A DNA stretch of 64,000 nt from IMG/VR virus record IMGVR_UViG_3300027908_000005, positions 1-64,000 of that record; one strand, written 5' to 3'. The notes below the pieces were generated by a model. It saw nothing but the letters and a program-made list of their open reading frames with translations, had not been told where the DNA came from and searched no databases. Source of the stretch: a virus. Shown here in pieces: positions 1-64,000 of the stretch; positions within the stretch are counted from its first letter, which is position 1; each line of letters begins with the position of its first letter. The position numbers and the translations under genes were made by a program.

Positions 1-98
1 CGCCAACGCCTCAAGAGGTTGTCGAAGGACTGGAGGGCGTCACAGGGGGGGATGGCGTAACGGTCGGCTAATTGGCGGGTTGTGAGGAAGTCCGACAT
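1..98 (-). CDS. hypothetical protein, 3' end cut by window edge (possible HTH)
   Basis: ATG at 98, two nt below the stop of the upstream gene. Reads MSDFLTTRQLADRYAIPPCDALQSFDNLLRRW and stays open to position 1. Confidence 0.4.
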   Translation of the reverse strand, partial: MSDFLTTRQLADRYAIPPCDALQSFDNLLRRW

Positions 99-100
99 GA

Positions 101-361
101 TTATCCCATCAGAGCGATTTCGACGGCCCCGTACTTCTCAATCAGGTCGATCAGGCGTTGCGCCTCTTCTCCTCGTTTGTCACCACAGGCGGCGACGCCG
201 CGCAGGAAGTCGAGTGCATCCGGCCCGACCGTCGTCCACTCCGCCGACAGGGAACCGTCATGATCCCACAGACACGGCGCCAGGATGAACTTCAACTGAT
301 AGCCCAGAAACTCCCCGTCGGGATTCTTGGGAAGGGGGCGCCAATAGAGATTCGTGCTCAT
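101..361 (-). CDS. hypothetical protein
   Basis: Track ORF, 86 aa. ATGA start/stop overlap with the upstream ORF at 358-361 (translational coupling). Confidence 0.55.
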   Translation of the reverse strand: MSTNLYWRPLPKNPDGEFLGYQLKFILAPCLWDHDGSLSAEWTTVGPDALDFLRGVAACGDKRGEEAQRLIDLIEKYGAVEIALMG

Positions 362-660
362 CGACTATCCAGCATCGAATGAAAGTCGAACTGGCTCCGA
401 TCCGGCAACACCGACGCCAGTCCGCCCGGTTGCGCGTGGATCTCATCCCATACCTGTTGCGCAGCCTCATCGGCACTCTGCGCACCCGATACCGTCACCT
501 GATAGCAAGAGGATTCCATCCCGACACCGCGGCGAAAAGAAACCGAGAGGCCGCCGGGTACGGGATGAACGATACAGCGAACGGCCCAGGCGGCCCACGG
601 GCCGCGTACGATCCCCTCGGCGCGGTCGCGGTCGAAGCCGACTACAAAGGGTTTATTCAT
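358..660 (-). CDS. hypothetical protein
   Basis: Track ORF, 100 aa. ATGA overlaps at both ends (358-361 and 657-660). Confidence 0.55.
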   Translation of the reverse strand: MNKPFVVGFDRDRAEGIVRGPWAAWAVRCIVHPVPGGLSVSFRRGVGMESSCYQVTVSGAQSADEAAQQVWDEIHAQPGGLASVLPDRSQFDFHSMLDSR

Positions 661-896
661 CTTTCCTCCTCCCCTCTCCTCGTTCGTACATACGGCATCA
701 AACGCTGCACCGTCCGATCGTTGAGCACGTCAAGGGCATAGACGAGTTGCCATTCGTACCCGCAAAAGGCACAGATACTGTAGGTTTCGACGACACCCCC
801 CGAACGCCGTTCCCGATCGTCACAACCGGTCAGAAAACTATCGTGCCCGCAATGGGGGCACTTCAGCAAAGGGACTTCAGGATCTTGAGTCTGCAT
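657..896 (-). CDS. zinc-ribbon protein
   Basis: 79 aa with two CxxC pairs (CPHCG ... CAFCG). ATGA coupling to the downstream gene. Confidence 0.55.
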   Translation of the reverse strand: MQTQDPEVPLLKCPHCGHDSFLTGCDDRERRSGGVVETYSICAFCGYEWQLVYALDVLNDRTVQRLMPYVRTRRGEEER

Positions 897-1128
897 CGGT
901 CAAGGTTTCCCCGTACACCCCCTTGAACTCGGCCTCCTGAAGCGGGCGCATATCGCGCACCGTGAACGGAACCGTTTCGTCCACCAATGAATGACGGTAT
1001 TTTCGCATCCGCGCGTCAAACTCTTCTTCCGTTTCATCCGGGGGCAGATGGAACCCGTCGCCGTGTTGAACGTTCCACTTGATAATCCACTCAAGGCGCT
1101 TCAGGCGGCATTCCAATTCGTCTATCAT
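877..1128 (-). CDS. hypothetical protein
   Basis: Track ORF, 83 aa, acidic. 20-nt overlap with the next gene. No domain recognised. Confidence 0.5.
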   Translation of the reverse strand: MIDELECRLKRLEWIIKWNVQHGDGFHLPPDETEEEFDARMRKYRHSLVDETVPFTVRDMRPLQEAEFKGVYGETLTDADSRS

Positions 1129-1134
1129 ACCTGG

Positions 1135-1560
1135 CTATTTCTCCTCCGTCCGCCTCAACGCCTCCCTCATCCAGGCCAGATCCTCCTCCGTCATCGACGC
1201 CAGCAGATCCCCCAGGCCCGAATTGTGGACCGGGCCGGTGCCGGACTTGGGGCGGAGGGCGATCTCGGAGGGCATCACGAGGGCATGCCCGGCGAAACCG
1301 GCGTTGTCAATGTGCGTGACCGGCGTCACGTTGTCGAAGTCGAGGTTACGGAAACGGTCGGCGATCTCCGGTATCAGTTCCGGGCCGGCGACGTAACGGG
1401 GCGGTTCCGGTTGGGTTCGGATCGGCAGAACGGGCTCCTCGTAGGGGACGAAGAGGCGGACCATGCTCCCACACCCCATACATCGCTGCTGAACCGGGGG
1501 ATGCTCGCCGTAGGTGTGCCCACAACCCGAGCAGATGTAAGCGCGCACAATCGTCGCCAT
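1135..1560 (-). CDS. zinc-ribbon protein
   Basis: 141 aa. N-terminal CSGCG ... CMGCG. TGATG junction with the upstream ORF at 1560. Confidence 0.55.
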   Translation of the reverse strand: MATIVRAYICSGCGHTYGEHPPVQQRCMGCGSMVRLFVPYEEPVLPIRTQPEPPRYVAGPELIPEIADRFRNLDFDNVTPVTHIDNAGFAGHALVMPSEIALRPKSGTGPVHNSGLGDLLASMTEEDLAWMREALRRTEEK

Positions 1561-1790
1561 CAGCGTTCAAACTCCCCCATCGGCCCCACCCGATACTCAT
1601 TCACCGCCGACACCAGGAACTCGGCAACGACGTGACACGGCACCGCTTGCCCTCGATTCCCGAACGGGGGGGAAACGTACAGAACACATCGGTTATTCCC
1701 GTCACAAACCTGTGTGCCTCCCTCGTTCGTCTCCCCGACGCGCCAGGGGGACGGGAAGCGTTTCAGCAATGCGGCCATTTCTGCGGTCAT
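1560..1790 (-). CDS. hypothetical protein (xPW-motif family)
   Basis: 76 aa. Purine-rich SD (GGGGAGGAGAAGGAAGAGG) before ATG 1790. An FPSPW motif near the N-terminus also occurs in the 21117..21500 and 23606..23977 products. Confidence 0.5.
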   Translation of the reverse strand: MTAEMAALLKRFPSPWRVGETNEGGTQVCDGNNRCVLYVSPPFGNRGQAVPCHVVAEFLVSAVNEYRVGPMGEFER

Positions 1791-1859
1791 GTTACCTCTT
1801 CCTTCTCCTCCCCTGCAGCGGCCTCTTCCGCCATCGCTATGAGGGCGATTACGAGCAAA

Positions 1860-2807
1860 TCAATGGGTTCCATCGGCTTGCGTCTCCTTCCGCGCCGCGT
1901 CGATCGCCTCGCGTACCGTCCGAAACCCCGCGCCCCCCGCGGCACAGTTCGACAGGCCCCCGATCCCGTAGGTCCAACCGACGAAGTCCTGCCCCTTCAC
2001 GTCGGCGTCCAGCCAATCCAGCCGTTCGGCATCCGCACTCAACTTCAGATACGTCCGGCTGGACTCGAAATATGTAACCTGCTCCCGCAGGCGTTCACAC
2101 TCCTTCAGCCAATGGTGACGCTGTTGCTTGGTGAGTTCGTGTTCGGCACATTCGTCGACCAACTCAGCCTTCAACGTCTCCCTCTCATCAGAGTTTACCA
2201 CATACCCCTGCAGTTCCAACTTCAACGCCGTGACGTCCGCCTCACGTTCGGCCAATTCTGTACGCGTGACCGCCAATTCCTTTTCAGCGCGTTCGGCTCG
2301 CGCCCGGTCCGTCTCCCTCGCCTTACGCCACTCCTCATAGTGTTTCCCGTTCATCGCAACGTAAGTCACGCCACCGGGATCGGGCATTCCGGGACGCACA
2401 AAACTATAGCCCGCCGCCTTATGGGAGGCTTCCAACTCCACAACCTGCGATTCAGCCTTCTGCGCCCGATCGCACCACTCATTACGTTGCCGTATCGTTA
2501 CCCCCAACAAATCGTCTACGGCTTGCCCTAATTGCGTAGTTGTAGACGATACCGGCGCGTGGACGTGACCGTTCGCCTCCAACGCCTGAAATCGTTCCTG
2601 CGCGGCCTCCCAATCTCTCTGATAGCCCACCGACAGGTCATCCATGCGCCGCGTCAGTTCCGCGATCTCCTCTTCGAGATCCCGACTAGGACGGCTCCCT
2701 TCAATCGCCTCCAACGCCTCAATACGCAACTCAAGTTGCTTCAACATCCCCTTTGTAGCCGGTTGCCGTTGATATTCCGCCACGGGATCATAGACATCCT
2801 CACTCAT
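1860..2807 (-). CDS. coiled-coil protein
   Basis: 315 aa with long E/R/L/A-rich heptad-like stretches. ATGA overlap at 2804-2807. Confidence 0.6.
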   Translation of the reverse strand: MSEDVYDPVAEYQRQPATKGMLKQLELRIEALEAIEGSRPSRDLEEEIAELTRRMDDLSVGYQRDWEAAQERFQALEANGHVHAPVSSTTTQLGQAVDDLLGVTIRQRNEWCDRAQKAESQVVELEASHKAAGYSFVRPGMPDPGGVTYVAMNGKHYEEWRKARETDRARAERAEKELAVTRTELAEREADVTALKLELQGYVVNSDERETLKAELVDECAEHELTKQQRHHWLKECERLREQVTYFESSRTYLKLSADAERLDWLDADVKGQDFVGWTYGIGGLSNCAAGGAGFRTVREAIDAARKETQADGTH

Positions 2808-3133
2808 TCCGGCTTCTCCCGATCGTGCTCCAGAAATGACCAGCGGTTGCCGTCCAGCAGTTGCTCCTCCAGCCGCTCGTCCATCACCGCCTTCCCCTCC
2901 GTTAGGATCCGGGTACGCAGGTCCTGGATGTGCTGATGCTCGCCCATCATGTATTGGGTCACCAGGGCGTGCAACATCATGGCGACGCTGAAGGCGGATA
3001 GGCGCTTATCCACTTCGACGATAAATGGCTGCGGTTGCCCGGTCTCGGGGTCGGGCTCTCGAAGTTCGAGAATCACGCGGGGATAACCGTCGCGTTGGAG
3101 GACGGAACGGATCTTGTCGTTGATGTCACTCAT
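2804..3133 (-). CDS. hypothetical protein
   Basis: Track ORF, 109 aa. ATGA overlaps at both ends. Confidence 0.55.
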   Translation of the reverse strand: MSDINDKIRSVLQRDGYPRVILELREPDPETGQPQPFIVEVDKRLSAFSVAMMLHALVTQYMMGEHQHIQDLRTRILTEGKAVMDERLEEQLLDGNRWSFLEHDREKPE

Positions 3134-3381
3134 GGATACAGCACCTCCACCTGACGTATCAGTTCGGAGAGATCCCGATCCGGCGGCACCGTCGCCTGTA
3201 GCATCAGGACATAGGCGACCTCGATGGATTTACCCAGTGCCCGATGACATTGGTAGAGGCCCCGCAGAGAGGACTGTATCACTGGGAGATACTCCTGGAT
3301 CTTCGACTCGACGGCCTCATCGGTGTGACAGATCCCGACGAGATGGTCGAAAGCCGAATGGCTTTTATTATCGTCACTCAC
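3130..3381 (-). CDS. hypothetical protein
   Basis: Track ORF is 3130..3492. I prefer GTG 3381, which overlaps the stop of the 59-aa ORF upstream (GTGA). Product starts VSDDNKSHSAFDHLVGICH. Confidence 0.45.
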   Translation of the reverse strand: MSDDNKSHSAFDHLVGICHTDEAVESKIQEYLPVIQSSLRGLYQCHRALGKSIEVAYVLMLQATVPPDRDLSELIRQVEVLYP

Positions 3382-3553
3382 GCGTCTCAAACTCCCTCCC
3401 GGCCAGCCACAGGCCGACACCCGACGCCAACAGTCCCCAACGCCAGCCGACGCAACTGAAGGCGGCCACGACGAAGACGAGCACCCCGACACCGCGCAGC
3501 AGGCAACCGCCCAGGACGACGGCGCCGCGCCATTGGCGTTCGTGTCGGGTCAT
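3374..3553 (-). CDS. small membrane protein (59 aa)
   Basis: Below the track cutoff, hand-translated: MTRHERQWRGAVVLGGCLLRGVGVLVFVVAAFSCVGWRWGLLASGVGLWLAGREFETRE. Two hydrophobic segments. Confidence 0.45.
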   Translation of the reverse strand: MTRHERQWRGAVVLGGCLLRGVGVLVFVVAAFSCVGWRWGLLASGVGLWLAGREFETRE

Positions 3554-3554
3554 C

Positions 3555-3860
3555 TTAGGGCCTCTTGTCCCTCGCCACAGCCTTCAAAAAGCGCGTCATT
3601 GCGTCCACCAGCGGGGTCAGATCCTCCGCCGGGACGCTGAAGTGAGATGTGCTGACATCGTACCAGATAGAACCGTTATCGGTCTTTTGAGGGACAGGTG
3701 CGGATTCCGCTTTAATCGTCTCTACCCGCTCCACGGCGGGGTCGAACTTCATCAAGGATGCCATCTTCCGTTCCAGTTCCGTCACGCGTTGGTACAGTTC
3801 GGAGAGACGATCCTCTTCGTATTCCGCGTGAGTGTTATCGCGTTCGTATTCGACACTCAT
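3555..3860 (-). CDS. hypothetical protein
   Basis: Track ORF is 3555..3878. ATG 3860 forms an ATGA overlap with the upstream stop (3857-3860). Confidence 0.5.
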   Translation of the reverse strand: MSVEYERDNTHAEYEEDRLSELYQRVTELERKMASLMKFDPAVERVETIKAESAPVPQKTDNGSIWYDVSTSHFSVPAEDLTPLVDAMTRFLKAVARDKRP

Positions 3861-4480
3861 CTTCCGGCCCCATTCCACCCGAACAGGCGCGGATCCGGGT
3901 CACTCGGATGCGCGACCTTTTCCTCCAATGCCAACACCCGATTTCGCAGATTCAACACCAGATCCTCGAAGCCGTCGATCCGGTGGCGCAGTTCACGCAC
4001 TTCGTCGGCATTCGCCATTGGCGGATGCTTCCGTTCCTCCGAAGGGTGCGCACGCCCCGTTCCCTCCTGCATGATATTCACCTCATCCCCTCCGCGAATC
4101 CTCGCCAGCACTCCCCGCAACACCCCACAGAGGAGATGCGCCCCGGCATCGCTACGCACCCCGTACGCGTCCAGGGCCGACTCGCAGACGCGGGCGCAGC
4201 GTTCCCGCTCTTGGGCCACCGCCAACGATTCCAATATCGACCGCCCCGCATATTCCGTTGCCGGAATATGCGCCCCGTCGGGATGGCCGTACATCAACAG
4301 GTTCTCCGTACGCTTCTGTGACTCGGCCAGAATCTGCGCCGTCACCTCTCGGATCACGTCGGCATCGGCGTGCATGTGGATCACGGTCTTGCCATCCTCG
4401 GATTCGGCGGTGCAGAGAACATCGGGTTCCTTTGTCGCATACTCCGCCGGGTCGGTCTTCGGTTCTTCGTCTTTGCTCAT
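3857..4480 (-). CDS. hypothetical protein (ERERC-motif)
   Basis: Track ORF is 3857..4498. ATG 4480 is ATGA-coupled. Contains AQERERCARVCES, a motif repeated in the 4477..4743 and 24926..25399 products. Confidence 0.55.
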   Translation of the reverse strand: MSKDEEPKTDPAEYATKEPDVLCTAESEDGKTVIHMHADADVIREVTAQILAESQKRTENLLMYGHPDGAHIPATEYAGRSILESLAVAQERERCARVCESALDAYGVRSDAGAHLLCGVLRGVLARIRGGDEVNIMQEGTGRAHPSEERKHPPMANADEVRELRHRIDGFEDLVLNLRNRVLALEEKVAHPSDPDPRLFGWNGAGR

Positions 4481-4743
4481 CCCCGTAAACGCCCCCATGC
4501 CTCCCAGACACCCGCCGCCTTCTCCTTCAGGCGCCTTGACGTCTCCGGAGAGTATTCCATCACCTTCGCCTGGTGATCCAACTCTAAGCCGAACTGATAG
4601 AGGATGTCACGGCATCGCTCCCGCTCCGCCGCAATAATCCGTTCGGCATCATTGGCCGCGTGCCGATACTTGCGCCATCCCTCAACACGCTCCAGAGAGG
4701 GACGCGGGAAATTCTTCCCCAGATCCGTTCCGTCATACATCAC
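4477..4743 (-). CDS. hypothetical protein (ERERC-motif)
   Basis: 88 aa with a GTGA/ATG start at 4743/4740. C-terminal VWEAWGRLRG resembles the end of the 5948..6082 product. Confidence 0.5.
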   Translation of the reverse strand: MMYDGTDLGKNFPRPSLERVEGWRKYRHAANDAERIIAAERERCRDILYQFGLELDHQAKVMEYSPETSRRLKEKAAGVWEAWGRLRG

Positions 4744-5045
4744 GGCTGACTCCTCGGCCTCGTAGCCCTTCCATACCTCACATTGGGTTCCGCCCGCGCG
4801 TCCAGTTCGTCCCCGGCCTCATCCGCCAACCCGAAACGCTGGAAGTACAGGCGCAACTCCGCCGGCAACGCCCCGACCTGGACGGGCACCCCGCAACTCT
4901 GGCAGATCAGGTGCATCGGCGGCTTTCGCATCTCGTCGCCGCACAGACGACAATGCCACAGGTAAGGGGCGGTGTAGACGGCCCCGTCGGGGTGGGCCGT
5001 CCCCCCCTTCTGCCACGGGAGAGGTTCAGTCGGGCGTCTCGGCAT
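4740..5045 (-). CDS. zinc-ribbon protein with MPRRPTEPL N-terminus
   Basis: 101 aa with CRLCG ... CQSCG. N-terminal MPRRPTEPLPWQ is shared with the 5516..5749 product. Confidence 0.5.
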   Translation of the reverse strand: MPRRPTEPLPWQKGGTAHPDGAVYTAPYLWHCRLCGDEMRKPPMHLICQSCGVPVQVGALPAELRLYFQRFGLADEAGDELDARAEPNVRYGRATRPRSQP

Positions 5046-5523
5046 CCTCTGCCCCTTCCATCATTGTATCATCATCCGTTGATACATCCCCCCATCCGCC
5101 CGGCTCCGGCAACGTCACACCCGCCAGCGTCTCCAGCCATCGCTTCAGTTGGGGCAGGCCGGCGTCACGACCGCACCAGAGCAATTTACCGTGATGCCGT
5201 CGCCAGCGCCATTCCTTGACGTCCGGCTTCTTCTTCAGGTCCAGAAGGGCAAGATGTTCCTGCCGCTGCTTCTCTCGGTGGATCGCCCCGACCAACAACT
5301 TCACCAGGAATGCGTTTCCTAAGACCGGAGCGGGTTCCTCACCGAACTTCGTGTTGATTGTCTCGTGTGCGTGCTCGAAGGCGCATTGAAGCTCCTTCGC
5401 CATCTCCTCCGTCACGACCACTGACAGCACCACACCACCGGGATAAGCCGTCGTCGGCAGACGCTTCAGTCCCTTAATCGTCTCCGCCTGCTGTCGGGCA
5501 CGTTCAGCGCGATCTTCACTCAT
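5026..5523 (-). CDS. hypothetical protein
   Basis: Track ORF, 165 aa. Normal amino-acid composition with an acidic C-terminus. Confidence 0.55.
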   Translation of the reverse strand: MSEDRAERARQQAETIKGLKRLPTTAYPGGVVLSVVVTEEMAKELQCAFEHAHETINTKFGEEPAPVLGNAFLVKLLVGAIHREKQRQEHLALLDLKKKPDVKEWRWRRHHGKLLWCGRDAGLPQLKRWLETLAGVTLPEPGGWGDVSTDDDTMMEGAEDAETPD

Positions 5524-5749
5524 CGCCTATCCCCCGAATCTGATCGATAATGGCGAGACAGTCCAACTCCTGTTCCTTCTTCAGTAGCTGCCGCGCCATC
5601 AGACGGGCCTCCGCAGACGTCAAGCAGACCGATATGGAACCGATCCATAATTGAATCCAGCCGGGACAGAGTACCTTTACGGTAATCTCTATGCCATCCT
5701 CTGTCTTCATGTGTTGCCACCATAACGGTTCAGTCGGTCTTCGGGGCAT
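5516..5749 (-). CDS. hypothetical protein with MPRRPTEPL N-terminus
   Basis: 77 aa. SD AAGGGAGG upstream. N-terminal MPRRPTEPLWWQ. Confidence 0.5.
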   Translation of the reverse strand: MPRRPTEPLWWQHMKTEDGIEITVKVLCPGWIQLWIGSISVCLTSAEARLMARQLLKKEQELDCLAIIDQIRGIGDE

Positions 5750-5951
5750 TCTTCACCATCGCCTCCCTTATCGCATCGCGCAGATCCTCATGCCAACCCG
5801 GATGGGGGAGACCGACGTCGAATCCGCGCCGCTCGATACGCCCGTCCGGCCCCACGTACCAACACCAGACGACGGCGACGGAAGCGCGCGGATCGCGCCA
5901 GATGCGGGCGGAACTCGCCTGAAGCCAATCAAGGATCTCGGTGTCTGTCAC
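5730..5951 (-). CDS. hypothetical protein
   Basis: Track ORF is 5730..5969. GTG 5951 overlaps the upstream stop (GTGA). Confidence 0.45.
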   Translation of the reverse strand: MTDTEILDWLQASSARIWRDPRASVAVVWCWYVGPDGRIERRGFDVGLPHPGWHEDLRDAIREAMVKNAPKTD

Positions 5952-6082
5952 CCCTTGATCCTCCCCCACGCGTCCCAGACCGCCGACGCCTGCGCCACCC
6001 TCACCTTCGTCACGACATCCTCCGCCCCGTGCGTCACGGCACGCTGAACCGCTTCGGCCATGTCAGATGACTCAACGGTCAT
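5948..6082 (-). CDS. small protein (44 aa)
   Basis: In-frame ATG 6082 of track ORF 5948..6214 is ATGA-coupled to the upstream gene. The product ends VWDAWGRIKG. Confidence 0.4.
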   Translation of the reverse strand: MTVESSDMAEAVQRAVTHGAEDVVTKVRVAQASAVWDAWGRIKG

Positions 6083-6309
6083 TTCGTCTCCTGTCGGATA
6101 AAGATCACGCGTCGCTCGAACCCGAGCACCGCCGCCAGCCGCATCGACACCGCCCGACGTCCCGTAACGACGTCGTGGACGAACGTCGGCGCCTGTCCAT
6201 TCGCGCGCGCCCACGGCGTCACGCCGCCGGCCTCGGCGCAGCGGCGCTTCAGGTCGGCCACAAGTTCGGCGCTATCGTATCCGTCTCCATTCTCGGTGGT
6301 TACGTTCAT
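6079..6309 (-). CDS. Cro/YdaS-like HTH regulator, probably leaderless
   Basis: Track ORF is 6079..6318. Contains a GGVTPWARANGQAPTFVHDVVTGRRAVSMRLAAVLGF HTH-like segment. ATG 6309 lies 8 nt after the -10 of the promoter at 6317-6346. Confidence 0.45.
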   Translation of the reverse strand: MNVTTENGDGYDSAELVADLKRRCAEAGGVTPWARANGQAPTFVHDVVTGRRAVSMRLAAVLGFERRVIFIRQETK

Positions 6310-6316
6310 AGCCGAC

Positions 6317-6346
6317 ATTGTACGCGGATACGCGCAGGGTTGTCAA
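6317..6346 (-). promoter_or_regulatory. sigma70-type promoter TTGACA-N18-TACAAT
   Basis: Minus-strand reading: TTGACA (6346-6341), 18-nt spacer, TACAAT (6322-6317). The ATG at 6309 sits at the expected +1. Confidence 0.5.
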
Positions 6347-6443
6347 GCGTAGACATTTGTCGCGGCCCCGTTACCGTCTGGAATTTTAAAAACGACGGTC
6401 ACTCGTGCGGCTCGTCTTCGTTGGGATTGGGGACGGATGTCCC

Positions 6444-6758
6444 TCACGGCTCCGACTCGGGCGACCATTCCTCCGTGCGTTGCTGCACTTCACTGAACCA
6501 GGAGATCACGTGAATGGGCAGTTTGGCTTCTTCCTCATCCGGCTCAAATTCGTTCAGGGCGCACGATAGGCGAGTCAGGAGCGTATACCCTTCCCGGTCG
6601 CTCTCGACGGATTCGATGGGAACGCGCACTCCGGCAGTTGAGACGGCGTAGACCCACAGATGTTTTTTACCGTCCCGAGCCTCAATGTTGCCGACCTTAA
6701 AAAGCACGACGTTATCGAGATTTAACAACTCGCCATAGTAAAAATCAAGGAATATCAT
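6444..6758 (-). CDS. hypothetical protein
   Basis: Track ORF, 104 aa. Locally lower GC. Followed by a non-coding gap of about 125 nt. Confidence 0.5.
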   Translation of the reverse strand: MIFLDFYYGELLNLDNVVLFKVGNIEARDGKKHLWVYAVSTAGVRVPIESVESDREGYTLLTRLSCALNEFEPDEEEAKLPIHVISWFSEVQQRTEEWSPESEP

Positions 6759-6945
6759 GGACGTCCTTCTCCGTAATCGTGACGGTACCGCACGTCGGAC
6801 AGCCGGTTCCGGCCTGACGCTTCGCCAATTCCCCGATCAGGCAATCATTAAGGTAGCGCCGTTCGGCTATCCGTCCTGCATGATACCCTACCCACACACC
6901 GAAAGCAAACACCCCGAATACAACAAAGAAGATTGTCAGTATCAT
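6745..6945 (-). CDS. small membrane protein with CxxC
   Basis: 66 aa. N-terminal TM (ILTIFFVVFGVFAFGVWVGY) and CPTCG. ATGA coupling at 6942-6945. Confidence 0.5.
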   Translation of the reverse strand: MILTIFFVVFGVFAFGVWVGYHAGRIAERRYLNDCLIGELAKRQAGTGCPTCGTVTITEKDVHDIP

Positions 6946-7232
6946 CTTTTCGCCTCCCCCATCCCCGCCGGCAACTCCGGCAGCGGGCGCCAGTACCGCG
7001 CCCCCTCACCGGTCGGGTAACTCCACTCGCCGGACGGCCAATAACTCCCGATCTCGACGTACGGGGCGATCCCCTGCGAGTGTAGGCCGGGCAGCGCCAG
7101 CAGATAGTAGCCGGTGGCTTCCGGCGGATCCGTCATCAGTCTCCAGTCGGCGGCGTCCGTTTCCACCAGCGCCCCGTAATGGCCGCGCAAATCCTCTCTT
7201 CCTGCGTCAATATTTTGATTCTCCTCGGGCAT
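6942..7232 (-). CDS. DUF551-like protein
   Basis: In-frame ATG 7232 of track ORF 6942..7331. C-terminal ...WSYPTGEGARYWRPLPELP resembles the DUF551 signature as I remember it. Confidence 0.45.
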   Translation of the reverse strand: MPEENQNIDAGREDLRGHYGALVETDAADWRLMTDPPEATGYYLLALPGLHSQGIAPYVEIGSYWPSGEWSYPTGEGARYWRPLPELPAGMGEAKR

Positions 7233-9078
7233 TCCCGTAGTGCGGCCCCCGGTAGCCGACGCCGGGTTGCGGCCGGTTCGCGGCGCCGGCAATGGGGCGC
7301 TCGTAGCACAACGAATGCAACGCGCACGCAATGGCGAGGCTGCGGACCCGGTCGTCGTGTGAACCGGCCTCCCCTCCAGCCCCGCCGCCGGGCAGATGCA
7401 CGTAAGTCAGGCACTCCCCGATCGTATCCCTGTCGTTGATCCAGACGCCGGCGCCGACCTCCTCCGCATCTGAGATATATTTCACGAGGGTATCGTCCGC
7501 GTCACTCTTGGCGCTAGTGGACGGCCAGCCGACCTGCAGCGTCCCCTGCGCCCCCTGGTTGCGCCTCGGCCTCCCGGTCAGATTTACGGGATCGTGCAGG
7601 TAGAGCCCGGTACAATTTTTGCCGACCTGCAGCGGATATTTCAAATCGGGATGATGCTGCAGAAACCCGTTCACGGCGTGCCCGTGGTTCTCGCGCTCGA
7701 CTCCGAGCAACGCCGGCTCGTCCCGCTCGCGCGTGTGATAGCTGTAGTACCAACCTAACTCGTATAACAAACATGCGAACATGAACGGCTCAAATCGTCC
7801 GTGCAGCGTCGCGACGATCTCGATCGCCTGGGCGTCGAGCACGACGGCGTCACAGTAGTCCGAATCTTTGGAAGCGGTGATCCCCTGCGCGGTGTCGGCG
7901 GCGACGATGTAGCGTTTGCCGGCCTGCGGAATCTCCCAGACGCGCAGGTAGGTATCTGGGCGCTGGTCGGCGACGAGGCGGCGGGTATCCTCCATGTCAC
8001 GGGGGAGTTTGAGGGCACCGCGTCCAGTCCAGGGCAACGGTGTGTACTCAGGTTGCTGGACGGTACGCAGCATCGCCATTAACACCGACCGATTAAAGTA
8101 GCTATGACCGGAACTAATAAAGGCTTCTTCTTCGGTCAATGGGAACTCCTGCGGGAACCGCTCTCGATACGTTTTGATCCCCTCCCGGCGCCATTGGAGT
8201 TGCGCCTCGTCCAGCCCATGATCGGCGACGAGTTTTGTCTCCTCGTCGGTTGATCGGAAGTCGGTCGGCGGGGTTGCGCGGTAGTGCGGAGTCAGGTTCC
8301 AGCCGAAAAACCGGGGCGTGAACACCGTCTCGCCCCGGTTGACGCGCTGGCGCTCCTGGTAGTATTCGTTCAGGCCGTTGGTCGTCGTCTCCCTCGTGAT
8401 ATTGCCCAACACGGGCACGGAGGGGAACAGTCCTAACTCCAACTCAGGGTAACGCTCAGACCAGGCGCGCTCGGAGATGTGGACGTTCGATACAGTCCCT
8501 CCGCGACCAAGTGACCCACCCCCGACCATACCCACAAAAAAACCGGAATCGGTATCGTCGAACACAAGTTCGTATTGGTTGCTACGCCGGAGGGGGCGTT
8601 TTTTGTTCTCATCCAAGTGCTTGTAATATCGGTGCACGATCCAGAACAACTTGCGTGTGGTGGCTCCATCATGGGCATAGACGTGACTCTCGATGTTGGG
8701 CGCATTGTAGGTGTCGAGGAAATACAAGGCGAGCCACAGGGTGGACATCCCTTGTTGCCTGGATTTGATACAGTCCTCACGGATACCGTGCAGGGTGTAG
8801 TTATGGCGGCGCCAATCGAACGGCGAGTATTTGGCGGTGAGTAGGTCGAGGTATTGAACCTGGACGGCGTTGGGCTCCAGCGGGACCAGCGAGGCGACAC
8901 CGGTTTTAGGATCAATGACGCGGATCTTGAGGTCAGCCAAGGTGATCTTCGGGACCAACGTCGATTGTGCGACCAGCCTGCGGGCCTTGTTCCCCGAGTG
9001 TTCGCGAAAGAGCCCTTCGAGCCTCCTCGGCCACGTCTGGTGGAAGGGCAGAGAGGTAGATATTGAGGGTTCGGACAT
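7207..9078 (-). CDS. terL: terminase large subunit
   Basis: 623 aa. Walker-A-like KSRQQGMST, Walker-B-like VHISERAW, and a C-terminal nuclease-like segment (YIVAADTAQG ... GSHDDRVRSLAIA). Directly downstream of the small subunit. Confidence 0.9.
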   Translation of the reverse strand: MSEPSISTSLPFHQTWPRRLEGLFREHSGNKARRLVAQSTLVPKITLADLKIRVIDPKTGVASLVPLEPNAVQVQYLDLLTAKYSPFDWRRHNYTLHGIREDCIKSRQQGMSTLWLALYFLDTYNAPNIESHVYAHDGATTRKLFWIVHRYYKHLDENKKRPLRRSNQYELVFDDTDSGFFVGMVGGGSLGRGGTVSNVHISERAWSERYPELELGLFPSVPVLGNITRETTTNGLNEYYQERQRVNRGETVFTPRFFGWNLTPHYRATPPTDFRSTDEETKLVADHGLDEAQLQWRREGIKTYRERFPQEFPLTEEEAFISSGHSYFNRSVLMAMLRTVQQPEYTPLPWTGRGALKLPRDMEDTRRLVADQRPDTYLRVWEIPQAGKRYIVAADTAQGITASKDSDYCDAVVLDAQAIEIVATLHGRFEPFMFACLLYELGWYYSYHTRERDEPALLGVERENHGHAVNGFLQHHPDLKYPLQVGKNCTGLYLHDPVNLTGRPRRNQGAQGTLQVGWPSTSAKSDADDTLVKYISDAEEVGAGVWINDRDTIGECLTYVHLPGGGAGGEAGSHDDRVRSLAIACALHSLCYERPIAGAANRPQPGVGYRGPHYGNARGESKY

Positions 9079-9520
9079 CAACCTGCGTCTCCTGCTCCTC
9101 GGCCATCTTATAGATTTGCGCCAGCTTATAGAGGGCGTCCAGGGCGTTATGTCGTCGAATCTTCAGTCGCCCCTTATCAGTATACTCGACGGTATCGAAG
9201 GTATGCATAACGTTGCGTTCGACGGCCTTACGCATGTCAATGAAAACGCCGCCGGTTATCGGGTCCACGGTCACGAAATCATCGAGGCTACCACGTGCAA
9301 TATCGCTGATACGCGCTATCATTTCTTCTGGTGACATAGCGTGCCGCCGCAAAATATCAGAGAGTGATAAATGTTTGTTAATCCTCTTGAGGACAGCAAA
9401 ACCGGACTGTGCAGGATGAGGATAACCACAACGACGGGCAGATTCGGAGGCGTTAAAGTTGCATTCACCCAGATAGAGGGAGAGAAATTTACGATGACGG
9501 GGAGATAATGCACGTGGCAT
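8933..9520 (-). CDS. terS: terminase small subunit
   Basis: 195 aa. N-terminal HRKFLSLYLGECNFNASESARRCGY matches the Terminase_2-type HTH pattern. Overlaps terL by 146 nt; GC3 in the overlap favours the terL frame. Confidence 0.75.
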   Translation of the reverse strand: MPRALSPRHRKFLSLYLGECNFNASESARRCGYPHPAQSGFAVLKRINKHLSLSDILRRHAMSPEEMIARISDIARGSLDDFVTVDPITGGVFIDMRKAVERNVMHTFDTVEYTDKGRLKIRRHNALDALYKLAQIYKMAEEQETQVDVRTLNIYLSALPPDVAEEARRALSRTLGEQGPQAGRTIDVGPEDHLG

Positions 9521-9525
9521 AGGGG

Positions 9526-9699
9526 TTACGCCAACATATTATTTTTAATCAGGGCATTCAGCGATTCGGCGGTGATCCGTACGCATTTTCCGAATCTCAG
9601 AATTTTGAGCGTGCCGTCGGCAATGAGTCGATTGACGGATTGCCTGCTGATTCGCAGCATATCGCCGGCCTCGCGGATAGAGTAACAGAGCCTTTCCAT
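9526..9699 (-). CDS. excisionase/MerR-type HTH DNA-binding protein
   Basis: 57 aa from the internal ATG of track ORF 9526..9909: MERLCYSIREAGDMLRISRQSVNRLIADGTLKILRFGKCVRITAESLNALI, an HTH_17-like pattern. Confidence 0.65.
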   Translation of the reverse strand: MERLCYSIREAGDMLRISRQSVNRLIADGTLKILRFGKCVRITAESLNALIKNNMLA

Positions 9700-9724
9700 A
9701 TCAATTCTCCGACACTTAGCCAAC

Positions 9725-9738
9725 AATCTAATTAGATT
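9725..9738. promoter_or_regulatory. 14-bp perfect palindrome AATCTAATTAGATT (candidate operator)
   Basis: Read directly from the sequence, 26 nt upstream of the HTH gene start. Flanked by a GGACT/AGTCC hairpin and a 10-bp inverted repeat (9754-9763 / 9811-9820). Confidence 0.35.
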
Positions 9739-9985
9739 ACGGACTAAATGAGTCCAGCCGGGCGAATGTATCTGTGTGTAGCGAGATAGCAGATAACCGC
9801 TACGCTCCCGGCCCGGCTGGACGCGTTGTGTGTAAAGCCTATCCCTGTACGCATGGGGAGCGTGGAGGGATCTGGCAGCCTGCAACATCCCCTTGAGATG
9901 CCCTCGCACGACCGAGGCGGGAGAGTTTTAGCCAGGCTCGGCGGAGACCAGGCACGGAGGCACTGGGCGCCATCTCGTGATTATA

Positions 9986-10061
9986 GTGCCAGGGCTGGAT
10001 TTGAGCCAGCGATCTCCAGGTTATGAGCCTGGCGGGGACAGCCGGACTCCCCCACCCGGCA
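9986..10061 (-). tRNA. tRNA-Met/Ile2-type (anticodon CAT)
   Basis: Hand-folded 76-nt cloverleaf: acceptor TGCCGGG/CCTGGCA (one G-U), D arm GGGG-11 nt-CCCC, anticodon arm CCAGG-CTCATAA-CCTGG, variable AGATC, T arm GCTGG-CTCAAAT-CCAGC. No CCA encoded. Confidence 0.8.
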
Positions 10062-10074
10062 TCGCACATTGAGG

Positions 10075-10104
10075 ATTATAGCGACGATACGCGCAGCATG
10101 TCAA
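10075..10104 (-). promoter_or_regulatory. promoter TTGACA-N18-TATAAT for the tRNA
   Basis: Minus-strand TTGACA (10104-10099) and TATAAT (10080-10075). The tRNA 5' end is at 10061. Confidence 0.55.
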
Positions 10105-10123
10105 TAGGGCACAAACTTCTACT

Positions 10124-10152
10124 GTCACAAAAGGGCGAAAATCGGTTATAAT
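10124..10152 (+). promoter_or_regulatory. promoter GTCACA-N17-TATAAT
   Basis: Consensus -10 with a 4/6 match at -35. Divergent from the tRNA promoter. Followed by AGGAGG and ATG 10175. Confidence 0.4.
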
Positions 10153-10174
10153 GACTATTAGGAGGATTGTGATT

Positions 10175-10405
10175 ATGGAGATTCCAACGACGGCGGATGT
10201 GGAGGCGGCGCGCGACGTGCTGCGCCGGCACGAGGCGGCGCATCGCGCCAGGACGGGAAGAGTGGGCGGGCGCCCCTGTACACGGGTGTGCGAGTGCGGG
10301 CGGACGGACGGGACGCACAGCGCCCGGTGTCCCATATCCGCGCGGGAGCGGATGCGGCGGGTGAAGGATCGACAGAGGCTGGAGGAGAAAAATACCGAAA
10401 AATAA
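10175..10405 (+). CDS. hypothetical protein (Cys-rich, basic)
   Basis: Track ORF starts at 10151, but AGGAGG at 10160-10165 favours ATG 10175. 76 aa. Confidence 0.5.
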   Translation: MEIPTTADVEAARDVLRRHEAAHRARTGRVGGRPCTRVCECGRTDGTHSARCPISARERMRRVKDRQRLEEKNTEK

Positions 10406-10439
10406 TCTGATATTTCTTGTTTTGGTAGACACATGACGG

Positions 10440-10468
10440 TTTACAAAACGAAGAAATACCCTTATAAC
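10440..10468 (+). promoter_or_regulatory. promoter TTTACA-N17-TATAAC
   Basis: 5/6 matches at both hexamers. Lies in the AT-rich gap after 10405 and precedes a GC-rich leader of about 260 nt. Confidence 0.45.
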
Positions 10469-10732
10469 AGGTATGTAAGGACGCATTGAACAAACCGGAC
10501 CCGGCCCTAGCGAAGCCGACCACATACAGAGATCCCCGGAACGGGCGCGAGCCCTCCACCCCACCGAGACCGCAACGGTCAGAGCCCTGGGGAACACCCG
10601 GCGGATAAGTTTGGCAGTAACCGCCCCCCTCCAGGTAGGGAACCGCGCCGGGTTGCGCCCGGTTAGCATCAAATGAGCCGTTCGAGTCGGCTCGGGGGGG
10701 CATTCGACAAAACACAACGAGGAGAGAGAGAC

Positions 10733-10927
10733 ATGTCCCGACAACACTTCCGGCCCTGGGCCGTCCGCCGCGCTGACGGAACCTACGTCAGTGAGCCGCA
10801 CATGACCGAGGACCGGCAGACCGTGAAGGATCTGAGTCTTGATGAGGCCCGCGAGTTCGTCCGCAACCTGGACCGCGCCGGCTTTCCCGGCAGTAGCGTC
10901 GTTGCCTATCCCGAGGAGTACCGCTGA
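10733..10927 (+). CDS. hypothetical protein
   Basis: ATG 10733 is preceded by GGAGAGAGAG. 64 aa. The track ORF starts at 10673 without an SD. Confidence 0.5.
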   Translation: MSRQHFRPWAVRRADGTYVSEPHMTEDRQTVKDLSLDEAREFVRNLDRAGFPGSSVVAYPEEYR

Positions 10928-10955
10928 ATTGAGCCCAGAGGGGCAAAGGAGAGAC

Positions 10956-11219
10956 ATGGAATCGAAGTGCCTGCTGACGCTAAATGACTCCGACGCCCGG
11001 CACGCAAGCGCCGGGCTCATGCAGGGCGCAACGCAATCGGATGCAACCGGTTTTCGCCTGGAGCGGATCATCAATGCCGCCCGATTCGCGGCTCCCGCCG
11101 AATGCGCGCCGGAGGACGTCGCCGCAATTTCGGAGGCGATGTGGGAATACCGGCGTGCACACGGCGTCCCGGACCGGCGTTCCCTCCGGGAGATGCTAGC
11201 GGATGAGTCGACGCAATGA
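10956..11219 (+). CDS. hypothetical protein
   Basis: In-frame ATG 10956 of track ORF 10839..11219, preceded by AAAGGAGAG. 87 aa. Confidence 0.5.
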   Translation: MESKCLLTLNDSDARHASAGLMQGATQSDATGFRLERIINAARFAAPAECAPEDVAAISEAMWEYRRAHGVPDRRSLREMLADESTQ

Positions 11220-11302
11220 CCGCCCACATTCAACGCCTCGACCGTGGCCGCGTCCGGGCCGACCTCGTGCAGTCCGGTCGGCTCGTGGACACGCGTGCAT
11301 GA
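11216..11302 (+). CDS. micro-ORF (28 aa)
   Basis: Hand-translated MTAHIQRLDRGRVRADLVQSGRLVDTRA. ATGA overlaps at both ends bridge the two flanking genes. Confidence 0.3.
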   Translation: MTAHIQRLDRGRVRADLVQSGRLVDTRA

Positions 11303-11457
11303 ACACCTATACCGTTTACGCAGTATGCCTCTACGATGGCAGCCTGCTGTGCTACTGGAGTCGCGAGTTTGCCGACTCCGTCCTGGCCCGGCGCACCGAT
11401 GCCTACGCGCGCCGCACGATCAGCGTGGCCGACACCGCCGGCTACATCATTTATTGA
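11299..11457 (+). CDS. hypothetical protein (52 aa)
   Basis: In-frame ATG of track ORF 11203..11457. Product MNTYTVYAVCLYDGSLLCYW... Confidence 0.45.
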   Translation: MNTYTVYAVCLYDGSLLCYWSREFADSVLARRTDAYARRTISVADTAGYIIY

Positions 11458-11480
11458 GTCCACAGGGGCAGAGGAGAGAG

Positions 11481-11849
11481 ATGAGCACCGCAACGACCGA
11501 ACTGATTGAAACCAGCCGGATCTTCCCGCCCCACCCCGCGCACGAGACCGCGAAGCTGGCGGCCCTGGTCGCCTCGATGCAGGCAGAGGGCTGGCAGGGT
11601 CGTCCGCTCCTCGTGTTGGAGATTGCGGAAGGCTTTCTCGCCCTAACCGGCTCCCATCGCTATGCTGCCGCACGAAAGGCGGGGCTGGAGGAAATCCCAT
11701 GCGTCTTGGCGAGCATCGACCACGCGACATTTGAGGCCGAATACGGCCCGATCATCGGCATGGATGATGAGGATCTCCTGAGCGCACTGCGCGAGGCCGG
11801 CGACGAGGCTGCAGCGACGCTCATGGCCGAGGAGATCGCCGCCAACTGA
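11481..11849 (+). CDS. ParB-like nuclease domain protein
   Basis: 122 aa. SD GAGGAGAGAG. IETSRIFPPHP ... LALTGSHRYAAARKAGLEEIPCVL matches the ParB N-terminal (ParBc) GxxR pattern. No partition-type HTH. Confidence 0.65.
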   Translation: MSTATTELIETSRIFPPHPAHETAKLAALVASMQAEGWQGRPLLVLEIAEGFLALTGSHRYAAARKAGLEEIPCVLASIDHATFEAEYGPIIGMDDEDLLSALREAGDEAAATLMAEEIAAN

Positions 11850-11956
11850 ACCCGTTTTCTCTTTAATCGAACCGACTACGGAAGTGGCGCCGCCCAAAAA
11901 CGGCAACCGGTCACACACGAAGGGATTGAAACCAACACGAGAGAGGGGACATTGAA

Positions 11957-12385
11957 ATGCTCTATCTGAACCAGCACGACGGCCGCACCGAAGCCGAGTA
12001 CATCCACCTCAGCGCCGAACTCGTTACCGAGGCACGGACGCGTAACTGGCAGATTTTCTTTTTTCAGGATCAGCTTGTCGCCACCGCCGACTCGGCGGAA
12101 CTGGAGGACGACGGCAACGAGTGGGAGGAGATGGGGGCCGAGCACCAGGAGAATATCCTGGCGCGGGCGTATCGGCCCGCAGAAGGGGGATTGAACCCGA
12201 TGGCATTTTCAGAAACCGAACAGGCCTGGTGGGACTGGCTGGAACTCCAGTCACCCGAACTTCAGGCCCGATACGAGTCCGCCGTCACCGCTGCTGCCGA
12301 CCAGCGCGGGGGACGACTCACCAACGAGGACACGCCGATCGTGCAGGCGATCAGGCGCACATTCCGCAAGGAGGTGCCCAGATGA
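11957..12385 (+). CDS. hypothetical protein
   Basis: Track ORF, 142 aa, acidic. SD GAGAGAGGGGAC upstream. Confidence 0.55.
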   Translation: MLYLNQHDGRTEAEYIHLSAELVTEARTRNWQIFFFQDQLVATADSAELEDDGNEWEEMGAEHQENILARAYRPAEGGLNPMAFSETEQAWWDWLELQSPELQARYESAVTAAADQRGGRLTNEDTPIVQAIRRTFRKEVPR

Positions 12386-12774
12386 AACCGATGAACGCAT
12401 TAACTATCACCGTCACCCAGGGCGACATCAACGTCTGCCGCTCCTACCACCCCGAAAATCCCCTGCGCCGCGCCATCGAGCGCGCAACCGCCCGTGCCGG
12501 GTTCGCCTGTCGGGCGGCCCATCGAACGTACGCCCTGGTCGGGCCAGAGGGGGCCTTACTCGGTGATCCGGGGCTGGTGTGTCCCCCGCGACCGGGCGCC
12601 CCTCTGTTTCGTGCCGATCGCCGGGAATGGCGGATGGCGGGCGCAATCGCAGGCCCTCACCCCCGGCCCCTCTCCCAAGTTTGGGAGAGGGGAGCTTCTA
12701 TGTCTCCCCCTTCTCCCAAATTTGGGAGAAGGGGGGCTATTTTTTTGTCTGCTCCGCGATCCTCAACCGCCTGA
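12382..12774 (+). CDS. hypothetical protein, 3' end uncertain
   Basis: ATGA-coupled ATG 12382. The first ~60 aa look protein-like, but the frame then runs through two GC-rich hairpin repeats and overlaps the convergent gene. Confidence 0.4.
   Translation: MKPMNALTITVTQGDINVCRSYHPENPLRRAIERATARAGFACRAAHRTYALVGPEGALLGDPGLVCPPRPGAPLFRADRREWRMAGAIAGPHPRPLSQVWERGASMSPPSPKFGRRGAIFLSAPRSSTA
12667..12746 (+). terminator. tandem GC-rich hairpins; the second is followed by a T7 run
   Basis: Hairpin 1 at 12667-12692 (CCCCTCTCCCAA gt TTGGGAGAGGGG). Hairpin 2 at 12706-12735 (15-bp stem), then the T-run at 12740-12746. Located at a convergent gene junction. Confidence 0.5.
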
Positions 12775-12970
12775 CGTCCGCCAAAATGCGGGCGATATGC
12801 TCCCGGCGGATCCGGGCCTGCATCGAGGTATACCCCTTATCGCGCGCCCGGTGTGAGCGACGCTCCAGGCGGTCGGCGATTGCCGCCAGTTGATCCATGT
12901 AATCGACGCTGACGGTTTCCGGCGAATCCCCGTCAGCCTGATAGCCGGGCGGGCGCGTCCATTTCGACAT
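12737..12970 (-). CDS. hypothetical protein
   Basis: Track ORF is 12737..12988. ATG 12970 has AGGGAGAG 8 nt upstream. 77 aa, basic C-terminus. Confidence 0.5.
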   Translation of the reverse strand: MSKWTRPPGYQADGDSPETVSVDYMDQLAAIADRLERRSHRARDKGYTSMQARIRREHIARILADVRRLRIAEQTKK

Positions 12971-13079
12971 TTTAATCTCTCCCTTCAAAAACTACAAAAG
13001 TAGAATGGCACCCCTACCGAATGCCATGTTCCTGGTCAGATGCGGTTTTCTGCCGTGCTGAGCCATGAGAAACCGCATT

Positions 13080-13424
13080 CTAGCCTGTCGGCTCCGCCGT
13101 CGCCTCCCGCAGCACCCTCAGCGCCGACTCCCCCGCCTCCTGCCACGTGGCGACTCGAAATCCCTCCGGCCCTGGCGTGGCGTCAGCGAGCAAGAGGACG
13201 GCCTCGGTGATCGTCTCGTTGAGTCGCTCCCGATCCGCCGACATCGCCTCGATCAGAGACGCGGCGCGAGCGTTGCTCGACTCCAGGGCGACAGCCAACT
13301 CCCGCGCCGCCGTCAACGCCCCGCACAGACGCGCGACGATCGCCGTGTCGAAATCGGCGGGGTCGGGACCGGTGGAACATCTCGACCAGAAACTGAGTTC
13401 CTCATCCGTAACGCCATCAGCCAT
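13080..13424 (-). CDS. hypothetical protein
   Basis: Track ORF, 114 aa, acidic and A/L-rich. 8-nt overlap with the upstream gene. Confidence 0.5.
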   Translation of the reverse strand: MADGVTDEELSFWSRCSTGPDPADFDTAIVARLCGALTAARELAVALESSNARAASLIEAMSADRERLNETITEAVLLLADATPGPEGFRVATWQEAGESALRVLREATAEPTG

Positions 13425-13914
13425 TGGACTCGACTCCCTTCAATGCCTCATCCGCCAAACTCCACGCCGCATAACTGCTCCGACAAGATTCGTGGGCGCA
13501 CAACTCAAACCCGTCGCAGACTCTCCCGCTCTGTTCGCGGATCTGTTGTAGCGCCGCCCGCAGCCGGTCCCGTTCCGCGATTAGGGCCTCCTTCGCCCCT
13601 ACAACGCCCTCCGTGGCCGTTGCGCCCGTTTCCGGCGCTTCCGCAGCGTCCGCGCCGGGTAGGCCGCACAGGACCTCCCCTGCGGCACAGACGCGCGTCT
13701 CGATAACGCCCCCGCGCCCCGCGTGTCGCCACCAGACGCCGGTGCCCGTCCCGACCGGGACGGCGGGATCGTACCAGGACTGCCCATCCACCGACCGGAA
13801 AATGACCGCACCGTTGGCGACGCCGCAACGCTGGCACTTCTGGCCGGCGCGTTCGCGGACGGACCGGGAGATTTTGGGCCAGTCAGAGGGGTAGGCATCT
13901 TTGCGCATCGGCAT
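13417..13914 (-). CDS. zinc-ribbon protein with HNH-endonuclease-like N-terminal motif
   Basis: ATG 13914 is preceded by GGGAGGAGGA. YPSDWPKISRSVRERAGQKCQRCG resembles the start of phage HNH proteins, but I see no catalytic H-N-H. Confidence 0.4.
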   Translation of the reverse strand: MPMRKDAYPSDWPKISRSVRERAGQKCQRCGVANGAVIFRSVDGQSWYDPAVPVGTGTGVWWRHAGRGGVIETRVCAAGEVLCGLPGADAAEAPETGATATEGVVGAKEALIAERDRLRAALQQIREQSGRVCDGFELCAHESCRSSYAAWSLADEALKGVESNG

Positions 13915-14344
13915 CTTCGGGTTCCTCCTCCCGTGCTGGTGGCGGCGGATAGAGCGCCGCGAAGGGTGTGGGCACCCGGCCACAGGCGGGATTGCCGCAC
14001 GCGACGTCATGCCCCCTGCCAAAACGAACGACGGCGCAGAACTCACACCGAACGGGCTTCGCTTCCATTCGTACCCTGCCGTAATGGCGATCCAGACGCA
14101 TCGTTAGGAGCACCCATGCGTCATAAAGGGCATCGTCGAACGGCTGCGCCAGATGAGCCCGCCGGGCCGCCCCCTCCTCGAGTTCCAGTGGCGAACAGGC
14201 GGGGTAGCCGTCCTTCGCCAACTTGTGCGGTCGTTCGCATTTCTCCTCGCCGTATTCAGATTTTCGTTTCGAACTCAAGACGGTGCGTTCGTCGATCGTC
14301 TTCTCGGCTCTCGGCCGTCTGTCCGTCTTGACGGCTTGCGGCAT
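13883..14344 (-). CDS. hypothetical protein (Cys-rich)
   Basis: Track ORF, 153 aa. CEFC ... CGNPAC. Overlaps the upstream gene by 89 nt, so the start is uncertain. Confidence 0.45.
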   Translation of the reverse strand: MPQAVKTDRRPRAEKTIDERTVLSSKRKSEYGEEKCERPHKLAKDGYPACSPLELEEGAARRAHLAQPFDDALYDAWVLLTMRLDRHYGRVRMEAKPVRCEFCAVVRFGRGHDVACGNPACGRVPTPFAALYPPPPAREEEPEDADAQRCLPL

Positions 14345-14708
14345 TTGTGTCCCTCTCCTTCTTCGGTTGGCGCTTTGCCGTCCCCGTCTCCGTGAGGGTC
14401 GGCGTCTCCGCTATCAAAACATCGTAACATCGTCTGCAATACATATACCTGGAAGGGTTGCTCTGTCCTCTGGTATCGCGGGGATGGGTGGCCGGATCTA
14501 ACCCGCAGCGTAGACACCGACCTTGTTCGCCCCGAACGTATTGGGTCAGACCGGGGCGGATCACCTCGAGTGCTACGCGCAGATCGTCGGTCATCGGCGG
14601 CGAAACGAGCGAGAACTTAAAGATTCCGCCTACGAGCTTCCATTTCACACCCCGTCGATCGAGGTCTTCGAGGATCTTCTCCAGGTTTTCGTCACGTGAC
14701 TCGATCAT
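14256..14708 (-). CDS. hypothetical protein with CxxC pairs
   Basis: ATGA-coupled ATG 14708 within track ORF 14256..14843. CLRCG ... CRRC. Confidence 0.5.
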   Translation of the reverse strand: MIESRDENLEKILEDLDRRGVKWKLVGGIFKFSLVSPPMTDDLRVALEVIRPGLTQYVRGEQGRCLRCGLDPATHPRDTRGQSNPSRYMYCRRCYDVLIAETPTLTETGTAKRQPKKERDTNAASRQDGQTAESREDDRRTHRLEFETKI

Positions 14709-15091
14709 CCCAACGGCTCCAGCCCCGCCCTCTGTAACTCCTCCGCCGACAGCCAAATATGGTAGAGGCTGCTGAAACGATAGACCAGCACATAAAGCCT
14801 CTGCCGTTCGGCGTCCCATCGGAGACCGCGCACCCACGAGCACGTTTTCGCCGGGATATAGTCGGATTCGTCAACATCCTCACTCAACTTCTCCCGTTCC
14901 AACAATTCCGCAAACTGCATTTGCGTCTGCTGATCCTGCCGACGCTCCAACTCCAACGCGATCGTCTGCGTCAGCCCCGGATAGCGCAATTCGAGGTCTT
15001 CGATCGTCCGAATCATCCACAACAGATAGCCCGCCGGAACCTCCGCAAGCGGCTCCCCGCAATGCTTCCCGAACGGGATCGAATCGTACAT
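14705..15091 (-). CDS. DUF3820-like protein
   Basis: 128 aa. N-terminal IPFGKHCGEPLAEVPAGYLLWM matches the 'PFGKYKG..l.evP..Yl.Wl' pattern of DUF3820 as I remember it. Confidence 0.5.
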   Translation of the reverse strand: MYDSIPFGKHCGEPLAEVPAGYLLWMIRTIEDLELRYPGLTQTIALELERRQDQQTQMQFAELLEREKLSEDVDESDYIPAKTCSWVRGLRWDAERQRLYVLVYRFSSLYHIWLSAEELQRAGLEPLG

Positions 15092-15097
15092 CTCGCG

Positions 15098-15349
15098 TCA
15101 CCCTCCGGCCAGCACCAACAGCGCCATCTCGTCGATCTGCGCCTCGATCGAGGCTACGATCCCCGGCGTCAGCCAGATGTGTTCCCGGTCGTAGACGAAA
15201 TTCAAATCTTCGTCCACGTCGAATGGGACGGCACGGAGGCGGAGTTGATCCAGGCACCATTCGGCCGGCTGGACGAAGAAACCGTTTCGGGTGTATTCGG
15301 ACCAGTGGAGGAGGCGGTGGAGTTCGTCAGGCATCGACGGGTTCCCCAT
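15098..15349 (-). CDS. hypothetical protein
   Basis: In-frame ATG 15349 (or 15334) of track ORF 15098..15454, overlapping the upstream stop region. Confidence 0.45.
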   Translation of the reverse strand: MGNPSMPDELHRLLHWSEYTRNGFFVQPAEWCLDQLRLRAVPFDVDEDLNFVYDREHIWLTPGIVASIEAQIDEMALLVLAGG

Positions 15350-15764
15350 AACTCGGTCGATTCGCAATATGCCAGAGTACGAAACGACGCAGATCCCCCA
15401 ATTTGGCGTAGCGGTGATCGTTGCGGTAAATCGTAGCAATGCCACCTTCATCATTTGGCATTTTCGCCGTCGCGTAAGAAATCACCCATTTCTTAAGGCC
15501 GAATTCATGCTGAGCCTCTCGGAGCGTTATGAACTCGGAATCGTCACGATTACGCAGAATAGATTCAGTGCGTTCTGTCAGATACTTCTGCACATTGACG
15601 AAATTCACGAATGCACTTTTGGTCGTTCGAACAACGACACGAATCGCGCCAGAGTCAACAGCCTCATAGATAATTCGATTCTGAAATTCGAATCTCCGGG
15701 CCGCATCATGGAGGGAAAGGAGATCCATATTCAGTTTATCGGCTTCGGTTCGAAACGTTCGCAT
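15327..15764 (-). CDS. hypothetical protein (possible DNA-binding)
   Basis: ATG 15764 is preceded by AAGGAGAAGG. 145 aa. Locally lower GC. Confidence 0.5.
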   Translation of the reverse strand: MRTFRTEADKLNMDLLSLHDAARRFEFQNRIIYEAVDSGAIRVVVRTTKSAFVNFVNVQKYLTERTESILRNRDDSEFITLREAQHEFGLKKWVISYATAKMPNDEGGIATIYRNDHRYAKLGDLRRFVLWHIANRPSYGEPVDA

Positions 15765-15921
15765 CTTCAGCCTTCTCCTTGTGCTCCTGCGTCCGGGGCG
15801 TATTCCAGTACGGCGTCTTACACCGGGCGCAACGAACCGGCGGCTGCTTAACCGTCGCGCGTGCCGCCCAGATATAACCGCAGCGTTCACATCGGTATCC
15901 GTCTATCTTGATCTCTGCCAT
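15736..15921 (-). CDS. zinc-ribbon protein, probably leaderless
   Basis: MAEIKIDGYRCERCGYIW ... CARCKTPYW. ATG 15921 lies 8 nt after the -10 of the promoter at 15929-15957. Confidence 0.5.
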   Translation of the reverse strand: MAEIKIDGYRCERCGYIWAARATVKQPPVRCARCKTPYWNTPRTQEHKEKAEDANVSNRSR

Positions 15922-15928
15922 ACCTGGA

Positions 15929-15957
15929 AGTGTAACATTTTTCGGTGCTATTGTCAA
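15929..15957 (-). promoter_or_regulatory. promoter TTGACA-N17-TACACT
   Basis: Minus-strand TTGACA (15957-15952) and TACACT (15934-15929), then 7 nt and ATG 15921. Adjacent to the iteron region. Confidence 0.5.
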
Positions 15958-16040
15958 GTGCCATTCAGAGTGGAGAAACTTGGTGGTGTGACAGGTTGGC
16001 CCCCGAAAAGCCTGGGAGGCTGTAGGATTCGCATTTTGTA

Positions 16041-16290
16041 CCGAAAGTGCGCCGAAAGTGCGCCGAAAGTGCGTTTAATCCCTCTCCTCACGAGGAGAAC
16101 CTGTCACACCTGTCACACCTGTCACATATAGTAAAATTCTGTTTCCTATTTACTCTCATCTTTATATCTAGTAATCGTGTGACAGGTTTACTAAACACAT
16201 ATAAAACCCGTCACAACCCTGTCACGGCGGCGTGACGGGTTGTGACGGGTTTGTGACGGGTTTGTGACGGGTTTTCAGCAAACCTGTCAC
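16041..16290. repeat. iteron array with AT-rich core: candidate replication origin
   Basis: 3x CCGAAAGTGCG (16041-16073), 3x CCTGTCACA (16100-16126), AT-rich 16127-16200, 4x GTGACGGGTT(T) (16232-16275), plus inverted copies at 16178, 16207, 16217 and 16283. Confidence 0.6.
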
Positions 16291-16319
16291 AGTCTAAAAG
16301 TAGACAAACCCGTACTCTC

Positions 16320-18722
16320 TTATCCGGGAAACTCTTTGTCATCATCCTTCTCGCTGCGTAGTCGGACGCCGGTCCAGACTCGCATCAGTACCCCGCCCTT
16401 GCGTTTCCTGTCCTGCTCACAGTGGCGTTTATTGAGACGTAGACCGAGGGCTGTGGCACTCTCGATCCTGAATCCGTTCTGTTCGCACCACGTCTTGTAA
16501 CCGCGATACAGGTCAGCCGCCGATTCCATCTCTTCGGCATCGAAGATACATTCTTCCGCCAGATAACGCCCGATGTGATCTTCCGATTGCCGATACCTCT
16601 CCAACATCTTCCGACTCTCGGAGGGTATTAGAAATCTTTGTCGTTGCTGAAGTCGTCGTAATCCAACTAATGCCCAATTAAAGATGCCGGAAATTTCCAA
16701 ATGCAATTTGTCATCCAAAGTAGAATCGCGAGAATCCTCCGGGATGTCATAACGCCATTCGATCGGGCAGATCCTGCGAAAATAGGCGTTACTCGGATCG
16801 TTGGTCGCCGGGAGGGCGTTACACGTGACGATGATTCTGCAGAAGGGGATAAATTGGAACGGTTTTTCCGTTGGGCGTCGGGCGTCGATGGGATCTTCAC
16901 CCCCAGTCAACGCCTTGAATGTACCTCCGTTTTTCTGCATCGCTTGCCGTGAGGGTTCATTAACGAGACCGACGAGTTTTCCGTAGAGGTTGGCGCGATA
17001 GTATTCGTTGTGAAGCTGGTCGATCATGATCGGAGTGGAACATTCTTCACTGACCAAATGACTAAGCACCCTGGTCGCGGTGCCCTTGCCATTCGCCCCC
17101 TCTCCGACCCAAAACATCGAAAGTTGCTGCCGATTGTCCGGAATGAGACAATAGCCGAACCACTCCTGTAATAGTTCCATCCATTCGACGCACGGTTTAC
17201 CGTCCCGTTGAATCAACCATTCGGAGAGACACCTTAACCATGTCGGACAGGTGGCGTTTACGTCGAACTCGAAAGAGGATTGACGTGTCAGCATGTTGAT
17301 AGGAGAATGAGGCAGGAGTTCTCCGGATGTCAAGTCATAGACACCATTGCGAAGGGGTATCCAATCTTTACGCGGATTGAACCGATTCAATGTGATCGGT
17401 CTCAATTCGGGTCCGACCATATTTTTGATGTTAGATGTGAACTGAGCGGTAATCGGTCGCAACTTCGCCCCCCCCGATTCCTTCAATCGTGCCAGCCAGT
17501 GATGAACTTCTGACCGTACAACTTCATGCGATGAGTAAAACCACTTGCCGGAATCATACGCCCACCATTGATCCCCTTCGACGTAGACGTATTGGCCTCG
17601 AAATTCAGCGACCCAGGCCCGCGCCAGCCCCAGATCGGAAACCTCGATCTCATCCGGCGGTTCCTCCCCCTCTGCCGACCCCTCATTGATCGCGTCCACG
17701 ATTCCCGGACTGACTTCCTCCTCTGTCGGTGGCACCGTGGTCTTACGCGTCCTCTTCACCGTCGGAACCTTCGGCGGCTCTCCATACCCCTGCCGTCCCA
17801 ACTCCGCCGCCGCCGCCGCAAAATTGCCGTTATGTTCCAGGAGGGCGTAAACGCTGAATGGTCTGTATCCCCGCTCCGGTTCGAACGGAAGGGCGTTTGT
17901 CGAGAAGATGTATAGATACCCGTGCCCCCCGTGATTGAAGGTGGCGGAGATGCCGTCGCCGCTCTTGCCGGGGCGAAGCAGGGAGACGGTCGCGCCGCGC
18001 CGATAACAGAGTTTCCAGCCGTGGGACTGCAGGAGTCTAAGGATGTCACCGCGCGCGTTATAGTCATCACCGGGGCGATTACCTTCATGGGGCGTGACTT
18101 CGCGCCGGATGTCCTCCTCGTATATCTTCTCCGGCGGTAACTCATGGAAGAGTCGCGCCATCGCCAGTAGAGCATCCAACTGATCGGCAGAGATCGTCGG
18201 GATCTCTTGAAACTTTCCGTTCATCAGACGATAGCCAGCCGATGGAGGGGCCCCAACGTATCCACCCTCACCACGCGTCTCGATAATCGCCTTCGATCCC
18301 TCCGCCATCCCGCGCGCCAGCACCTGATTATGATAGTCGCCAGACGCATAGCGCAGGTATAAATGCTCTGCGCCGCGAGGAGTCTTGACACGCACCAATG
18401 AACGCACGAGGTCACCGAGTCCGTGATCCTCGGCTGTCACCAGGAAGAGATCGTAGAGTCCGACCCGATCGAAGTCGATGATGTAGAGATTGCCGCTGAT
18501 CGATCCGCAGACGATACCGAGCCAGTCATTCCCGGCGAACCATTCTGCCCGTTCCTCGATCGTCGCGATTCGGTCTCGATAGGAATTCCATTCGACCAAA
18601 TCGGGACGTTTCGTTCCGTCCGGTTTCAGCGGAATCGTAGAGATACCGAGGGTGGCGAGGATGCAGGATGCCTGATAGGTTCGTGTGTTCGGAATTGAGG
18701 CGGTCATGACAGGAAACCTCAC
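16320..18722 (-). CDS. bifunctional primase-polymerase / SF3 (P4/D5-type) helicase
   Basis: 800 aa. N-terminal prim-pol pattern (PLKPDGTKRP ... GNLYIIDFD). Walker A GEGANGKGT in the C-terminal P4-family NTPase region. The start is GTG 18722 or ATG 18707. Confidence 0.9.
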   Translation of the reverse strand: MRFPVMTASIPNTRTYQASCILATLGISTIPLKPDGTKRPDLVEWNSYRDRIATIEERAEWFAGNDWLGIVCGSISGNLYIIDFDRVGLYDLFLVTAEDHGLGDLVRSLVRVKTPRGAEHLYLRYASGDYHNQVLARGMAEGSKAIIETRGEGGYVGAPPSAGYRLMNGKFQEIPTISADQLDALLAMARLFHELPPEKIYEEDIRREVTPHEGNRPGDDYNARGDILRLLQSHGWKLCYRRGATVSLLRPGKSGDGISATFNHGGHGYLYIFSTNALPFEPERGYRPFSVYALLEHNGNFAAAAAELGRQGYGEPPKVPTVKRTRKTTVPPTEEEVSPGIVDAINEGSAEGEEPPDEIEVSDLGLARAWVAEFRGQYVYVEGDQWWAYDSGKWFYSSHEVVRSEVHHWLARLKESGGAKLRPITAQFTSNIKNMVGPELRPITLNRFNPRKDWIPLRNGVYDLTSGELLPHSPINMLTRQSSFEFDVNATCPTWLRCLSEWLIQRDGKPCVEWMELLQEWFGYCLIPDNRQQLSMFWVGEGANGKGTATRVLSHLVSEECSTPIMIDQLHNEYYRANLYGKLVGLVNEPSRQAMQKNGGTFKALTGGEDPIDARRPTEKPFQFIPFCRIIVTCNALPATNDPSNAYFRRICPIEWRYDIPEDSRDSTLDDKLHLEISGIFNWALVGLRRLQQRQRFLIPSESRKMLERYRQSEDHIGRYLAEECIFDAEEMESAADLYRGYKTWCEQNGFRIESATALGLRLNKRHCEQDRKRKGGVLMRVWTGVRLRSEKDDDKEFPG

Positions 18723-18730
18723 GTAGAAGG

Positions 18731-18780
18731 GGCGTACAAAACGAAAACCGTGTCATCTGCCTGGCCCGCAGATGACACGG
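18731..18780 (-). terminator. intrinsic terminator/attenuator just upstream of the primase gene
   Basis: 13-bp perfect stem (18780-18768 / 18760-18748), 7-nt loop, then TTTTCGTTTT on the minus strand. Confidence 0.55.
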
Positions 18781-18860
18781 TATCGTCCCTTCAGCCCAGT
18801 GAAGGGCAAAGAAGGATGCTTGCGCGGGGCCAGCGCGCTAAACTTTATGAACTTGTGTCG

Positions 18861-18890
18861 AGTTTAGCACATTCCCGCGCGGACGGTCAA
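18861..18890 (-). promoter_or_regulatory. promoter TTGACC-N18-TAAACT
   Basis: Minus-strand hexamers at 18890-18885 and 18866-18861, immediately after the SSB-like gene stop. Confidence 0.4.
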
Positions 18891-18894
18891 GAGT

Positions 18895-19458
18895 CTATGG
18901 ACCCGGATCCTCGTCCGAAAATGGGTCTCGCTCGGTATCCTCCGGGCCGTCGTCCAAATCGTCATCCGGCTCCGGTGCCGCAACCACCGCCGGCCTCGGT
19001 GTCGTTTTCGCTGGCGGTGGTGGTGCGGCGGTGACTGCCGGGGTCGGAGCGGGCACCGCCGCCTGTGTTTTCACCCAGGGCTTGATGAAGACGATGTTCG
19101 CGTAGGTCTTCTCGCCCTTGCGTTCGTGCCTTATCTCCGCCTCGAACCATTTCCCGCAGACCTGATCGGTGTTGCCGCTCTGGTGCTCGAAGTCAACTTT
19201 GGGCATCAGCATCGACCAGAACTTCATCTGACCGTTGTTGGGGGTGAGTTCCGCCGGGGTCATGTGCCGAACCGTCTGCGCGACGCCATGCTCGTCCTTA
19301 TGTCTGGACTCGAAGATCCAGTACCAGACGGCGCTCTTGCCGTCCTCCTCTTTGGAGAACTTGCTCGTCAGCCGGTCTTCATCGACGTGATGGAGTCGGA
19401 GGTAGTGGTGCCCCTCTTGGGCGAGTTGGGCATCAAACCCTTTCTTCGCGACTGGCAT
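18895..19458 (-). CDS. putative ssDNA-binding protein with acidic C-terminal tail
   Basis: 187 aa from ATG 19458. P/A-rich linker, then an acidic tail DDDLDDGPEDTERDPFSDEDPGP reminiscent of the SSB C-terminal tip. Located upstream of the primase gene. Confidence 0.4.
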   Translation of the reverse strand: MPVAKKGFDAQLAQEGHHYLRLHHVDEDRLTSKFSKEEDGKSAVWYWIFESRHKDEHGVAQTVRHMTPAELTPNNGQMKFWSMLMPKVDFEHQSGNTDQVCGKWFEAEIRHERKGEKTYANIVFIKPWVKTQAAVPAPTPAVTAAPPPPAKTTPRPAVVAAPEPDDDLDDGPEDTERDPFSDEDPGP

Positions 19459-19726
19459 AATGTACTCGTTCCTTTCGTTGCTTGCATGTGGCACTGTGGC
19501 CGTCGTTGATCTCGGTGTTAGAAATCGAATCGGTGGCGTCCCGTCGGTGGCCTTCCCCCTCCCGCAACCGCCGGCATTCGCAGTCGATCGCCCGCGAGAG
19601 CAGTTCGCGCATGACGGCGGAGACGCTCAGTTGCCGACGCTTCGCCAGCTCACGCAGATCCCGGCGCAGTTCCGGCGAGAGATAGCAGAACTGCGCCCGT
19701 TCCCGGTATTTGTCGGTGGTCGGCAT
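19433..19726 (-). CDS. ribbon-helix-helix (CopG/Arc-like) regulator
   Basis: 97 aa. FCYLSPELRRDLRELAKRRQLSVSAVMRELLSRAI fits a beta-strand plus two helices RHH pattern. Has its own promoter and SD. Confidence 0.5.
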   Translation of the reverse strand: MPTTDKYRERAQFCYLSPELRRDLRELAKRRQLSVSAVMRELLSRAIDCECRRLREGEGHRRDATDSISNTEINDGHSATCKQRKERVHYASREERV

Positions 19727-19750
19727 TTCGGTTTGAATCTCCTCGCGAGT

Positions 19751-19779
19751 ATGATAGCAGAATAATAGGAGTGTGTCAA
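19751..19779 (-). promoter_or_regulatory. promoter TTGACA-N17-TATCAT
   Basis: Minus-strand TTGACA (19779-19774) and TATCAT (19756-19751). A 24-nt leader with GAGGAG precedes ATG 19726. Confidence 0.5.
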
Positions 19780-19991
19780 CCCCGATTTTTCATGGCTGCG
19801 ACGGTCTCCTCAATCAACGCCGCCAACTCCGCCTGCCTCGCCTTCGCCGCCGCCCACCATTCGCGTTTCTGCTCCTTGGTCAGCGGGAACTCGGCGGGGT
19901 CGTTCTGCATGAATGAGGCCAGCGACTCGATCTGACGCCCGAGGTGCCCCCAGGCTTCGAAGAGTTCCCGTTGGGTCTCGGGCTTCGTCAT
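19776..19991 (-). CDS. hypothetical protein
   Basis: ATG 19991 within track ORF 19776..20045, preceded by AAAGGAAA. 71 aa. Confidence 0.45.
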   Translation of the reverse strand: MTKPETQRELFEAWGHLGRQIESLASFMQNDPAEFPLTKEQKREWWAAAKARQAELAALIEETVAAMKNRG

Positions 19992-20025
19992 CGCAATTTC
20001 CTTTCGTTTCTCCCCCCTCACCCCC

Positions 20026-20142
20026 TCAATCTCCCGGTCGATCAACTTCCCCGAGTTCCGCGTCGGTCAGGCCGGAGGCGACGAAGTCATCGGAACAGGT
20101 TTCGCGGGCCAGATCGGTGAAGGTCCGTTCTTCAGGTTTCAT
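20026..20142 (-). CDS. small acidic protein (38 aa)
   Basis: ATGA-coupled ATG 20142 within track ORF 20026..20292. Product MKPEERTFTDLARETCSDDFVASGLTDAELGEVDRPGD. Confidence 0.35.
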   Translation of the reverse strand: MKPEERTFTDLARETCSDDFVASGLTDAELGEVDRPGD

Positions 20143-20441
20143 TGTCCGGCCTCTAATCCGCGTCGTCGTTCGACGATACGCGCCCAGGCTGCCGAAACAC
20201 TGAAATCGTATCCGCACGGATCGCACGTCAGGATCTGCGGGTGATTGCGTGACGGCGGCAGGATGTTGCTGCTGCCGCAACGCGGGCACCATGCGTCAAG
20301 GCAGACGGTCAGGAGTCGTTGTGCCTCGGCTCGGTCTTTGCACTCCTGATATTGGTGAGGTAATGGGTTTGGGCCGTGGAAGGAGACGCCCCAGTGTTGC
20401 CCGTCCTCCTCGTGGGATTCGATCAGTACGTATGGTTTCAT
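20139..20441 (-). CDS. zinc-ribbon protein
   Basis: ATGA-coupled ATG 20441. CPRCG ... CDPCG. 100 aa. Confidence 0.5.
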   Translation of the reverse strand: MKPYVLIESHEEDGQHWGVSFHGPNPLPHQYQECKDRAEAQRLLTVCLDAWCPRCGSSNILPPSRNHPQILTCDPCGYDFSVSAAWARIVERRRGLEAGQ

Positions 20442-20707
20442 TTCGGTTTGTTCTCCGGTTGTATCAGCATCGCGTAAAGTTCCTTGCACGTCGGCATCAG
20501 TGTCCCGATTTCAATATCAAGAATCTCGGCTATCTGATAGAGAGTATCGAGGGAGGGGCGTTGCCGTCCGCATTCGATGTTGACGACAGACGCTCGCGTC
20601 AGGCAAAGACAGCGGCTTAATTCCACTTGAGAGAGTCGCAATGCTTGACGCCGTTTGCGAATACGGGCACCGACAAATTCCCAGAGGTGAGGAATGGTAT
20701 CGGTCAT
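20438..20707 (-). CDS. XRE-family HTH regulator
   Basis: 89 aa. IRKRRQALRLSQVELSRCLCLTRASVVNIECGRQRPSLDTLYQIAEIL is a classic HTH_3 pattern. Confidence 0.7.
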   Translation of the reverse strand: MTDTIPHLWEFVGARIRKRRQALRLSQVELSRCLCLTRASVVNIECGRQRPSLDTLYQIAEILDIEIGTLMPTCKELYAMLIQPENKPK

Positions 20708-21120
20708 CTCTTCTCCTCCAGCGCCTTGCGCGCCCCCTCGACCGCCGACCCCCCGACCCGCAGAAACTCGCAGGCGTTCAGCAGGGCACGGAGGGCTGAT
20801 TCGAGTTCGGCGATCCGCGCCTCGGCCTTCGTGGTCTTCTCACACTGGATCGACAGCAGGAGTCTCCGGAACCTCTCACGCCGGACCTCTTCGGCGGGGC
20901 AGCCGATCTTCTGCAGGTCGGCGTCGATGTGATTGTCGATTCGGTGAATGACGTCGGCGACCGACTCCTCTACGCCGAACTCGCTACGAATGGTCTCGTA
21001 GTTCGCCAGGACGGCAACGACGGCATCGGTGGCGACGTTGGCGATCCGGTCGCAGCGTTCGCGCAGCCGGGTGCACTCGTCCTCAAGATCGGTTATGCGC
21101 TTTGTTGTATCGTCGCTCAC
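20704..21120 (-). CDS. hypothetical coiled-coil protein
   Basis: GTG 21120 overlaps the upstream stop (GTGA). The part of the track ORF upstream of this is R-rich and unlikely to be coding. Confidence 0.5.
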   Translation of the reverse strand: MSDDTTKRITDLEDECTRLRERCDRIANVATDAVVAVLANYETIRSEFGVEESVADVIHRIDNHIDADLQKIGCPAEEVRRERFRRLLLSIQCEKTTKAEARIAELESALRALLNACEFLRVGGSAVEGARKALEEKR

Positions 21121-21500
21121 GGCTTCAGCATCTCCTTCGCCTGTTCGATCACCGCCGCCCGGTAGCCGTCGAAGTCGGCGACGTCGCAGATGACGGCCAG
21201 TTGCGCTTCGAGTTCGGCGATGCGGGTCACCAGGGCCGGGTGGGCGTTGGCGACGTGAACGGCATATTCGGCATCCTGCGCCTCGTAGAACTTTCCTATG
21301 AGCGCAAACGCGCCATTTTGGTTCGGGTCGCAAATGAAATGTCGGTCCTGATCTGCGCGTGCCCACGGCAGGGGTGTCACCGGACTCGGCGTCGGCTCTG
21401 CGTCAGGTGCCGTCCGCCAGCACTCCCGCAGGCGTTCGACGTTCTCGGGGGTGAATGGGGGGACGAGACCCTCGTCGGTGGGTGTCTCATCATGGGGCAT
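21117..21500 (-). CDS. hypothetical protein (xPW-motif family)
   Basis: ATG 21500 is preceded by GAGGAGAG. 127 aa. TPLPWARAD ... HVANAHPALVTRIAELE. Confidence 0.5.
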   Translation of the reverse strand: MPHDETPTDEGLVPPFTPENVERLRECWRTAPDAEPTPSPVTPLPWARADQDRHFICDPNQNGAFALIGKFYEAQDAEYAVHVANAHPALVTRIAELEAQLAVICDVADFDGYRAAVIEQAKEMLKP

Positions 21501-21771
21501 CGTGTGTGCTCTCCTCATCTCTCCTGACGATCGCGTACGGCGTCCGCGCCTTGATAAGCCTCTGTGACGGGCGTCGCGTGCTGACCCTGACTTTGGCCCC
21601 GTCCAGATAGACGTGCCGATCGCGCCCGTCACCGGGTATCACGCCGTCCCCCTGCGTCTGGTGGATCGCGGCCAGGAGGTGCAGGTACATCAGCGTTATC
21701 AGACCTTCCGCTTCGGCGGCGATGCCGCAGATGACCTCGACGCCGGGATAATCGCGAACCGTGTGACTCAT
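21490..21771 (-). CDS. hypothetical protein
   Basis: ATGA-coupled ATG 21771 within track ORF 21490..22122. 93 aa. Confidence 0.45.
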   Translation of the reverse strand: MSHTVRDYPGVEVICGIAAEAEGLITLMYLHLLAAIHQTQGDGVIPGDGRDRHVYLDGAKVRVSTRRPSQRLIKARTPYAIVRRDEESTHDAP

Positions 21772-21998
21772 GGCGTCTCCTCTTCCCCTGCGAAACACTT
21801 CGCGCACGGCGGCAGATCCGGTTTCGGGCACGGTGAGAGTTGGCTCAGTGCCTTGATCCGTCCGCACTTGAGCAGCACGTAGTCGCCCCGAAAACCGGGA
21901 CGGACGGTCCCCATGCGGTGACGGAGCGTTCCGTGGGGGATCCGAACGGGGTCGCCGGTTTTGAGTTCGTTCGTGGTGCCTCCTCCTTGAATCGTCAT
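21768..21998 (-). CDS. small GDxVR...CxxC protein (paralogue family)
   Basis: ATGA-coupled ATG 21998. LKTGDPVRIP ... LLKCG ... PPCAKC. Same pattern as the 27539..27784 and 29083..29289 products. Confidence 0.5.
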   Translation of the reverse strand: MTIQGGGTTNELKTGDPVRIPHGTLRHRMGTVRPGFRGDYVLLKCGRIKALSQLSPCPKPDLPPCAKCFAGEEETP

Positions 21999-22345
21999 GT
22001 CGTTTGCTCTTTCCGTGGTCGCCCCCGCCTCGGGCTGTAATCCTCCCCACATCGCTGCAGCAGGACCGATACCCGCTCCCGACTGCGCCCGATGTCGGCG
22101 GCGATCTCCGACAGGGTTTCACCGGCTTGATAGCGGGCCAGCAGCTCCAGGCGGGGCGGCACGGTCCCCACGCCCCGGCGTCGCCCCGAACGACGCGGAC
22201 GGTGTTCGGGCGCGTAGCGCAGGAGGAACCGCTTCACCGCGACCCCGCCGACGCCGAAGTGGGCGCCGACCTCGGGATAGGTCAAGCCGCTGCGATAGAG
22301 TTCGGCCATCTCGGCGGCGCGGCTGGTGCGTTGGGATGGGGTCAT
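21995..22345 (-). CDS. DNA-binding protein with two HTH repeats
   Basis: 116 aa with two copies of a Y(R/Q)xGxTxxE(V/I)xAxxG motif (sigma70 region-4 / resolvase-type HTH). Confidence 0.5.
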   Translation of the reverse strand: MTPSQRTSRAAEMAELYRSGLTYPEVGAHFGVGGVAVKRFLLRYAPEHRPRRSGRRRGVGTVPPRLELLARYQAGETLSEIAADIGRSRERVSVLLQRCGEDYSPRRGRPRKEQTT

Positions 22346-22494
22346 AGGAAGTGACTCCAGCAGGCGTCGTCAATCTCCTGGTGCCGGTCTTTCCAGGAGT
22401 CCGGACGGGGCGTGTGACGGCGCTCACGGTATTCTTTGGATCGGCTACAGAGGGGGCAGACGTAGTAGGTTATGAAGTACCAACAGCCTTTCAT
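22342..22494 (-). CDS. small Cys-containing protein (50 aa)
   Basis: ATG 22494 is preceded by GGAGGA. First gene of the leftward early operon. Confidence 0.4.
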   Translation of the reverse strand: MKGCWYFITYYVCPLCSRSKEYRERRHTPRPDSWKDRHQEIDDACWSHFL

Positions 22495-22522
22495 GTCTTC
22501 CTCCGAAGAAAGTGGTATGGAA

Positions 22523-22551
22523 ATTATAACATAATCCGCTTGACAAGTCAA
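22523..22551 (-). promoter_or_regulatory. leftward early promoter TTGACT-N17-TATAAT
   Basis: Minus-strand TTGACT (22551-22546) and TATAAT (22528-22523). Its -35 abuts the rightward -35. Confidence 0.6.
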
Positions 22552-22569
22552 TAGTTGAAAGTGTATTAT
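22540..22569 (+). promoter_or_regulatory. rightward early promoter TTGACA-N18-TATTAT
   Basis: TTGACA at 22540-22545 and TATTAT at 22564-22569, then AGGAGG and ATG 22590. Confidence 0.55.
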
Positions 22570-22589
22570 AGGACAGGAGGATTCACCTT

Positions 22590-22844
22590 ATGACTCTAAT
22601 CGCCGTTCGACCTCTGCGGGAAGAGGTCGAGATCGACGCCACCGAACTGAAGTGCGCCCGGATACGCAAGGGTCTGAAACAGCACGATGCGGCGACATCA
22701 GCGGGTATTGCGAAGAATACCCTTTCCCGTCTTGAAAAGGGTGGGTATGGTCAGCCGTGCGAATGGGAGACGATTCGAAGGCTCTGTGAAGTCTACGGCA
22801 TTGCGCCGGAAAGTCTGCTGAAAAATAGTTCACAAAGTACATAG
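22590..22844 (+). CDS. XRE/Cro-type HTH regulator
   Basis: 84 aa. RIRKGLKQHDAATSAGIAKNTLSRLEKGGYGQPCEWETIRRLCEVYGI is an HTH_3 pattern. Confidence 0.7.
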   Translation: MTLIAVRPLREEVEIDATELKCARIRKGLKQHDAATSAGIAKNTLSRLEKGGYGQPCEWETIRRLCEVYGIAPESLLKNSSQST

Positions 22845-22851
22845 TTGACTA

Positions 22852-22880
22852 TTGACAACTACACTTTCAGATGATACAAT
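22852..22880 (+). promoter_or_regulatory. promoter TTGACA-N17-TACAAT
   Basis: Hexamers at 22852-22857 and 22875-22880, immediately after the XRE gene stop. Confidence 0.6.
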
Positions 22881-22917
22881 AGGCCAGTACCGAAACGCGA
22901 AGGGAGGAACCCGACCG

Positions 22918-23271
22918 ATGCCGACACCCACCGCCGTCCGAACACAACCGCGCGCCCGTCGCCTGCCGCTGACGGAAGCCTCGTTATACCGGCAGGGATA
23001 CCGCGTCCGACCCTACGGCACCGGCAAGCACTGCTGGTTCGTCGTCACCAACCCGGAGGGCGTTGAACGACTGGTCAAGCCACTGGTCGCCTCCTGTTCC
23101 TGCCCCGCCTCCGGCCCCTGTCGGCACCTGAACGGCCTGATGGGTTTGCTGCGGGAGACGTGGATCGCCCTGGGGGATGAGCGGGCGCAGGATGCGTTCG
23201 AGATCGGAACGGCGTGGGATTCGCTACGCTATGAGTTGGGATTGTTACCGGCATGGAGGGATGGGAAATGA
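22918..23271 (+). CDS. SWIM-type zinc-finger protein
   Basis: ATG 22918 is preceded by GGGAGGA. CSCPASGPCRHLNG fits the CxCxnCxH SWIM pattern. Confidence 0.5.
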   Translation: MPTPTAVRTQPRARRLPLTEASLYRQGYRVRPYGTGKHCWFVVTNPEGVERLVKPLVASCSCPASGPCRHLNGLMGLLRETWIALGDERAQDAFEIGTAWDSLRYELGLLPAWRDGK

Positions 23272-23609
23272 GAACACGAGGCCACTACCCCGGCATCGAA
23301 CAAGACGCCGCACTGGTCCGCCGATTGGCGCAGGAGCATCTCGGCCCACTCCCCGTCATCGACGCCGACACGGAGGCGCGTGCGCTCGCCCTCATCGCCG
23401 GGATCACCCGCGATACGTCCGACCCGAAGACGTGGTTTTGTCTCCATCGCTGCTGTGTCCTGTTGGCGGAGGCGGGGCTGACGGTGAATCGGCGCCAGGT
23501 GAAGGTCTGGTACGACGCGGAGTTCGATCGGCGGGCGGCGGCGGATGCGGCCCAGATGCGGGCGGGGTTTGAGAGATTTGCACGGGAGAGGGAAGAGGCG
23601 GGAAGATGA
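23268..23609 (+). CDS. hypothetical protein
   Basis: ATGA-coupled ATG 23268. 113 aa. Confidence 0.5.
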   Translation: MRTRGHYPGIEQDAALVRRLAQEHLGPLPVIDADTEARALALIAGITRDTSDPKTWFCLHRCCVLLAEAGLTVNRRQVKVWYDAEFDRRAAADAAQMRAGFERFAREREEAGR

Positions 23610-23977
23610 CCCAACCGACCCCAGGGCCGTGGACCGTCCACGACGACAACGGGCGCTGGAACATCTACGGCCCAGACAATTACAAGATCCACGACAGTTT
23701 CAACGCGGGCGTGTGCGGACCCGAGATTGCGGATGCCAATCGACGGTTAATCGAGACGGCCCCGGATTTCCTCGCCGCCTGCCGGGGTAGCGACCCCCAC
23801 GGCGTCAACCCGCTGAACTCCCTGCACGTCCTCCTGCACGAATACGTGGCGATGCGGGAGCGCCTCGATGACGATGACGAGGGATATGTCTTAGGACAAG
23901 ATGGCCTGCTGGCAGAGTGCCGGGGACTGCTGGCGGCCCTGACGGCGGCGGTGAAGAAGGCAGAGGGAGGCGCATGA
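23606..23977 (+). CDS. hypothetical protein (xPW-motif family)
   Basis: 123 aa. TPGPWTVHDDNGRW ... ADANRRLIETAPDFL. ATGA-coupled. Confidence 0.55.
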   Translation: MTQPTPGPWTVHDDNGRWNIYGPDNYKIHDSFNAGVCGPEIADANRRLIETAPDFLAACRGSDPHGVNPLNSLHVLLHEYVAMRERLDDDDEGYVLGQDGLLAECRGLLAALTAAVKKAEGGA

Positions 23978-23978
23978 G

Positions 23979-24296
23979 ATGCTGATACGGACACAGACGG
24001 GTCACTACGTCCACGGTGAGACAATCGGCCAATATCTCGTACGCGGTTATGAACACTTGGGACCGAATGGGGAAGCCCGTTTCCGAGTCGAGGCCGAGTA
24101 TCCCCACGCCGCTGACGGTCGCGAGAGTTGTCTCTATCTGGGCGAATACGAGACGCCGGATTCCGCGCAATCGGCCCTCGACGCCCTGGTCGTTGCCCTC
24201 ATCTTAGCGGAAGATCGGATCGGTTGGGGCTATTACGATATGGCCGAGGGAGCATTCGTCAAGGTTGGAGAGCGGGAGATAAAAACGACATGCTGA
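23979..24296 (+). CDS. hypothetical protein
   Basis: Track ORF, 105 aa. Confidence 0.5.
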   Translation: MLIRTQTGHYVHGETIGQYLVRGYEHLGPNGEARFRVEAEYPHAADGRESCLYLGEYETPDSAQSALDALVVALILAEDRIGWGYYDMAEGAFVKVGEREIKTTC

Positions 24297-24592
24297 AGAC
24301 CCACGAGGACACCGAGTTCATCCCGGAGGATCGCAAACTCTGGAGTCGCGATTGGGAGTGTTACCTGCCCGTCGTTACCGACCTGATCGCCCCGCCCGAA
24401 CCCGAACCGGACTCCTGCGACTACGAGCGCGAGTCGAACCGCGAAGAGGCCGACGCCGACCGGATCCGGCTGGCTGAACTTGCCGACCGCCTGGGCGTCC
24501 CCGGCAACCTGAAACTCGCCCGGTACGTGGACGAGATGCAGAACCATTACGCGTCGGTGATCTGGTCGCTGGAGCGGCGGCTTCGGCGGTAA
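24290..24592 (+). CDS. hypothetical protein
   Basis: In-frame ATG 24290 of track ORF 24128..24592, overlapping the previous stop by 7 nt. Acidic, 100 aa. Confidence 0.5.
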   Translation: MLKTHEDTEFIPEDRKLWSRDWECYLPVVTDLIAPPEPEPDSCDYERESNREEADADRIRLAELADRLGVPGNLKLARYVDEMQNHYASVIWSLERRLRR

Positions 24593-24671
24593 TCGCTACA
24601 TACCGCTACATCATAGCTGACCATGCCCCCGGTTGCGGATGTGCTCTGTGTGTACTGCGAAAGGTGATCGA

Positions 24672-24929
24672 ATGACTACCGATCAATCGCCCGTCCTCTA
24701 CTTCGACCACCTCCTAGACGGGGCCGGACGCCCGACCTCGCCGCCGGTCTATCGGGTGCGGACGTGCACCCGCGAACTGGGGACCGTCGAACGCGTCACG
24801 AACCTCATGGGCCGGAACCCGGTCTGGATCGCCTCGGGGATGGGGGATGCGAACGTACCGGGGCGGAAGACGCGGCGGGCGGCGGCGGGGTGGCTGTGGG
24901 AGCGGGCACAGGAGGAGACAACGAAATGA
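24672..24929 (+). CDS. hypothetical protein
   Basis: ATG 24672 is preceded by AAGGTGA. 85 aa. Confidence 0.45.
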   Translation: MTTDQSPVLYFDHLLDGAGRPTSPPVYRVRTCTRELGTVERVTNLMGRNPVWIASGMGDANVPGRKTRRAAAGWLWERAQEETTK

Positions 24930-25399
24930 TCGAGCCGTTCAACGAAGCCTTCAATGAAGACGACATGAAACGTGTAGTAACTGCTTTGACCATGAACTAT
25001 CCATTTCATGTTGTGCAAATCATTCTAGCGCGTCTGCGCTCCCTGATGGAAGCCCACTCCGAACTAGCGGAAGCCATTTCGACGGCCCATGCCGAGGAAC
25101 GCGAACGGTGCGCCCGGATCTGCGAGGAGAAGGAGATCGGTCTCGCCCCGTGTGCGGGGGACTACGCCTGCCGACACCTGGCGGAGACGTTTCGCAAAAC
25201 TCTCACCGCCGCCACCCCAAAACCGAAGACGCGTCCCCTGACGTGCCGCGATCGGACGCCGCGACCGGGAGATTTCGTCAGCGGCAACGGATACGTTTTC
25301 GGTATCTATGAAGGTGCGATTTACCCGGCTCATTATGAGTACGTCAGCCGGGCCGACGGGGGGCCGATTACGTGCGAGGGGGAAGGGGACAATCCGTGA
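24926..25399 (+). CDS. hypothetical protein (ERERC-motif)
   Basis: ATGA-coupled ATG 24926. Contains AEERERCARICEE. Confidence 0.5.
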   Translation: MIEPFNEAFNEDDMKRVVTALTMNYPFHVVQIILARLRSLMEAHSELAEAISTAHAEERERCARICEEKEIGLAPCAGDYACRHLAETFRKTLTAATPKPKTRPLTCRDRTPRPGDFVSGNGYVFGIYEGAIYPAHYEYVSRADGGPITCEGEGDNP

Positions 25400-25614
25400 A
25401 ATACTGTCCGAAGTGCGCCGATATTGATGCAGAGAGAGCAGAAAGAGGGCGACTTGACGACGAAAGACGCCTTTTGTGCAAGGGCGTGAAGAAGCTACAC
25501 AAGGCTTTTCAGTCCGCTCCCCTCGACATTCAAGTGCGTTATTGGGGGCGCGACGTTTTCGATACTGCCGTCGCTGAGTTGCTCCGAATGTGGGCAAAGG
25601 AAGTGAAGGACTGA
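25396..25614 (+). CDS. hypothetical protein
   Basis: GTG 25396 overlaps the previous stop (GTGA). Product VKYCPKCADID... Confidence 0.4.
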   Translation: MKYCPKCADIDAERAERGRLDDERRLLCKGVKKLHKAFQSAPLDIQVRYWGRDVFDTAVAELLRMWAKEVKD

Positions 25615-25617
25615 CGC

Positions 25618-26043
25618 ATGAGTTTCTGCAAAGACCTCGACGATTGGCAGGACGAAGTCGGCACCTGGGCGGACGCGACGTTTCCGGAGGCGACCACGGA
25701 TTCGATCCTCTCGCATCTGGCTGAGGAGATGGTTGAACTGTTGGGGACGGAACGCTTGGCGGCGGCGATCAAGCGGGCGAAGGTTCGGGAACTGCTCATT
25801 CACGGCAACGGGGTTGATGAGACCGCCCAGGTGCTGCCGTCCGAAAAGCCTTCGGAGGAGATAGCTGACGGGCTCCTGCTGATGCTCCACTTCGCCCATA
25901 AGTCGGCGCGGGAGGGGAATATACTCCCATCGAACCGTCTCTCGTCCTGGCTGCGCGACAAGTTCCGCAAGAACCGGGCGCGGACGTGGGGACGGAAGAA
26001 TGCCGCCGGTTACTGGAATCACTCGAACGAGGAAGCGACATGA
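25618..26043 (+). CDS. MazG-like / DUF550-type nucleotide pyrophosphohydrolase
   Basis: 141 aa. ...HLAEEMVEL ... EEIADGLLLMLHFA ... KFRKNRARTW follows the all-alpha NTP-PPase EExxE ... ExxD pattern. Confidence 0.5.
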   Translation: MSFCKDLDDWQDEVGTWADATFPEATTDSILSHLAEEMVELLGTERLAAAIKRAKVRELLIHGNGVDETAQVLPSEKPSEEIADGLLLMLHFAHKSAREGNILPSNRLSSWLRDKFRKNRARTWGRKNAAGYWNHSNEEAT

Positions 26044-26384
26044 GACGCTGCGAAACGATGGGCTGGCCCCCGCTTACGGAAGCGGAACGAGGTATCACGG
26101 AATGGCACCGGTCGGCACCGGTTGGCCCGTTCTCCTACAACATTAACCTGTGGGGGGAGCCGCATCGCAATCTCTTCGACGTCTGCGTCTATATCAATCC
26201 GGGATCTTCGACATCCCGTTTCTTCACGGATCAATGGGGATTCATGCACTGGCACAAAACTTTCGAACGACTGTTCGGCATGGAACCGATGGACTGGTCC
26301 GTTTTCAATCCGTGGGCTTGGCAGGAGACGCAAGGATTCCGTCGGTGTTTAGAAGCAGAGAAGAGGAGCAATAAGCAAAGATGA
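26040..26384 (+). CDS. hypothetical protein
   Basis: ATGA-coupled ATG 26040. W/F-rich, 114 aa. Confidence 0.5.
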   Translation: MRRCETMGWPPLTEAERGITEWHRSAPVGPFSYNINLWGEPHRNLFDVCVYINPGSSTSRFFTDQWGFMHWHKTFERLFGMEPMDWSVFNPWAWQETQGFRRCLEAEKRSNKQR

Positions 26385-26692
26385 CACAATACGACGACAC
26401 CAACCACCACCGCGCCGACCCCCTGGCCGCGATCCTGACCGGCGCCACACTCTCGGATGGCAAACTGCCGTCCTACGCTGTCGTAGAGGAAGAGAGGGCT
26501 CAGAGCGTCGTAGACGATGCTCGGAGCCTGATCGCGGAACGGCTGGTGACCGATTTGGAGCAGGAGGCGCGGCTGCGGGGACGAGCCGAAGCCCGAGCCC
26601 GACGGGCGGAACTTCGGGCGAATTACTATCTCGGAGCCTTCCTGACGGTCTGTGCCGCCTTAATCTGGCTGCTGACGCGAGGGGGGATCTGA
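26381..26692 (+). CDS. hypothetical protein with C-terminal TM
   Basis: 103 aa. ATGA-coupled. C-terminal YYLGAFLTVCAALIWLL. Confidence 0.5.
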   Translation: MTQYDDTNHHRADPLAAILTGATLSDGKLPSYAVVEEERAQSVVDDARSLIAERLVTDLEQEARLRGRAEARARRAELRANYYLGAFLTVCAALIWLLTRGGI

Positions 26693-26694
26693 CG

Positions 26695-27096
26695 ATGGCC
26701 GACCATCCCCACGACGCGCCCCCGACGGCCACCGCCAGTCAGGGGCGGAAACTTCACCTCAACCACGCCGCCGCCCACTATCTGACCGGCGTCCGGCGCT
26801 GCGAATTGCGCTTCGAGGCCGGTGCGATCTGCCTCTATCCGGCGGAACCGACCCATCGGAGTGCGGGAGCGGTCACAAGAGGAGAAACGATAATGCCGTT
26901 CATTCGGCACAAGCCATTCAACATCTGCGACTCGGACGAGCATGAGCCAGGGCAGTTCGACCTAATCAACCTCAAGCCGGGCGTCCATACGTGGAAGTGC
27001 CCGAAGTGCGGACGGGAGACGACGATCACCATTCCGCGTCCGGTTCGATACCGCCCGCGTGGCTATCGAGATGAGAAGTGGGAGATCACGAGATGA
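26695..27096 (+). CDS. zinc-ribbon protein
   Basis: 133 aa. C-terminal CPKCGRE. The start may lie further in. Confidence 0.45.
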   Translation: MADHPHDAPPTATASQGRKLHLNHAAAHYLTGVRRCELRFEAGAICLYPAEPTHRSAGAVTRGETIMPFIRHKPFNICDSDEHEPGQFDLINLKPGVHTWKCPKCGRETTITIPRPVRYRPRGYRDEKWEITR

Positions 27097-27542
27097 TGTT
27101 AGCCGGAACGTTCTCACAGGCCGATTACGACGACATCACCGAAATCAAGACCCTGTACACGCGCCTGACCTGCGCGATCGGGGCGCAGGACCTCGATGAG
27201 CATTGGGAGGACTGGGACGGCATCCTGGCGCGTCTGCGCGCCCTGATGGTAACCCACGCCGACCTCCTCTCTGACGGTCTGTGCCGCCTTGATCTGGCTG
27301 GTTATGAGGGGGCGCCCTGCGCCGTCCTCCTGACCGAGGCCCAAAACGCCATCTGCGCCCTGACCGGTCTCTCGGACTGGCGCCGGGTGGTGATGCAGGA
27401 GGCCCCTTATCCCGAGGCGCCGTACGGCGCACTGGCGCGGGCGATTCTGGGGTGTCTGCCGACCGATGAGGCCGAGGTGATTCGAAGGGAGTTTGAGGAG
27501 TGGAGACGGGAGACGTTCGGAGAGGGGGAGATTGCCCGATGA
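27093..27542 (+). CDS. hypothetical protein
   Basis: ATGA-coupled ATG 27093. Acidic, 149 aa. Confidence 0.5.
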   Translation: MMLAGTFSQADYDDITEIKTLYTRLTCAIGAQDLDEHWEDWDGILARLRALMVTHADLLSDGLCRLDLAGYEGAPCAVLLTEAQNAICALTGLSDWRRVVMQEAPYPEAPYGALARAILGCLPTDEAEVIRREFEEWRRETFGEGEIAR

Positions 27543-27784
27543 GACTCCAACCGGGCGACCGCGTCCGCCTCGGCAGGCGATCCGTTCACATCGTCGCGGG
27601 CATCCGCTACATCTACGGTCATCAGGTGTCCCTCCTGTGCTACACGAAATGGCGACCGGCCTGGACCCTCGCGCGGGCCGCAGATGAAGTCCCCGTGTGC
27701 AAGAACTGCGCCCGTATCGCCGAGCGACAGGCGGGGCCGGGGCCGCAGCATCCGGAGACGGAGAAGCCGCAGATCGGAAGGTAA
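27539..27784 (+). CDS. small GDxVR...CxxC protein (paralogue family)
   Basis: ATGA-coupled ATG 27539. LQPGDRVRLG ... SLLCY ... PVCKNC. Confidence 0.5.
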   Translation: MRLQPGDRVRLGRRSVHIVAGIRYIYGHQVSLLCYTKWRPAWTLARAADEVPVCKNCARIAERQAGPGPQHPETEKPQIGR

Positions 27785-27789
27785 GGGGT

Positions 27790-28548
27790 ATGCAAGACAT
27801 AGTTCTCTATTCGATGGGTATCTGTAGCGCCTACATCGCCTGCCGACTGCAAGACGAATGCCGCCGGCCCCTCTGCATCTTTAACGATACGTTGAGGGAG
27901 GATGAGGACACCTACCGGTTCGGGCGCGAAGTGGTAGAACGGTGGAGGCTGGCTTTCGTCGAATGTAGCCGGGGAGGGGATCTCTGGGATACCTGGAGGG
28001 CTGAACACATGATACCTGCTCGGCAAATCGCCTCGTGTTCCCGACAGTTTAAGATCGAGCCGACGCGCGCCTTTCTCAACGAATACTTCGAGTTTCCCGG
28101 TAACTCCGCCCGTATCGCCTACGGTTACGACCGCAATGAGTCCGACCGGGCCGAGAAAACGTTGAACCATTGGGACTTTCGGCACATTGAGGTTTGGTTC
28201 CCCATGATCGAATGGGAGGTGGAAAAGCAGCAGGCGTTCGGTTATTTCGCCCAACACGGTATCACGCCACCGCGTATCTACAAGCATTTTCGCAATGCAA
28301 ATTGTCTGCCATGTAAGAACTTCCGCGAAAAGGATTGGCTGGCGCTGGCCTATTATTTCCCGGAGAAATTCGCCGCCGCATCCTCATTCGAAAGCGTGAA
28401 CGGACTGCGTTGGATGCAGGATGGTCCCCGCCTCGTGGAACTCGACCTGACCGAAGCTGCACCGTCACGCAAGGGGAGGCGTAGACTCGCCGGGGATGAA
28501 CCGGCATTCAGCTTCGACATGGGCTGCGATCGTTGCGCAGTAGACTGA
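27790..28548 (+). CDS. PAPS-reductase / DndC-like PP-loop family protein (degenerate P-loop)
   Basis: 252 aa. IVLYSMGICS where the family has SGGxDS. Also FNDTLREDEDTYRF, CSRQFKIEPTRAFL, and C-terminal NCLPCKN plus GCDRC. Confidence 0.6.
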   Translation: MQDIVLYSMGICSAYIACRLQDECRRPLCIFNDTLREDEDTYRFGREVVERWRLAFVECSRGGDLWDTWRAEHMIPARQIASCSRQFKIEPTRAFLNEYFEFPGNSARIAYGYDRNESDRAEKTLNHWDFRHIEVWFPMIEWEVEKQQAFGYFAQHGITPPRIYKHFRNANCLPCKNFREKDWLALAYYFPEKFAAASSFESVNGLRWMQDGPRLVELDLTEAAPSRKGRRRLAGDEPAFSFDMGCDRCAVD

Positions 28549-28560
28549 AAGGACCATACG

Positions 28561-28878
28561 ATGAAACTCTTGCGCATCCACCGCCAACGCCGCCGCACCG
28601 TCCCCAAGACGATGGGCACCTATACCGTCCGGCATCGAAACGTGATCCCGAAGCCGGGGATGAGACTGACGGATTCGCCGACCTATCGTCCCGTCCACCG
28701 ATACGGCCCGGTGAGCGAGTGTGACCGGCGACTGCAGGCCGCGTGGGCATGGCGCGAGGGGGAACTGAACGCCCTGCTCGATGCCATCGACGCCCGCGCA
28801 GATGCCGGGGATCAGGTCGGGAGCCACGACGCCGTCTATGAGCATCAGACGCTGTTCGCCCGAGGGTTTCCGCGATGA
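28561..28878 (+). CDS. hypothetical basic protein
   Basis: Track ORF, 105 aa. SD GAAAGGA. Confidence 0.45.
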   Translation: MKLLRIHRQRRRTVPKTMGTYTVRHRNVIPKPGMRLTDSPTYRPVHRYGPVSECDRRLQAAWAWREGELNALLDAIDARADAGDQVGSHDAVYEHQTLFARGFPR

Positions 28879-29102
28879 CACGCGAAGATCGGGAACGACT
28901 CGCCCACCCGAAGCCGGTCCCCTGTCCGACCTGTAACGGCAAAGGGTTTTTCAGCGCCAGCTATTACGGGGGCGTCTACCGCCATTGCGATTGCCACGTT
29001 TGCGGGGGGACCGGCAAGGTCGAATTTTCCAGCCTCAAAGTTGCCGCAACAACGGATCCCGAACGAGAGGGGATGAAAGCGCATGACTTTCGAAGAAGGT
29101 GA
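28875..29102 (+). CDS. DnaJ-type CxxCxGxG zinc-finger protein
   Basis: 75 aa. CPTCNGKG and CHVCGGTG repeats. Confidence 0.45.
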   Translation: MTREDRERLAHPKPVPCPTCNGKGFFSASYYGGVYRHCDCHVCGGTGKVEFSSLKVAATTDPEREGMKAHDFRRR

Positions 29103-29289
29103 CTTCGTTCGGTATCGGCGCGATGGTAAGGTGACGCACATCGTCTCGCTCGCTATGGCTGAACGAGTGACGTTATACTGTCAGCCTAACGCCATGATTA
29201 ACCAACGTTTCGAACGGATTGCCCCTGCCGTTCTTCCACCGTGCAAACTCTGCAAGATGGTATTAACGAAGGGAGAATCGCAGCAATGA
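29083..29289 (+). CDS. small GDxVR...CxxC protein (paralogue family)
   Basis: 68 aa. FEEGDFVRYR ... TLYCQ ... PPCKLC. Confidence 0.45.
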   Translation: MTFEEGDFVRYRRDGKVTHIVSLAMAERVTLYCQPNAMINQRFERIAPAVLPPCKLCKMVLTKGESQQ

Positions 29290-29414
29290 CATGGCATAAC
29301 TTCCTCCTGCACCTCGACGCCCCCCTCCTGCGCCTCGTGGCCGGGGGTATGGGGTTGGGGGTGGTGGCCGGGGCGCAGTACCTGCATTGGGTGACACGAA
29401 AGGCGCGACGATGA
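29286..29414 (+). CDS. micro membrane protein (42 aa)
   Basis: Hand-translated MTWHNFLLHLDAPLLRLVAGGMGLGVVAGAQYLHWVTRKARR. ATGA overlaps at both ends. Confidence 0.35.
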   Translation: MTWHNFLLHLDAPLLRLVAGGMGLGVVAGAQYLHWVTRKARR

Positions 29415-30673
29415 CCCGAGACTGCATAGAACTGTTCGCCGGAGCCGGGGCAGCCACTTTTGGACTGCGGGCAGCCGGTCTCAATCCCGTCTGCGCCGTG
29501 GAAATAGATCTCGCCGTGTGCGGTGTGTACGAGGCCAATCACGGCCCGCACGTCCTCTGTCAAGGTGTCGAAACCGTTGACTACAGACGTTTCAATGGTA
29601 TCCCGTTTGCCTGGGCGTCCCCCTCGTGCAAACAGGCCAGTGTCGCCAACGCAAAAGGCGGCGAATGTGAGGCCGACCTCACCGCCGCGTCCGCCGTCTG
29701 CCGGATGCTGCGGGAGGCGAGGCCGCGCGGGTTCTGCCTGGAGAACGTCCGAGGGTATGCCCGGTTCCGGTCCTTCGCCATGATTCGGGATACGCTGGAC
29801 GCACTGGGCTATTGGACGAACGTTTCCGTGATTGACGCTGCTGATATGGGCGTCCCGCAGAACCGGAAGCGTCTGATCCTACGCGCCTGCCTGTCGGGTA
29901 TCCCCGCGCCGTTGCCGCCGCCGGTGAGGCCGTGGAACGGGTGGTATAAGGCGATCGAGGATTTGATACCGACGTTGCCGGCGTCTGCCTTCGCGAAATG
30001 GCAAATTGATCGCCTGTCAAAACTGTTCGAAACCGATCCACGCAATATCTTGGCGGAAGGTAGCGGATGTCCCGATATGCGTGAACCGCTCGTGCGTGAG
30101 GCTGAGGAGCCAATGTTCACGATCCGTTCACACGTCCGGTTGGATACGGCGCGCGCCTACCTGATCGAAGGCGACTGCCCGGGCGAACGGTGTCCCACCG
30201 TTCGCCCCGGCGCCGACCCCGCATTCACCCTCAAGGCCGCCGAGGGGGGACGGGTTGCCCGCGCCTTCATCGTCGAGGGCACCGCCGCCGGTGAGGACAA
30301 CCTCTTCGCCCTGCCCGTCCGTTCGGGTGACGAGCCGGTCTTCACGGTGCGGGGGCAGAATCCGTTGAGGGCGTTTCTGGTCACCAATCAGGGCGATAAG
30401 CCCAACGGAGATCCTGAACGTGGTCCGCGCATCTTTGCGGCTAACGAACCGTCAGGGCCGATCCTGTCCGATTCGTGCTCCCGGACGAGAGCGTGGCTTG
30501 AACAAGGACGTGTCGTTTCGTTGACCGTCCGGGCGCTCAGCAGGCTGATGGGATTACCCGACTCGATGATCCTGCCGGAGAATCGGCGACTCGCTACCGC
30601 CTGTATCGGCAATGGCGTTTGCCCTGCCGTCGCAGAAGTAGCGGCTAGAAGCGTCCTTGAAGGCATGGAGTAG
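29411..30673 (+). CDS. DNA (cytosine-5)-methyltransferase
   Basis: 420 aa. Motif I ELFAGAGAATFG, motif IV SPSCKQAS, motif VI ENVRG, motif VIII QNRKRL, motif X GNGVCP. Confidence 0.85.
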   Translation: MTRDCIELFAGAGAATFGLRAAGLNPVCAVEIDLAVCGVYEANHGPHVLCQGVETVDYRRFNGIPFAWASPSCKQASVANAKGGECEADLTAASAVCRMLREARPRGFCLENVRGYARFRSFAMIRDTLDALGYWTNVSVIDAADMGVPQNRKRLILRACLSGIPAPLPPPVRPWNGWYKAIEDLIPTLPASAFAKWQIDRLSKLFETDPRNILAEGSGCPDMREPLVREAEEPMFTIRSHVRLDTARAYLIEGDCPGERCPTVRPGADPAFTLKAAEGGRVARAFIVEGTAAGEDNLFALPVRSGDEPVFTVRGQNPLRAFLVTNQGDKPNGDPERGPRIFAANEPSGPILSDSCSRTRAWLEQGRVVSLTVRALSRLMGLPDSMILPENRRLATACIGNGVCPAVAEVAARSVLEGME

Positions 30674-30677
30674 ACGC

Positions 30678-30884
30678 ATGTATGATGAAATTGCCGATGG
30701 ACTCGCCCGAGTACGTACGCTCTGCTTGATGGGTCAAAACGTACAGGCAGGTGAAGAATTTCAATCTGTTCGCGCACGATTCGAACGCTTTGAACAAGCC
30801 CATGAATATCCTGCGCTAGTACATGCGTTTACCGTGACGTTGCGGTATGTATCGGAAATGGAATATTCTACGCCGTCGGATTAG
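30678..30884 (+). CDS. hypothetical protein
   Basis: In-frame ATG 30678 of track ORF 30657..30884. 68 aa. The stop lies inside the 34-bp palindrome. Confidence 0.45.
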   Translation: MYDEIADGLARVRTLCLMGQNVQAGEEFQSVRARFERFEQAHEYPALVHAFTVTLRYVSEMEYSTPSD

Positions 30885-30914
30885 CCAAGGTCCTTGGCCA
30901 AGGACCTTGGCTAA
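30881..30914. repeat. perfect 34-bp palindrome
   Basis: TTAGCCAAGGTCCTTGG / CCAAGGACCTTGGCTAA, checked base by base. No U-tract follows. Confidence 0.9.
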
Positions 30915-30942
30915 TCCATAATGCCAGGAAGAAAGGATTGAC

Positions 30943-31272
30943 ATGAGTATTCCGATCTACGCCGTCGGCGTCAAGCGACCCGGTCAACATTACTTCGTCA
31001 TAGAACACGAGACGGATGACTTACAGGGCGTCTGCGGCATCTGTACGACCCACTACGGCCTGCCTTGGCCCGATGAGACGGACGTGTTTCTTGAAGCCGG
31101 TTGGTATCGGTGTGCGGACGGGACGCAGTTGCGTCTGTTCCAGGCCGACGCCGTGCCGGAGGCGGGAGAGAAGGAACTGACGGACGCGCAATGCCGAGAA
31201 TCTAATCTCACGGCCTGGGTAGACGAAGAAATCGGGATCCTGTCGGGCAATGTGCCGGATAGGGAGGACTGA
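30943..31272 (+). CDS. hypothetical protein
   Basis: Track ORF, 109 aa. SD GAAAGGA. Confidence 0.5.
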   Translation: MSIPIYAVGVKRPGQHYFVIEHETDDLQGVCGICTTHYGLPWPDETDVFLEAGWYRCADGTQLRLFQADAVPEAGEKELTDAQCRESNLTAWVDEEIGILSGNVPDRED

Positions 31273-31275
31273 ACC

Positions 31276-31440
31276 ATGCACATCGACATCTACGGCGACG
31301 ACACCTCGCCGCCGTCCGAACCGACCTGGTGGGACTGGCTCCTCGTCCCCCTCTATCTCGCCGCCGTGGGGCTCGGAAGGGGCTGTGCGTGGCTCCGGCG
31401 GGGGATGCGGGGGATTGGGAGAGGGAGGGCAAAGCCATGA
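31276..31440 (+). CDS. small membrane protein (54 aa)
   Basis: Hand-translated MHIDIYGDDTSPPSEPTWWDWLLVPLYLAAVGLGRGCAWLRRG... Its stop overlaps the next ATG (ATGA). Confidence 0.35.
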   Translation: MHIDIYGDDTSPPSEPTWWDWLLVPLYLAAVGLGRGCAWLRRGMRGIGRGRAKP

Positions 31441-31649
31441 GTACGAATGTCCGATGCGCGGCCTGTGGATGTTACGAAGACCCCGCGAACGCCAAACTGA
31501 TCTTTCAACCCGGTAGCACTTATCCTGACCATTGGATCTGCTTTGTATGTGAAGCGCAGGAGAACGAAGATGCAGAAGACGAGTTCTATGATGAAGACGC
31601 TGCCGAATACATGGAGGAACGGCGACAGATGGGAGCCGGTTGGAAATGA
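31437..31649 (+). CDS. zinc-ribbon protein
   Basis: 70 aa. CAACG ... CFVC. Acidic tail. Confidence 0.5.
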   Translation: MSTNVRCAACGCYEDPANAKLIFQPGSTYPDHWICFVCEAQENEDAEDEFYDEDAAEYMEERRQMGAGWK

Positions 31650-31849
31650 AGATCCTCACACACGGCAAACTCAATCGGGGCTTCGAAGGCGAATGGGAAT
31701 GCCACCGATGCGGCTGCCGTTGGGAGATGGACGCTCACGATATGCCGCCGCAGTTCCACTCCGACCAACGCGACGGCGACTTCTTCCAGATGGACTGTCC
31801 AAACTGCAAGCAGACCACGACGCGATACGATGCAAGGGGGAACCGATGA
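31646..31849 (+). CDS. zinc-ribbon protein
   Basis: 67 aa. CHRCG ... CPNC. ATGA-coupled. Confidence 0.5.
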   Translation: MKILTHGKLNRGFEGEWECHRCGCRWEMDAHDMPPQFHSDQRDGDFFQMDCPNCKQTTTRYDARGNR

Positions 31850-32124
31850 CGACGACACAGACCGAAGAGGCGCGCGCCGAACTGGAGAAAGCACGCACCG
31901 AACGCGACCGTACCCAGGCGTCCCTGTCCGAAGCACAGGCGGCGATGCGGACGGCGCGCGCGAACCTCTATAACTGCGAACTGGACGCCCGCGACGCCGA
32001 CATGCGGTTCCGGACCCTCCACGTCCGGTGTCTGATGGCCGGCGGGATGACCGTCACCGACCCCGTACCGGTCGGAGAGTGCGGGGATGCGCGGGCGTTG
32101 GTGACGCGAAAGAAGGAGGATTGA
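31846..32124 (+). CDS. hypothetical coiled-coil protein
   Basis: ATGA-coupled ATG 31846. 92 aa. Confidence 0.5.
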   Translation: MTTTQTEEARAELEKARTERDRTQASLSEAQAAMRTARANLYNCELDARDADMRFRTLHVRCLMAGGMTVTDPVPVGECGDARALVTRKKED

Positions 32125-32483
32125 TGTCACGTCCGAAAACGCCCCGCATCACCGAGGAGCAACTCGTCGCACAGATCCAGACCGCCTTGACCCTTCTGGG
32201 CTATGTCGTCCTGCGATGCGGTCAACACCGAGCCGATGCCGCCGGGAATACCGAGGGCATTCCGGATCTGTTCGTCGCGAACCCGAGACGACCCGGTGTA
32301 TGGCTAGGGGCCGAGATAAAAACATCTGACGGCTCCCTTTCGAATGCACAACGGGACCTGCACGCGGCGGGGTTGACGGTGGTGGTTCGATCGGTTGAAG
32401 AAGCGGCCCGAGCCGCCGTCAAGGCGCTTGTTTGGGGAAACGACTGCCGCCCGGATTGGGCGTTGAAAGGTGACGACGAATGA
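32124..32483 (+). CDS. VRR-NUC (PD-(D/E)xK) nuclease
   Basis: 119 aa. GIPDLFV ... WLGAEIKT ... LSNAQRDLHAAG matches the VRR-NUC D ... ExK ... Q pattern. Confidence 0.6.
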   Translation: MSRPKTPRITEEQLVAQIQTALTLLGYVVLRCGQHRADAAGNTEGIPDLFVANPRRPGVWLGAEIKTSDGSLSNAQRDLHAAGLTVVVRSVEEAARAAVKALVWGNDCRPDWALKGDDE

Positions 32484-32677
32484 CCACGCCACTGACCGCC
32501 GATCGCATCACAACGCATTCCATCCACGAGGCTGAAAACCCCGCACGTTGTCCCGGCGGCATCCATCTCGGCACCTGGCGGACGCTCACCTGTGACGGTG
32601 TGACGGACGTAGTCGAATGTCCCCGATGCGGACGGCAGAAGAGCGTGCCGTGCAATTTCGATGAGGAATACTCATGA
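32480..32677 (+). CDS. zinc-ribbon protein
   Basis: 65 aa. CPGG ... CPRCG. Confidence 0.5.
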   Translation: MTTPLTADRITTHSIHEAENPARCPGGIHLGTWRTLTCDGVTDVVECPRCGRQKSVPCNFDEEYS

Positions 32678-32911
32678 CCGACCCCATCACCGCCCATCCC
32701 CCCCGCAAAACGTCTCTACCTCCTCTACGAGCAGGCGCAGGCGTTGGCGGAGGAAACGCGCAAGGCGTTGGAGCAGCATCTACGGGACGCCGGCTGGCGT
32801 CATGAAGGAGAACGGTGGTTCCGGGAATCAGGATTGGGCGCCCCGAGGCACAATCTCTACGGAGCCGTGAACCTGCAGGCGAGTTGGGAGGAGAAGGAGG
32901 AGTCCCGATGA
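32674..32911 (+). CDS. hypothetical protein interrupted by a +1 frameshift at a C7 tract
   Basis: ATGA-coupled ATG 32674 (MTDPITAHPP). After the C-run at 32698-32704, the protein-like frame (AKRLYLLYEQAQALAEE ... ASWEEKEESR) is +1 and ends in an ATGA overlap with the next gene. Confidence 0.5.
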
Positions 32912-33162
32912 AAGGCGGTTTTCTCCTCTACCGATGCCGCGTCTGCGGGAAACGCTACGACGGCGTTCACTGCCTCGATGTCTTACTGACGGTATCGGCA
33001 CTTATGACCGGCATGGAACTCCCGAAAGTCCGCAATCTCGTGTGTCATAGGGATCGTCCTGGCAATATCATCCATGAAGGCTATGCCGACTATGATGACC
33101 AGCGCGCAGGGCTTACGATTACCGACGCGGGCAAAGCCTACTTGGATAGTCTGCAACCCTAA
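32908..33162 (+). CDS. zinc-ribbon protein
   Basis: 84 aa from in-frame ATG 32908. CRVCGKRYDGVHC. Confidence 0.5.
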   Translation: MKGGFLLYRCRVCGKRYDGVHCLDVLLTVSALMTGMELPKVRNLVCHRDRPGNIIHEGYADYDDQRAGLTITDAGKAYLDSLQP

Positions 33163-33752
33163 GAGAACCTTGCTTTATAGCCCGGCTTAAACCAGGCAAG
33201 CTCGGTCGGCCCGTCATGCGCCTTGTCCCACACGAACCAGGCGTAGGCAGTTGTTCCACTGCCGGCCCGAGTGGCACCGCTCGGGTAAAAGGTGATCCGC
33301 TCGCTAAACACCCAAACGCGGCTCGGAGGGCTAACGCTAAAGATCGTGTTAGCCCGATGGGCACTCTCTAAAAACGCCAATCGCAATAGAAGGGCGATCT
33401 TCCGGTCAGTTTGCTGCAAGGCAGTTCGCAGAAATCCTTCCGCACTGTTGAACGGCGGGTTGGTTATGATATTCGTCGCCCGCCGTGTCGTCTGCAAGAA
33501 ATCGTGTCCGATCTCTCCGAACCCCCGGTCGTATAGGTCAGAACTCTCTACAGGGTTGCCAGTAGTCTTGAGGACTCTGGTCATGGAGCCATCCCCGCAG
33601 GCGCATTCCCAGATTGTTCCAGCGAACTTCTCATTGTCGATCAGTGCGTGAGTTGCCCAAACAGGTGTGGGATAGAAGTCGGGGCCGTCGAGGTCTGCAA
33701 AGCGTTTGATGGTGGGCTTGTAGGCACCGGTGAGGGAGTACGTCGGATCCAT
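33159..33752 (-). CDS. N6-adenine DNA methyltransferase (gamma-type motif order)
   Basis: 197 aa. FYPTP, then ECACGDG (motif I), then TNPPF (motif IV). Lower GC than its surroundings. Has its own promoter. Confidence 0.7.
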   Translation of the reverse strand: MDPTYSLTGAYKPTIKRFADLDGPDFYPTPVWATHALIDNEKFAGTIWECACGDGSMTRVLKTTGNPVESSDLYDRGFGEIGHDFLQTTRRATNIITNPPFNSAEGFLRTALQQTDRKIALLLRLAFLESAHRANTIFSVSPPSRVWVFSERITFYPSGATRAGSGTTAYAWFVWDKAHDGPTELAWFKPGYKARFS

Positions 33753-33793
33753 ATTGTTCTCCGAATGGGCGGTATGGTCTATCTCTCCTTTTC

Positions 33794-33822
33794 AGTATAA
33801 TTCATCTGTGAGTCCGTGTCAA
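33794..33822 (-). promoter_or_regulatory. promoter TTGACA-N17-TATACT
   Basis: Minus-strand TTGACA (33822-33817) embedded in an AGTCCG/CGGACT hairpin. TATACT at 33799-33794. Confidence 0.55.
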
Positions 33823-33841
33823 GTATGCGGACTGATTCCAG

Positions 33842-34872
33842 GTGACTCACGATTCGTGACTCATGATTTGATCGGTGCCATGTGCTGCAAATGGCCGGTT
33901 GTCAATGCCTCGTAGGTCAACCTCTTGCCTACGATCTGTCCCGCTACCTGCTGGAACCTTTGCCCGTCCTTCTCCTTGCGGGTATTGTACCGGAAATCCT
34001 GTTCCGCCAGATACCGCTCTTGATGCTGCGGCGACATGATGACGTAGGTTCCGTGATAGCACCGATCCAGAAGGTTCCAGTAACCTTCAATCCCGTTGGT
34101 GTGAGCCTTCGTGCCGTCTTCGTGCTCAATCACGTATTGCCCGTTCTTGTGGTCAACTGTCCGATGCTCGTAATGTTCAGACAGTCCGTTGTATCCCTTC
34201 GCGGAATCGGTGAACAGGTCGGCGTCTTCTTCGACGTTTTCCAGAACCTTCGCTTGAAGCGTCTCCTTTGTGTTGTCGGGAATGACCATCGTTCGGACTT
34301 CGCCGTCACGCTCGCGGAAACCCATGACTGCCGTCTTCGGGAAGCCCTTCTCTCTCATCTCCTTGCGCTTGCCGCTATGCATGTTTTTGGCTTTGCCGCC
34401 GATGTAGGTTTCATCGCATTCGACTTCGCCTTCCAGCGGCTTCACGCTACCCGACTCCATGATGTGGCGGATACGATGAAGCAGAAACCAAGCGGACTTT
34501 TGAGTAATACCGAGATCCCGCGCAACCTCACAGGAGGAAATGCCGTTCTTCGCGTTAGCGACCAGCCACATAGCCGCGAACCAGGTTTCGAGGGGAAGAC
34601 GGGAGGACTCAAAAATCGTACCGACGCGAACCGAGAAGCGTTTGCCGCAAGGTCGGCAGTTCCAAACCTTCTGCGTTCGGATGAACGAGAGTTCTCTGTT
34701 CCCACAGTAGGGGCATTCGACGCCGTTCGGCCAATGCATGTTCTTGGCATACTCGAAGCATACGTCAGGGTTGCTGAAGTATTTAATAGCCTCGACTAGG
34801 GTTTGGGGAGATTGTGTATTCATGTCCGCAGTGACCGCCTTGCCTAAAATTAGGTTGCTGATACTTAGTCAC
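33842..34872 (-). mobile_element. IS1595-family insertion sequence (ends approximate)
   Basis: Transposase gene plus imperfect terminal repeats: GTGACTCA(C/T)GAT (twice, at 33842-33869) versus the reverse complement of AGTCAC at 34867-34872. No target duplication found. Confidence 0.45.
33861..34823 (-). CDS. IS1595-family (ISXO2-like) DDE transposase
   Basis: 320 aa. N-terminal zinc ribbon CPYCG ... CRPCG, HTH (GISSCEVARDLGITQKSAWFLLHRIR), ECDETYIGGK, and a C-terminal DDE region with TNGIEGYW. Confidence 0.85.
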   Translation of the reverse strand: MNTQSPQTLVEAIKYFSNPDVCFEYAKNMHWPNGVECPYCGNRELSFIRTQKVWNCRPCGKRFSVRVGTIFESSRLPLETWFAAMWLVANAKNGISSCEVARDLGITQKSAWFLLHRIRHIMESGSVKPLEGEVECDETYIGGKAKNMHSGKRKEMREKGFPKTAVMGFRERDGEVRTMVIPDNTKETLQAKVLENVEEDADLFTDSAKGYNGLSEHYEHRTVDHKNGQYVIEHEDGTKAHTNGIEGYWNLLDRCYHGTYVIMSPQHQERYLAEQDFRYNTRKEKDGQRFQQVAGQIVGKRLTYEALTTGHLQHMAPIKS

Positions 34873-34901
34873 TAACCGGACGGTCATAAATGCGGAAAAT
34901 A

Positions 34902-34924
34902 TATCCGCCTAAAATAGGCGGATA
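34902..34924 (-). terminator. intrinsic terminator for minus-strand transcripts
   Basis: 10-bp perfect stem TATCCGCCTA/TAGGCGGATA with a 3-nt loop. On the minus strand it is followed by TATTTT. Confidence 0.5.
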
Positions 34925-34968
34925 CTGAGAATATTTTTAGGCGATTCACGGCGATTAATTCGCCAAAC

Positions 34969-34997
34969 TTGACACGCGCAACCAAATAGCCTATAAT
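34969..34997 (+). promoter_or_regulatory. perfect consensus promoter TTGACA-N17-TATAAT
   Basis: Read directly: TTGACA at 34969-34974, 17-nt spacer, TATAAT at 34992-34997. Confidence 0.65.
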
Positions 34998-35004
34998 AAT
35001 AGAG

Positions 35005-35035
35005 AGGGTCGAACAGTTCGTACCTGTTCGACCCT
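35005..35035 (+). promoter_or_regulatory. 12-bp leader hairpin preceding the tRNA-like gene
   Basis: AGGGTCGAACAG ttcgtac CTGTTCGACCCT, starting about at the predicted +1. Confidence 0.5.
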
Positions 35036-35046
35036 GTGCCGAGTGT

Positions 35047-35123
35047 GCCGCCGTACCTCAGAGGATAGAGGACCGGTCTCGTAACCCAGGAAGTCCTCGG
35101 TTCAAATCCGAGCGGCGGCACCA
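35047..35123 (+). tRNA. tRNA-Thr(CGT)-like gene with defective anticodon stem
   Basis: 77 nt. Acceptor GCCGCCG/CGGCGGC, D arm CCTC-AGAGGATA-GAGG, loop CTCGTAA, T arm CTCGG-TTCAAAT-CCGAG, A plus CCA encoded. The anticodon stem (CCGGT vs CCCAG(G)) forms only 3 of 5 pairs and has 1 extra nt. Confidence 0.6.
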
Positions 35124-35136
35124 AACCTCATCTATA

Positions 35137-35165
35137 ATGATAGCACATTAGACCGAATGTGTCAA
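35137..35165 (-). promoter_or_regulatory. antisense promoter TTGACA-N17-TATCAT facing the tRNA-like gene
   Basis: Minus-strand TTGACA (35165-35160) and TATCAT (35142-35137). The predicted transcript covers the tRNA-like gene antisense and ends at the 34902-34924 terminator. Confidence 0.55.
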
Positions 35166-35855
35166 CGGCTACGGATCATGACGGACGATCAACTAAATGA
35201 CGTGGTATCACACCAGATCGCTTTCTTCGAAAAGGAGCGATCTGACTCCCTGTCAAAAGCCCAGGAGTATCACAACAAAGCAACCGCGCTAGAGACGAGA
35301 GCGACCGAACTTGACGCTGTCATACGTAACCTGAAGGATTACCAGAATAAAATCAATGGAGTGACAACGAAGGCAGCATCTCCGCACACTCCCAACAAAA
35401 AGCCAAAGGTTGACATACGCTCACTGGCTCGTTCTTATATACAAACACATCACGAATTCACGTCAGATGAACTCTTCGGTTATATCCGCGCGTCTTTGCC
35501 TGATGCTCATGAAGGAACTATACGAGCAGAAATCAGCCGGTCAAAAAGACTGGGACGTGTAGTATCTATATCTAGGAACAAATATCGCTCACTAGAATGC
35601 CAGACACAAGAGCAGGCAACTACTGAAGAACCTGTGCCGGGTAGTAGCGAATCCCCGGAGTCTGACATGAGTTTTCTCTTACGGAGAAGAATACTCCCGA
35701 AAGAGCCAGAAGCAGTAAACAATGATCCTGAGCCAGCAAAGGAAGAAGGGCAAAAGGAAGAGGGACAACCGGAAAGTTTTCCTTTGTCTGATCGCTTCCC
35801 TTCCAATGACGATCTTGAAGATCTGGATCAGACAGATCCGTTTGCTGACGAGTAA
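35157..35855 (+). CDS. acidic protein: coiled coil + winged-helix-like core + SSB-tip-like tail
   Basis: 232 aa (or from ATG 35178). About 45-53% GC by hand count. FTSDELFGYIRASLPDAHEGTIRAEISRSKRLGRVVSI is wHTH-like. The C-terminus reads DDLEDLDQTDPFADE. Confidence 0.55.
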   Translation: MCQRLRIMTDDQLNDVVSHQIAFFEKERSDSLSKAQEYHNKATALETRATELDAVIRNLKDYQNKINGVTTKAASPHTPNKKPKVDIRSLARSYIQTHHEFTSDELFGYIRASLPDAHEGTIRAEISRSKRLGRVVSISRNKYRSLECQTQEQATTEEPVPGSSESPESDMSFLLRRRILPKEPEAVNNDPEPAKEEGQKEEGQPESFPLSDRFPSNDDLEDLDQTDPFADE

Positions 35856-36045
35856 AGACTTAACCCCGACGATTGCAGCGTCGGGGTTAGGGTACAGCGG
35901 TGCATACGAATGCTTCCGAGTCTCATCGTAAGTATACCCTACTTGCGAGTCGGAAACAAGTCCCTGCCCGCTGGAGGGGGTATATAAGGTGATACTCCGT
36001 GCCTTATTAGCCCTGGGGTTAGTCCGTACCCGACCAAAACGGACT

Positions 36046-36098
36046 GCTCAACCCGGCAGGATTTCCTGCCGGGTTGAGCCTCTACTTTTCCGTTTTTT
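36046..36098 (+). terminator. rho-independent terminator
   Basis: 15-bp stem GCTCAACCCGGCAGG/CCTGCCGGGTTGAGC with loop ATTT, followed by CTCTACTTTTCCGTTTTTT. Confidence 0.65.
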
Positions 36099-36139
36099 CG
36101 TGATATACTGAGAGTAGACTAGACGGAGGAAACCAGACT

Positions 36140-36328
36140 ATGAGTGACCAACCGTTAGAGCAGCCCGACTTACGTACGCCCTTCGAGAAGTTCGAAGACT
36201 TAGCCCGACTCGCCTTCAATACGCCGAAGTCGGTCGTAGATCAGCGGATGGCTGAGGAGAAGGAGAAGCGACGGCAGGCACGGGAGACTAAGAAGCAAAC
36301 TCCGGCGAAAGGAAACCATCATGGTTGA
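36140..36328 (+). CDS. hypothetical protein
   Basis: 62 aa. SD GGAGGAAA. Low GC. K/E-rich C-terminus. Confidence 0.45.
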   Translation: MSDQPLEQPDLRTPFEKFEDLARLAFNTPKSVVDQRMAEEKEKRRQARETKKQTPAKGNHHG

Positions 36329-36503
36329 AACTCAAAAAGTCGAGGAAAAGCCTGTTTCATGTAAACATGAAAATGTTAACAAGGAAATATGGCCTACGGA
36401 CAACGAAGGCGGAATTTGGTCAACTGGCGATTTTGTCTGCCGTGACTGCGGTCAATCATTGACGCCAGAAGAACTTGATAGAATCAGGCCAAAGCAGAAA
36501 TAA
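36321..36503 (+). CDS. zinc-ribbon protein
   Basis: 60 aa. CKHEN ... CRDCG. 8-nt overlap with the previous ORF. Confidence 0.45.
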   Translation: MVETQKVEEKPVSCKHENVNKEIWPTDNEGGIWSTGDFVCRDCGQSLTPEELDRIRPKQK

Positions 36504-36620
36504 TCCACAAAAAGAAACGTATCCTCTCAATAATCCGGGGTAACTTCGCCAAAATGGCTCGCCGATGACCTATGGCCGGGGCGAAAATCGGGCTTCCGCC
36601 CCGGATTATTGGAAAGATAC

Positions 36621-36661
36621 AAAGAAACCTGTGCAATAGAAGATTGCACAGGTTTCTTTTT
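36621..36661 (+). terminator. rho-independent (partly bidirectional) terminator
   Basis: 17-bp stem AAAGAAACCTGTGCAAT/ATTGCACAGGTTTCTTT with loop AGAAG and a T-run. Sits between the convergent plus and minus blocks. Confidence 0.65.
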
Positions 36662-36685
36662 GCTTGTTTGGCCGCCCCATGTAGG

Positions 36686-36997
36686 CTATCTATATAAATA
36701 CCATAATGTCTGCCATCCACTCACTACATTCTGTCCTGCCGCGTAGACATGAAACTGGAATCTGATCGGCTCCGGCTTGAATGCCGGTTCGGGGATCTCC
36801 ACGCCATATTGCAACATGGTTTCCAGATAGTCCCTACGCGCCTCGTCAAGATTTTGCAAAGCCTCTTCGACGGTGAAACCCATCGCCATGCAGCCGGTGA
36901 GTTCGTCGTTATAGGCCATGAAGCAGGGTTCCCCTCCGGCCTCATCCGTCTCTACGTGAGTTCGCCACGGCTGGTTTACATACTCGTCAAGTGTCAT
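36686..36997 (-). CDS. HicB-like (UPF0150) antitoxin-fold protein, no HicA partner seen
   Basis: 103 aa from in-frame ATG 36997. GGEPCFMAYNDELTGCMAMGFTVEEALQNLDEARRDYLETMLQYGVEIPEP matches the HicB N-domain pattern. Confidence 0.55.
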   Translation of the reverse strand: MTLDEYVNQPWRTHVETDEAGGEPCFMAYNDELTGCMAMGFTVEEALQNLDEARRDYLETMLQYGVEIPEPAFKPEPIRFQFHVYAAGQNVVSGWQTLWYLYR

Positions 36998-37062
36998 TTC
37001 GGCGTGTCCCTCTGCGCTAACTATAACCGTTGTATCACTCCTAACGCTGACCGCCACGAGTA

Positions 37063-37389
37063 TTACTGCGGCACCCCGAACCGGTTGACCGGCGGCACGT
37101 CCGGGATCTCGTGTGAGGGGGCGACGGGAGGGGATAGGTTCACGGGCGTCGTGCTCTGCCCATCCAGCGCCCGCTGAACGGCCATCCACAGGAAGCCCAG
37201 AGGGAGCAGCAACGACACGAACCGGGAGGACGGATAGAGGGCGTGCAACTGTGGGGCCACCGTGGGGAGCGCCTGCGCGACGGCTCCGAGTGCCAACAGG
37301 ACGGACGCGCCGAAGCGGGCCGCGAGATGGCCGCGCGTCTGGGGGACGATCGGGACGGGGTCGCCGGGCTGAATGGTTGGATTCGTCAT
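37063..37389 (-). CDS. membrane protein
   Basis: 108 aa from in-frame ATG 37389 (TAATG junction). Two hydrophobic segments. Confidence 0.45.
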   Translation of the reverse strand: MTNPTIQPGDPVPIVPQTRGHLAARFGASVLLALGAVAQALPTVAPQLHALYPSSRFVSLLLPLGFLWMAVQRALDGQSTTPVNLSPPVAPSHEIPDVPPVNRFGVPQ

Positions 37390-37712
37390 TATCCGTGCTC
37401 CTGAATGAATTGCCGACAGCGCCGATACTTCTCCGACGTGTCGTGCCCGTCCCACACGTCGGGATACGCCTGCATGTGCCAACTGACTTGGCCGCTCGGC
37501 AGATGAATGAACGCAACGGGCCATTCCGGTTCAGCGGGGTCAATCCGAACACCAGCGGGATAGCCTGCCTCTAACGCGCAACCGAGGGCCAGCATGACGA
37601 GACGATAGCGGACGCCGTACTTTTCGTCATTGGCCTCGATCGCGGCGAGGAGATTGGCGAGACGGCAGGCGTACTGTTCTTTGGTCACGGCGGAGAAGAC
37701 GTCGGTACTCAT
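37389..37712 (-). CDS. hypothetical protein
   Basis: Track ORF, 107 aa. IHLPSGQVSWHM ... WDGHDTSEKYRRC. ATGA-coupled. Confidence 0.55.
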   Translation of the reverse strand: MSTDVFSAVTKEQYACRLANLLAAIEANDEKYGVRYRLVMLALGCALEAGYPAGVRIDPAEPEWPVAFIHLPSGQVSWHMQAYPDVWDGHDTSEKYRRCRQFIQEHG

Positions 37713-37981
37713 CCCTCATCCCTCACAGCCGGCGACACCCACTCGGCCCAACTTGCCTCGCGCTCGCGTGCATGTTCGGCGTCACGGTGCAGACACGTCT
37801 CCGCCTGCCGTACCGCCGCCTCCCAGGCCGTGCGGATCGGTGCCGGGAGATCCGCAAACGCGGGCATCGGCTCCCCCCGGAAGTTGCAGTTGCCGGTCGA
37901 GGCGGCATAGGCGCGATAGGCGGACGCGGCGATTTCGTCCCAGGCCATGCCGCCGACGGCTTCTTCGGCTTGGTCGTTCAT
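37709..37981 (-). CDS. hypothetical protein
   Basis: Track ORF, 90 aa. ATGA-coupled at both ends. Confidence 0.5.
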   Translation of the reverse strand: MNDQAEEAVGGMAWDEIAASAYRAYAASTGNCNFRGEPMPAFADLPAPIRTAWEAAVRQAETCLHRDAEHAREREASWAEWVSPAVRDEG

Positions 37982-38172
37982 CGGTTCACATCCACTCCGG
38001 CGAACAATGCATGAGGAGTGACCTTTCTGGTGATATTGCGGAAGAATGCGGATTGCGATTCGATGAATGCCGCTTCTTCAGATGATGTCAAGGAAGGCAA
38101 TTTCGTCTTCACGGCATCCTCGTTCGAAGGGATAGCCGTCCGCAATGCCTTCTCGAAATTGTTCGCATCCAT
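37978..38172 (-). CDS. hypothetical protein
   Basis: Track ORF, 64 aa. Confidence 0.45.
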   Translation of the reverse strand: MDANNFEKALRTAIPSNEDAVKTKLPSLTSSEEAAFIESQSAFFRNITRKVTPHALFAGVDVNR

Positions 38173-38335
38173 AGCGTCTCTCCTCGTATATCCGTAACCG
38201 TAGGAAGATCCATCCGACTGAACAGAAAATAGAACAAAAACAGTAGAGGACTTGTGTCACAATCGGCACGGAATCGGTCACTAACACAGTGAACAGCACC
38301 GCAAACCAGAAAAGAGCGTGCATCAGCAACCGCAT
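38078..38335 (-). CDS. small membrane protein, 3' end uncertain
   Basis: 85 aa. The first 45 aa form two TM segments. The last 95 nt overlap the next gene in another frame. Confidence 0.4.
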   Translation of the reverse strand: MRLLMHALFWFAVLFTVLVTDSVPIVTQVLYCFCSIFCSVGWIFLRLRIYEERRYGCEQFREGIADGYPFERGCREDEIAFLDII

Positions 38336-38542
38336 CTATTCAACCTTTCGCGGATCACAGAACGAAATGTCCGAGATCCCCCCGCCCGTCCGATAGTGGC
38401 CGAAGAGGACGTTGAACCTGTCGATCTCGACTTCGTCCTCTGTGTCGTTGGCGGTCATGCTCTGCCAGGTTTCGCGTAGCCCTTCCGGTATCATGTACCA
38501 ATGGGCGTCCTGGTCCTGGTCGAAGAAGAAGCGTTCGGTCAT
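38336..38542 (-). CDS. hypothetical protein
   Basis: Track ORF, 68 aa, acidic. Confidence 0.5.
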   Translation of the reverse strand: MTERFFFDQDQDAHWYMIPEGLRETWQSMTANDTEDEVEIDRFNVLFGHYRTGGGISDISFCDPRKVE

Positions 38543-38814
38543 GCCGTCGCCGTCACCATTCTCAATTCGACCTGCGCCAGATACTTACACGCCTTGTGAT
38601 AGCCGCGTTGCGTCGCCTTCAGCAACGGCAGCACCATGTCGGCATCAATGGAACCGCATTCCTTCCAGTCCTCGAATGCCGACATCAGGTCGGCGTGCCA
38701 GGCGTCCCGTTCCCGTCGGGCGAGTACGAGCGTCTCCATGTCGTTGCCGCCGACCGGCGCTTGAAAGCCTTTCTCGCGTCTCTGCGCCTCTGCCCGCGTC
38801 CATCCTTCACTCAT
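38539..38814 (-). CDS. hypothetical protein
   Basis: 91 aa from in-frame ATG 38814 (TGATG junction with the micro-ORF upstream). Confidence 0.5.
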   Translation of the reverse strand: MSEGWTRAEAQRREKGFQAPVGGNDMETLVLARRERDAWHADLMSAFEDWKECGSIDADMVLPLLKATQRGYHKACKYLAQVELRMVTATA

Positions 38815-38918
38815 CAGGAGTTCCTCCACGCAGAAAAGCCGAAGATGAATCCGGCTATGAGATAGAGGCCGACGGCTCCGACTGCGACGCCGACGATCAA
38901 CCAGAATAGCCATATCAC
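38814..38918 (-). CDS. hydrophobic micro-peptide (34 aa)
   Basis: GTG 38918 overlaps the XRE gene stop (GTGA), with GGAGACG upstream. Product (M)IWLFWLIVGVAVGAVGLYLIAGFIFGFSAWRNS. Confidence 0.35.
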   Translation of the reverse strand: MIWLFWLIVGVAVGAVGLYLIAGFIFGFSAWRNS

Positions 38919-39205
38919 GGTTTCGTCTCCTCCTGCCCTCGATTGTAGTACAGACACAGAAGCCGCCCCGCACACTCCGCCGACATCATCTCTTCGCTCC
39001 GCTCCACCTTCGAGAGATAGGACGGTGAGACTTCCAGTAGCAGGGCAAAACGTCGCAGGCTGATCTTGGAGAGGGCGCGTAGCGTACGAATCACCGATCG
39101 GGCGTGACATTGAACCGACTCGCGCTCCTTCTCGTATGCGGCGTACGCGGATACGTAGTCATGCAGACGGTCCAAGCTCTCACGGAAGGGCGTCTCGGGT
39201 GTCAT
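38915..39205 (-). CDS. XRE-family HTH regulator, probably leaderless
   Basis: Track ORF is 38915..39220. ATG 39205 sits 7 nt after the -10 of the 39212-39240 promoter. HTH: ISLRRFALLLEVSPSYLSKVERSEEMMSAECAGRLL. Confidence 0.6.
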   Translation of the reverse strand: MTPETPFRESLDRLHDYVSAYAAYEKERESVQCHARSVIRTLRALSKISLRRFALLLEVSPSYLSKVERSEEMMSAECAGRLLCLYYNRGQEETKP

Positions 39206-39211
39206 GCGTGA

Positions 39212-39240
39212 AGTATACACTGTTCAGAGCAAAAAGTCAA
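39212..39240 (-). promoter_or_regulatory. promoter TTGACT-N17-TATACT
   Basis: Minus-strand TTGACT (39240-39235) and TATACT (39217-39212), then 6 nt and ATG 39205. Confidence 0.5.
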
Positions 39241-39337
39241 CGCGGCCACTTCCCGCCCCGCCGGATCGTCCAGATCCCCCACACCAAGCCGCCGACGATC
39301 GACGCCGTCAGCAGGGAGGAGAGGAGGCGGCGCAGCC

Positions 39338-39568
39338 TCAACGATGGGTGAGGGATCCGCCGTTGGAACTTGAGAAGTTGATAAACCCCGCCCCGTTCAC
39401 TAAGGTCATCAATAGGTTCACCGTCACGATCAGGGCGAAGATGAGCAGCACGACGCCGACAATCCACGTCACATTCGCATCGACTCCGGGCGCGAACCGG
39501 CGAAAGACGGCGTAGATCAGGTACAGAATCAGCATAGCAACGAGCCAGAAAATGAGAGCACTCAACAT
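39338..39568 (-). CDS. two-TM small membrane protein (holin-like)
   Basis: 76 aa. LIFWLVAMLILYLIYAVF and WIVGVVLLIFALIVTVNLLMTLV. Confidence 0.5.
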   Translation of the reverse strand: MLSALIFWLVAMLILYLIYAVFRRFAPGVDANVTWIVGVVLLIFALIVTVNLLMTLVNGAGFINFSSSNGGSLTHR

Positions 39569-39569
39569 C

Positions 39570-39599
39570 TTGACACCGTTCCGATCCTGCGGGTATCAT
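39570..39599 (+). promoter_or_regulatory. plus-strand (antisense) promoter TTGACA-N18-TATCAT
   Basis: Hexamers at 39570-39575 and 39594-39599, pointing away from the membrane-protein gene into a stretch with no convincing ORF. Confidence 0.35.
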
Positions 39600-39840
39600 C
39601 CCCGCAATTCCACGACTACCACGCCTACCACGCCGATGGGCGCGAGGTGATAGGCCAACATCGGTTGAAAGAATACCGGGCTCCGACCTTTTCTCCTTCG
39701 TTGTTGCTCCGGGACATGATGAGACGACCGGGGATAAACCGGCAACGAGAATAACGCGCATGGGGGACACAGACGGCTCTCGCCCGGAAGGGCGCGGGGC
39801 CGTCTCCTCATTTACAGGTACGGCGTTCGGGGCGTTTCGT

Positions 39841-40299
39841 TCACGGCTTCAGATGCGACGACAGAAACGCATAGATGGCCGCCATACCGACGATCATCCC
39901 GATGACCGCCGCGATCCCCACATGCGTGGCGCTCACGCCCTCCTTGTGCCCCTGCTCGGTGTTCTGCCGCTTCTGCATCTCGTCGAGGATCTTCGCCTGG
40001 GTCTCGAATCGTTGTGTGAACTCCGTCCGCATGGCGGACACCATCGCCTCCACCTCACGGCGGGGCATGTAGCCGTTTATCAGGTCGTTGACGGTCTGAC
40101 GCCATTCGTTACTGTTTTTTTGCCATTCTTTCGTGTTTTCTTGAGCAACTTGGACAGCGAGTTGCTGAGAAGCCAACGCCGCCGCCACGGCCTTCTCGGC
40201 GGCGGCCAGGGCGGCGGCGACGGCCTTCGCCTGTTCCTCCTGGATGGCGGTAAAGTGTTCTTTGACCGTGAGAACGGTCCAACCGGTATCGTCGGGCAT
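39841..40299 (-). CDS. coiled-coil protein with C-terminal TM anchor
   Basis: 152 aa from in-frame ATG 40299, 7 nt after the upstream stop. A/Q/E-rich helices, then GIAAVIGMIVGMAAIYAFL. Confidence 0.5.
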   Translation of the reverse strand: MPDDTGWTVLTVKEHFTAIQEEQAKAVAAALAAAEKAVAAALASQQLAVQVAQENTKEWQKNSNEWRQTVNDLINGYMPRREVEAMVSAMRTEFTQRFETQAKILDEMQKRQNTEQGHKEGVSATHVGIAAVIGMIVGMAAIYAFLSSHLKP

Positions 40300-40306
40300 G
40301 TCGCTT

Positions 40307-40765
40307 TCAGCAGAATCCCCGATGACCGCCCGCATCCAGCCATTGAACCGGCGTCGAGCCCACGCCGGACACCAACAGACGCGCCGCGATCCCCACGGCA
40401 TACTGAACCTGCATGGCATCCCCCGGCAACTCACACGGCCCCTCGGCGTTGAACGCCGCGCAGGGGTCGCCGGACTCGTCGAAGTCCACGAGGATGCTCT
40501 CGACGGTGGCCCCGGTGTCGTTGGTGTAGACGGTGCGCCACGCCTCGACGGCCACCTGACAGTTCATCGGGAACTCCGGGGAGCAGCCGACGTTCTCACA
40601 GTAGTAGTTACCGTAGGCGATCAGTTGAACCTGGATCGACACCCCGGCGCCGATGTCGGTCCCCTTGAGTTGACCGGTACAGGAGTCGTTCCAGGGGCAG
40701 CCGCTCTGATCGACGTATTCGACGCCGGGCGTGCTTTCGATGGCTACGGAACCGGAACCGGGCAT
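40307..40765 (-). CDS. Cys-rich hypothetical protein
   Basis: Track ORF, 152 aa, 11 Cys. Confidence 0.5.
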   Translation of the reverse strand: MPGSGSVAIESTPGVEYVDQSGCPWNDSCTGQLKGTDIGAGVSIQVQLIAYGNYYCENVGCSPEFPMNCQVAVEAWRTVYTNDTGATVESILVDFDESGDPCAAFNAEGPCELPGDAMQVQYAVGIAARLLVSGVGSTPVQWLDAGGHRGFC

Positions 40766-41121
40766 GGTGTCACCTCCTTTAATCCGAGTAGATACGGAAT
40801 CGCCTGTTCGGGCGTTGCGTCATCCCAACAACGTATACTCTCCTGGTTACAGGAAATCCCAAACAGGACATAGTTCTCATTCTCACCGGTGAAGTAGACA
40901 CTTATCTTATATTGTCCGACCCACCATTCCGCGAGTATATCTGCGTGCGGTTGTTCCGGTGAGACGTGCAGGAAGGTCGGATCGGGCAGTTCGGGCCATT
41001 GTCCGCATTCAGTGAGCCATGCCTTCGCGTAGGCGATGAGGGCCGGGGTTGGCGGTAGACTGTCGAAATCTGAATCGTGCCAGTCTGACATAGCTTCCAG
41101 AATAGCATCCTGACTTTTCAA
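40744..41121 (-). CDS. hypothetical protein
   Basis: Track ORF, 125 aa, W/E-rich. Confidence 0.5.
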   Translation of the reverse strand: MKSQDAILEAMSDWHDSDFDSLPPTPALIAYAKAWLTECGQWPELPDPTFLHVSPEQPHADILAEWWVGQYKISVYFTGENENYVLFGISCNQESIRCWDDATPEQAIPYLLGLKEVTPCPVPVP

Positions 41122-41122
41122 G

Positions 41123-41506
41123 TTACCTCCCCTTCAACTCATCAATCTTCGTCTCGATCCGTATCAACCGATCCGCCGTCGAGCGCGCCTGCGCCTCGAG
41201 GTGGTCCTGCAGGATCGCCTCGAACCGATGGATCTGCACGAGGTCGGCGGCGTGCTCCTGGGTGTGGTCCTGCAGGAGCAGGATCTGCGCGTGCTGCTCG
41301 CCGGTCTTCTCGCGGAGTTCGTCGCGGAGGCTCGATATCGACACCTGCGCCCACATGACGATCCCGACCAGCGTCCCGAGCAAGGCCACGATACCCTGTG
41401 CCAATGATACGCCGGACTGTAAACTCTGAGTCGCCGTCTGCACGGCGGCGCGTGGGCTCATCTCGTTGACGCTCCCCCCTGTCTGCGTTAAGGCTTCTGT
41501 GCTCAT
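41123..41506 (-). CDS. N-terminal TM + coiled-coil protein (i-spanin/holin-like topology)
   Basis: 127 aa from ATG 41506, with AAGGAGGA upstream. TM GIVALLGTLVGIVMWAQV followed by heptad-rich helices. Confidence 0.5.
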   Translation of the reverse strand: MSTEALTQTGGSVNEMSPRAAVQTATQSLQSGVSLAQGIVALLGTLVGIVMWAQVSISSLRDELREKTGEQHAQILLLQDHTQEHAADLVQIHRFEAILQDHLEAQARSTADRLIRIETKIDELKGR

Positions 41507-41600
41507 GTCGGTGGGTCGTCCTCCTTTCCTCTTCGCACACTGGACCGCCATCGGGGGCGGCGCGCGTGCCTCTCGTGTGGGGTTGACCGTACTGTGTTCG

Positions 41601-41696
41601 CTACTTCTTGTCGCCTTTGCCTTTACATTTGCAGAGGCTCATCTTCTTGCCGCACTTCGGGCAGACCTTCTCCTTCTCTTCCTTGTCTTTCGCCAT
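41601..41696 (-). CDS. 31-aa lysine-rich zinc-knuckle peptide
   Basis: Hand-translated MAKDKEEKEKVCPKCGKKMSLCKCKGKGDKK. GGAGGTGA lies 8 nt upstream. Starts 19 nt after the giant gene stop. Confidence 0.45.
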   Translation of the reverse strand: MAKDKEEKEKVCPKCGKKMSLCKCKGKGDKK

Positions 41697-41714
41697 CTCG
41701 TTCTCACCTCCCTC

Positions 41715-44700
41715 CTAATGGGGTGTCATCTCGCGTTGCAGTTTGCGTTCCTCCGGGGACATCGCCGCCGACGACTTCCGTGGCTTTGGGGGTGCCTTCG
41801 CCGCTTGCGCCTGCCGCACCTCCGCCGGTGGCAACGTCAACGGTTTCCCGCTATTAGCCCCGGTGGGATCGTAGAGGGCATCCGTGCCGGGTTCGCCCCT
41901 ATTGTACCAGTCCATCCGGGCGGGGACGGTCCCCCGCGCCAGCGGAATGCGGTTCACTACATAATCCCGCAGGGTTTTGGGGTCGCGGCTATACTTATCG
42001 AGTTGGTCGGCGAGGTCGGCGATTCCCTGCGGAACGATCGTCCCGACCTCCGAGCCGACCATCTTCATCGGGTTCTGCTCCGTCAGTCCCCCCGCCGTCT
42101 CCGTAGCCCGCAAAACGGGATTCTCCTCGAACGCCTTCACGCCGGCCTTGACCGCCGGTCCCGCGATGGCTTCGCCCGCCTTGTTGCGCTGCGCCAGTTC
42201 AACGATAGTAGCCCCGATCGCAGGGAGAACGCCGACGGGGGCGAGTCCGCTAATCTGGTGCCATTTACCGCCAATCAGAACGGAACCGGGCCGTTTCGAC
42301 TTATCGGCATTCGCGAAGCCGGTTATGACGCCCCGACTTGCCCCAATCGCCCCGATCGTCATCAGTGCCCCCCCGACGCTCTGGCGCCCCAGTGTTTCCA
42401 CGAGTCTCTTCTGCGCCGCCGCGTCAAACGGCTTGCCCTGCAGCCGGTCCCCGGCGAAGCGGACGCCTTCAACGGGACCGCCGACGGCGTAGTCCACGAG
42501 GCGCGAGGCGATGTTGCTGCCGACCTTTGAGAAGGGCATCAGGAAATCAATACCGGCCCTTCCTACCGCATTAGGCGCCACCGCCCGAGTTTTGCCTAGC
42601 CATTGCGTAAAGGCGTTGTCATTCAAGAAAACGGCCTGTTCCGCCCCGACGATCGCGTTCGTCGTCATCTCATCGGTCGGATTGTTTAGCAGTTCCTGTA
42701 CTCTCTGCACCCGCGCCGTTCCGCTCAACCCCTCATTCATCGTCGTCAGGCGCGCCTCCTGTTGAAGTGCGCGGGTGAAGGCATACAGACGCGCCGGACG
42801 GTACGTCGCGGCGTGGGCACGAGTGACGAGGTTGATATATCCCTGCGCCAGTTTGTTCGACGTCTGGACATCTCCGAAGAGGCGGTCGCGCGTCTCGCCG
42901 ATCCGTGCGATCGGTGCTACCGCGCGCCCCGCAATCGTCGTTCCCCGTTGCGCCTCCTCTTCCCCTTTCAACAGGATCATACCGGCCTCGCGTACTCCCT
43001 GTGTCGCGGACTGATAGACGGCTTTTGCGATGTCTACGGGGGTGCCGCCGGTGACGGTACGGGGATTCTTCGTCACCTTCGAGAGAATCGCATCCATCGC
43101 CGACGAAGGGAGTTTCGCCAGATCGTCGGCGGTCAGCGAAATCCCGTGAGCCAGCAAGACCTTGTCCAACGTGCGCGGACTGGATAACAGACCTGCCTTC
43201 CACAAAGCAATCAGTTGAGAGGACGCAGGGATCCTCCCCTCTTCCATCAACAGTTTGTTCATCGCCTCGTGATCGTTGGGGTCGAGGGTCGCAAGTCGCG
43301 CCGCCACCCGGTCGGCGTCCGCGCCATACTGATTGACCAGCAGACGCTGCGCTACTCTCCTCGCCGCCCTCTGTTCCGGTGAGTTGCCGTTCACACGATC
43401 ATTCTCTGCTTGCGCTTCTTTGACCGCATCGGTGAGGATCTGGGATGCGACGCTCTGTTGCTGCGCGGAGGCGCGCGGGCGTTGGGCGTCAATGTATGCC
43501 CGTCCCAGAGCCTTCTTCTGCTCCGGCGTCAGGTCCCGTCCATTGGCGACGGCCTTGATGATTTCGGGATCGACGGCGGCGCGGAATGCGTCGGCTTGCG
43601 CCTTCCCCAAGCGCGAGTTCAGGTTCCGATCAAAAAGCTGTTCCGGCGTTGGCGTCGGCTTGGCGGCTTTCGTGGCGGCTTGCCTCATCCCGTCGAGTTG
43701 CTTCTGCCAGGCGTCGCGCTCCGCTTGCGTCCTCTGCAGTTCCGGCGATGTCGGGCCGGGCGTGCGTTGTGGGGTCGAAGTGTCGCCGGTCTGCACCTTC
43801 TGTTTGAGTTCCTCGATCCGGGCGTTTGCGGCGTCGATCTTCGCTTGAACCTGCTTCTGTGCCGCCTCCTCCGGCGTCGGCTTCGCCGCCTCACGTTTCA
43901 TCGTATCGCGTTGTTTCTGGAGGGCGTCCCGTTCGCGGGTTGCCATCTCCAACGCTTCCGGGAGGGGTCGGTTTGCAGTCGGCGTATTCGTCGGGAATTG
44001 CCCCGTCTTGATCTGTTGGTTCAGTTCGTCGATCCGGGTCTGTACCTGCTTCAGTTGGGCAGCTCGTGCCTTCGCCTGGGCGAGTTCCGCCCGCAATGTG
44101 TCCCGCTGTTGTGAGAGTACCTCCAGGTTCTCGGTACGTGGCCGATTGGCCGTCGGCGTCCGCGTCGAGAGGTCGCCGTTCTTGATTCGAGATGTGAGGT
44201 CGTCGATGTCCTTCTGAATCACCGATGCCTCGCGCACGGGCGCCTGTGCGGCGCGCTTGGCCGTTGCCGCCTCTTCCCGTGCGGAGGCTACGAGGTCGTC
44301 GACGGTCTTAATCGCCCCGCCGGTCGAAGCGGCGGCTCCCTTTCTACCGGGCATCGCATCCAGATAGGCTTGCGACACCGTCCGTTGCTCCTCCTGCGTC
44401 ATCGCCTCGCCGCCGATCAGCTTGTGCAGCAAAGCGGTATCGCCGTCGGGTGCGACGGCGTTGACGAAGTCGGCGGCGCCTTTACGGCCCAACCGGTGCC
44501 CGAGTTGATCCACGAAGACGTCGCTGACCTGCTTCGTCTGGATGCGTGTTACGGCCTCGGCGCGGAGGTTCGCCCAGACGTGCTGGAGGTCGGCATCGTT
44601 GACGTGGTCGCCGATGTCGGCTTTCATCGCCTTCGCCCAATCGGCGAAGGAGCGTGCTCCGGCTTCCAGGTGGAAGCCGCCGATCGTCATGACGTCCTTG

Positions 44701-47700
44701 AGGAGTCCGGGCACGTTCGCCAGAGAATTGAGGGTTCCGGCGGTCCCTTTGATACGGGCACGAGCCGCCTGTGCGGCATCGGCGGTGAAGACCTTATTCG
44801 TCGCCCCCCACGTCCTACTGCGCGGGGTTGTCGCCTCCCTCACGTCCGCCTTCGGCTGGAACAGCGCATCCGCCTGCGCCGCCACGTCCGGACCGCGATA
44901 GGCGTCCGCCAGGATCCGCATCGACGACAGCGTCCGTCCCGCCTCCGCCGTGTGCCCGGCCAGCGTCTGCAGGATAACCTGATGCTCCTGGGTCGCCTTC
45001 GCGAACGCCGCCTGGTTCTCCTCGTTGGGGGCGGCGCGGTACTTAGCCGTCGCGTCCCGTACCCGTTCGGCGGAGTCTACCATGAGTTGCCGCAGGGCCG
45101 TAATATGGGCCGCTCCCGCGCCAGGGACGGCCGCCTGGATCTGAGTCGGGGTCAGGCCGAGTTCCTTCGCGGCCTTCTGTGTCTCGGCGAGGGAGATTCG
45201 GCCACCCCTGGCCCTTTCGATGTCGGCGGCCATGCCGTTGACGGTATCGGCGAGTTGCGCCTTGACGTCCTCGCCGGTTTGGAGGCGGTCGAGGTTGAGG
45301 TTAGCGACGTGGCCGGTGGTCTGTGGGGGCTTTACCGCTTGCGCTTCCGGTGGGGTGCCTGGGGATGGTGCTTCTTGGCGGACGGCTTGGGCGCTCGTTG
45401 GGGGAGGTGGAGTCCCTTCGACGCCAGGTCGAACTCCTTCACCACCGCCGGGGAGATTTTGCCCTGCTTCTCCAGCATGTGGACCTTGGCCGCTTGCTTG
45501 AGGCTGCGATATGGCACTTACGAGTCCTCCTTGTGCGGGCGACGTCTCCGGCGTGACGACAGGAACGGATACGGCTTCTGTCGGCTTCGCCCCTCCCCCC
45601 TCCCCGGCCCCCGCCGTCTGGACGCCGGGAGGCTGGACGGTCACGGGAGGGGGCGCGGTCGGCTTCCCCGTCTGCAGACTCCGCGCCTCCTCCACAGTCG
45701 GGAAGTTATGGATTCGCGCCGCATCGTTGACGATCTTCAAGATGTCGGGGCGTGCCTCGGCGAAGTGCGGATCCTGCGCCAACGCCGAATAGGTCCGGAC
45801 GAAGAGTTCCCCCGCATCGCCGCCGCTGTTGATACGGAAATGCCCCTTCGGGATCAGGTCACCGGAATGAGTCGCCTCCGGTGAGGGGTAATCGAAGTAA
45901 CGGTCGTATTCCCGCCCCGGCGTCCGTTCGGCCATGTTCCACAGGACATCTTTAGCCGTCGGCTTCTTGGTCGCTAGGAACTCGTTATCCATCGAGGCGT
46001 CAAGGGCGTGGGCGGCTTCGTGCAAGCCGACCGTTCCGCTCATCTTCTGCCCGAGTTGAACCGGTTTGCCGTCGATCACCTCCTGCCCCTCGGCCCGATA
46101 GTCCTGCGGAAGTGTGCGGGTGAAGAGGCTCGGATACTTCTGCGCGTGGTCGGCCTCGGTGTCGCCACTCGCCTTCATGATCGCTTCGACATGGGCGCGA
46201 ATTGCGGGCGACAATGCCCACGGTTGCACAACGTTCGACCCCGCTACCGATTTGTTCGGAGTCTCTACCGCCGCAGTGTTTGGAGTCACCGTCCCCACCC
46301 CCAGTCCGGTCTCCCGCTCGAACTGCGCCGGGGTCCAGAAGCGGTCGTGTCCTTCTCCCGTCGCATGGACGCCGCTGCGGTCGGCGGTGACGACGGTGTA
46401 TTTGCCGCCGTCGGAGTGGGTGAAGGTGTCGCCGGGGCGGACCGGCGCGGATGCCGGTTGCTGCCTCTGTGGATTGACGGGAGGTACCTCTGCCGGTCGG
46501 GGCGGCTCTTGTACCGTCGGGACCGCCGGTTGCGCATCTGCGGGGGGCGTCGCGGCCTCCGTGTGCCGCGTAGAGGGGGCGGAACGGTCCGGGCGCGTGC
46601 CGACGGCCACGGGAACGGGCGGCTTAACCTCTCCCGGCGGGGGCGTCGTTCCGGACTGGTCGCGGGGCGCCGGTCCCCGCGTATCCATCCGCCCCTGCGC
46701 CAGCTTTAGGGCGCCGATGTCGCCTGCACTCAATCCGTGTTCCGGGGCGATTTGGGGGATGGCGTGGGGCGAGACGGCGTGAACGCCCGCCAATGCCGCC
46801 ATGATTCCCGATATGAGGGCTTCCGGCCCCTTCCCCGCCCGTGCGTCCTGGACCGCCTGCACCCCCTGCTGTGTGGCGAAGAAGGCCGAGACGGCACGGC
46901 CCCCCAGAGGACCGAACTTGCCGGCCAGCGCGCCCGGCGCCCCCCACGCTACCGGGTCGGTGGTCATCCCCGCCGCCATGTCCGCGACGGCGTTGCCCAA
47001 TTTGCCGACGCTGCCTAACTTCTCGGCGGCGGCGACCCGTGCGGCCACCCGCGAGGGCTTCCCCATCTCGCCGACATTCACCCCTTTGAGAGCGTTCACC
47101 CGGTCCCAATAGCCGGACTTGGCGAGTGCTTCCGCCGCCGGCCAATCGCGGGGATCTAACCTTCCCATCCCGGTATCGTTTTTGGGGTTCACGTCGATGT
47201 CGTGCAAGCCGGGCAGCGGGACCGGGCCCCCGTACATGCCTGGGAAGGAGACGTTACCGCCGTAGAGGGCCGCCTTGACCATCGCGGATGGGTAGGCGAG
47301 GACGTCGCCGACCTTACCCGCCGCCGTCCCCAACACCTTCATCGGCGCGTCAGGGTCGTACTTCTGTCCCTGCGTGTACTTCGTCGCGCCCGTTTTTATT
47401 TGTGGTGTCGGCGTCGTGAACGCCCCCGGCGGCCCGATCTGCCCCGCTCCGGCCCCCGCACGGTTCCACGCCTCCTTCAGCAGCGCCGCCTTCGTCACGG
47501 GATGGAGGGCGAGTTTGGGATCGTTGACGATCTGATCCCGCACGTCCGGGCTGACGTTGGTCAAACGTTGCGTAAGTTTCTGATACCACGGCGCGTCGGC
47601 GTGGGTCTTGCCGAACTGTGCTGCCATCGTTTCCGTCTGGGGGGCGAATGTCGGCGGCTTCGGTCCCGTTGTGGATGTCTGCGGCGTAGCATTAGGCGTT

Positions 47701-48119
47701 AGGCGTCTTGCGTTGGGCGGAGTCAGTCCGTTCGCCTTCAGCATCGCGGGATCGGTCACGTCACGGGCGGCGGCGACGCGGGGGAGGAGGTTAGGCGCCT
47801 GCATCTGGGGGGCGAGTTGGGAGGCCAGGACGGCGGCGTAGGCGGCGGCGGGAGGTACTCCGCCGGTCGGCGTTATCGGCGGTTGGGGTGCCCCTTCCGA
47901 CGCTACGGAGGGACCGGGCGGGGCGGCTTGATCGGGATAGCGCGCGAAGAGGACGTTTGACACATGCGCCCGGTCCTGTGTGCCGAGTGCTTGATAGTGA
48001 TCGGACTGCTCCAGCCATTTCTGCCCCACGACACGCTTGTCGTGGGGTGCGAGTGCCTGAAACTTCGGCGCACTTTCCAAATCGTCGAGGGTGAGATCGG
48101 ACATATCAGTGCGGGCCAC
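41715..48119 (-). CDS. giant (2134 aa) virion/internal 'polyvalent'-type protein with HExxH motif
   Basis: 6.4-kb uninterrupted ORF. GLHEAAHALD (46019-46033). Three ~50-aa coiled-coil repeats, each carrying a P/T-rich motif (TPTANRP in the first two). Follows the transglycosylase protein as in podovirus ejection-protein clusters. Confidence 0.85.
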   Translation of the reverse strand: MARTDMSDLTLDDLESAPKFQALAPHDKRVVGQKWLEQSDHYQALGTQDRAHVSNVLFARYPDQAAPPGPSVASEGAPQPPITPTGGVPPAAAYAAVLASQLAPQMQAPNLLPRVAAARDVTDPAMLKANGLTPPNARRLTPNATPQTSTTGPKPPTFAPQTETMAAQFGKTHADAPWYQKLTQRLTNVSPDVRDQIVNDPKLALHPVTKAALLKEAWNRAGAGAGQIGPPGAFTTPTPQIKTGATKYTQGQKYDPDAPMKVLGTAAGKVGDVLAYPSAMVKAALYGGNVSFPGMYGGPVPLPGLHDIDVNPKNDTGMGRLDPRDWPAAEALAKSGYWDRVNALKGVNVGEMGKPSRVAARVAAAEKLGSVGKLGNAVADMAAGMTTDPVAWGAPGALAGKFGPLGGRAVSAFFATQQGVQAVQDARAGKGPEALISGIMAALAGVHAVSPHAIPQIAPEHGLSAGDIGALKLAQGRMDTRGPAPRDQSGTTPPPGEVKPPVPVAVGTRPDRSAPSTRHTEAATPPADAQPAVPTVQEPPRPAEVPPVNPQRQQPASAPVRPGDTFTHSDGGKYTVVTADRSGVHATGEGHDRFWTPAQFERETGLGVGTVTPNTAAVETPNKSVAGSNVVQPWALSPAIRAHVEAIMKASGDTEADHAQKYPSLFTRTLPQDYRAEGQEVIDGKPVQLGQKMSGTVGLHEAAHALDASMDNEFLATKKPTAKDVLWNMAERTPGREYDRYFDYPSPEATHSGDLIPKGHFRINSGGDAGELFVRTYSALAQDPHFAEARPDILKIVNDAARIHNFPTVEEARSLQTGKPTAPPPVTVQPPGVQTAGAGEGGGAKPTEAVSVPVVTPETSPAQGGLVSAISQPQASGQGPHAGEAGQNLPGGGEGVRPGVEGTPPPPTSAQAVRQEAPSPGTPPEAQAVKPPQTTGHVANLNLDRLQTGEDVKAQLADTVNGMAADIERARGGRISLAETQKAAKELGLTPTQIQAAVPGAGAAHITALRQLMVDSAERVRDATAKYRAAPNEENQAAFAKATQEHQVILQTLAGHTAEAGRTLSSMRILADAYRGPDVAAQADALFQPKADVREATTPRSRTWGATNKVFTADAAQAARARIKGTAGTLNSLANVPGLLKDVMTIGGFHLEAGARSFADWAKAMKADIGDHVNDADLQHVWANLRAEAVTRIQTKQVSDVFVDQLGHRLGRKGAADFVNAVAPDGDTALLHKLIGGEAMTQEEQRTVSQAYLDAMPGRKGAAASTGGAIKTVDDLVASAREEAATAKRAAQAPVREASVIQKDIDDLTSRIKNGDLSTRTPTANRPRTENLEVLSQQRDTLRAELAQAKARAAQLKQVQTRIDELNQQIKTGQFPTNTPTANRPLPEALEMATRERDALQKQRDTMKREAAKPTPEEAAQKQVQAKIDAANARIEELKQKVQTGDTSTPQRTPGPTSPELQRTQAERDAWQKQLDGMRQAATKAAKPTPTPEQLFDRNLNSRLGKAQADAFRAAVDPEIIKAVANGRDLTPEQKKALGRAYIDAQRPRASAQQQSVASQILTDAVKEAQAENDRVNGNSPEQRAARRVAQRLLVNQYGADADRVAARLATLDPNDHEAMNKLLMEEGRIPASSQLIALWKAGLLSSPRTLDKVLLAHGISLTADDLAKLPSSAMDAILSKVTKNPRTVTGGTPVDIAKAVYQSATQGVREAGMILLKGEEEAQRGTTIAGRAVAPIARIGETRDRLFGDVQTSNKLAQGYINLVTRAHAATYRPARLYAFTRALQQEARLTTMNEGLSGTARVQRVQELLNNPTDEMTTNAIVGAEQAVFLNDNAFTQWLGKTRAVAPNAVGRAGIDFLMPFSKVGSNIASRLVDYAVGGPVEGVRFAGDRLQGKPFDAAAQKRLVETLGRQSVGGALMTIGAIGASRGVITGFANADKSKRPGSVLIGGKWHQISGLAPVGVLPAIGATIVELAQRNKAGEAIAGPAVKAGVKAFEENPVLRATETAGGLTEQNPMKMVGSEVGTIVPQGIADLADQLDKYSRDPKTLRDYVVNRIPLARGTVPARMDWYNRGEPGTDALYDPTGANSGKPLTLPPAEVRQAQAAKAPPKPRKSSAAMSPEERKLQREMTPH
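45332..45517 (-). CDS. overprinted 61-aa lysine-rich ORF inside the giant gene (+1 frame)
   Basis: GTG start 7 nt after GGAGGA and directly after an in-frame TAA. Hand-counted GC3 is 52/61 in this frame versus 25/62 in the giant-gene frame over the same stretch. Confidence 0.55.
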   Translation of the reverse strand: MPYRSLKQAAKVHMLEKQGKISPAVVKEFDLASKGLHLPQRAPKPSAKKHHPQAPHRKRKR

Positions 48120-50478
48120 TCATCGCGGAATCTACGAAGTCGTTCCCCTTCTGCGGATTGCTCCGAGTCGTTCCGCCGCCACTGGGACGCGCGCCACCTC
48201 TCCCCGCCCCCCGTTGCGCCGCTACAGAAAGTGCGACGTTATTGGGCCCATCCTTATAATCCCCCAAGTGCGCCTTATACTGACCATTCTTGAAGGCACT
48301 CCAGGGGGAATAGTCGGGCTTGTTGGGTCCGTTGCGGAAGATGTAATCCGCCGCCGCCTTGATCGCCGCGTCGGGGTTGTACGCCTCATCGTCGGTAATG
48401 TTGACGGGCGGTGCGGCTGTGTTGAACTGCATGATGCCCCGATCATACCCCTTCTGCCCGACCTTCGCCGACGCCTGCCCCGTCCAACCGCCGGATTCGG
48501 CCATCGCCACGGCGGTGAATCGGGGGATCTCGCTTTCGGGTACGCCCGCCTCGCGCGCCTTCGCCGCGATCTGGCTCCCCTTCAGTTGGATACCACCGTT
48601 GTAGTCGATGTTGTGCCCCTCCCAGGACATACGCGACGTGCCGGGCGGTAACTGCGGCGAACCGTAGAAGGACTTCTGGGTATCGAGGATGCGACCGGCT
48701 TCGAGGGAGTTGGCGGCCTTTGACTGTGTCAGGTTTTTGAGAGATTCCGAAAGGCGCGCGACCATCGTTTCGCCGACCTTGTGACCGGGATTGTTGGGAT
48801 CGTTAGCGGTGACAGTGTCATAGAAGGGTTTATCCTTCGGGTCAAGCGTAGTGGGGTCGAATCCCGGTTTTATGAGACGCGAGACGTTCCCGATACTCAT
48901 ATTCGTATTCTTGATCTGAGTATCCATCGCGGCGTTCTCTTTTTGCAGATCCGAGAGCGTCTTCGACATCGTCCCCAACGAGTTCAACGATTCCTGCTTC
49001 GCCTTCTGCCCGAGCGACGCCCACGCCACCTGATCCTGATTGTTCATGTGCCCCTTCATGGCCTCGTGGAGTTGCCGTTCGCTCGTCCCGTTGAGTTCCG
49101 CTAGAGCCTGACGGCGGTTCTCCATCGTCTCCTTGAACTTCTCGTTGGCATCACCAAACGTCTGTAGCCAATTCTTGTAATTGATCTCCGTTTGCATGTT
49201 GGTCGGTTCCAGTCGGATCTTGGCGATCTGATCGGGCATCGTCTGGACCAGCAGGGAGTTCTTCGACTGGGTGTAGTCCTTGTTCGCATTCGAGAGGTTC
49301 GTCAGGGCGATGATATGCGGAATCTGCACCTGCGCCAGATTATGCTTATCGGTCGCCTGCTGCTGTTGCATCGTAAATTTGGGCGCGACTCCACCGGGGG
49401 CCAATCCGGGCGCGGTGCCTCCCGGCGGTACGGCTGCCGTAGCGGTCGGCTGGATACCGGGCTGCAACGTCGCACCCGGCGGCGTCATCCCTTGTCCAAG
49501 TTGCGGCGCAAGCGTCGCCTGCGCCGCCGCGCCCGCACCGGGTATTAGGGCGGCGCCCGCCGTGCCCGGTTGGACGTTGGGTCCGGTCTGAGGCGGGACG
49601 CTCCCCCCCATCTGCCCCGCCTGGTTCTGCATCTGGGCGAACGCCTGCGTCACGGTGGGATGGCCCATCGCCCGATTGATGGCGTCGTTTATGACATCGT
49701 TGGCGTGCCAGCGCCCCCCTTCCGGCGGCTGGCCGGGGGTGATTAACCCCTTCACCCCCGGCGTTACGGCGGCCAATCCAGGCGGCAGGTTCCCGCCTAC
49801 CGCCTGAAACTGTCCGAGGGTGAGTTGCCCGACCGGCGTGTTCATGGCGGGGTTCGCGTTCGGTTGTGCGGCCACGGCGGCGGGTGCGCCCGAGGTGGCG
49901 GTCGGCGCCGTTTGCGCGGCCTGCTGTTCTTGCGTAGCCGAGGGGGGTTGTGATTGGGGCGGTTGCCAAGTTCCGCCTTGCGTCCCTCCGCTCGTATCCT
50001 CGCCGGTGATCGGGCCGACGTGGCTCTCCAGCGCCTCAAGCGTGAGGTTCGCCGGAGGCTTATTGCCGTAGAGTTTGTTCAGGGCGGCCATAGTCGGGCC
50101 GTAGACACGGTTTTGAATGTCATTGCGATCGGCGGCACCGAATCCGAGTCCAGCTAACGCCGTCTCGGTCTTCGCCATGTCGCCGCCGTTGCGAACGTAG
50201 GCGTCCACCATGATCTTCTTGAGTTGCGTCTGTGATCGGAGATCGGCGGCGCTCAGGCGCTCCGCCTGGTTTCCCGCCGCCACTGTTTCCCGCGATCCTG
50301 CATTCGTCTGTGCGACACCCATCCGGGACGCCGCCTGCGTCCCCGCAATGTCCTCCTTACTCCCCTGCGCCGCCTGTGCCGCCTGGACCGCACGGTATTG
50401 CTGCAGTCCGGCGTTGAGACCTTCGAAGAGTCCTTTTATGGGAGATAACCCAATCTCAGAAGAACTTAGATCACTCAT
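48106..50478 (-). CDS. internal virion protein with C-terminal lytic transglycosylase (SLT) domain
   Basis: 790 aa. Q/A/P/G-rich N-terminal half. C-terminal AMAESGGWTGQ ... DRGIMQFN ... YNPDAAIKAAADYI matches the SLT catalytic-Glu pattern. Confidence 0.8.
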   Translation of the reverse strand: MSDLSSSEIGLSPIKGLFEGLNAGLQQYRAVQAAQAAQGSKEDIAGTQAASRMGVAQTNAGSRETVAAGNQAERLSAADLRSQTQLKKIMVDAYVRNGGDMAKTETALAGLGFGAADRNDIQNRVYGPTMAALNKLYGNKPPANLTLEALESHVGPITGEDTSGGTQGGTWQPPQSQPPSATQEQQAAQTAPTATSGAPAAVAAQPNANPAMNTPVGQLTLGQFQAVGGNLPPGLAAVTPGVKGLITPGQPPEGGRWHANDVINDAINRAMGHPTVTQAFAQMQNQAGQMGGSVPPQTGPNVQPGTAGAALIPGAGAAAQATLAPQLGQGMTPPGATLQPGIQPTATAAVPPGGTAPGLAPGGVAPKFTMQQQQATDKHNLAQVQIPHIIALTNLSNANKDYTQSKNSLLVQTMPDQIAKIRLEPTNMQTEINYKNWLQTFGDANEKFKETMENRRQALAELNGTSERQLHEAMKGHMNNQDQVAWASLGQKAKQESLNSLGTMSKTLSDLQKENAAMDTQIKNTNMSIGNVSRLIKPGFDPTTLDPKDKPFYDTVTANDPNNPGHKVGETMVARLSESLKNLTQSKAANSLEAGRILDTQKSFYGSPQLPPGTSRMSWEGHNIDYNGGIQLKGSQIAAKAREAGVPESEIPRFTAVAMAESGGWTGQASAKVGQKGYDRGIMQFNTAAPPVNITDDEAYNPDAAIKAAADYIFRNGPNKPDYSPWSAFKNGQYKAHLGDYKDGPNNVALSVAAQRGAGRGGARPSGGGTTRSNPQKGNDFVDSAMSGPH

Positions 50479-50494
50479 GGTTCACGCCTCCCCG

Positions 50495-51490
50495 CTAATA
50501 TGAATCAGAGATCGGCAGGATCGAGTTCAGAATGTCCTGGTCCTGTGCCGTCAGTCCGCCGCCGCCCCCCGCCGAATCAGCGGGCGGCCCAAATACCCCC
50601 GAGTAGCCCGCCGGGAGAGCCGCGTTGTTCGTCGCGCCCGTGTAACCGGTCGGTGACGCAAAGGCGCTCGTGACGGCACTCGCCAGATTCGGACCCAGAA
50701 GATTACCGAGGTAACCCAACACGCTCCCGAGGGGGTTCGTCGCCGCATCCTGTAGCGCGATCTGCGCCTGCTGCCCGCTCCCCGACAGGGCCGTATTGGC
50801 GACGTTGTTGTAGAGTCCCCCCGCCGATAGGGTCCCCCCGGCCCCGGCCTCCTCCTGCTGCGCCCCCTGCTGCATCTCCCCCGCCGACAAGTTCAAGAGA
50901 TTACCGAGGTCCTGAACCCGTTGCTGTTGTACGGCCATTTGCGCTCCGGCTTGAGTCTGGTTGACTAATCCGGCAAAATGTTGGTCTATCGCCGCACTTC
51001 CTTCTGCGGCTAACTGCGGATTCACCTGTCCCAACGACGAGAGGTGCCCCTGATAGGCGCTGATGGCGTTCTGTTTGGCCGCGTTGAGGGCGTCCACCTG
51101 GCTATTGACGTAAGTCTGCTGATTGGGATTGAGGCTATAGGGGTTAGCCGGATTCTGCTGCGGCTGTCCCGCCGGCTGTCCGGTCAGTCCGGTCCCCGGC
51201 GTGGCCGTCGCGCCGCCGCCGGGTCGGGCCACACTGACGCCGCCTGCGTTGGAGTTGCCGTTGCTGTTGAGGGAGACGTTGCCGAGCCCGGCGGCGTTGC
51301 CGAATTGGCCGAGATAGTTGTTCAGGAGGTTATTCCATTGCGTGTATTGTTGTTGCCCCTGACCGTAGAGGCCGCCATACATCCCCGCGCCCGTAGAGGC
51401 TTGCCCTCCGGCGAGGTTCTGGTTGAGGACGGATTCCTGCAGTTCCGTATTGGCGTTGGTACCCGCGCCGCTGGCAAAGCCTGGTGGCAT
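50495..51490 (-). CDS. G/Q/N-rich low-complexity virion protein
   Basis: 331 aa from ATG 51490, with AAAGGA upstream. Composition resembles podovirus internal/ejection proteins. Confidence 0.6.
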   Translation of the reverse strand: MPPGFASGAGTNANTELQESVLNQNLAGGQASTGAGMYGGLYGQGQQQYTQWNNLLNNYLGQFGNAAGLGNVSLNSNGNSNAGGVSVARPGGGATATPGTGLTGQPAGQPQQNPANPYSLNPNQQTYVNSQVDALNAAKQNAISAYQGHLSSLGQVNPQLAAEGSAAIDQHFAGLVNQTQAGAQMAVQQQRVQDLGNLLNLSAGEMQQGAQQEEAGAGGTLSAGGLYNNVANTALSGSGQQAQIALQDAATNPLGSVLGYLGNLLGPNLASAVTSAFASPTGYTGATNNAALPAGYSGVFGPPADSAGGGGGLTAQDQDILNSILPISDSY

Positions 51491-51593
51491 TGAATCACAT
51501 CCTTTCTTTTTGAGGTATAATGTATGAGAAAGTGCCCGCGATGTTATCAGCATCCGGGCACACGTTCAACACCTTCTCGCGAAAGGCATTGAC

Positions 51594-52358
51594 ATGTTCA
51601 GTGTACCCGTAACCAGACCGTGCCGCAAGTGTAAGCAATCGCTTCCCCTAACATCCTTCTCGAAGGATCGCACGCGAAAAGATGGTTTAGGCGCAATCTG
51701 CAAGACTTGTATGCGCGAATACCATCAATCTACCGGACAATCTCGCAAGGTAGCATTGCAAGTAGAAAAGGTCTGTATCTACTGCAAAAAAACCTTCATA
51801 GCCTCTGGGAAAGCCGTTAAATACTGCTCTCACAGTTGCTGTAACAAAGCCCGTTCCACCGACTTAGCATCTCGCTTCTGGCCGAAGGTTCAGAAGTCCG
51901 ACGATCCTGATGCCTGTTGGCTCTGGACCGGTGCCCAAAGTACAAACCGATATGGCGGCTACGGTTGCATCGGACTCGGCACTATCCCCAATGTAATCGA
52001 ACGCGCTCACCGCGTCTCGTGGACTCTTCATCACGGTAAAATTCCTGACGATTTGCAGGTTCTTCACAAGTGCGATACGCCCCTATGCGTGAATCCGGAT
52101 CATCTCTTCCTCGGAACCAACGCCGACAACGTAGCCGACAAGGTTTCCAAGAACCGACAATCAAAGGATACGACACCGCACGGCGAAGACTGTCCCTGGA
52201 CGAAACTCACGCTTGAGCAAGTTCGGCAGATTCGCGCCGAATATGTCCCTTACTCAAAGTACGCGAATGCGCGAGTTTTGGGTGAACGCTACGGCGTCGA
52301 ACATTCTCAAATTCTTCGCATCGTCCACGGTATACGATGGAAAGATGACTTGAAGTAA
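51594..52358 (+). CDS. HNH homing endonuclease
   Basis: 254 aa. N-terminal CxxC zinc fingers. RVSWTLHHGKIPDDLQVLHKCDTPLCVNPDHLFLGTNADN is a classic HNH_3 pattern. Opposite strand to the virion operon. Confidence 0.8.
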   Translation: MFSVPVTRPCRKCKQSLPLTSFSKDRTRKDGLGAICKTCMREYHQSTGQSRKVALQVEKVCIYCKKTFIASGKAVKYCSHSCCNKARSTDLASRFWPKVQKSDDPDACWLWTGAQSTNRYGGYGCIGLGTIPNVIERAHRVSWTLHHGKIPDDLQVLHKCDTPLCVNPDHLFLGTNADNVADKVSKNRQSKDTTPHGEDCPWTKLTLEQVRQIRAEYVPYSKYANARVLGERYGVEHSQILRIVHGIRWKDDLK

Positions 52359-52365
52359 GCCGCGT

Positions 52366-52590
52366 TTATTTCTTCCCTCTGCCTTTGCCCTTCGCGAGTT
52401 TGGCGCGGGCTTTGGCCTTGATGCGGGCGGCTTCGGCCCCGGAGATATTCCCGGCGCGGGCCGCACGAGTCGCGCCGCCGATGGCGAGACGTTGGTGTTC
52501 CGGGTCGTTAAGTGGAAACCCCTTCTTCTTCGGTTGCGCGAACTCGGAGGGCTTCATCTTCTTGCGGGTCACCGCGTCCAACTTCGCCAT
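52366..52590 (-). CDS. 74-aa basic K/A-rich protein
   Basis: ATG 52590 is preceded by GGAGGGGAAG. Product MAKLDAVTRKKMKPSEFAQPKKKGFPLNDPEHQRLAIGG ... KGKGRGKK. Confidence 0.55.
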   Translation of the reverse strand: MAKLDAVTRKKMKPSEFAQPKKKGFPLNDPEHQRLAIGGATRAARAGNISGAEAARIKAKARAKLAKGKGRGKK

Positions 52591-52592
52591 CG

Positions 52593-52976
52593 TCAGTACT
52601 TCCCCTCCACCATGAACAGATCCCCCGCAACGGACTTGTAATACCACAGGTTATTGAGAGGACCCGACAGCACAATCGTCTGTCCGCTCCCGCTGACGAG
52701 TTTCCCCTGCGCCGTGGTGGTGGGCGTCACGGCCTGGTTCAGGAGATACCAGAAGGAACTCCCGTCCGCCCCCGCCGTCCCCGTGCCCTCCGTCCGCATA
52801 TCCAGCGTCTGCAGGAACATGCCGGGGTCGAGGCCGGGCCAGGGAACCTTGCCCGCCGCCTTCAAGAGAGCCAGCGTCGTGTAGCTGGTGCCGTCGGAGG
52901 CGAGGACGAGCCACTCGGAGTTGGCGTTACTCTCCTTCGTGAAGACCGTATTGGGCGCGTGGGGGAAGATTAAGAT
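52593..52976 (-). CDS. hypothetical virion-module protein, non-canonical start
   Basis: The track starts at TTG 52865, but 37 further upstream codons are protein-like with GC3 33/37. GAGAGAGGAGAG lies 8 nt before an in-frame ATC at 52976. No ATG/GTG/TTG is available. Confidence 0.45.
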   Translation of the reverse strand: MLIFPHAPNTVFTKESNANSEWLVLASDGTSYTTLALLKAAGKVPWPGLDPGMFLQTLDMRTEGTGTAGADGSSFWYLLNQAVTPTTTAQGKLVSGSGQTIVLSGPLNNLWYYKSVAGDLFMVEGKY

Positions 52977-52996
52977 GGCTCTAACTCTCCTCTCTC

Positions 52997-55162
52997 TCAG
53001 AACGGAAGCGAGGTCCGGACGATTTGCGCGCCGCCGCCGCCGCCCGAAGAAGAGGGCATCAGCGTGGAATTGTTGGTGACGGCGGTCGCCCCGAATGCCG
53101 CCAACGGGAGCGGTGTCGGATTGCTGCTATCGGTGACGTTCCCCGGCGCGTAGGCCACCGTTAGCACGTCGGTCGAAAGGATGGGGTTCGCCATCGTCAG
53201 AATAACAGTGTTCCCGCTTGCGGTTGCGGAGGCGATGCTGCGAGTCACCCCGCCTGCCTTCACGGTGAAGCCGGTTACGCCCGTCGCCGGGAGGATCGGA
53301 GGCGCACCCGTTGTAAAGCTAAGGGTGATGGTCGCGCAGTTCGCTCCCGTAACGGCGCTCGCCAGAAGGGGCGCTACCGTATTGAGTGTTGAATCGAGAC
53401 GCGTAATCAGCTTCGGGACGCCGAACGTCGTGTTCGGGTGCAGTCCGTCCACGGTGTCCGGATCGGGGTCACTCCAGACGGAGGAGCCGCCGACGTTGGT
53501 CATGATCCAGGGCGATGTCGTGGTATCCACCAGAATGATCTGCGCCTGCTGCCCCGACGTGAGGGCGGCACAGGCGGCGACAATCGCCGCGTTCCAGGTT
53601 GCAAGGATCGTCGGAGTCGTGGAGGCGTAGGTTGTCGGCAGGATGTAGAGCACATAGAACGTCGTTGACGGGAGGCCCGTCGTCAACGCATTCATCATGT
53701 TATAAAAGGAGGTCTGGAAGGTCGCAACGGTCTCCGTCCCGTTCCGCTGCCCCATATCGTTGGTGCCGTACTCGATGACGACGATGTTCGGCGCCGGATT
53801 CATTCCAGTCAGTTGGGCCGTTCGATACTCACCGGATTGGGTGTAGTAGGCGGGGATACCGGAACCGAAGTTGTGAACGGTGGAACCGCCATAACCCCGG
53901 TTGAAGTGCCGCCAACCCTTCTTCACAACCGCAACCTGATAGGCGAATGATGTCGTGGAGTCCGATGCGCCATCGCTGTAACCCGCCGTGATGCTATCGC
54001 CGTACCAGGCGATGACCTTCGGATAGGCCGGGGGAGCCGAAGTCAGGTTGATCCCCGTCCCGCCCGACGTGAATAACTGGAACAGAGGAAGACCGCCGGT
54101 CGTGAAAGCCCCGGTGAGGATATAGGTATGCTGCGCCGTTGAGTCAAGCCCCGTCGCCATGACATACGGACCCCATCCCGTTGAGGGAAGTGTCACAGTC
54201 GCCTGATCCACGCCATCAATGTTCAGCTTGACCTTCTGACCGACGTAATCCCCAAAAAGCCCCAGGGTTCCGATCGTCGCACGGAAGACAAGCGAGGCAT
54301 CGCAACCCGGAGAGGCTGCGCCGCTGTTGCCGTTGACGTACAGATAGTAAATACTTCCTGTAACGTTGGTTAAGGACCAGTCGGAGTTCTGATTGAGGAT
54401 ATAGGTTGAATTGCTATCAAGACGTACAGGAGTCCCGTAATTGGTAGGAACGGCCAGTGACGGTGAGGCCCCGTAGACGATTAGAGAGTTCGTCGTATCA
54501 ATGTTGAGTGTGCCGTTCAACGTCTGAACGACGATCGTGTGAGTCGCATCGGTCAAGCCGGAAGCGAGTACGAGGTTATTATTCCATGCATTGATTCCGG
54601 CTGCAGTCAGAGTCGAGTAGGAGCCGCCGTCAATGGACACCTGAACCGGGGAAACGTTGGTCGGGTAATAGTTACCGAGCAGACAGTCGGTTCCAGTAAA
54701 AGTGGTCGTGAATGTATCTTTGTATGTCGCGCTCGTCCCGTAGTAGGTGTGACCGCCGTTTGTTGTGGTATTGACAAAATCCGGTCCCAACTTGATGATG
54801 TTGGCGTTGGTCATCGGATAGGTTGTTTTCGTCTGCGCCGTCGTATTGGTAACGGACGTATTGGAGAATGTCGCCATCGTGTTGGGCGTGCCGGTCGAAT
54901 CTACCAGGTTGCCGGTCACGGAGGAGTAAGATACGAGGACAGCCTGCCCAGATGTAACCGCTGTTGTGAGAGTGAGCGTCACGAGATTGAACGCAGAAGT
55001 CGCCGCCGTAATGACATCGGGGAGGCCCGCTACAGTGACGCTGAAGCCGGTAATCGCAGAAGTTGGGGAAAGAGGAGACGTGCCGATTCCACCGATAGCG
55101 AGAACGATTTGATTCCCGTTCGTGGTGGTATAGGCGTTCTGGACTACCAGACTTGCTGCCAT
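52997..55162 (-). CDS. tailspike/fibre protein with SGNH (GDSL) esterase domain and Ig-like repeats
   Basis: 721 aa. SGNH blocks: YGDSITAGY, RGYGGST, YGTNDMG, DGLHPN. Flanking GF(S/T)VxxxG ... LT(L/M) Ig-like repeats. Confidence 0.8.
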   Translation of the reverse strand: MAASLVVQNAYTTTNGNQIVLAIGGIGTSPLSPTSAITGFSVTVAGLPDVITAATSAFNLVTLTLTTAVTSGQAVLVSYSSVTGNLVDSTGTPNTMATFSNTSVTNTTAQTKTTYPMTNANIIKLGPDFVNTTTNGGHTYYGTSATYKDTFTTTFTGTDCLLGNYYPTNVSPVQVSIDGGSYSTLTAAGINAWNNNLVLASGLTDATHTIVVQTLNGTLNIDTTNSLIVYGASPSLAVPTNYGTPVRLDSNSTYILNQNSDWSLTNVTGSIYYLYVNGNSGAASPGCDASLVFRATIGTLGLFGDYVGQKVKLNIDGVDQATVTLPSTGWGPYVMATGLDSTAQHTYILTGAFTTGGLPLFQLFTSGGTGINLTSAPPAYPKVIAWYGDSITAGYSDGASDSTTSFAYQVAVVKKGWRHFNRGYGGSTVHNFGSGIPAYYTQSGEYRTAQLTGMNPAPNIVVIEYGTNDMGQRNGTETVATFQTSFYNMMNALTTGLPSTTFYVLYILPTTYASTTPTILATWNAAIVAACAALTSGQQAQIILVDTTTSPWIMTNVGGSSVWSDPDPDTVDGLHPNTTFGVPKLITRLDSTLNTVAPLLASAVTGANCATITLSFTTGAPPILPATGVTGFTVKAGGVTRSIASATASGNTVILTMANPILSTDVLTVAYAPGNVTDSSNPTPLPLAAFGATAVTNNSTLMPSSSGGGGGAQIVRTSLPF

Positions 55163-55205
55163 TTAGGGTAGACTCTCTCCATCTCTCTCGAAAGGTTCAC
55201 AGGCC

Positions 55206-55487
55206 ATGCCCGAAGACACATCGCACTACACCGCCGAAAGTTTCGGCAACGCGGTGGAACAGGAAAACGAGTATTCCCGACTCGCCGCCGATACTGACGC
55301 CATCCACGTCGCAACCGAAACGTTGGACAAACTACAACGCCGTTCAGAAAAACTCGAAACCGAACTACACATCGGCAAGACATTGACCGACGAAGAGTAC
55401 GATCGCCTTCGTAACGGCACACATCTTAACGCTACCGGAAGTACTAGAATCTCCCAATGGTTGCTGGAACGCTTCGTAAAGGACTGA
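55206..55487 (+). CDS. hypothetical protein (antisense to tail operon)
   Basis: Track ORF, 93 aa with normal composition. Lies between two minus-strand tail genes. Confidence 0.45.
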   Translation: MPEDTSHYTAESFGNAVEQENEYSRLAADTDAIHVATETLDKLQRRSEKLETELHIGKTLTDEEYDRLRNGTHLNATGSTRISQWLLERFVKD

Positions 55488-55493
55488 ACCATC

Positions 55494-55718
55494 ATGCCCC
55501 AATTCTCCCAACGCGCTCTCTCAAAACCGACCGGGTTCACCCTTACCGTCAACGGCACGGTTCCGGCCATGACGCGCCATATCGACCCGGATCGTTTAAC
55601 CATGACTTGCACACTTGCCGAACCGCTCGTCAACGGCGACGTCATCCGCACGTCCTGGCGCGCCCTCTGGCTCCGGCAATGTCGCCCCTTCTCCGGGCCG
55701 AAGCCGCGCCGCCATTAG
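55494..55718 (+). CDS. small protein with one Ig-like repeat related to the tailspike repeats
   Basis: 74 aa. GFTLTVNGTVPAMT ... LTMTCTLAEPLVNGDVIRTSW resembles ITGFSVTVAG ... LTLTTAV ... VLVSY of the 721-aa protein. Confidence 0.45.
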   Translation: MPQFSQRALSKPTGFTLTVNGTVPAMTRHIDPDRLTMTCTLAEPLVNGDVIRTSWRALWLRQCRPFSGPKPRRH

Positions 55719-56398
55719 GAGACCCCCCACGTATACCAGATCCCGTTCGCCGCGTCTGCCATAAAAATAGCCCCCCCGAAGTTGATCGGGCTGATGAACA
55801 GGTCGAAGAAGGCCCCGGCGTCCAGCGTATCCCCGGCGTGCGGGACGACGCGGTAACTCGACGCCCCGGAACCGGCGTTCTTGATCCAGATGGCACGATC
55901 CACCGAGACCGACGCCTGCGGCAACGTTATGGGATTCCCGCTCCCGCCGGGTCCGCCCACAATCGCAATCACAACGTCCGTTGAGGCCACGACGTAGCCG
56001 CCGGAACCGTTCGTCAGGACGTTGAGGGCACCGACACCGCCGAAGCCGGGGAAGGTGAAGACGGCGGTATTCTGGATGACGCCCGGCCCCGTCAGGGTCA
56101 CATCGCCGCTCACCCCGCCTGCACTCCCGATCACCAGCGCCACCCCCTCGTGGGCGTGGTCGTCGTACGCCAAATTCGGCCCCGTCCCGGTGCTGGAGGT
56201 CGCCTCGACGGGGTTCGAGGCGCGGGGGGCCAAACCCGACAGGAAGCTCGGGATGTTGGCGATCGTCTCCTGAAGCTGCTCCAGCGTCGTCTGCTGCTGC
56301 TGCGCCACCCCCGCGCTACGATTGACGTAGTCTTCGAGTTGCCCCCATGCGCGATCCTCGTAGACGTCGCCGCCGCCGGGTATCTGGTCGGGGTTCAA
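55715..56398 (-). CDS. tail fibre-like protein
   Basis: 227 aa. Q-rich N-terminal helix (QQQQTTLEQLQETI), then a G/S/T/V-rich region. Start is TTG 56398, or possibly an upstream in-frame ATC at 56428. Confidence 0.5.
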   Translation of the reverse strand: MNPDQIPGGGDVYEDRAWGQLEDYVNRSAGVAQQQQTTLEQLQETIANIPSFLSGLAPRASNPVEATSSTGTGPNLAYDDHAHEGVALVIGSAGGVSGDVTLTGPGVIQNTAVFTFPGFGGVGALNVLTNGSGGYVVASTDVVIAIVGGPGGSGNPITLPQASVSVDRAIWIKNAGSGASSYRVVPHAGDTLDAGAFFDLFISPINFGGAIFMADAANGIWYTWGVS

Positions 56399-56427
56399 CT
56401 TGATCGGGTTGATGGGTGGGACGGCGA

Positions 56428-56661
56428 TTAGCGTATCCTCGTGAACGGTCTACCAGGCTTAACGAAATTTTGATGAAAGTGCGCCCCCTTCGAGGGCGCA
56501 TTCATCAGGGCGGCGTGTTCGTCCGCCGCCACGTCCGGGTAGAAGTAGATGCGCCCGTTATCCTCCCCCTTGCCGGGGTGGAACTCGACGCCCATCTCCG
56601 ACTTGTCCGGATCGAATCCAACGAGAGCGAGGTTGCTACTCTGCACAGGTTTCCAGTCCAT
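56428..56661 (-). CDS. KTSC domain protein
   Basis: 77 aa from ATG 56661. VQSSNLALVGFDPDKSEMGVEF ... YFYPDV ... HAALMNAPSKGAHFHQNF matches the KTSC pattern. Confidence 0.7.
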   Translation of the reverse strand: MDWKPVQSSNLALVGFDPDKSEMGVEFHPGKGEDNGRIYFYPDVAADEHAALMNAPSKGAHFHQNFVKPGRPFTRIR

Positions 56662-56709
56662 GAATGGCACCTTTCCGGCGCGAATGCAATAGAAGTCAAC
56701 GCATTGACT

Positions 56710-57051
56710 TCATCGCCCACCTTGCATCTCTCGGATCGCCCGCAGCTTGTCCGGCGCGGCGCGCAGGGTGCGATACCCCGCCGCATCGACGCCGTGGAGG
56801 TAACTCCATGTGCCGTCGCTCCAGCGTAGGTGGACGGTGTCGCCGGAATGCCCCATACCGACGAGGGCACGCTCGCCGCGTTTCGGCGGGGGCGGCGTGT
56901 GGACGGTTCCCGTTCCGCGCGGAAACCGGTCGGCCTCGGTGGGGATGCGCGACTTGACCTCCTCGGTGTGGCCGTCGCGGAAGGTGGCGGTCGCGGTGCC
57001 TAAGCCGGTGTGGAGGACGCTGACGGGTTTCTCTTCACTCGGCATCGGCAT
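56710..57051 (-). CDS. hypothetical protein
   Basis: Track ORF, 113 aa. Confidence 0.5.
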   Translation of the reverse strand: MPMPSEEKPVSVLHTGLGTATATFRDGHTEEVKSRIPTEADRFPRGTGTVHTPPPPKRGERALVGMGHSGDTVHLRWSDGTWSYLHGVDAAGYRTLRAAPDKLRAIREMQGGR

Positions 57052-57427
57052 CGCACTTACACCGACCCCTTTCCCGCTTCAGTTCCAAGAGGGCGTCCGT
57101 CGTCATGTTTATGGCTATTTCGGCCTCCTGACTGCTCGTATTCGGCACGCCGTCCCAGAGGATATGCAGCATCTCATGAACGAGAATCTTCTCCATGTCA
57201 AACGGCCATTTTCGGTTATCCCCGGCATCTGGCGGATCGAGAACACGGATCTCGGCCTCCTTCATATCCGGCCAAATCTGCACGTTTCCGTCCAGAGTGT
57301 TGTCCTTGAACTGACTCTGCCGCCAGATCCTGACTTCAATATTCCAGTCCTGCACCCTCAAGCGCAGTTGCCATTCTCGACAGAGGATTTGGAGTTCCTC
57401 TAAACTGACGACAACGTTTTCATCCAT
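57035..57427 (-). CDS. small HExxH metallopeptidase-like protein (SprT/ImmA-like)
   Basis: 130 aa. W-rich N-terminal half, then ILVHEMLHILWDG. Confidence 0.5.
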   Translation of the reverse strand: MDENVVVSLEELQILCREWQLRLRVQDWNIEVRIWRQSQFKDNTLDGNVQIWPDMKEAEIRVLDPPDAGDNRKWPFDMEKILVHEMLHILWDGVPNTSSQEAEIAINMTTDALLELKRERGRCKCDADAE

Positions 57428-57430
57428 GTG

Positions 57431-59749
57431 TCACCCCTGAGTCACACTCTCCAACTCCACCGACTTGATAATCAACCCCGTTCCCTGCAGATTCAGTTGT
57501 ATATCCAGGTATCTCCCCACCGTCGCCGCACTGAACCCCTGTCCGATCAGGATCCCCTGCACCAACTCCACCGGTAGCGCCGCCGCCGAATTGTTCAGCG
57601 TCCATACCTCGGTGTTCCCGTCGTAGTTCAAGGTGACGGTATTCGTCCCGGTCAGGGTTCCACTCCCCCGCACCCGAACCCGCCGCGCCCGCTTCCGCAG
57701 ACTCCCGGCGGTGTTCCCGGCGGCGTCCCGGTCGGTTGGGTCCGGCTGGATGACCCGCGTCCGATAGACGATCCCGCTAACGGCCTGCGGGAAGGTGTAT
57801 TCGTCGATCATGCAGACGGTGTTGTCGCTGCGCCCGACAAACAGCACGCGCGGCGTATCCACCTGCTGCATGGCGAACATACACGTAATCGAGGCGCCGC
57901 CGAACAAGTTAAGCTGACTCCAGCCCTGCAGGTCGAAATCGTACCTGTAGAGGCTGGTCCCGATCCCGAGATAGTAACAGTTGTTCACGAACGCCCCCTG
58001 GGCGGCTTCTAGGGCCGCGTAGCCCTCGACGGTGGCGGCGAAGGCGAAAAGGTCGGGCTCGATGGGCTTGCTGAACTTCTCGATGATGAAGCGGTAGATG
58101 TACGAGATGACATAGACGCCATCGTCGGAGAGGAACGCGACGTGGTTGTCACATCTCACAACGCTATCGGGGGCGATACACCCCCGATCGTGCACCTGCC
58201 GGGACTCGAAGTCGTTGAAGTCCGTCCCCTGCAGACTCCAGATCCCGCGCCGGCAGGCGATCATCAGGTAGGACCCGAACGAGGCGAAGCCGTTGATCGG
58301 GTTCCCGCTGTCCGTCGTGATCTGAAGCGTCCCGCCGTCGGTTGAGCGGACGGTCCCGTCCGGGTTGATGACCTGGACCGCCGCGAACTGCGTCCCGCTG
58401 TTGGTGTTGCTGATCTGGATGCCGCTCGGAACCCCGACGACGTTCATCACGATCCGGTCGCCCTGCACCGCTATGAGGGAGGCCGGGAGGGGCGGATCGT
58501 TCTCCCCGAAGCCGGGCATGAGGTTCTGCTGCTCGGTGATCGTGTCGGCGAAATCATCGACATAGGCGACGATCGCCCCGCCGGTGGCGACGGCGGGGTT
58601 GATGTAGTTGGCGACGGTGCCGAGGTAGATCCATACAAGCGTACCGCCCGTTTCCGTAACCGTCGTAGAACCCGGTGTAAGCATACCACCCGGAACTTGA
58701 GGCCCGGTGCCCGCTGATGTCCCTCCGGGCGTGTCACATAGCCATACAGCCCCGTCGTTGGTGACAATCGAAGTATATTGAGTATAGGTGACCGTAGCCG
58801 CCCACGCCGCTAACGCCGTTCCGTCCACACTCGACGGAGTTGGGAGGAGATAGTACTGCGTCCCGTTCTGCAGAGTCCCGTAGAAGGCCACATACGACGG
58901 GCGCGGCGCCGGATAGATTTCCGTCCCAAGAACCGTGGTGACGATCTTGACATTCTTGTTCGTGCTCCAGACCTGCACCGTCTGCGGCTGCGACGGAGAG
59001 GATTCGCGCATCTCGTCGTCCAGCACGGTGATGGCGTAGGAGACGGTGACGATATTGGAGATCAGAAGCCAGGTGACACCGCCGTCGATGAACTCGGTGG
59101 TGCCGACGACGGGATTTAGGCCCGGATCCGGGGCCGAAACGCCGCTCGTCCCGGTCACGATGCACTGCCAGATGCCGAGGTTCGAACTCACGATTGAGAT
59201 CGGGCCGCTATCGGTATAATGCGTCGAGGGCGCCCAGGCGATCGGAATCGAAGGGTACGAGGTGACCGAGAAGACCAAGTTAGGCGCATAGATGAAGGGA
59301 CTAATAATCCCCATCGGCAGGACAGCCCCGTTACTCTTCATTTGATAGGCGCTGAAGCTGTTGTTTTGCTGGACGGCGAAGAGGTCCGTCAGGAACCCCG
59401 CGAACCGGACCCGCTGCCCGGTCAGGATGTAGGCGCCGAACGCCCCCGCCCCGAACGTTGGCGGGTACTGAAGCGGCGACGCGACCGGGTAGGAGTTGAG
59501 TTGCCCCCCCTGCGCGACGGCCATGCGTCCGGGGACCGGGGGGACGTAGGCGCCTCCCAACGTGGTATAGTATCCGTCCGTCTGGTACAAGTAACCGATC
59601 CCGTCGATCGAGGCGAACGGCGGGGGGGAGAGGGTCGGCGTCACGCTCTGGACGTTGGCGCGCAGGTTCCCCTGCCGATCCGCCAAACAGTTGGTCAACT
59701 GCTGACACATCGACGGCGGGAGGACCGCCGGGTCGGTGGCGTGGTCCAT
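57431..59749 (-). CDS. large tail structural protein (possible nozzle/hub)
   Basis: 772 aa, beta-rich composition. I cannot name a motif. The call rests on size and on its position between the adaptor-like genes and the fibres. Confidence 0.6.
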   Translation of the reverse strand: MDHATDPAVLPPSMCQQLTNCLADRQGNLRANVQSVTPTLSPPPFASIDGIGYLYQTDGYYTTLGGAYVPPVPGRMAVAQGGQLNSYPVASPLQYPPTFGAGAFGAYILTGQRVRFAGFLTDLFAVQQNNSFSAYQMKSNGAVLPMGIISPFIYAPNLVFSVTSYPSIPIAWAPSTHYTDSGPISIVSSNLGIWQCIVTGTSGVSAPDPGLNPVVGTTEFIDGGVTWLLISNIVTVSYAITVLDDEMRESSPSQPQTVQVWSTNKNVKIVTTVLGTEIYPAPRPSYVAFYGTLQNGTQYYLLPTPSSVDGTALAAWAATVTYTQYTSIVTNDGAVWLCDTPGGTSAGTGPQVPGGMLTPGSTTVTETGGTLVWIYLGTVANYINPAVATGGAIVAYVDDFADTITEQQNLMPGFGENDPPLPASLIAVQGDRIVMNVVGVPSGIQISNTNSGTQFAAVQVINPDGTVRSTDGGTLQITTDSGNPINGFASFGSYLMIACRRGIWSLQGTDFNDFESRQVHDRGCIAPDSVVRCDNHVAFLSDDGVYVISYIYRFIIEKFSKPIEPDLFAFAATVEGYAALEAAQGAFVNNCYYLGIGTSLYRYDFDLQGWSQLNLFGGASITCMFAMQQVDTPRVLFVGRSDNTVCMIDEYTFPQAVSGIVYRTRVIQPDPTDRDAAGNTAGSLRKRARRVRVRGSGTLTGTNTVTLNYDGNTEVWTLNNSAAALPVELVQGILIGQGFSAATVGRYLDIQLNLQGTGLIIKSVELESVTQG

Positions 59750-59846
59750 CCCGGCCGGGGCGAGTATAACGTCCTTCGGGTGACGGCTAATTGTCGTCTC
59801 TCCTCTTCATCGTCCGTGAGATCCTCAAGCGTCCACGTGCCGCCGT

Positions 59847-60167
59847 TCACATCCCCGGCCCACCGTTGCCGCCGCTGGCGCCGAACTTCTTGCGCTGTGG
59901 GCCGAGTTTCTTTCCCATAACGCTCGGCCCGATCATGACCGCCCCGCCGGCCGACATCGGTGGGCTGACGCCGGGTGTCGAGGCCAACGCCCGCGCCCGT
60001 GCGTTCGGGGCGCCGGGCATCGCAACGCCGACGGTCGGCGGGGGCATCGCTTTAGGGGAGTTTAGCGGGCTCGGTCCCCGACCCGTAGGTTTCTGTGGCT
60101 TCGCCATCGGGGTTTTGCTCAGGTTGGGTGACGATCCCATCCCCGGCATCATGGATTTCTTCGCCAT
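59847..60167 (-). CDS. 106-aa basic P/G/K-rich protein overlapping the upstream gene
   Basis: Product MAKKSMMPGMGSSPNLSK ... GKKLGPQRKKFG. Overlaps the acidic tail of 60052..60723 by 116 nt. GC3 in the overlap is about 69% versus about 55% for the other frame. Confidence 0.45.
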   Translation of the reverse strand: MAKKSMMPGMGSSPNLSKTPMAKPQKPTGRGPSPLNSPKAMPPPTVGVAMPGAPNARARALASTPGVSPPMSAGGAVMIGPSVMGKKLGPQRKKFGASGGNGGPGM

Positions 60168-60723
60168 CGGTCGGTTTCTCCTCTTCCTTCGTGATTGGCA
60201 GGTTATCCAAACGGCCTCCCGGCATCTCTGCCAATAGCGGCCCCTTGAGGTTTTCCAAATCGGTTGTGATTCCCGACTTCTCCGATTCCGTCATCGTCCT
60301 AATGGGGGATGCGGACGAAATCGGTGCGAACGGCGTCAGGTGCGGTTCCGCCGGGATCTTCGACGCCCGCATCGCCGCCCCCGCCGCCGGGTCGTTCGCG
60401 TTGATCGGTACCTCGTCGGGTGCGACGTGGGCGTTATCCATCGGCGGCGCGGGGTACGTCCCGACGTGTACCGCTCCCGTCTCCATCTTCGTTGCCACCA
60501 GCGGGGGGTTATCGGTTGTTTCCTTCTCCTCATCTCCGAATGCGTGCTGACGCAGGAAGGCCATCAGCATCTCCTTGTCGATCAGGTCGTGCCGCTTGTA
60601 GGCGGCTTCCAGATCCTCGAATAAAGTTCGAAGGATGTTGCCGGACTTCTTCGGCGGCGCGGGCGCGGGCTCACCCGCCGGCGCTATCGGTTCGATCGGT
60701 TCGGGCGTGGTGTCGGTTGTCAT
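60052..60723 (-). CDS. acidic P/E/T-rich protein
   Basis: Track ORF, 223 aa. 4-nt overlap with the upstream gene. Confidence 0.55.
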   Translation of the reverse strand: MTTDTTPEPIEPIAPAGEPAPAPPKKSGNILRTLFEDLEAAYKRHDLIDKEMLMAFLRQHAFGDEEKETTDNPPLVATKMETGAVHVGTYPAPPMDNAHVAPDEVPINANDPAAGAAMRASKIPAEPHLTPFAPISSASPIRTMTESEKSGITTDLENLKGPLLAEMPGGRLDNLPITKEEEKPTDGEEIHDAGDGIVTQPEQNPDGEATETYGSGTEPAKLP

Positions 60724-62417
60724 CGGTTGCGTATCCTTTTCCCTGTGCGTGCGACGAGTCGCGGGTTTACCTCTTCTGCTTGGAAGGAATGCCAGCGGGC
60801 TATATCCTTAATGCCCTGTGCTATCTGCGGCAGTAGATCCTGCATCCTCTGCCGCGCGTCGGGTTCCGAGGGGCGATAGGTGCAGATGAGATAGGCCGCC
60901 AACTTCCCGATTATCATCTGGAAGTCTGACGGGAGTTGATCTATCGTGTCGGAGTCCGACGCGAAGCCGGGGAAACTCGTCCCCGCATAGATCGTCAGGA
61001 TCCCCCCGGCCTGGCTAACCGGCGGAATGAGGGCGATGTTCCCCCCGTCCACCCAATAGTAGTAGGGGACTTGTGCCCCGGTGTAGTTGTCGAAGTTGAT
61101 GAATGTGCTGTCGAGTTGCCAGTAATTTGTGGGGATCAAGCGGATGGCGTACTGACCGTTGGCGGTGAAGGTGGCACGACGGACGGTGTTGACACTCAAC
61201 TGAACGGGGCAACCGATGATCCCCGCGAGCGGGATGAACTGCGGGCCGGTATAGGTCCCTGACACCGGCGAGACCGGAATCTGGATCGGCAGGGTGACGT
61301 GCAAATTACACCGCCGGTTGATCTCCGCCAACGCCTCCCCGAGCGCCATGTTCAGGACCGCCGCGTAGGGATAGGGGAAGTCAATCGAATCCGCCCCCGC
61401 CGCACCGAACGGGGAGGCGTCCACCGGCGGAATCTGCCCGAGGATGCGCCGGGTGACGTCGCGCATCACCGGGCGGGTGATGGAGCACAGGGTTCCGATC
61501 GGATCGGTGTTCGAACAGGGGATGACGCACGCCAGGGTCATCGTACCGGGAACCGGCGAGACGGTCTGCAGTATCCCCGGCCCCACGAGGACCTGAACGT
61601 TATAGGTTCCCGTGTTCGGGTTCGTGTAGGCGATCTGGACGGAGGACTGCCCCGGCTCCATCGTCACATTCGGAGAGGGGAAAAATTGCCCCGTCCCGCT
61701 CAAATCCACGAGCGTGAACGCCTGCGTCTCCCCCGCCGTCAATTCGACGGGATTGCCGGAGTTGTCCACGAGGGTCAGGGTGATGACACATTCACACCCG
61801 ACCTGCGCCGTCTGGGCCGTATATTGATAAGTCGCCACCGTCCCCGTCGAGTTCGGTGACAGGACCCGAAACGAGGCGTTGAAGCAACATCCGTTGTCCC
61901 CGTAGACGTTATCGTTCTGGCAGACCCAGACGTACCCACCCGCGCCGCCGTTGATCTGGGAGGCCAGGACGATCGAGGACCGACCCGGAAAGGCCAGTCC
62001 GGTATCGTGCCCCATCCAGGCCGGTGCGACGTCGGTTGCGGTGAACTTCAGGGCCAACGCCTGCGCGGGACCGATCAGGGAGAGGATCGGATTCGAGCCG
62101 AAGTCGCCACCAGGCGCGGGGCCGGCGGACGGTGGCCCGCTGTGCCGACCACCGCCAGGATAGGATCCCTCCGGATAGGCGTAACCGGAAGCCGAGTATT
62201 CCGCCTCCCCCCCGGCGATGACGGAGAGGGAATCCCCGGCGGGGACGAAGACGCCGGTGGCCTGCCAGCCCTGTAAGGAGGCGGTACAGGTGACGTTATC
62301 AACATCAGACACCTGCGTGTAGGCCGATTGGTTCGACCAGGCGCCGGGGTCGCCGTAACCCGCCTGATTCTGGCAGGGGGCGTAGCCGCTGCATCCGCCG
62401 GGTGGGACGACGGGCAT
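60720..62417 (-). CDS. lectin-like + Ig-like + adaptor-like fusion protein
   Basis: 565 aa. N-terminal PA-IL/LecA-like pattern (VPAGDSLSVIAGG ... YVWVCQNDNVYGDNGCCFNASF). From Met318 (61466) it is a paralogue of the 62563..63369 product. Confidence 0.7.
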   Translation of the reverse strand: MPVVPPGGCSGYAPCQNQAGYGDPGAWSNQSAYTQVSDVDNVTCTASLQGWQATGVFVPAGDSLSVIAGGEAEYSASGYAYPEGSYPGGGRHSGPPSAGPAPGGDFGSNPILSLIGPAQALALKFTATDVAPAWMGHDTGLAFPGRSSIVLASQINGGAGGYVWVCQNDNVYGDNGCCFNASFRVLSPNSTGTVATYQYTAQTAQVGCECVITLTLVDNSGNPVELTAGETQAFTLVDLSGTGQFFPSPNVTMEPGQSSVQIAYTNPNTGTYNVQVLVGPGILQTVSPVPGTMTLACVIPCSNTDPIGTLCSITRPVMRDVTRRILGQIPPVDASPFGAAGADSIDFPYPYAAVLNMALGEALAEINRRCNLHVTLPIQIPVSPVSGTYTGPQFIPLAGIIGCPVQLSVNTVRRATFTANGQYAIRLIPTNYWQLDSTFINFDNYTGAQVPYYYWVDGGNIALIPPVSQAGGILTIYAGTSFPGFASDSDTIDQLPSDFQMIIGKLAAYLICTYRPSEPDARQRMQDLLPQIAQGIKDIARWHSFQAEEVNPRLVARTGKRIRNR

Positions 62418-62420
62418 CGG

Positions 62421-62561
62421 CTACTTCTTCTTCCGTTCGGACTTCTTCCGGGCGATGTCGGCCTTCCGTTCCGCCTGGAACCCCTTCAGCGGTCCCTTGA
62501 AGGTCGTATCGGGTGCGCCCTTTCCGTCCGGCTTCTTATTGTCGTCGGTGTCTTTCTTCAT
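62421..62561 (-). CDS. 46-aa lysine-rich protein
   Basis: ATG 62561 lies 1 nt after the upstream stop, with GGAGGA upstream. Product MKKDTDDNKKPDGKGAPDTTFKGPLKGFQAERKADIARKKSERKKK. Confidence 0.45.
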   Translation of the reverse strand: MKKDTDDNKKPDGKGAPDTTFKGPLKGFQAERKADIARKKSERKKK

Positions 62562-62562
62562 G

Positions 62563-63369
62563 TCATCGTCCTCCTGCACCGGCCAACGCCTGCACGTAAC
62601 CGGATTGATCGAGGTTGGTGTATTGGGCCAGTGTGCTGGCCTTCCACAAATCGGGGAATGTCTGCATCGCCTGGGGACTGAACCCGTTTTTCCATGCGTA
62701 AATTTGCCCGTAACCCTCTTGAGCCATCGGATAGTATTTGGTGAAACGGTCGTCCTGTTCGACGTCCGAGGCCATCCGGGCACAGATCAAGGCGGTGGCA
62801 TAAAAGAGTATGGCTGTCTGATAGCTAGGTCCAAGCGAGTTCGCCGGGATCATGTCGGTATCGTTTATCAGGTCCTGCAACCCCTCTTGGATCGTCAGGA
62901 CGATCTGGCCGGCGTACTGGGGCGGCGGCAGCACGGCGAGCGCGTTCCCCTCGAGTTGAAACTGAATCGGCACACGCGCGGGTAGATACTGCTGATAGGG
63001 GACGAAGCCGCGCACCCCCTGATTGTAGGCGTAGGGTTCCAGCCTCACAGATTGCCCCGTCACACTGTCCACCCAAATACAATTATTCACTTCGTTTACG
63101 TCATCTGCATTAACGATAGACGTATCATAAGCGACGTAATAGACGCCGACGTAACCGGGCTGAACCGGCGGGACCGAGATCGGCGGCAGGGTCGTCACCG
63201 GCCCGCAACGACACATCCGGTTGAGGGCGTCACAGGCGGCATTTATTAGCTCTACTATCGTAGGATTATCAGGATCCGGTTGACCCGTCGGCAACGCGCC
63301 CGCAGACCCCGGCGGACTCTCGTCTATCGGGGGCACGATCTGGAGGAGTCTGCGGCAGTAATCGCGCAT
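62563..63369 (-). CDS. virion adaptor-like protein (paralogue of the 60720..61466 module)
   Basis: 268 aa. MRDYCRRLLQIVPPIDESPPGSAGA aligns with MRDVTRRILGQIPPVDASPFGAAGA, and further blocks also align. Confidence 0.65.
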   Translation of the reverse strand: MRDYCRRLLQIVPPIDESPPGSAGALPTGQPDPDNPTIVELINAACDALNRMCRCGPVTTLPPISVPPVQPGYVGVYYVAYDTSIVNADDVNEVNNCIWVDSVTGQSVRLEPYAYNQGVRGFVPYQQYLPARVPIQFQLEGNALAVLPPPQYAGQIVLTIQEGLQDLINDTDMIPANSLGPSYQTAILFYATALICARMASDVEQDDRFTKYYPMAQEGYGQIYAWKNGFSPQAMQTFPDLWKASTLAQYTNLDQSGYVQALAGAGGR

Positions 63370-63395
63370 CTGAGCTAAGTTGAGCGTTACGTTAG

Positions 63396-63572
63396 CTATT
63401 GACGTCCCTCATTCCCCTCTTCGGCCCGGTGGTCGAAATCGTAGGTATCACTCCTCGGCTGCACCAGAACGCCGTAATCATCTCGGACGAGTTCTGCCTG
63501 CCTGTTATTCCAAAAGCCAGATCTTTGGTCCTGCGCCCGAGGGCCTAAACCAAGTCTTAGCCCCATGAACAT
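63396..63572 (-). CDS. hypothetical protein (58 aa)
   Basis: In-frame ATG 63572 of track ORF 63396..63650, with GGAGA 10 nt upstream. Confidence 0.35.
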   Translation of the reverse strand: MFMGLRLGLGPRAQDQRSGFWNNRQAELVRDDYGVLVQPRSDTYDFDHRAEEGNEGRQ

Positions 63573-63627
63573 CGACGGATTTCTCCGGTACGGAAGCCGT
63601 TTGCGCGGTGTCAATTCACACTCCCAA

Positions 63628-63996
63628 CTACACAAACCAAATGGCAACATTACTCAAACCGCAACTATGCGCCCCGCTATCGTCGCAGGCGAGTTCCAGT
63701 ACCGGCGACGAGGCGACGACGGGCCATTTGATCGGCGAAGAGGCTGTGATAACGCCCCCTGTGATCGTCCCTACCGGGGCGCGCGCCATATTTGCCAGGG
63801 CGACCCCGGTCCCCCCCATGCAGACGTAAAGGGGCGTTCCCGACGAGACGGCAGCCCCGAGGGGATAGATGACGACCTGCTCCGTATCGGGGGGGATCGT
63901 CAGGGCCGTCGGTGTATTGGTCAGGGCGATGTACTCGAAGCCGCCGGGACTGTTCGCGTTCGCATCGCTATAGCTGTTCGATTGGTTCGGGACCAC
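63628..63996 (-). CDS. hypothetical virion-module protein, possibly 5'-partial
   Basis: 122 aa from GTG 63996. The frame remains open to the window edge. Confidence 0.5.
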   Translation of the reverse strand: MVPNQSNSYSDANANSPGGFEYIALTNTPTALTIPPDTEQVVIYPLGAAVSSGTPLYVCMGGTGVALANMARAPVGTITGGVITASSPIKWPVVASSPVLELACDDSGAHSCGLSNVAIWFV

Positions 63997-64000
63997 CGGG

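Follow-up and report, generated by a model that had tools for sequence, protein, structure and literature searches.

It is now recognised that phages use tRNAs of their own to counter bacterial immune nucleases that cleave tRNAs; threonine tRNAs are among those that these enzymes prefer to attack. Genes for tRNAs may also be part of larger transcription units, as in the thrU-tyrU-glyT-thrT-tufB operon of E. coli, in which the tRNAs come first and the downstream mRNA is freed by RNase P and RNase E. Face-to-face promoter modules that produce cis-antisense RNA are found in IS10 (pIN/pOUT), coliphage 186 (pR/pL) and pCF10 (prgQ/prgX).

The PARIS nuclease AriB recognises U36-A-A-U39 and cleaves the tRNA between nucleotides 40 and 41; tRNA-Thr(CGU) counts among its minor targets, and the tRNA-Lys of phage T5 escapes by the changes U39A and A41C (PMC12409363). 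P2 OLD cuts CNG motifs on both strands of the anticodon stem. Phage tRNA-Thr resist this enzyme by means of a shorter stem and changes in the motifs, and the anticodon arm alone determines the resistance. Such rescue tRNAs resist cleavage and replace the degraded tRNA (PMC12445682).

Here, a tRNA-Thr(CGU) gene and its surroundings were analyzed in a window of 64,000 nt (IMG/VR record IMGVR_UViG_3300027908_000005, positions 1 to 64,000). The reading that we favor, to which we give a probability of about one half, is that of a genuine, expressed and functional phage tRNA-Thr(CGU) with a weakened, non-canonical anticodon stem, located in a low-GC cassette.

The Phage and Its Distribution

The virus is apparently a novel, lytic, podovirus-like phage in which the tRNA cassette is of low GC. 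The podovirus-like lytic genes identified were those for an SU10 adaptor, an SLT and a primase. The region is base-for-base identical in assemblies from three other samples (ENA ERZ27255970, Logan ERR1700722 and JGI12712J15308), and therefore the sequence is not an assembly artefact; sequencing error was ruled out on the same grounds. A search for the module in related contigs returned these identical copies but no diverged relative of the phage in the collections searched. In IMG/VR, no match to the exact anticodon arm was found, and no related phage was detected through the downstream protein, the transposase or the 2134-aa virion protein. A word-index search with the downstream protein and the 2134-aa protein found each of them only itself, and IMG/VR, when scanned with a profile for the family of the 225-aa downstream protein, gave no match. 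When metagenomes were scanned with the D and anticodon arms left free, only the same phage was returned, and no match was obtained by blastn against the GenBank phages.

The tRNA-Thr(CGU) Gene

The 77-nt element with a threonine CGT loop, canonical acceptor, D and T arms and an encoded CCA, which the sequence-only reading had described as tRNA-shaped, was confirmed by ARAGORN and Rfam as a tRNA-Thr(CGU) gene on the plus strand (35047-35123). Its match to RF00005 reaches 52.2 bits (gathering score 29, E = 2.4e-08) and is full-length over model positions 1-71. The two tRNAs of the phage score alike in Rfam, with 49.7 bits for the tRNA-Met. According to Infernal and ARAGORN, the acceptor (7/7), the D stem (4/4) and the T stem (5/5) are completely paired. 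The D stem contains C10-G25 instead of the usual G10-C25, a swap that preserves the structure. The bases engaged in tertiary contacts are intact (U8, A14, G15-C48, G18, G19, U54-A58, U55, C56, G53-C61, U33 and A37), and the T loop has U54-U55-C56.

The identity set of E. coli ThrRS consists of G1-C72, C2-G71, G35 and U36. All of these bases are present in the phage tRNA together with the discriminator A73 (GCCGCCG...CGU...CGGCGGC-A-CCA), and the 7-nt anticodon loop CUCGUAA is the standard loop of tRNA-Thr(CGU). Moreover, ACG is the commonest threonine codon of the phage; it accounts for 41% of all threonine codons and, in the large virion genes, for 45-55%. The reverse complement was also considered as a "mirror" tRNA-Arg(ACG), but no tRNA was called on the minus strand, where the sole Rfam match was Plastid-ycf2, below threshold (27.4 bits vs. 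65.7).

A Bulged and Mismatched Anticodon Stem

In the Infernal alignment, the anticodon stem consists of C27-G43, C28-G42, G29-C41 and G30-C40. An A bulges out between 41 and 42 and U31·C39 is a mismatch, so that four Watson-Crick pairs remain. An uninterrupted 5-bp stem closing the 7-nt loop is not found in this tRNA. The extra nucleotide noticed beforehand was borne out, and Infernal places it as this bulged A. The accompanying count of 3 of 5 pairs in either register holds for ungapped registers, as in the ARAGORN drawing, but not once the bulged A is allowed. Both the bulge and the mismatch lie within one 6-nt strand, the 3' strand of the stem, and are not scattered.

The predicted free energy of the anticodon stem-loop is about 0 (+0.2 kcal/mol). 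It would be -3.6 kcal/mol with the A deleted and -5.4 kcal/mol with full repair, and the mean for 37 other tRNA-Thr(CGU) is -3.9 kcal/mol. Two conformers of the arm are nearly isoenergetic, one with the bulged A and a 9-nt loop (+0.2 kcal/mol) and one with a 2-nt bulge and an 8-nt loop (+0.6 kcal/mol). The cloverleaf was calculated at -27.6 kcal/mol, and an alternative fold in which the T and anticodon arms are broken is better by 4.2 kcal/mol. In isolation, the anticodon arm is not predicted to be stable. Both results count against a functional tRNA, and a bulge within the anticodon stem may impair function on the ribosome.

The anticodon stem is unusual even among phage tRNAs. One stem mismatch was found in 19 of 70 other viral tRNA-Thr(CGU) and in none of 35 cellular ones (Fisher p = 2.6e-4), the latter being a sample biased to Actinomycetota and archaea with GCCGCC acceptor stems. 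An inserted base in the stem was found in this gene alone among 71 viral tRNA-Thr(CGU), and the changes at positions 39 and 41/42 were absent from the 35 cellular sequences. A genome scan for the host tRNA found, among the matches listed, none closer than 80% identity; the cellular tRNA-Thr(CGU) among these matches were mostly actinomycetotal and archaeal, all with normal stems and U73.

The Sense Promoter and the Plus-Strand Unit

The perfect promoter and the 12-bp leader hairpin proposed to precede the tRNA were both found. The promoter, TTGACA-N17-TATAAT (34969-34997, plus strand), agrees with the sigma-70 consensus at 12/12 positions, and the usual spacing of about 7 nt predicts a start near 35004. 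The leader hairpin (35005-35016 / 35024-35035) has a 12-bp stem with 100% complementarity and a 7-nt loop, and is present on both strands. Read in the plus direction, it makes up the extreme 5' end of the pre-tRNA leader. In the minus direction, it resembles a terminator, its 12-bp stem being followed by CUCUAUUAUU. It is separated from the tRNA by an 11-nt single-stranded linker, GUGCCGAGUGU (35036-35046, plus strand), which lies 5' of the predicted RNase P site. An AU-rich 3' trailer, AACCUCAUCUAUA... (35124-35136, plus strand), follows the tRNA and may serve as an entry site for RNase E. The motif CTATAAT follows the tRNA-Met as well as the tRNA-Thr.

In the 64-kb window, 10 promoter sites of at least 11/12 were counted, vs. 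0.13 expected from shuffled sequences (shuffle maximum 1), and therefore these promoters are more than chance. A same-strand gene follows 9/10 of them, that is, all except the antisense promoter described below. Near-consensus promoters thus characterise the phage as a whole. The consensus promoter of the tRNA-Thr is real but not special to this gene, since the tRNA-Met (10061-9986, minus strand) has its own perfect promoter, TTGACA-N18-TATAAT. Another near-consensus promoter, TTGACA-N17-TATACT (33794-33822, minus strand), belongs to an N6-adenine methyltransferase-like gene (33159-33752), and shares ACTTGACACG with the promoter of the tRNA-Thr. Operator-like repeats were also sought; neither CACATT-N6-AATGTG, in the spacer of the antisense promoter, nor GGCGATTAATTCGCC, upstream of the sense promoter, recurs above chance in the window.

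Downstream of the tRNA, an open reading frame of 225 aa (35178-35855, plus strand) is probably co-transcribed with it. A 15-bp hairpin followed by CUCUACUUUUCCGUUUUUU (36046-36079) is predicted to be a strong terminator that closes the plus-strand unit. In a single-sequence AlphaFold2 model, the 225-aa protein begins with a long helix, continues with a small helical domain that resembles a winged helix, and ends in an acidic tail that is disordered; pLDDT is above 89 for residues 1-60 and below 50 for the tail. The protein gives a weak match to DUF7669, and 23 remote homologues were aligned. Homologues of the protein have promoters of their own and lack a tRNA; the homologue loci L254 and L255 were both without one, and an association of the tRNA with this protein was rejected on these limited data. 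The strong sense promoter could be kept for the downstream gene instead of the tRNA.

The Antisense Promoter and the Minus-Strand Hairpins

A second promoter facing back across the tRNA was confirmed on the minus strand (TTGACA-N17-TATCAT, 35165-35137). It agrees with the consensus at 11/12 positions and carries TG before the -10 box (extended -10), and its start is predicted near 35129-35131, 6-8 nt beyond the 3' end of the tRNA. The two promoters (12/12 and 11/12) stand face to face, with about 127 nt from start to start, and two terminator-like hairpins are present on the minus strand. At the level of sequence, this is a convergent-promoter architecture with overlapping predicted transcripts and defined ends.

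The second of the minus-strand hairpins (34890-34925) has a stem of 10-11 bp and a 3-nt loop and is followed by AUAUUUUCC. It forms in the minus-strand fold, and contains an inverted repeat of 10 bp with 100% complementarity (34902-34911 / 34915-34924), after which the minus strand continues as ATATTTTCC. The antisense transcript had been proposed to end here (34924-34896). The hairpin is real but would be only a second leftward stop, insulating the transposase, because the leader hairpin is met first. Neither is it clearly a dedicated terminator of the antisense RNA, since it may belong to the transposase, whose adjoining 5' UTR of about 70 nt is conserved among IS1595 homologues. Every element of the anatomy proposed in the sequence-only reading was nevertheless found at its position.

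The antisense start at about 35130 lies upstream of the start codon at 35178, and therefore the overlap would be confined to the tRNA and its leader and would not reach the ribosome-binding region of the downstream gene. This weakens the proposed sense/antisense switch as an RNA-RNA switch, and only transcriptional interference would be left as its mechanism. The antisense promoter probably either tunes the cassette or feeds the neighboring transposase. In the literature searched, no described case of a cis-antisense overlap covering a complete tRNA and its leader was found.

The Neighboring Transposase

The left neighbor of the cassette is a gene for an IS1595-family transposase of 320 aa (33861-34823, minus strand), assigned by the Pfam domains DDE_Tnp_IS1595 (1.5e-37) and Zn_ribbon_IS1595 (6.2e-13). 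Its nearest cellular homologues, with 70% identity, are in Chthonomonadaceae MAGs. The 5' UTR of the gene (34824-34895, minus strand) is conserved among homologous copies: the pattern TTTCCG...CGGT...AGTGACTAA is common to the window and to the upstream regions of five transposase loci (L004, L006, L007, L008 and L009). A link between the tRNA and the transposase was rejected, as no tRNA was found beside the gene in five homologous transposase loci (42-75% identity).

Elements of the IS1595 family are expected to end in inverted repeats with direct repeats of about 8 bp beside them. Here, a 34-nt inverted repeat with 71% complementarity (33815-33848 / 34943-34976) spans both outward -35 boxes, with no flanking direct repeat. 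No inverted repeats flanking the transposase were found in L001, L004, L007 or L009, where each pair has at least one arm inside the gene. The ends of the IS were also considered as a source of the -35 boxes, which would make the promoters hybrid; direct repeats are absent, and conservation of the IS seems to extend no further than about 34895.

Alternative Explanations

We consider it rather unlikely that the tRNA is a decaying, non-decoding relic, kept as a structured 5' leader or processing handle of the downstream mRNA. Cuts by RNase P and RNase E would then define the 5' end of the mRNA, and the promoter would be kept for the protein gene. The marginal anticodon arm (+0.2 kcal/mol), a cloverleaf that is not the minimum-energy fold and an inserted base that is the only one among 71 viral tRNA-Thr(CGU) genes would fit a relic. 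So would the L254 homologue, which lacks a tRNA and is immediately preceded by a near-consensus promoter, and therefore suggests that the promoter may belong to the protein gene. However, the other stems are perfect, the tertiary-contact bases are intact, the CCA is encoded and the defects do not extend beyond a single strand of a single stem; in Rfam, the gene scores as well as the tRNA-Met of the phage, and ACG is the commonest threonine codon of the phage. If the tRNA were a relic, the locus would be just a tRNA pseudogene serving as the leader of a gene cassette beside a transposase. A tRNA-shaped decoy with no role in translation, soaking up an anticodon nuclease, a tRNA-modifying enzyme or another tRNA-binding defense protein, is improbable. 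The strong promoter, the intact core of the L-shape and the altered anticodon arm agree with it, and the phage literature puts tRNAs at the center of defense and counter-defense, but a decoy would need neither the complete ThrRS identity set nor the encoded CCA. The published cases, moreover, replace the cleaved tRNA and are not decoys (PMC12445682).

Still other explanations were weighed. The antisense promoter may serve the IS1595 transposase in attenuated form or may belong to the IS architecture, a possibility that we take seriously without favoring it; the overlap with the tRNA would be incidental, and the two hairpins would keep expression low. The transposase is the next gene on the minus strand, 307 nt downstream, with no good promoter recognised between, and the 34924-34896 hairpin abuts the conserved 5' UTR of the gene. 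Insulating terminators at the ends are a known feature of IS elements, and the nine other near-consensus promoters all precede a same-strand gene. On the other hand, two terminator-like hairpins lie between promoter and gene, the promoter is outside the conserved IS sequence, and in the homologous loci a TTGACG-like box stands where the hairpin is found here, with nothing like this promoter module upstream. An expanded anticodon loop of 8 or 9 nt, causing +1 frameshifting or quadruplet decoding at ACG-N while Cs 39-41 slip against G29-G30, is very improbable. Some known frameshift suppressors arose from tRNAs whose loops are enlarged, and the two nearly isoenergetic conformers (+0.2 and +0.6 kcal/mol) would suit such a function, but the 7-nt CUCGUAA is the standard tRNA-Thr(CGU) loop, and no frameshifted gene in need of such a tRNA came to notice in an unsystematic inspection. 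The sequence-only reading also listed a hybrid tRNA scar from integration. Such a scar, formed at a tRNA-Thr gene by site-specific integration, with the 5' half from one parent and the 3' half from another, is unlikely; together with a complementing tRNA of "tRNA-dependent lysogeny", it is given hardly any weight. It is true that tRNA-Thr(CGT) is a common att site, that many of the IMG/VR matches are 3' halves starting at the anticodon loop, and that phage tRNAs complementing a disrupted host tRNA have been described (PMC10865867). Nevertheless, the acceptor stem is paired at 7/7 although its strands would stem from different parents, the CCA is encoded, and the gene has its own, optimally placed promoter amid phage genes that look like those of a lytic podovirus. 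No integrase domain was found among the ORFs scanned, small ORFs being covered less than exhaustively, and the gene calls of L002 within ±6 kb gave no recombinase Pfam match.

A Putatively Functional tRNA and Its Possible Role

For a functional tRNA-Thr(CGU), the following course of events is proposed; its elements are present in the sequence, and their use is what we infer. The sigma-70 RNA polymerase of the host would start at about 35004 from the perfect consensus promoter. The transcript would open with the 12-bp hairpin and the 11-nt linker, both of which RNase P would cut off at G1 (35047), and the AU-rich trailer would be cut and then trimmed back to the encoded CCA. With its E. coli-type identity set, the tRNA would be charged by the host ThrRS and would decode ACG. 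The same transcript would probably run on into the 225-aa gene and end at the 36046-36079 terminator. The RNA made from the convergent promoter would measure about 130 nt, or about 235 nt if the polymerase reads through, and would be complementary to the whole pre-tRNA. Collisions between polymerases, or pairing of the two RNAs, would then restrict the expression of the cassette or set its timing, and transcripts passing both terminators would feed the transposase.

The bulged A and U31·C39 lie in the 3' strand of the stem, the region that is cut by the Toprim anticodon-stem nucleases, and published AriB and OLD sites fall where this tRNA is altered, at positions 39 and 41/42. A nuclease-resistant replacement of the host tRNA-Thr is for this reason the leading rationale, and escape from an anticodon nuclease, one of the options raised beforehand, is the best supported of them, by analogy with the published cases only. 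The fuller proposal, a tRNA made nuclease-proof by the inserted base and the unpaired 31-39 and dosed or timed by an "anti-tRNA" RNA ending at the leader hairpin, is speculative and, taken as a whole, doubtful.

If the tRNA is functional, a working tRNA tolerates a bulged base in its anticodon stem, which would widen the known solutions for escape. The presence of anticodon-stem nucleases in an uncultured lineage from soil, possibly Armatimonadota, would be indicated as well. Transcription of a complete tRNA from both strands by consensus promoters, if true, would be a compact natural form of antisense control of a tRNA.

Comparison With Known Systems

As in thrU-tyrU-glyT-thrT-tufB, the locus has one promoter and a tRNA placed before an mRNA. 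Unlike this locus, tRNA-protein operons such as thrU-tufB are not known to have an internal convergent promoter or a hairpin leader at the 5' terminus. The likeness to the IS10, 186 and pCF10 modules lies in strong promoters that converge over about 130 bp, in fully complementary transcripts and in the potential for transcriptional interference. In those modules, however, the overlap covers the 5' region of an mRNA or a regulatory gene, whereas here it would cover a complete tRNA and its leader.

The T5 tRNA-Lys that faces PARIS AriB is similar in having changes of the 3' strand at 39-41, beside the 40/41 cut site (PMC12409363). The list of AriB targets includes tRNA-Thr(CGU), and in the phage tRNA the U36-A-A-U39 motif is lost, position 39 being C. 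In contrast, the T5 tRNA-Lys carries substitutions in a strand of normal length, whereas this tRNA has an inserted bulge and a 31·39 mismatch, and its anticodon CGU is only a minor target. The coliphage tRNA-Thr(UGU) variants that resist the "anticodon arm amputation" by P2 OLD (tRNA-Thr6 and the tRNA-Thr of phage 21) are likewise phage tRNA-Thr with a stem one pair shorter, altered near the cut sites (PMC12445682). In these variants, the shortening is at 27-43 (U43A) and is accompanied by a G30C/C40G swap (PMC12445682), whereas here the pair 31-39 is lost and a bulge is gained. The anticodon also differs from that of the coliphage tRNA-Thr(UGU), and triplets of the CNG type (CCG, CGG and CAG) are still present in the stem of this phage. 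The routes of escape described so far are substitutions and the loss of one pair, and escape by the insertion of a base would lie outside them.

A tRNA-Thr(CGU) Gene With an Interrupted Anticodon Stem

A 77-nt tRNA-Thr(cgt) gene was called by ARAGORN at 35047–35123(+). The Infernal scoring suggested by the sequence-only reading supported the call, since the gene scored 52.2 bits with the Rfam tRNA model (threshold 29), comparable to the tRNA-Met of the same phage (49.7 bits). The canonical acceptor, D and T arms and the encoded CCA claimed in that reading were confirmed both in the Infernal alignment and in the ARAGORN drawing, with 7/7, 4/4 and 5/5 pairs in the three stems. The T loop is UUCAAAU, and G18-G19, U8, A14, G15-C48, U33 and A37 are present. 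The D stem has C10-G25 where most tRNAs have G10-C25, with pairing preserved. The gene also carries G1-C72, C2-G71, G35, U36 and A73, which make up the E. coli-type ThrRS identity set.

An uninterrupted 5-bp anticodon stem was the only canonical feature found lacking, and the defects are confined to its 3′ strand (CCCAGG facing CCGGU). Three of five pairs plus an extra nucleotide had been proposed for this stem. The ARAGORN drawing agreed, assigning the extra base to the variable loop and accepting 3/5 pairs, whereas Infernal placed four Watson-Crick pairs (C27-G43, C28-G42, G29-C41 and G30-C40) around an A bulged between 41 and 42, next to a U31·C39 mismatch. The C at position 39 abolishes UAAU and leaves 31-39 unpaired. 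By nearest-neighbour energy, the stem-loop was calculated at about +0.2 kcal/mol, compared with −3.6 kcal/mol after deletion of the A, −5.4 kcal/mol when fully repaired, and a mean of −3.9 kcal/mol for 37 other tRNA-Thr(CGU) stem-loops. For the whole RNA, the cloverleaf was computed at −27.6 kcal/mol and the minimum-energy alternative fold at −31.8 kcal/mol. The tRNA-Thr region was identical in three other assemblies, obtained from other samples, which rules out an assembly error as the source of the extra base.

Comparison With Viral and Cellular tRNA-Thr Genes

The closest sequences among the matches listed were archaeal tRNA-Thr genes, 80% identical and with CCGGC/GCCGG stems; compared with these, the phage arm resembles a regular one into which a single A has been inserted and in which 31-39 does not pair. 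Among 70 ARAGORN-confirmed tRNA-Thr(CGU) genes sampled from IMG/VR, five anticodon-stem pairs were found in 51 and one mismatch in 19 (27%), eight of these at 31-39 and six at 27-43, and none of the 70 had an inserted stem base. All 35 cellular tRNA-Thr(CGU) genes among the matches listed, a sample skewed to GCCGCC acceptor stems and drawn mostly from Actinomycetota and archaea, had five pairs (Fisher p = 2.6e-4 versus viral). Because mismatches occurred in 19/70 viral and 0/35 cellular stems, and an inserted base in none, the gene is an extreme instance of a tendency in viral tRNA-Thr(CGU). Many of the IMG/VR loci retrieved by the tRNA-Thr(CGT) search (L137–L253) were not tRNAs; they were 3′ halves of Streptomyces-type tRNA-Thr(CGT) starting at the anticodon loop (CTCGTAATGCGTAGGTCTCGGGTTC), resembling att sites, of which such a beginning is typical.

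The tRNA-Met(CAT) gene and its promoter occupy 9986–10104(−), with a perfect TTGACA-N18-TATAAT about 7 nt upstream of the tRNA 5′ end. This tRNA is non-canonical: its T loop (CUCAAAU) carries C54 instead of U54, U1 pairs with A72, the discriminator is C and CCA is not encoded. CTATAAT lies within a few bases 3′ of both tRNA genes, at 9975–9985 (GGCAC followed by TATAATCACG) and 35132–35138 (ACCAAACCTCATCTATAATGATAG), and perhaps marks a 3′ processing signal common to the two, or else a −10-like element; no matching −35 box was found. An ARAGORN call of tRNA-Ala(tgc) at 10624–10701(+), whose D stem has 3 bp and whose variable region is long, had no Rfam match even at E ≤ 1 and is probably a false positive.

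Convergent Promoters Across the Gene

Scanning the 64 kb for TTGACA-N16-18-TATAAT with at least 11/12 matches detected 10 near-consensus promoters against 0.13 expected. Two were perfect, one before tRNA-Thr (34969–34997) and one before tRNA-Met (10104–10075). Nine of the 10 had a same-strand gene just downstream, and the exception was the minus-strand promoter claimed to face the tRNA-Thr promoter, which was indeed present at 35165–35137(−) as TTGACA-N17-TATCAT with an extended −10 TG. Its predicted start (~35130) lies 6–8 nt past the 3′ end of tRNA-Thr. The RNA made from this promoter would be exactly complementary to the tRNA with its leader. The predicted sense start (~35004) is at the foot of the leader's 12-bp hairpin. 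On the antisense path, the first terminator-like stop is this 12-bp hairpin followed by CUCUAUUAUU (35035–35005, −) and the second a 10-11-bp hairpin followed by AUAUUUUCC (34924–34902, −), giving predicted products of about 130 and about 235 nt and an overlap with the sense RNA of ~127 nt. Since the predicted antisense RNA does not cover the downstream start codon (35178), an effect on that gene would operate via polymerase interference; the proposed sense/antisense switch thus survives in that form and not as pairing at the ribosome-binding site.

Elsewhere, two near-consensus promoters lie back to back at 22523–22569, their −35 boxes abutting (TTGACT next to TGTCAA), with a third at 22852–22880, in what looks like a divergent regulatory region.

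Genomic Surroundings

The left-hand neighbour is an IS1595-family transposase gene (33861–34823, −), and no tRNA adjoins the transposase at homologous loci (42–75% identity). The ~70 nt preceding the transposase start codon (34824–34895, 5′ UTR) are conserved in five homologous loci (L004, L006, L007, L008 and L009), whose transposases are 70–75% identical to that of the window. This conservation stops at ~34895, beside the second hairpin, so that the hairpin at 34924–34902, claimed as a dedicated terminator and confirmed to be present, may belong to the transposase, as an insulator, and not to the tRNA. In L007, L008 and L009 a GACTTGACG box occupies the site of this hairpin.

The transposase is bracketed by an imperfect 34-nt inverted repeat (33815–33848/34943–34976; 71% complementary), each arm of which holds an outward TTGACA, the −35 box of a methyltransferase promoter on one side and of the tRNA-Thr promoter on the other. 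No 8-bp direct repeats flank it. These arms may represent IS ends that make up hybrid promoters, or the two halves of a former back-to-back promoter region, comparable to 22523–22569, that was split. A 2874-bp metagenome contig of the same phage, L136 (JGI12712J15308_10008120), breaks within the transposase gene, as would be expected if the IS were repeated in that sample.

To the right, the 225-aa protein (35178–35855) combines a long helix with a small helical domain and ends in a disordered acidic tail. Its small, uncharacterised family (about 23 remote homologues, P0123–P0145) shares an N-terminal coiled-coil helix, an IRAELS...G.V....YRS helical domain and an acidic DPF-rich tail; a C-terminal EPGxxFGR motif, found in many members, is absent from the window's protein. 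The single long homologous locus contains no tRNA, and the gene there is under its own TTGACAcgc-N18-TATACT promoter. A strong terminator at 36046–36079 is the predicted end of the plus-strand unit. A small ORF at 36686–36949(−) matches a HicB-like antitoxin weakly, under the Pfam cut-off (E = 4e-05).

The window is a phage-like genome of ~60% GC encoding a primase/helicase (16320–18722), C5 and N6-type DNA methyltransferases, an SLT-domain protein, a GDSL esterase tail-like protein, an SU10-adaptor-like protein and an HNH endonuclease. The ORFs tested included no integrase, GenBank phages gave no nucleotide match, and the 2134-aa virion protein had no homologue except itself. GC falls to 46–52% at ~34600–37000 (flanks 60–65%), which fits an acquired cassette. 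A second island in this low-GC range (51594–52358) contains an HNH homing-endonuclease gene, and both islands suggest recently acquired mobile DNA.

Proposed Function and Known Systems

The tRNA-Thr is read here as functional, with a probability of about 0.65. It would be co-transcribed with the 225-aa gene, its precursor would be processed by RNase P, RNase E and exonucleases, and the product, charged by ThrRS, would decode ACG, the commonest Thr codon of the phage (41% overall, 45–55% in large virion genes). By published precedent, the abnormal stem might allow escape from anticodon-stem nucleases, a tentative rationale drawn by analogy and rather unlikely when taken separately; for a functional tRNA together with nuclease escape, even odds can be given only loosely. 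The main rival, a non-decoding relic used as an mRNA leader, would accommodate the broken stem and the lower-energy alternative fold; with the intact arms, encoded CCA and Rfam score on the other side, it is considered improbable. The antisense promoter is about as likely to be an attenuated transposase promoter as a dedicated control of the tRNA.

PARIS AriB recognises U36-A-A-U39 and cuts between 40 and 41, tRNA-Thr(CGU) being among its targets, and T5 tRNA-Lys evades it via U39A and A41C (PMC12409363). P2 OLD cuts at CNG motifs on both stem strands and is evaded by phage tRNA-Thr through a shorter stem and a motif change (PMC12445682). Literature searches retrieved no description of a phage tRNA whose anticodon stem is bulged, nor of a convergent promoter across a tRNA, absences that are weak evidence. 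The window's tRNA-Thr would work like the "rescue" tRNAs of T5, phage 21 and similar cases; known here by its sequence, it cannot be classed with the T5/phage 21 type, which is defined by host target, resistance and rescue. Compared with T5 tRNA-Lys, it likewise lacks the UAAU recognised by AriB, having C39, and additionally carries the bulge between 41 and 42. Its anatomy is clear and unusual, and the leading mechanism, nuclease escape, is one already published for other tRNAs.

Follow-up and report, generated by a model that had tools for sequence, protein, structure and literature searches.

The DNA analyzed here, a stretch of 64,000 nucleotides from a virus that we call the window, carries on its minus strand an ORF of 2134 codons, and inside this giant ORF lies a second one of 61 sense codons in the +1 frame, as (48119 − 45517) mod 3 = 1. 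The features on which our interpretation draws are listed below, beginning with the host gene and then running in the direction of its transcription.

41715..48119, minus strand: host gene, an ORF of 2134 codons for a putative giant multi-domain virion protein of the polyvalent type
45519..46757, minus strand: giant aa 455-867, the variable cargo region in the middle of the protein, with no counterpart in the homologous protein P0122
45335..45536, minus strand: stretch of the giant gene that reads through the nested gene, giant residues ~862-929, AQGGLVSAISQPQASGQGPHAGEAGQNLPGGGEGVRPGVEGTPPPPTSAQAVRQEAPSPGTPPEAQA
45525..45532, minus strand: Shine-Dalgarno-like (SD) sequence AAGGAGGA, 7 nt 5′ of the nested GTG and including GGAGGA at 45530-45525
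45518..45520, minus strand: in-frame TAA that abuts the nested GTG and shuts the nested frame on its upstream side
45332..45517, minus strand: inferred nested gene, with a GTG start at 45517, 61 sense codons, and a TAA stop at 45334-45332
44274..45314, minus strand: giant aa 936-1282, a conserved domain with 47% identity to P0122 residues 1174-1524

The small ORF had been picked out by an original prediction made from the letters alone, and its account of the ORF, the GTG, the GGAGGA, the 7-nt gap between them (CTCGTAA), the TAA directly upstream, and the +1 frame was exact to the base. Its further claim that the ORF has a ribosome-binding site of its own is supported by sequence signals, with AAGGAGGA located 7 nt before the GTG and SD sequences found at other nested loci described below. 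Read in the giant frame, AAGGAGGA encodes ..Q-G-G.., and 5′ of the TAA at 45520-45518 the nested frame is Arg-rich non-coding text. Of 200 shuffled versions of the RNA around the nested start, 197 fold more stably than the actual sequence, and a scan of the surrounding sequence found no internal sigma-70 promoter or terminator near the nested gene. The nested product would be (M)PYRSLKQAAKVHMLEKQGKISPAVVKEFDLASKGLHLPQRAPKPSAKKHHPQAPHRKRKR, a protein of 61 aa with a net charge of +13 that includes the peptides PYRSLKQAAKVHMLE and ISPAVVKEFDLASKGLHLPQ. Its AF2 model (pLDDT 85) has helices at residues 6-18 and 23-33 and a disordered basic tail, so that the protein is predicted to be a two-helix hairpin of ~40 residues followed by a disordered Lys/Arg tail.

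We regard the host as putatively a giant virion protein of the polyvalent type, based on a DarB-like PHROG match to giant aa 993-1454 (E=5.6e-8); a Pfam search of the window giant protein returned nothing significant. Its cargo part, in which HEAAH occupies aa 700-704, closes with a Pro/Gly/Ala-rich linker immediately 5′ of the nested gene, and in P0122 a ddrB-ParB domain occupies the place of this cargo part. The conserved domain at aa 936-1282, for which homologues in large proteins number in the hundreds, starts 6 residues past the nested stop codon. When the whole giant protein was used in a word-index search, the only match was P0121, a near-identical protein of 1695 aa in public data (~99.8% identity); low-complexity words probably swamped the candidate list.

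Codon composition differs sharply between the two frames. Over the same stretch, which corresponds to giant aa 868-929, third-position GC (GC3) is 52/61 sense codons (0.85) in the nested frame vs. 25/62 (0.40) in the giant frame. Giant-frame GC3 falls sharply only at ~45536-45335 and is 0.7-0.9 on either flank, and our recount returned the same values that had originally been counted by hand, with high-GC3 flanks as first noted. As controls, we used 4772 windows of 61 codons from six structural genes. Host-frame GC3 at the nested gene is below that of every frame-0 control window, and the host-frame codon adaptation (CAI) of 0.420 there is below the lowest of them (0.499). The nested frame reaches a CAI of 0.769 and a GC3 of 0.85, a level unreached by any +1 or +2 control window, and the average CAI of real genes here is 0.721. 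The profiling of GC3 and codon adaptation that had been suggested alongside the original prediction therefore finds both frames more extreme than all 4772 controls. Raw codon log-likelihood was dropped as a measure of coding because amino-acid composition dominated the score. The proposal that the embedded frame is under coding selection and is merely tolerated by the giant frame is backed by these codon statistics together with the comparative data that follow.

The nested ORF belongs to a large family of small phage proteins of 44-70 aa, which has no Pfam or PHROG entry and shares the motifs MPYKS..Q.. and ASKG..LP followed by a basic tail. The first free-standing relatives were found in viral contigs, and free-standing homologues of 44-100 aa make up 238 protein clusters. 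These free-standing members are annotated genes that usually adjoin terminase and portal genes. A family HMM built from 120 members, with the window sequence excluded, matched the nested ORF at E=6.5e-9 (32.5 bits). When the same HMM was run against the six-frame translation of the window, the nested ORF was the sole match, and the alignment placed the GTG at family residue M1 and continued through to the tail. The family criteria (MPY-x-S-x-x-Q, an aromatic residue in E-[WFY], ASKG-x-x-LP, 44-70 aa, and a Lys/Arg-rich C-terminus) are all fulfilled by the window copy (MPYRSLKQ, KEF, ASKGLHLP, 61 aa, and +13). Its closest members are those at loci L014 (60%) and L015 (56%). Still, it is the most divergent of the nested members, with a score of only 32.5 bits and a GTG rather than ATG start, and it differs from the main subfamily by one 4-residue deletion and one 4-residue insertion.

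Other searches with the small protein yielded little. The window peptide had no Pfam match up to E=10, and its only PHROG match was phrog_10910 at a non-significant E=0.38; a profile search of the PDB gave no sequence match, and Foldseek of the model vs. the PDB and BFVD gave no significant match. With no significant family or fold match in these searches, the small protein was left without an assigned function. Neither the nested peptide nor the family consensus had a tblastn match in 50,697 GenBank phage records, and a DNA comparison of the nested region with GenBank phages gave nothing useful.

The nested layout was observed at 17 loci including the window, with at least 16 others in metagenomic or uncultured phages that range in GC from 0.32 to 0.61. 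Every host is a giant ORF, with lengths from 600 to >3300 codons, and the two frames are always related in one way: the giant ORF is in frame +2 relative to the small gene, which places the small gene in the +1 frame of the giant. The start, full length, stop position, and family motifs of the small gene are intact at all 17 loci, with an ATG start in 16/16 of the other nested copies and GTG in the window. An SD precedes the nested start at 8/8 nested loci with GC≥0.56 as well as at L032, and is missing solely in AT-rich contigs, where other ORFs likewise lack one. In 12 of the 17 loci, an in-frame stop lies 0-11 codons 5′ of the nested start. The giants themselves vary, with LPD37 and LPD38 in the L062 giant and a histidine phosphatase domain in the L056 giant; a tblastn search of GenBank phages with the L062 giant segment recovered just remote DarB-like matches in Erwinia phages. 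We note that the nested loci are not independent, as L042 and L043 are near-duplicates and L053 and L056 are related, so multiplied probabilities overstate significance.

The nearest detectable giant homologues for which DNA was examined, P0122 (L012) and P0123 (L013), have no nested segment, and its presence is therefore patchy. An absence of an open +1 frame from homologous giant genes had been named at the outset as evidence against the nested gene, and the outcome is mixed: these two homologues lack the segment, while 16 more distant giants carry it in the same frame. Ten nested proteins were also sought among ~15 billion predicted proteins. None was present (0/10), in contrast to their free-standing relatives, which bears out the expectation that standard annotation misses the nested gene. 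We found no description of such a nested arrangement in the literature.

This distribution raises the possibility of a selfish cassette, a mobile segment that inserts harmlessly into giant genes and whose small protein serves its own spread. The nested segment is the sole detectable similarity between most giant-gene pairs, its presence among homologous giants is patchy, and a precedent exists in the ShiLan-type out-of-frame insertions of an HNH endonuclease in actinophage DNA methylase genes (PMC11855218). There, the host reads the insertion without stops as an extra loop, and the hidden gene starts at a GTG close to the 5′ border and finishes with a TAA at the 3′ border (PMC11855218). The window shares with this system a pre-existing gene that lies out of frame in a host gene, is read through, and runs from a GTG to a TAA. 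However, the ShiLan element is a mobile homing endonuclease, whereas the window product is a 61-aa basic protein predicted to form a helical hairpin of ~40 residues that ends in a basic tail, without the signature of a nuclease or recombinase; no nuclease features were found in it with Pfam, PHROGs, the AF2 model, or a fold search, which gave no significant match. The window arrangement, unlike that of ShiLan, recurs in very divergent giants with a constant frame, and this invariance, together with the low chance of an open host frame described below, suits inheritance or recombination of a dual-open block better than repeated insertion. Free-standing members also sit at fixed places in packaging modules, and the codon usage of the nested gene agrees with that of the genome's own genes. 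We therefore consider a selfish cassette unlikely.

Selection on the two frames was assessed across the nested copies. Under synonymous resampling of the small gene, the host frame stays open with P=0.23-0.28 at the window locus, and with P from 0.06 to <0.001, usually <0.01, at the other nested loci. Across loci, the host frame would thus rarely be open by chance, but this cannot be said of the window alone. In free-standing copies, the host-equivalent frame contains 1-9 stops in every copy. Codon 3 is TAC in 16/16 of the other nested copies, which avoids a T|AA stop in the host frame; in the window it is TAT, and the next codon is CGC. Over codons 1-40 of the nested copies, the small frame has a mean pairwise identity of 0.60, against 0.445 for the third frame, which is untranslated, and 0.39 for the host frame; the least variable sites are the third positions of the host frame. 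Synonymous-site divergence of the small gene is lower among nested copies (0.47) than among free-standing ones (0.66), which is the excess synonymous constraint that the original prediction had called for. These alignments show the small frame to be the better conserved at the amino-acid level and the dual-open layout to be conserved as well, insofar as sequence comparison can establish it. Within the window lineage itself, selection is not measurable, as the sole close relative, P0121, is ~99.8% identical.

The same data bear on whether the small gene is a relic, inserted or engulfed and now a dead passenger too recent for decay, with the giant frame alone being translated. Roughly one in four synonymous resamplings leaves the window host frame open by chance, the window copy is the most divergent member, and P0122 and P0123 lack the gene, all of which a relic would accommodate. 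Yet the features of the small gene are intact at 17 loci over a GC range of 0.32-0.61, including AT-rich genomes in which an unselected frame would gain stops, and the small frame is conserved above the host frame (0.60 vs. 0.39). The nested CAI of 0.769 fits the preferred codons of the genome, while the host frame is unadapted (0.420), and the SD has been retained at every nested locus from GC-rich contigs. A relic is thus very unlikely.

The giant ORF, for its part, is one gene as judged from sequence, because P0122, a single protein of 2224 aa, aligns on both sides of the nested gene (to giant aa 194-454, 936-1282, and 1479-2086, in conserved order), because the host frame offers no start codon 3′ of the nested gene, and because independent data contain an ORF that is nearly identical and likewise intact. 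That intact giant frame, together with the dual-open layout of 16 other contigs, led us to reject a sequencing error or a compensating frameshift. The alternative of two large genes that flank the small one without any overlap, in which the 2134-codon ORF would be an artefact of a chance-open frame, draws some appeal from the module mosaics that such giant proteins represent and from many free-standing loci, where the upstream gene in the host-equivalent frame stops within small-gene codons 3-4 (TAT|AA). In the window, however, the giant frame reaches the small gene without meeting a stop and has no ATG, GTG, or TTG inside the overlap or in the next 33 codons, its GC3 is back at coding level right at 45335, and the flanking parts are joined in one P0122 polypeptide. 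Since the host frame is also open at 17/17 nested loci, with an expected P usually <0.01 each, two separate genes are scarcely tenable. Programmed frameshifts do occur in phage structural genes, and the nested stop would define a truncated product, but a +1 frameshift from the giant gene that ends at 45332 and adds a basic tail to a truncated N-terminal protein is hard to credit, although no dedicated slippery-site search was made, given the nested-frame TAA that abuts the GTG (with in-frame stops 0-11 codons upstream at 12/17 loci), the conserved start codon aligned with Met1 of the free-standing proteins, and the SD.

Overall, we infer with a probability of roughly 85% that the 61-codon ORF is a real, conserved gene nested in the giant virion gene and initiated internally, although no expression data support this directly. 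The giant gene would be transcribed as a single late mRNA. Ribosomes in the giant frame would read the 186 nt as a mildly acidic Gly/Pro/Gln/Ala spacer of low complexity that joins the variable cargo domain to the conserved C-terminal region, and separate ribosomes would initiate at AAGGAGGA-N7-GTG and produce the very basic (+13) 61-aa protein. Both internal initiation and co-expression with the giant protein are inferred in the absence of transcript, ribosome-profiling, or peptide data.

Because free-standing homologues are widespread (238 clusters), the small gene is, on this comparative evidence, the older coding sequence, and the ~62-residue spacer of the giant is a secondary reading, which may be constrained chiefly to avoid stop codons. 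This reverses the direction of the original prediction, in which the small ORF had been overprinted onto the linker of the giant. A gene that arose de novo by overprinting is contradicted by the same clusters of free-standing, separately called homologues.

The role of the small protein can only be guessed at. From its charge, and from the terminase and portal genes that neighbor its free-standing homologues, one might suppose that it is a nucleic-acid-binding protein or a partner associated with the virion or with packaging, which is possible but doubtful. More speculative still is the idea that the dual-coding block of ~150-190 nt is an ancient, inherited junction module of polyvalent virion proteins. 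The small protein would then be a partner of the giant, either a nucleic-acid-binding protein that is co-packaged or co-injected with it or a chaperone for its assembly, and nesting would ensure that the two genes are co-transcribed. The block is the only well-conserved nucleotide stretch common to otherwise unrelated giants, and it could therefore act as a seam for homologous recombination that exchanges N-terminal cargo domains onto different C-terminal halves. Under the junction-module idea, free-standing copies by terminase and portal genes could be escapes from nesting, or its source, and a single synonymous change, TAC<->TAT at codon 3 for example, might toggle between the nested and free states.

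The locus represents a rare out-of-frame nested gene with comparative backing that goes beyond the codon statistics of a single genome, as its 17 occurrences span a two-fold range in GC and its free-standing homologues provide a natural control. It inverts the usual overprinting story, with an old inner gene and a secondary stretch of giant protein, and it exposes a blind spot in annotation, since nested copies are absent from the predicted-protein collection that holds their free-standing relatives. Polyvalent virion proteins, which are believed to enter the host, would thereby gain a hidden conserved component, and a concrete small protein becomes a candidate for a role in packaging, injection, or takeover. 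The arrangement may also be a tractable system for studying the constraints that dual coding places on sequence and the assembly of giant mosaic proteins.

Several known systems resemble this arrangement in part. In phage lambda, Rz1 sits in the +1 frame of Rz and has a ribosome-binding site of its own; the phage makes both proteins. The lipoprotein Rz1 acts in lysis together with Rz, inside which its embedded form is considered to have originated. The window likewise has a small gene contained wholly within a larger phage gene on the same strand, in the +1 frame and with its own putative ribosome-binding site, and like the Rz/Rz1 pair it keeps both frames open, in a relation that is constant over 17 divergent loci. 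Unlike Rz1, however, the nested gene of the window has many free-standing homologues and predates the overlap. Its host, unlike Rz, is a putative virion protein of >2000 aa that appears to read the overlap as a passive spacer, and the two products have not been shown to be functionally linked.

A second comparison is with classical viral overprinting, for example in genes E, K, and B of phiX174 (reviewed in PMC8227390). As in those cases, two proteins would share one nucleotide stretch, selection acts mostly on one frame, and there is less synonymous change. In overprinting, however, the embedded ORF is the novelty, whereas in the window the embedded ORF is ancestral and widespread and the giant segment is the novel reading.

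The giants finally recall the large polyvalent phage proteins, which are very large and multi-domain and carry swappable cargo domains (Iyer et al. 2017, PMC5512222). The text of that study describes no out-of-frame gene in polyvalent proteins, and the word “overlapping” is absent from it (Iyer et al. 2017, PMC5512222). The giants compared here bring together different domains, with a DarB-like region in the window giant, ddrB-ParB in P0122, and LPD37 and LPD38 in L062.

The original prediction described a 61-codon ORF with its own Shine-Dalgarno site inside the gene for a giant virion protein, and each sequence element was where it had been claimed (ORF list and minus strand of 45200-45700).

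41715..48119, minus strand: giant (host) gene, 2134 codons
45332..45517, minus strand: nested ORF, 61 codons, GTG start
45530-45525, minus strand: Shine-Dalgarno site GGAGGA, extended by two bases as AAGGAGGA

The 7-nt spacer CTCGTAA separates GGAGGA from the GTG, an in-frame TAA lies immediately 5' of the start, and the ORF reads in the +1 frame relative to the giant gene. The hand-counted GC3 values also proved exact (52/61 sense codons in the nested frame and 25/62 in the giant frame). In a per-codon trace, giant-frame GC3 was low only at ~45536-45335, a sharp-edged span corresponding to the Shine-Dalgarno site plus the nested ORF. As a control for chance, we used 4772 windows of 61 codons each from six structural genes of this DNA. 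Every frame-0 control window exceeded the host frame at the nested gene in both GC3 and CAI (host-frame CAI 0.420; lowest among the other frame-0 windows, 0.499), and no off-frame control window matched the nested-frame GC3 of 0.85 or CAI of 0.769, the latter compared with a mean of 0.721 in real genes.

Homology places the nested ORF in a real protein family. When viral contigs were pattern-scanned with the 61-aa peptide, relatives starting MPYRSLKQ were recovered; these are free-standing genes of 51-56 aa located 5' of terminase-like or portal-like ORFs. Among 5.8 billion proteins, a profile search yielded 238 family clusters, nearly all 44-70 aa, without a name or Pfam domain among them. 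When a family HMM of 120 proteins, excluding the window sequence, was searched against the six-frame translation of the whole window, the sole significant match was the nested ORF (E=6.5e-9, 32.5 bits), with its GTG opposite the family Met1 and the alignment extending into the basic tail. Called family genes lie in packaging modules, adjoining DUF5681 or Sf6-type small terminase, large terminase, and SU10-type portal genes. Searches of Pfam, PHROGs, and PDB sequences with the small protein gave no significant match, and GenBank phages held nothing comparable. At three other loci (L026, L027, and L028, 5001-5546), the family domain makes up the N-terminal part of a 181-aa protein whose C-terminal part has three CxxC pairs (CPACDY.., CPRCGY, CARCGS) and a zinc-ribbon-like look; this fusion may be a hint that the family binds nucleic acid.

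The nesting itself recurs in other phages. A metagenome scan found a 55-aa homologue with 60% identity to the window peptide on an AT-rich contig (L014), likewise nested in the +1 frame, within a 1669-codon ORF. Scans with subfamily alignments gave 44 viral and 3 genome loci, at each of which a script located the family gene and measured the other two same-strand frames. Counting the window, 17 loci have the small gene lying within a giant ORF (604 to >3300 codons), and in all 17 it reads in the +1 frame of that ORF, at GC contents from 32% to 61%; the remaining loci hold free-standing copies, ~30 of them distinct. Standard annotation was expected to overlook the nested ORF, and none of 10 nested peptides was present in a collection of 15 billion proteins, where free-standing relatives are found, indicating that gene callers systematically overlook nested copies. 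In the same collection, the window host protein matched only a near-identical public relative, P0121. The giants of L014 (4001-4168) and a further nested locus, L056 (5001-5165), are homologous along their length (25-62% identity), and the nested gene occupies the corresponding position in both. Their nested proteins belong to different subfamilies at residues 9-30 and have near-identical C-terminal tails (LPEHSQKAKVKIRVKKKD vs. LPEHTQKKKVKIRVKKG), which may reflect recombination within the nested gene.

The giant ORF is one gene. Its closest homologue, P0122 (2224 aa), matches giant residues 194-454, 936-1282, and 1479-2086 in the same order within one protein, and the homology restarts 6 residues past the nested stop. 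Giant-frame GC3 is back at the coding level directly after the nested gene, despite the absence of any start-type codon in the giant frame within the nested gene or 33 codons beyond, and a near-identical intact giant ORF is present in independent data. No family match was found in any frame at the loci of P0122 and a second homologue, P0123, so the distribution of the nested gene is patchy. P0121 begins at Met440 of the window ORF (46800-48119, minus strand, compared); since P0122 homology already spans residues 194-454, the P0121 gene model is probably 5'-truncated. From its GTG at 48119, the giant gene shares 14 nt with the 3' end of an upstream 790-aa SLT-domain gene (48106..50478). The window giant and P0122 are unlike in the middle region, which contains HEAAH in the former and ddrB-ParB in the latter.

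46008-46022, minus strand: HEAAH (HExxH) motif, giant aa 700-704, variable middle part
43680-44200, minus strand: three loose repeats of ~55-70 aa each, giant aa ~1310-1480

The HEAAH-containing region has no Pfam match, and the motif may mark a zincin-like metallopeptidase cargo domain; such peptidases have been proposed to process polyvalent proteins. The repeat unit reads "T(P)TANRP../TPGPTSPE.. + coiled-coil-like Q/R/A-rich helix", as in TPTANRPRTENLEVLSQQRDTLRAEL (aa 1321), TPTANRPLPEALEMATRERDALQKQRD (aa 1379), and TPGPTSPELQRTQAERDAWQKQLD (aa 1453). The window giant has a DarB-like region, and among the hosts of the other nested copies are ones with LPD37 and LPD38, or with a histidine-phosphatase domain immediately 5' of the nested gene. 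The host genes would thus probably encode large polyvalent virion proteins as defined in PMC5512222, a text in which the word "overlapping" never occurs and no out-of-frame gene within polyvalent proteins is described.

The existence of the nested gene and selection on it are well supported. By the comparisons that follow, selection acts on both frames, with the small frame dominant. When synonymous codons were resampled at their local usage, 28% of trials left the giant frame open in the window, compared with 6% down to <0.1% at other nested loci, and every free-standing copy has 1-9 stops in the equivalent frame. Tyr3 is encoded by TAC in all 16 other nested copies, avoiding a T|AA stop with the usually following Lys codon; the window has TAT followed by CGC. 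The same 16 copies start with ATG, and all end past the basic tail at family-typical lengths. In agreement with the original prediction, the embedded frame is mainly the one under coding selection: over codons 1-40 of the nested copies, mean pairwise identity in the small frame was 0.60, compared with 0.39 for the host frame and 0.445 for the third frame, which is untranslated. Divergence per site at positions 1/2/3 of the small-gene codons was 0.41/0.34/0.47 in nested and 0.42/0.38/0.66 in free-standing copies. Amino-acid divergence is thus comparable and synonymous change is lower in the nested state, which is the excess synonymous constraint proposed as a check on the overlap; the least variable sites are the host frame's own third positions. 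Ser5 is AGC or AGT in 16 of the 17 nested copies and mostly TCN in free-standing copies. No single-substitution path joins these sets without losing Ser, and this codon choice could point to a shared ancestry of the nested state.

The small protein would be made by internal initiation on the giant gene's mRNA, which is inferred rather than demonstrated, as there are no expression data. All eight nested loci with GC of at least 0.56, plus one other (L032), have a Shine-Dalgarno motif 5-20 nt 5' of the nested start; it is absent in eight nested loci on AT-rich contigs, where the remaining ORFs are likewise without one. In 12 of 17 loci, a stop closes the nested frame 0-11 codons 5' of the start, which speaks against entry by frameshifting. 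The window's start region (101 nt) has a less stable fold than 197 of 200 shuffled versions. With neither a sigma-70-like promoter nor a terminator predicted near the nested gene, translation from the giant-gene mRNA is simplest.

The account of how the nesting arose is inferential. Most giant-gene pairs have only the nested segment in common (BLASTP). Together with the invariant frame, this fits a block whose two frames were already open and which was inherited or spread by recombination; we infer that repeated fresh insertions fit this pattern less well. About eight free-standing loci have the giant-equivalent frame closing exactly at small-gene codons 3-4 (TAT AAR or TAT AGR, giving TAA or TAG):

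L034, 2202
L047, 4625
L007, 10001
L037, 5001
L055, 1416
L036, 78
L058, 638
L011, 8001

In several of these loci, an upstream ORF (317 codons in L034) terminates at this closure. With the TAT|AA ending, one synonymous Tyr3 change could toggle the upstream gene between stop and read-through, so one possible route is that gene fusion engulfed the small gene. In both sequence subfamilies, nested copies are mixed with free-standing ones, so neither state is singled out as ancestral. By inference, the small protein is the older coding sequence because it is free-standing in many phages, and the giant protein's spacer would be a secondary reading of its bases. Given these free-standing homologues, the arrangement is not classical overprinting, in which the embedded ORF is the novelty.

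The architecture resembles lambda Rz/Rz1 and, more closely, the out-of-frame HNH insertion of ShiLan, which is read through by its host methylase gene (PMC11855218). Unlike in those systems, the inner gene here encodes a widespread small basic protein and no nuclease, its host gene probably encodes a polyvalent virion protein, and the arrangement is conserved over very divergent phages.

A confident AlphaFold2 model of the small protein (107-sequence alignment, pLDDT 85) has helices at 6-18 and 23-33 and then a disordered Lys/Arg tail, with no significant structural neighbours found. Nested copies have a net charge of +5 to +13 and host-frame peptides +1 to -9, because the Lys codons are read one base earlier. 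A nucleic-acid-binding or virion- or packaging-associated partner, co-expressed late, is a tentative and rather doubtful assignment, resting on charge and neighbourhood only, without expression or function data.

The contig of P0122 (L012), which has no copy of the small-protein family, carries beside that gene (263-1734) small ORFs with weak HTH_17 and PIN matches that may be a toxin-antitoxin-like pair. Most window structural genes have no PHROG match, pointing to a poorly sampled phage lineage. Two further window genes were noted.

16320-18722, minus strand: 800-aa primase/polymerase-helicase, PHROG 1156, E=1e-79
36686-37552, minus strand: 288-aa protein with a HicB-like C-terminal region
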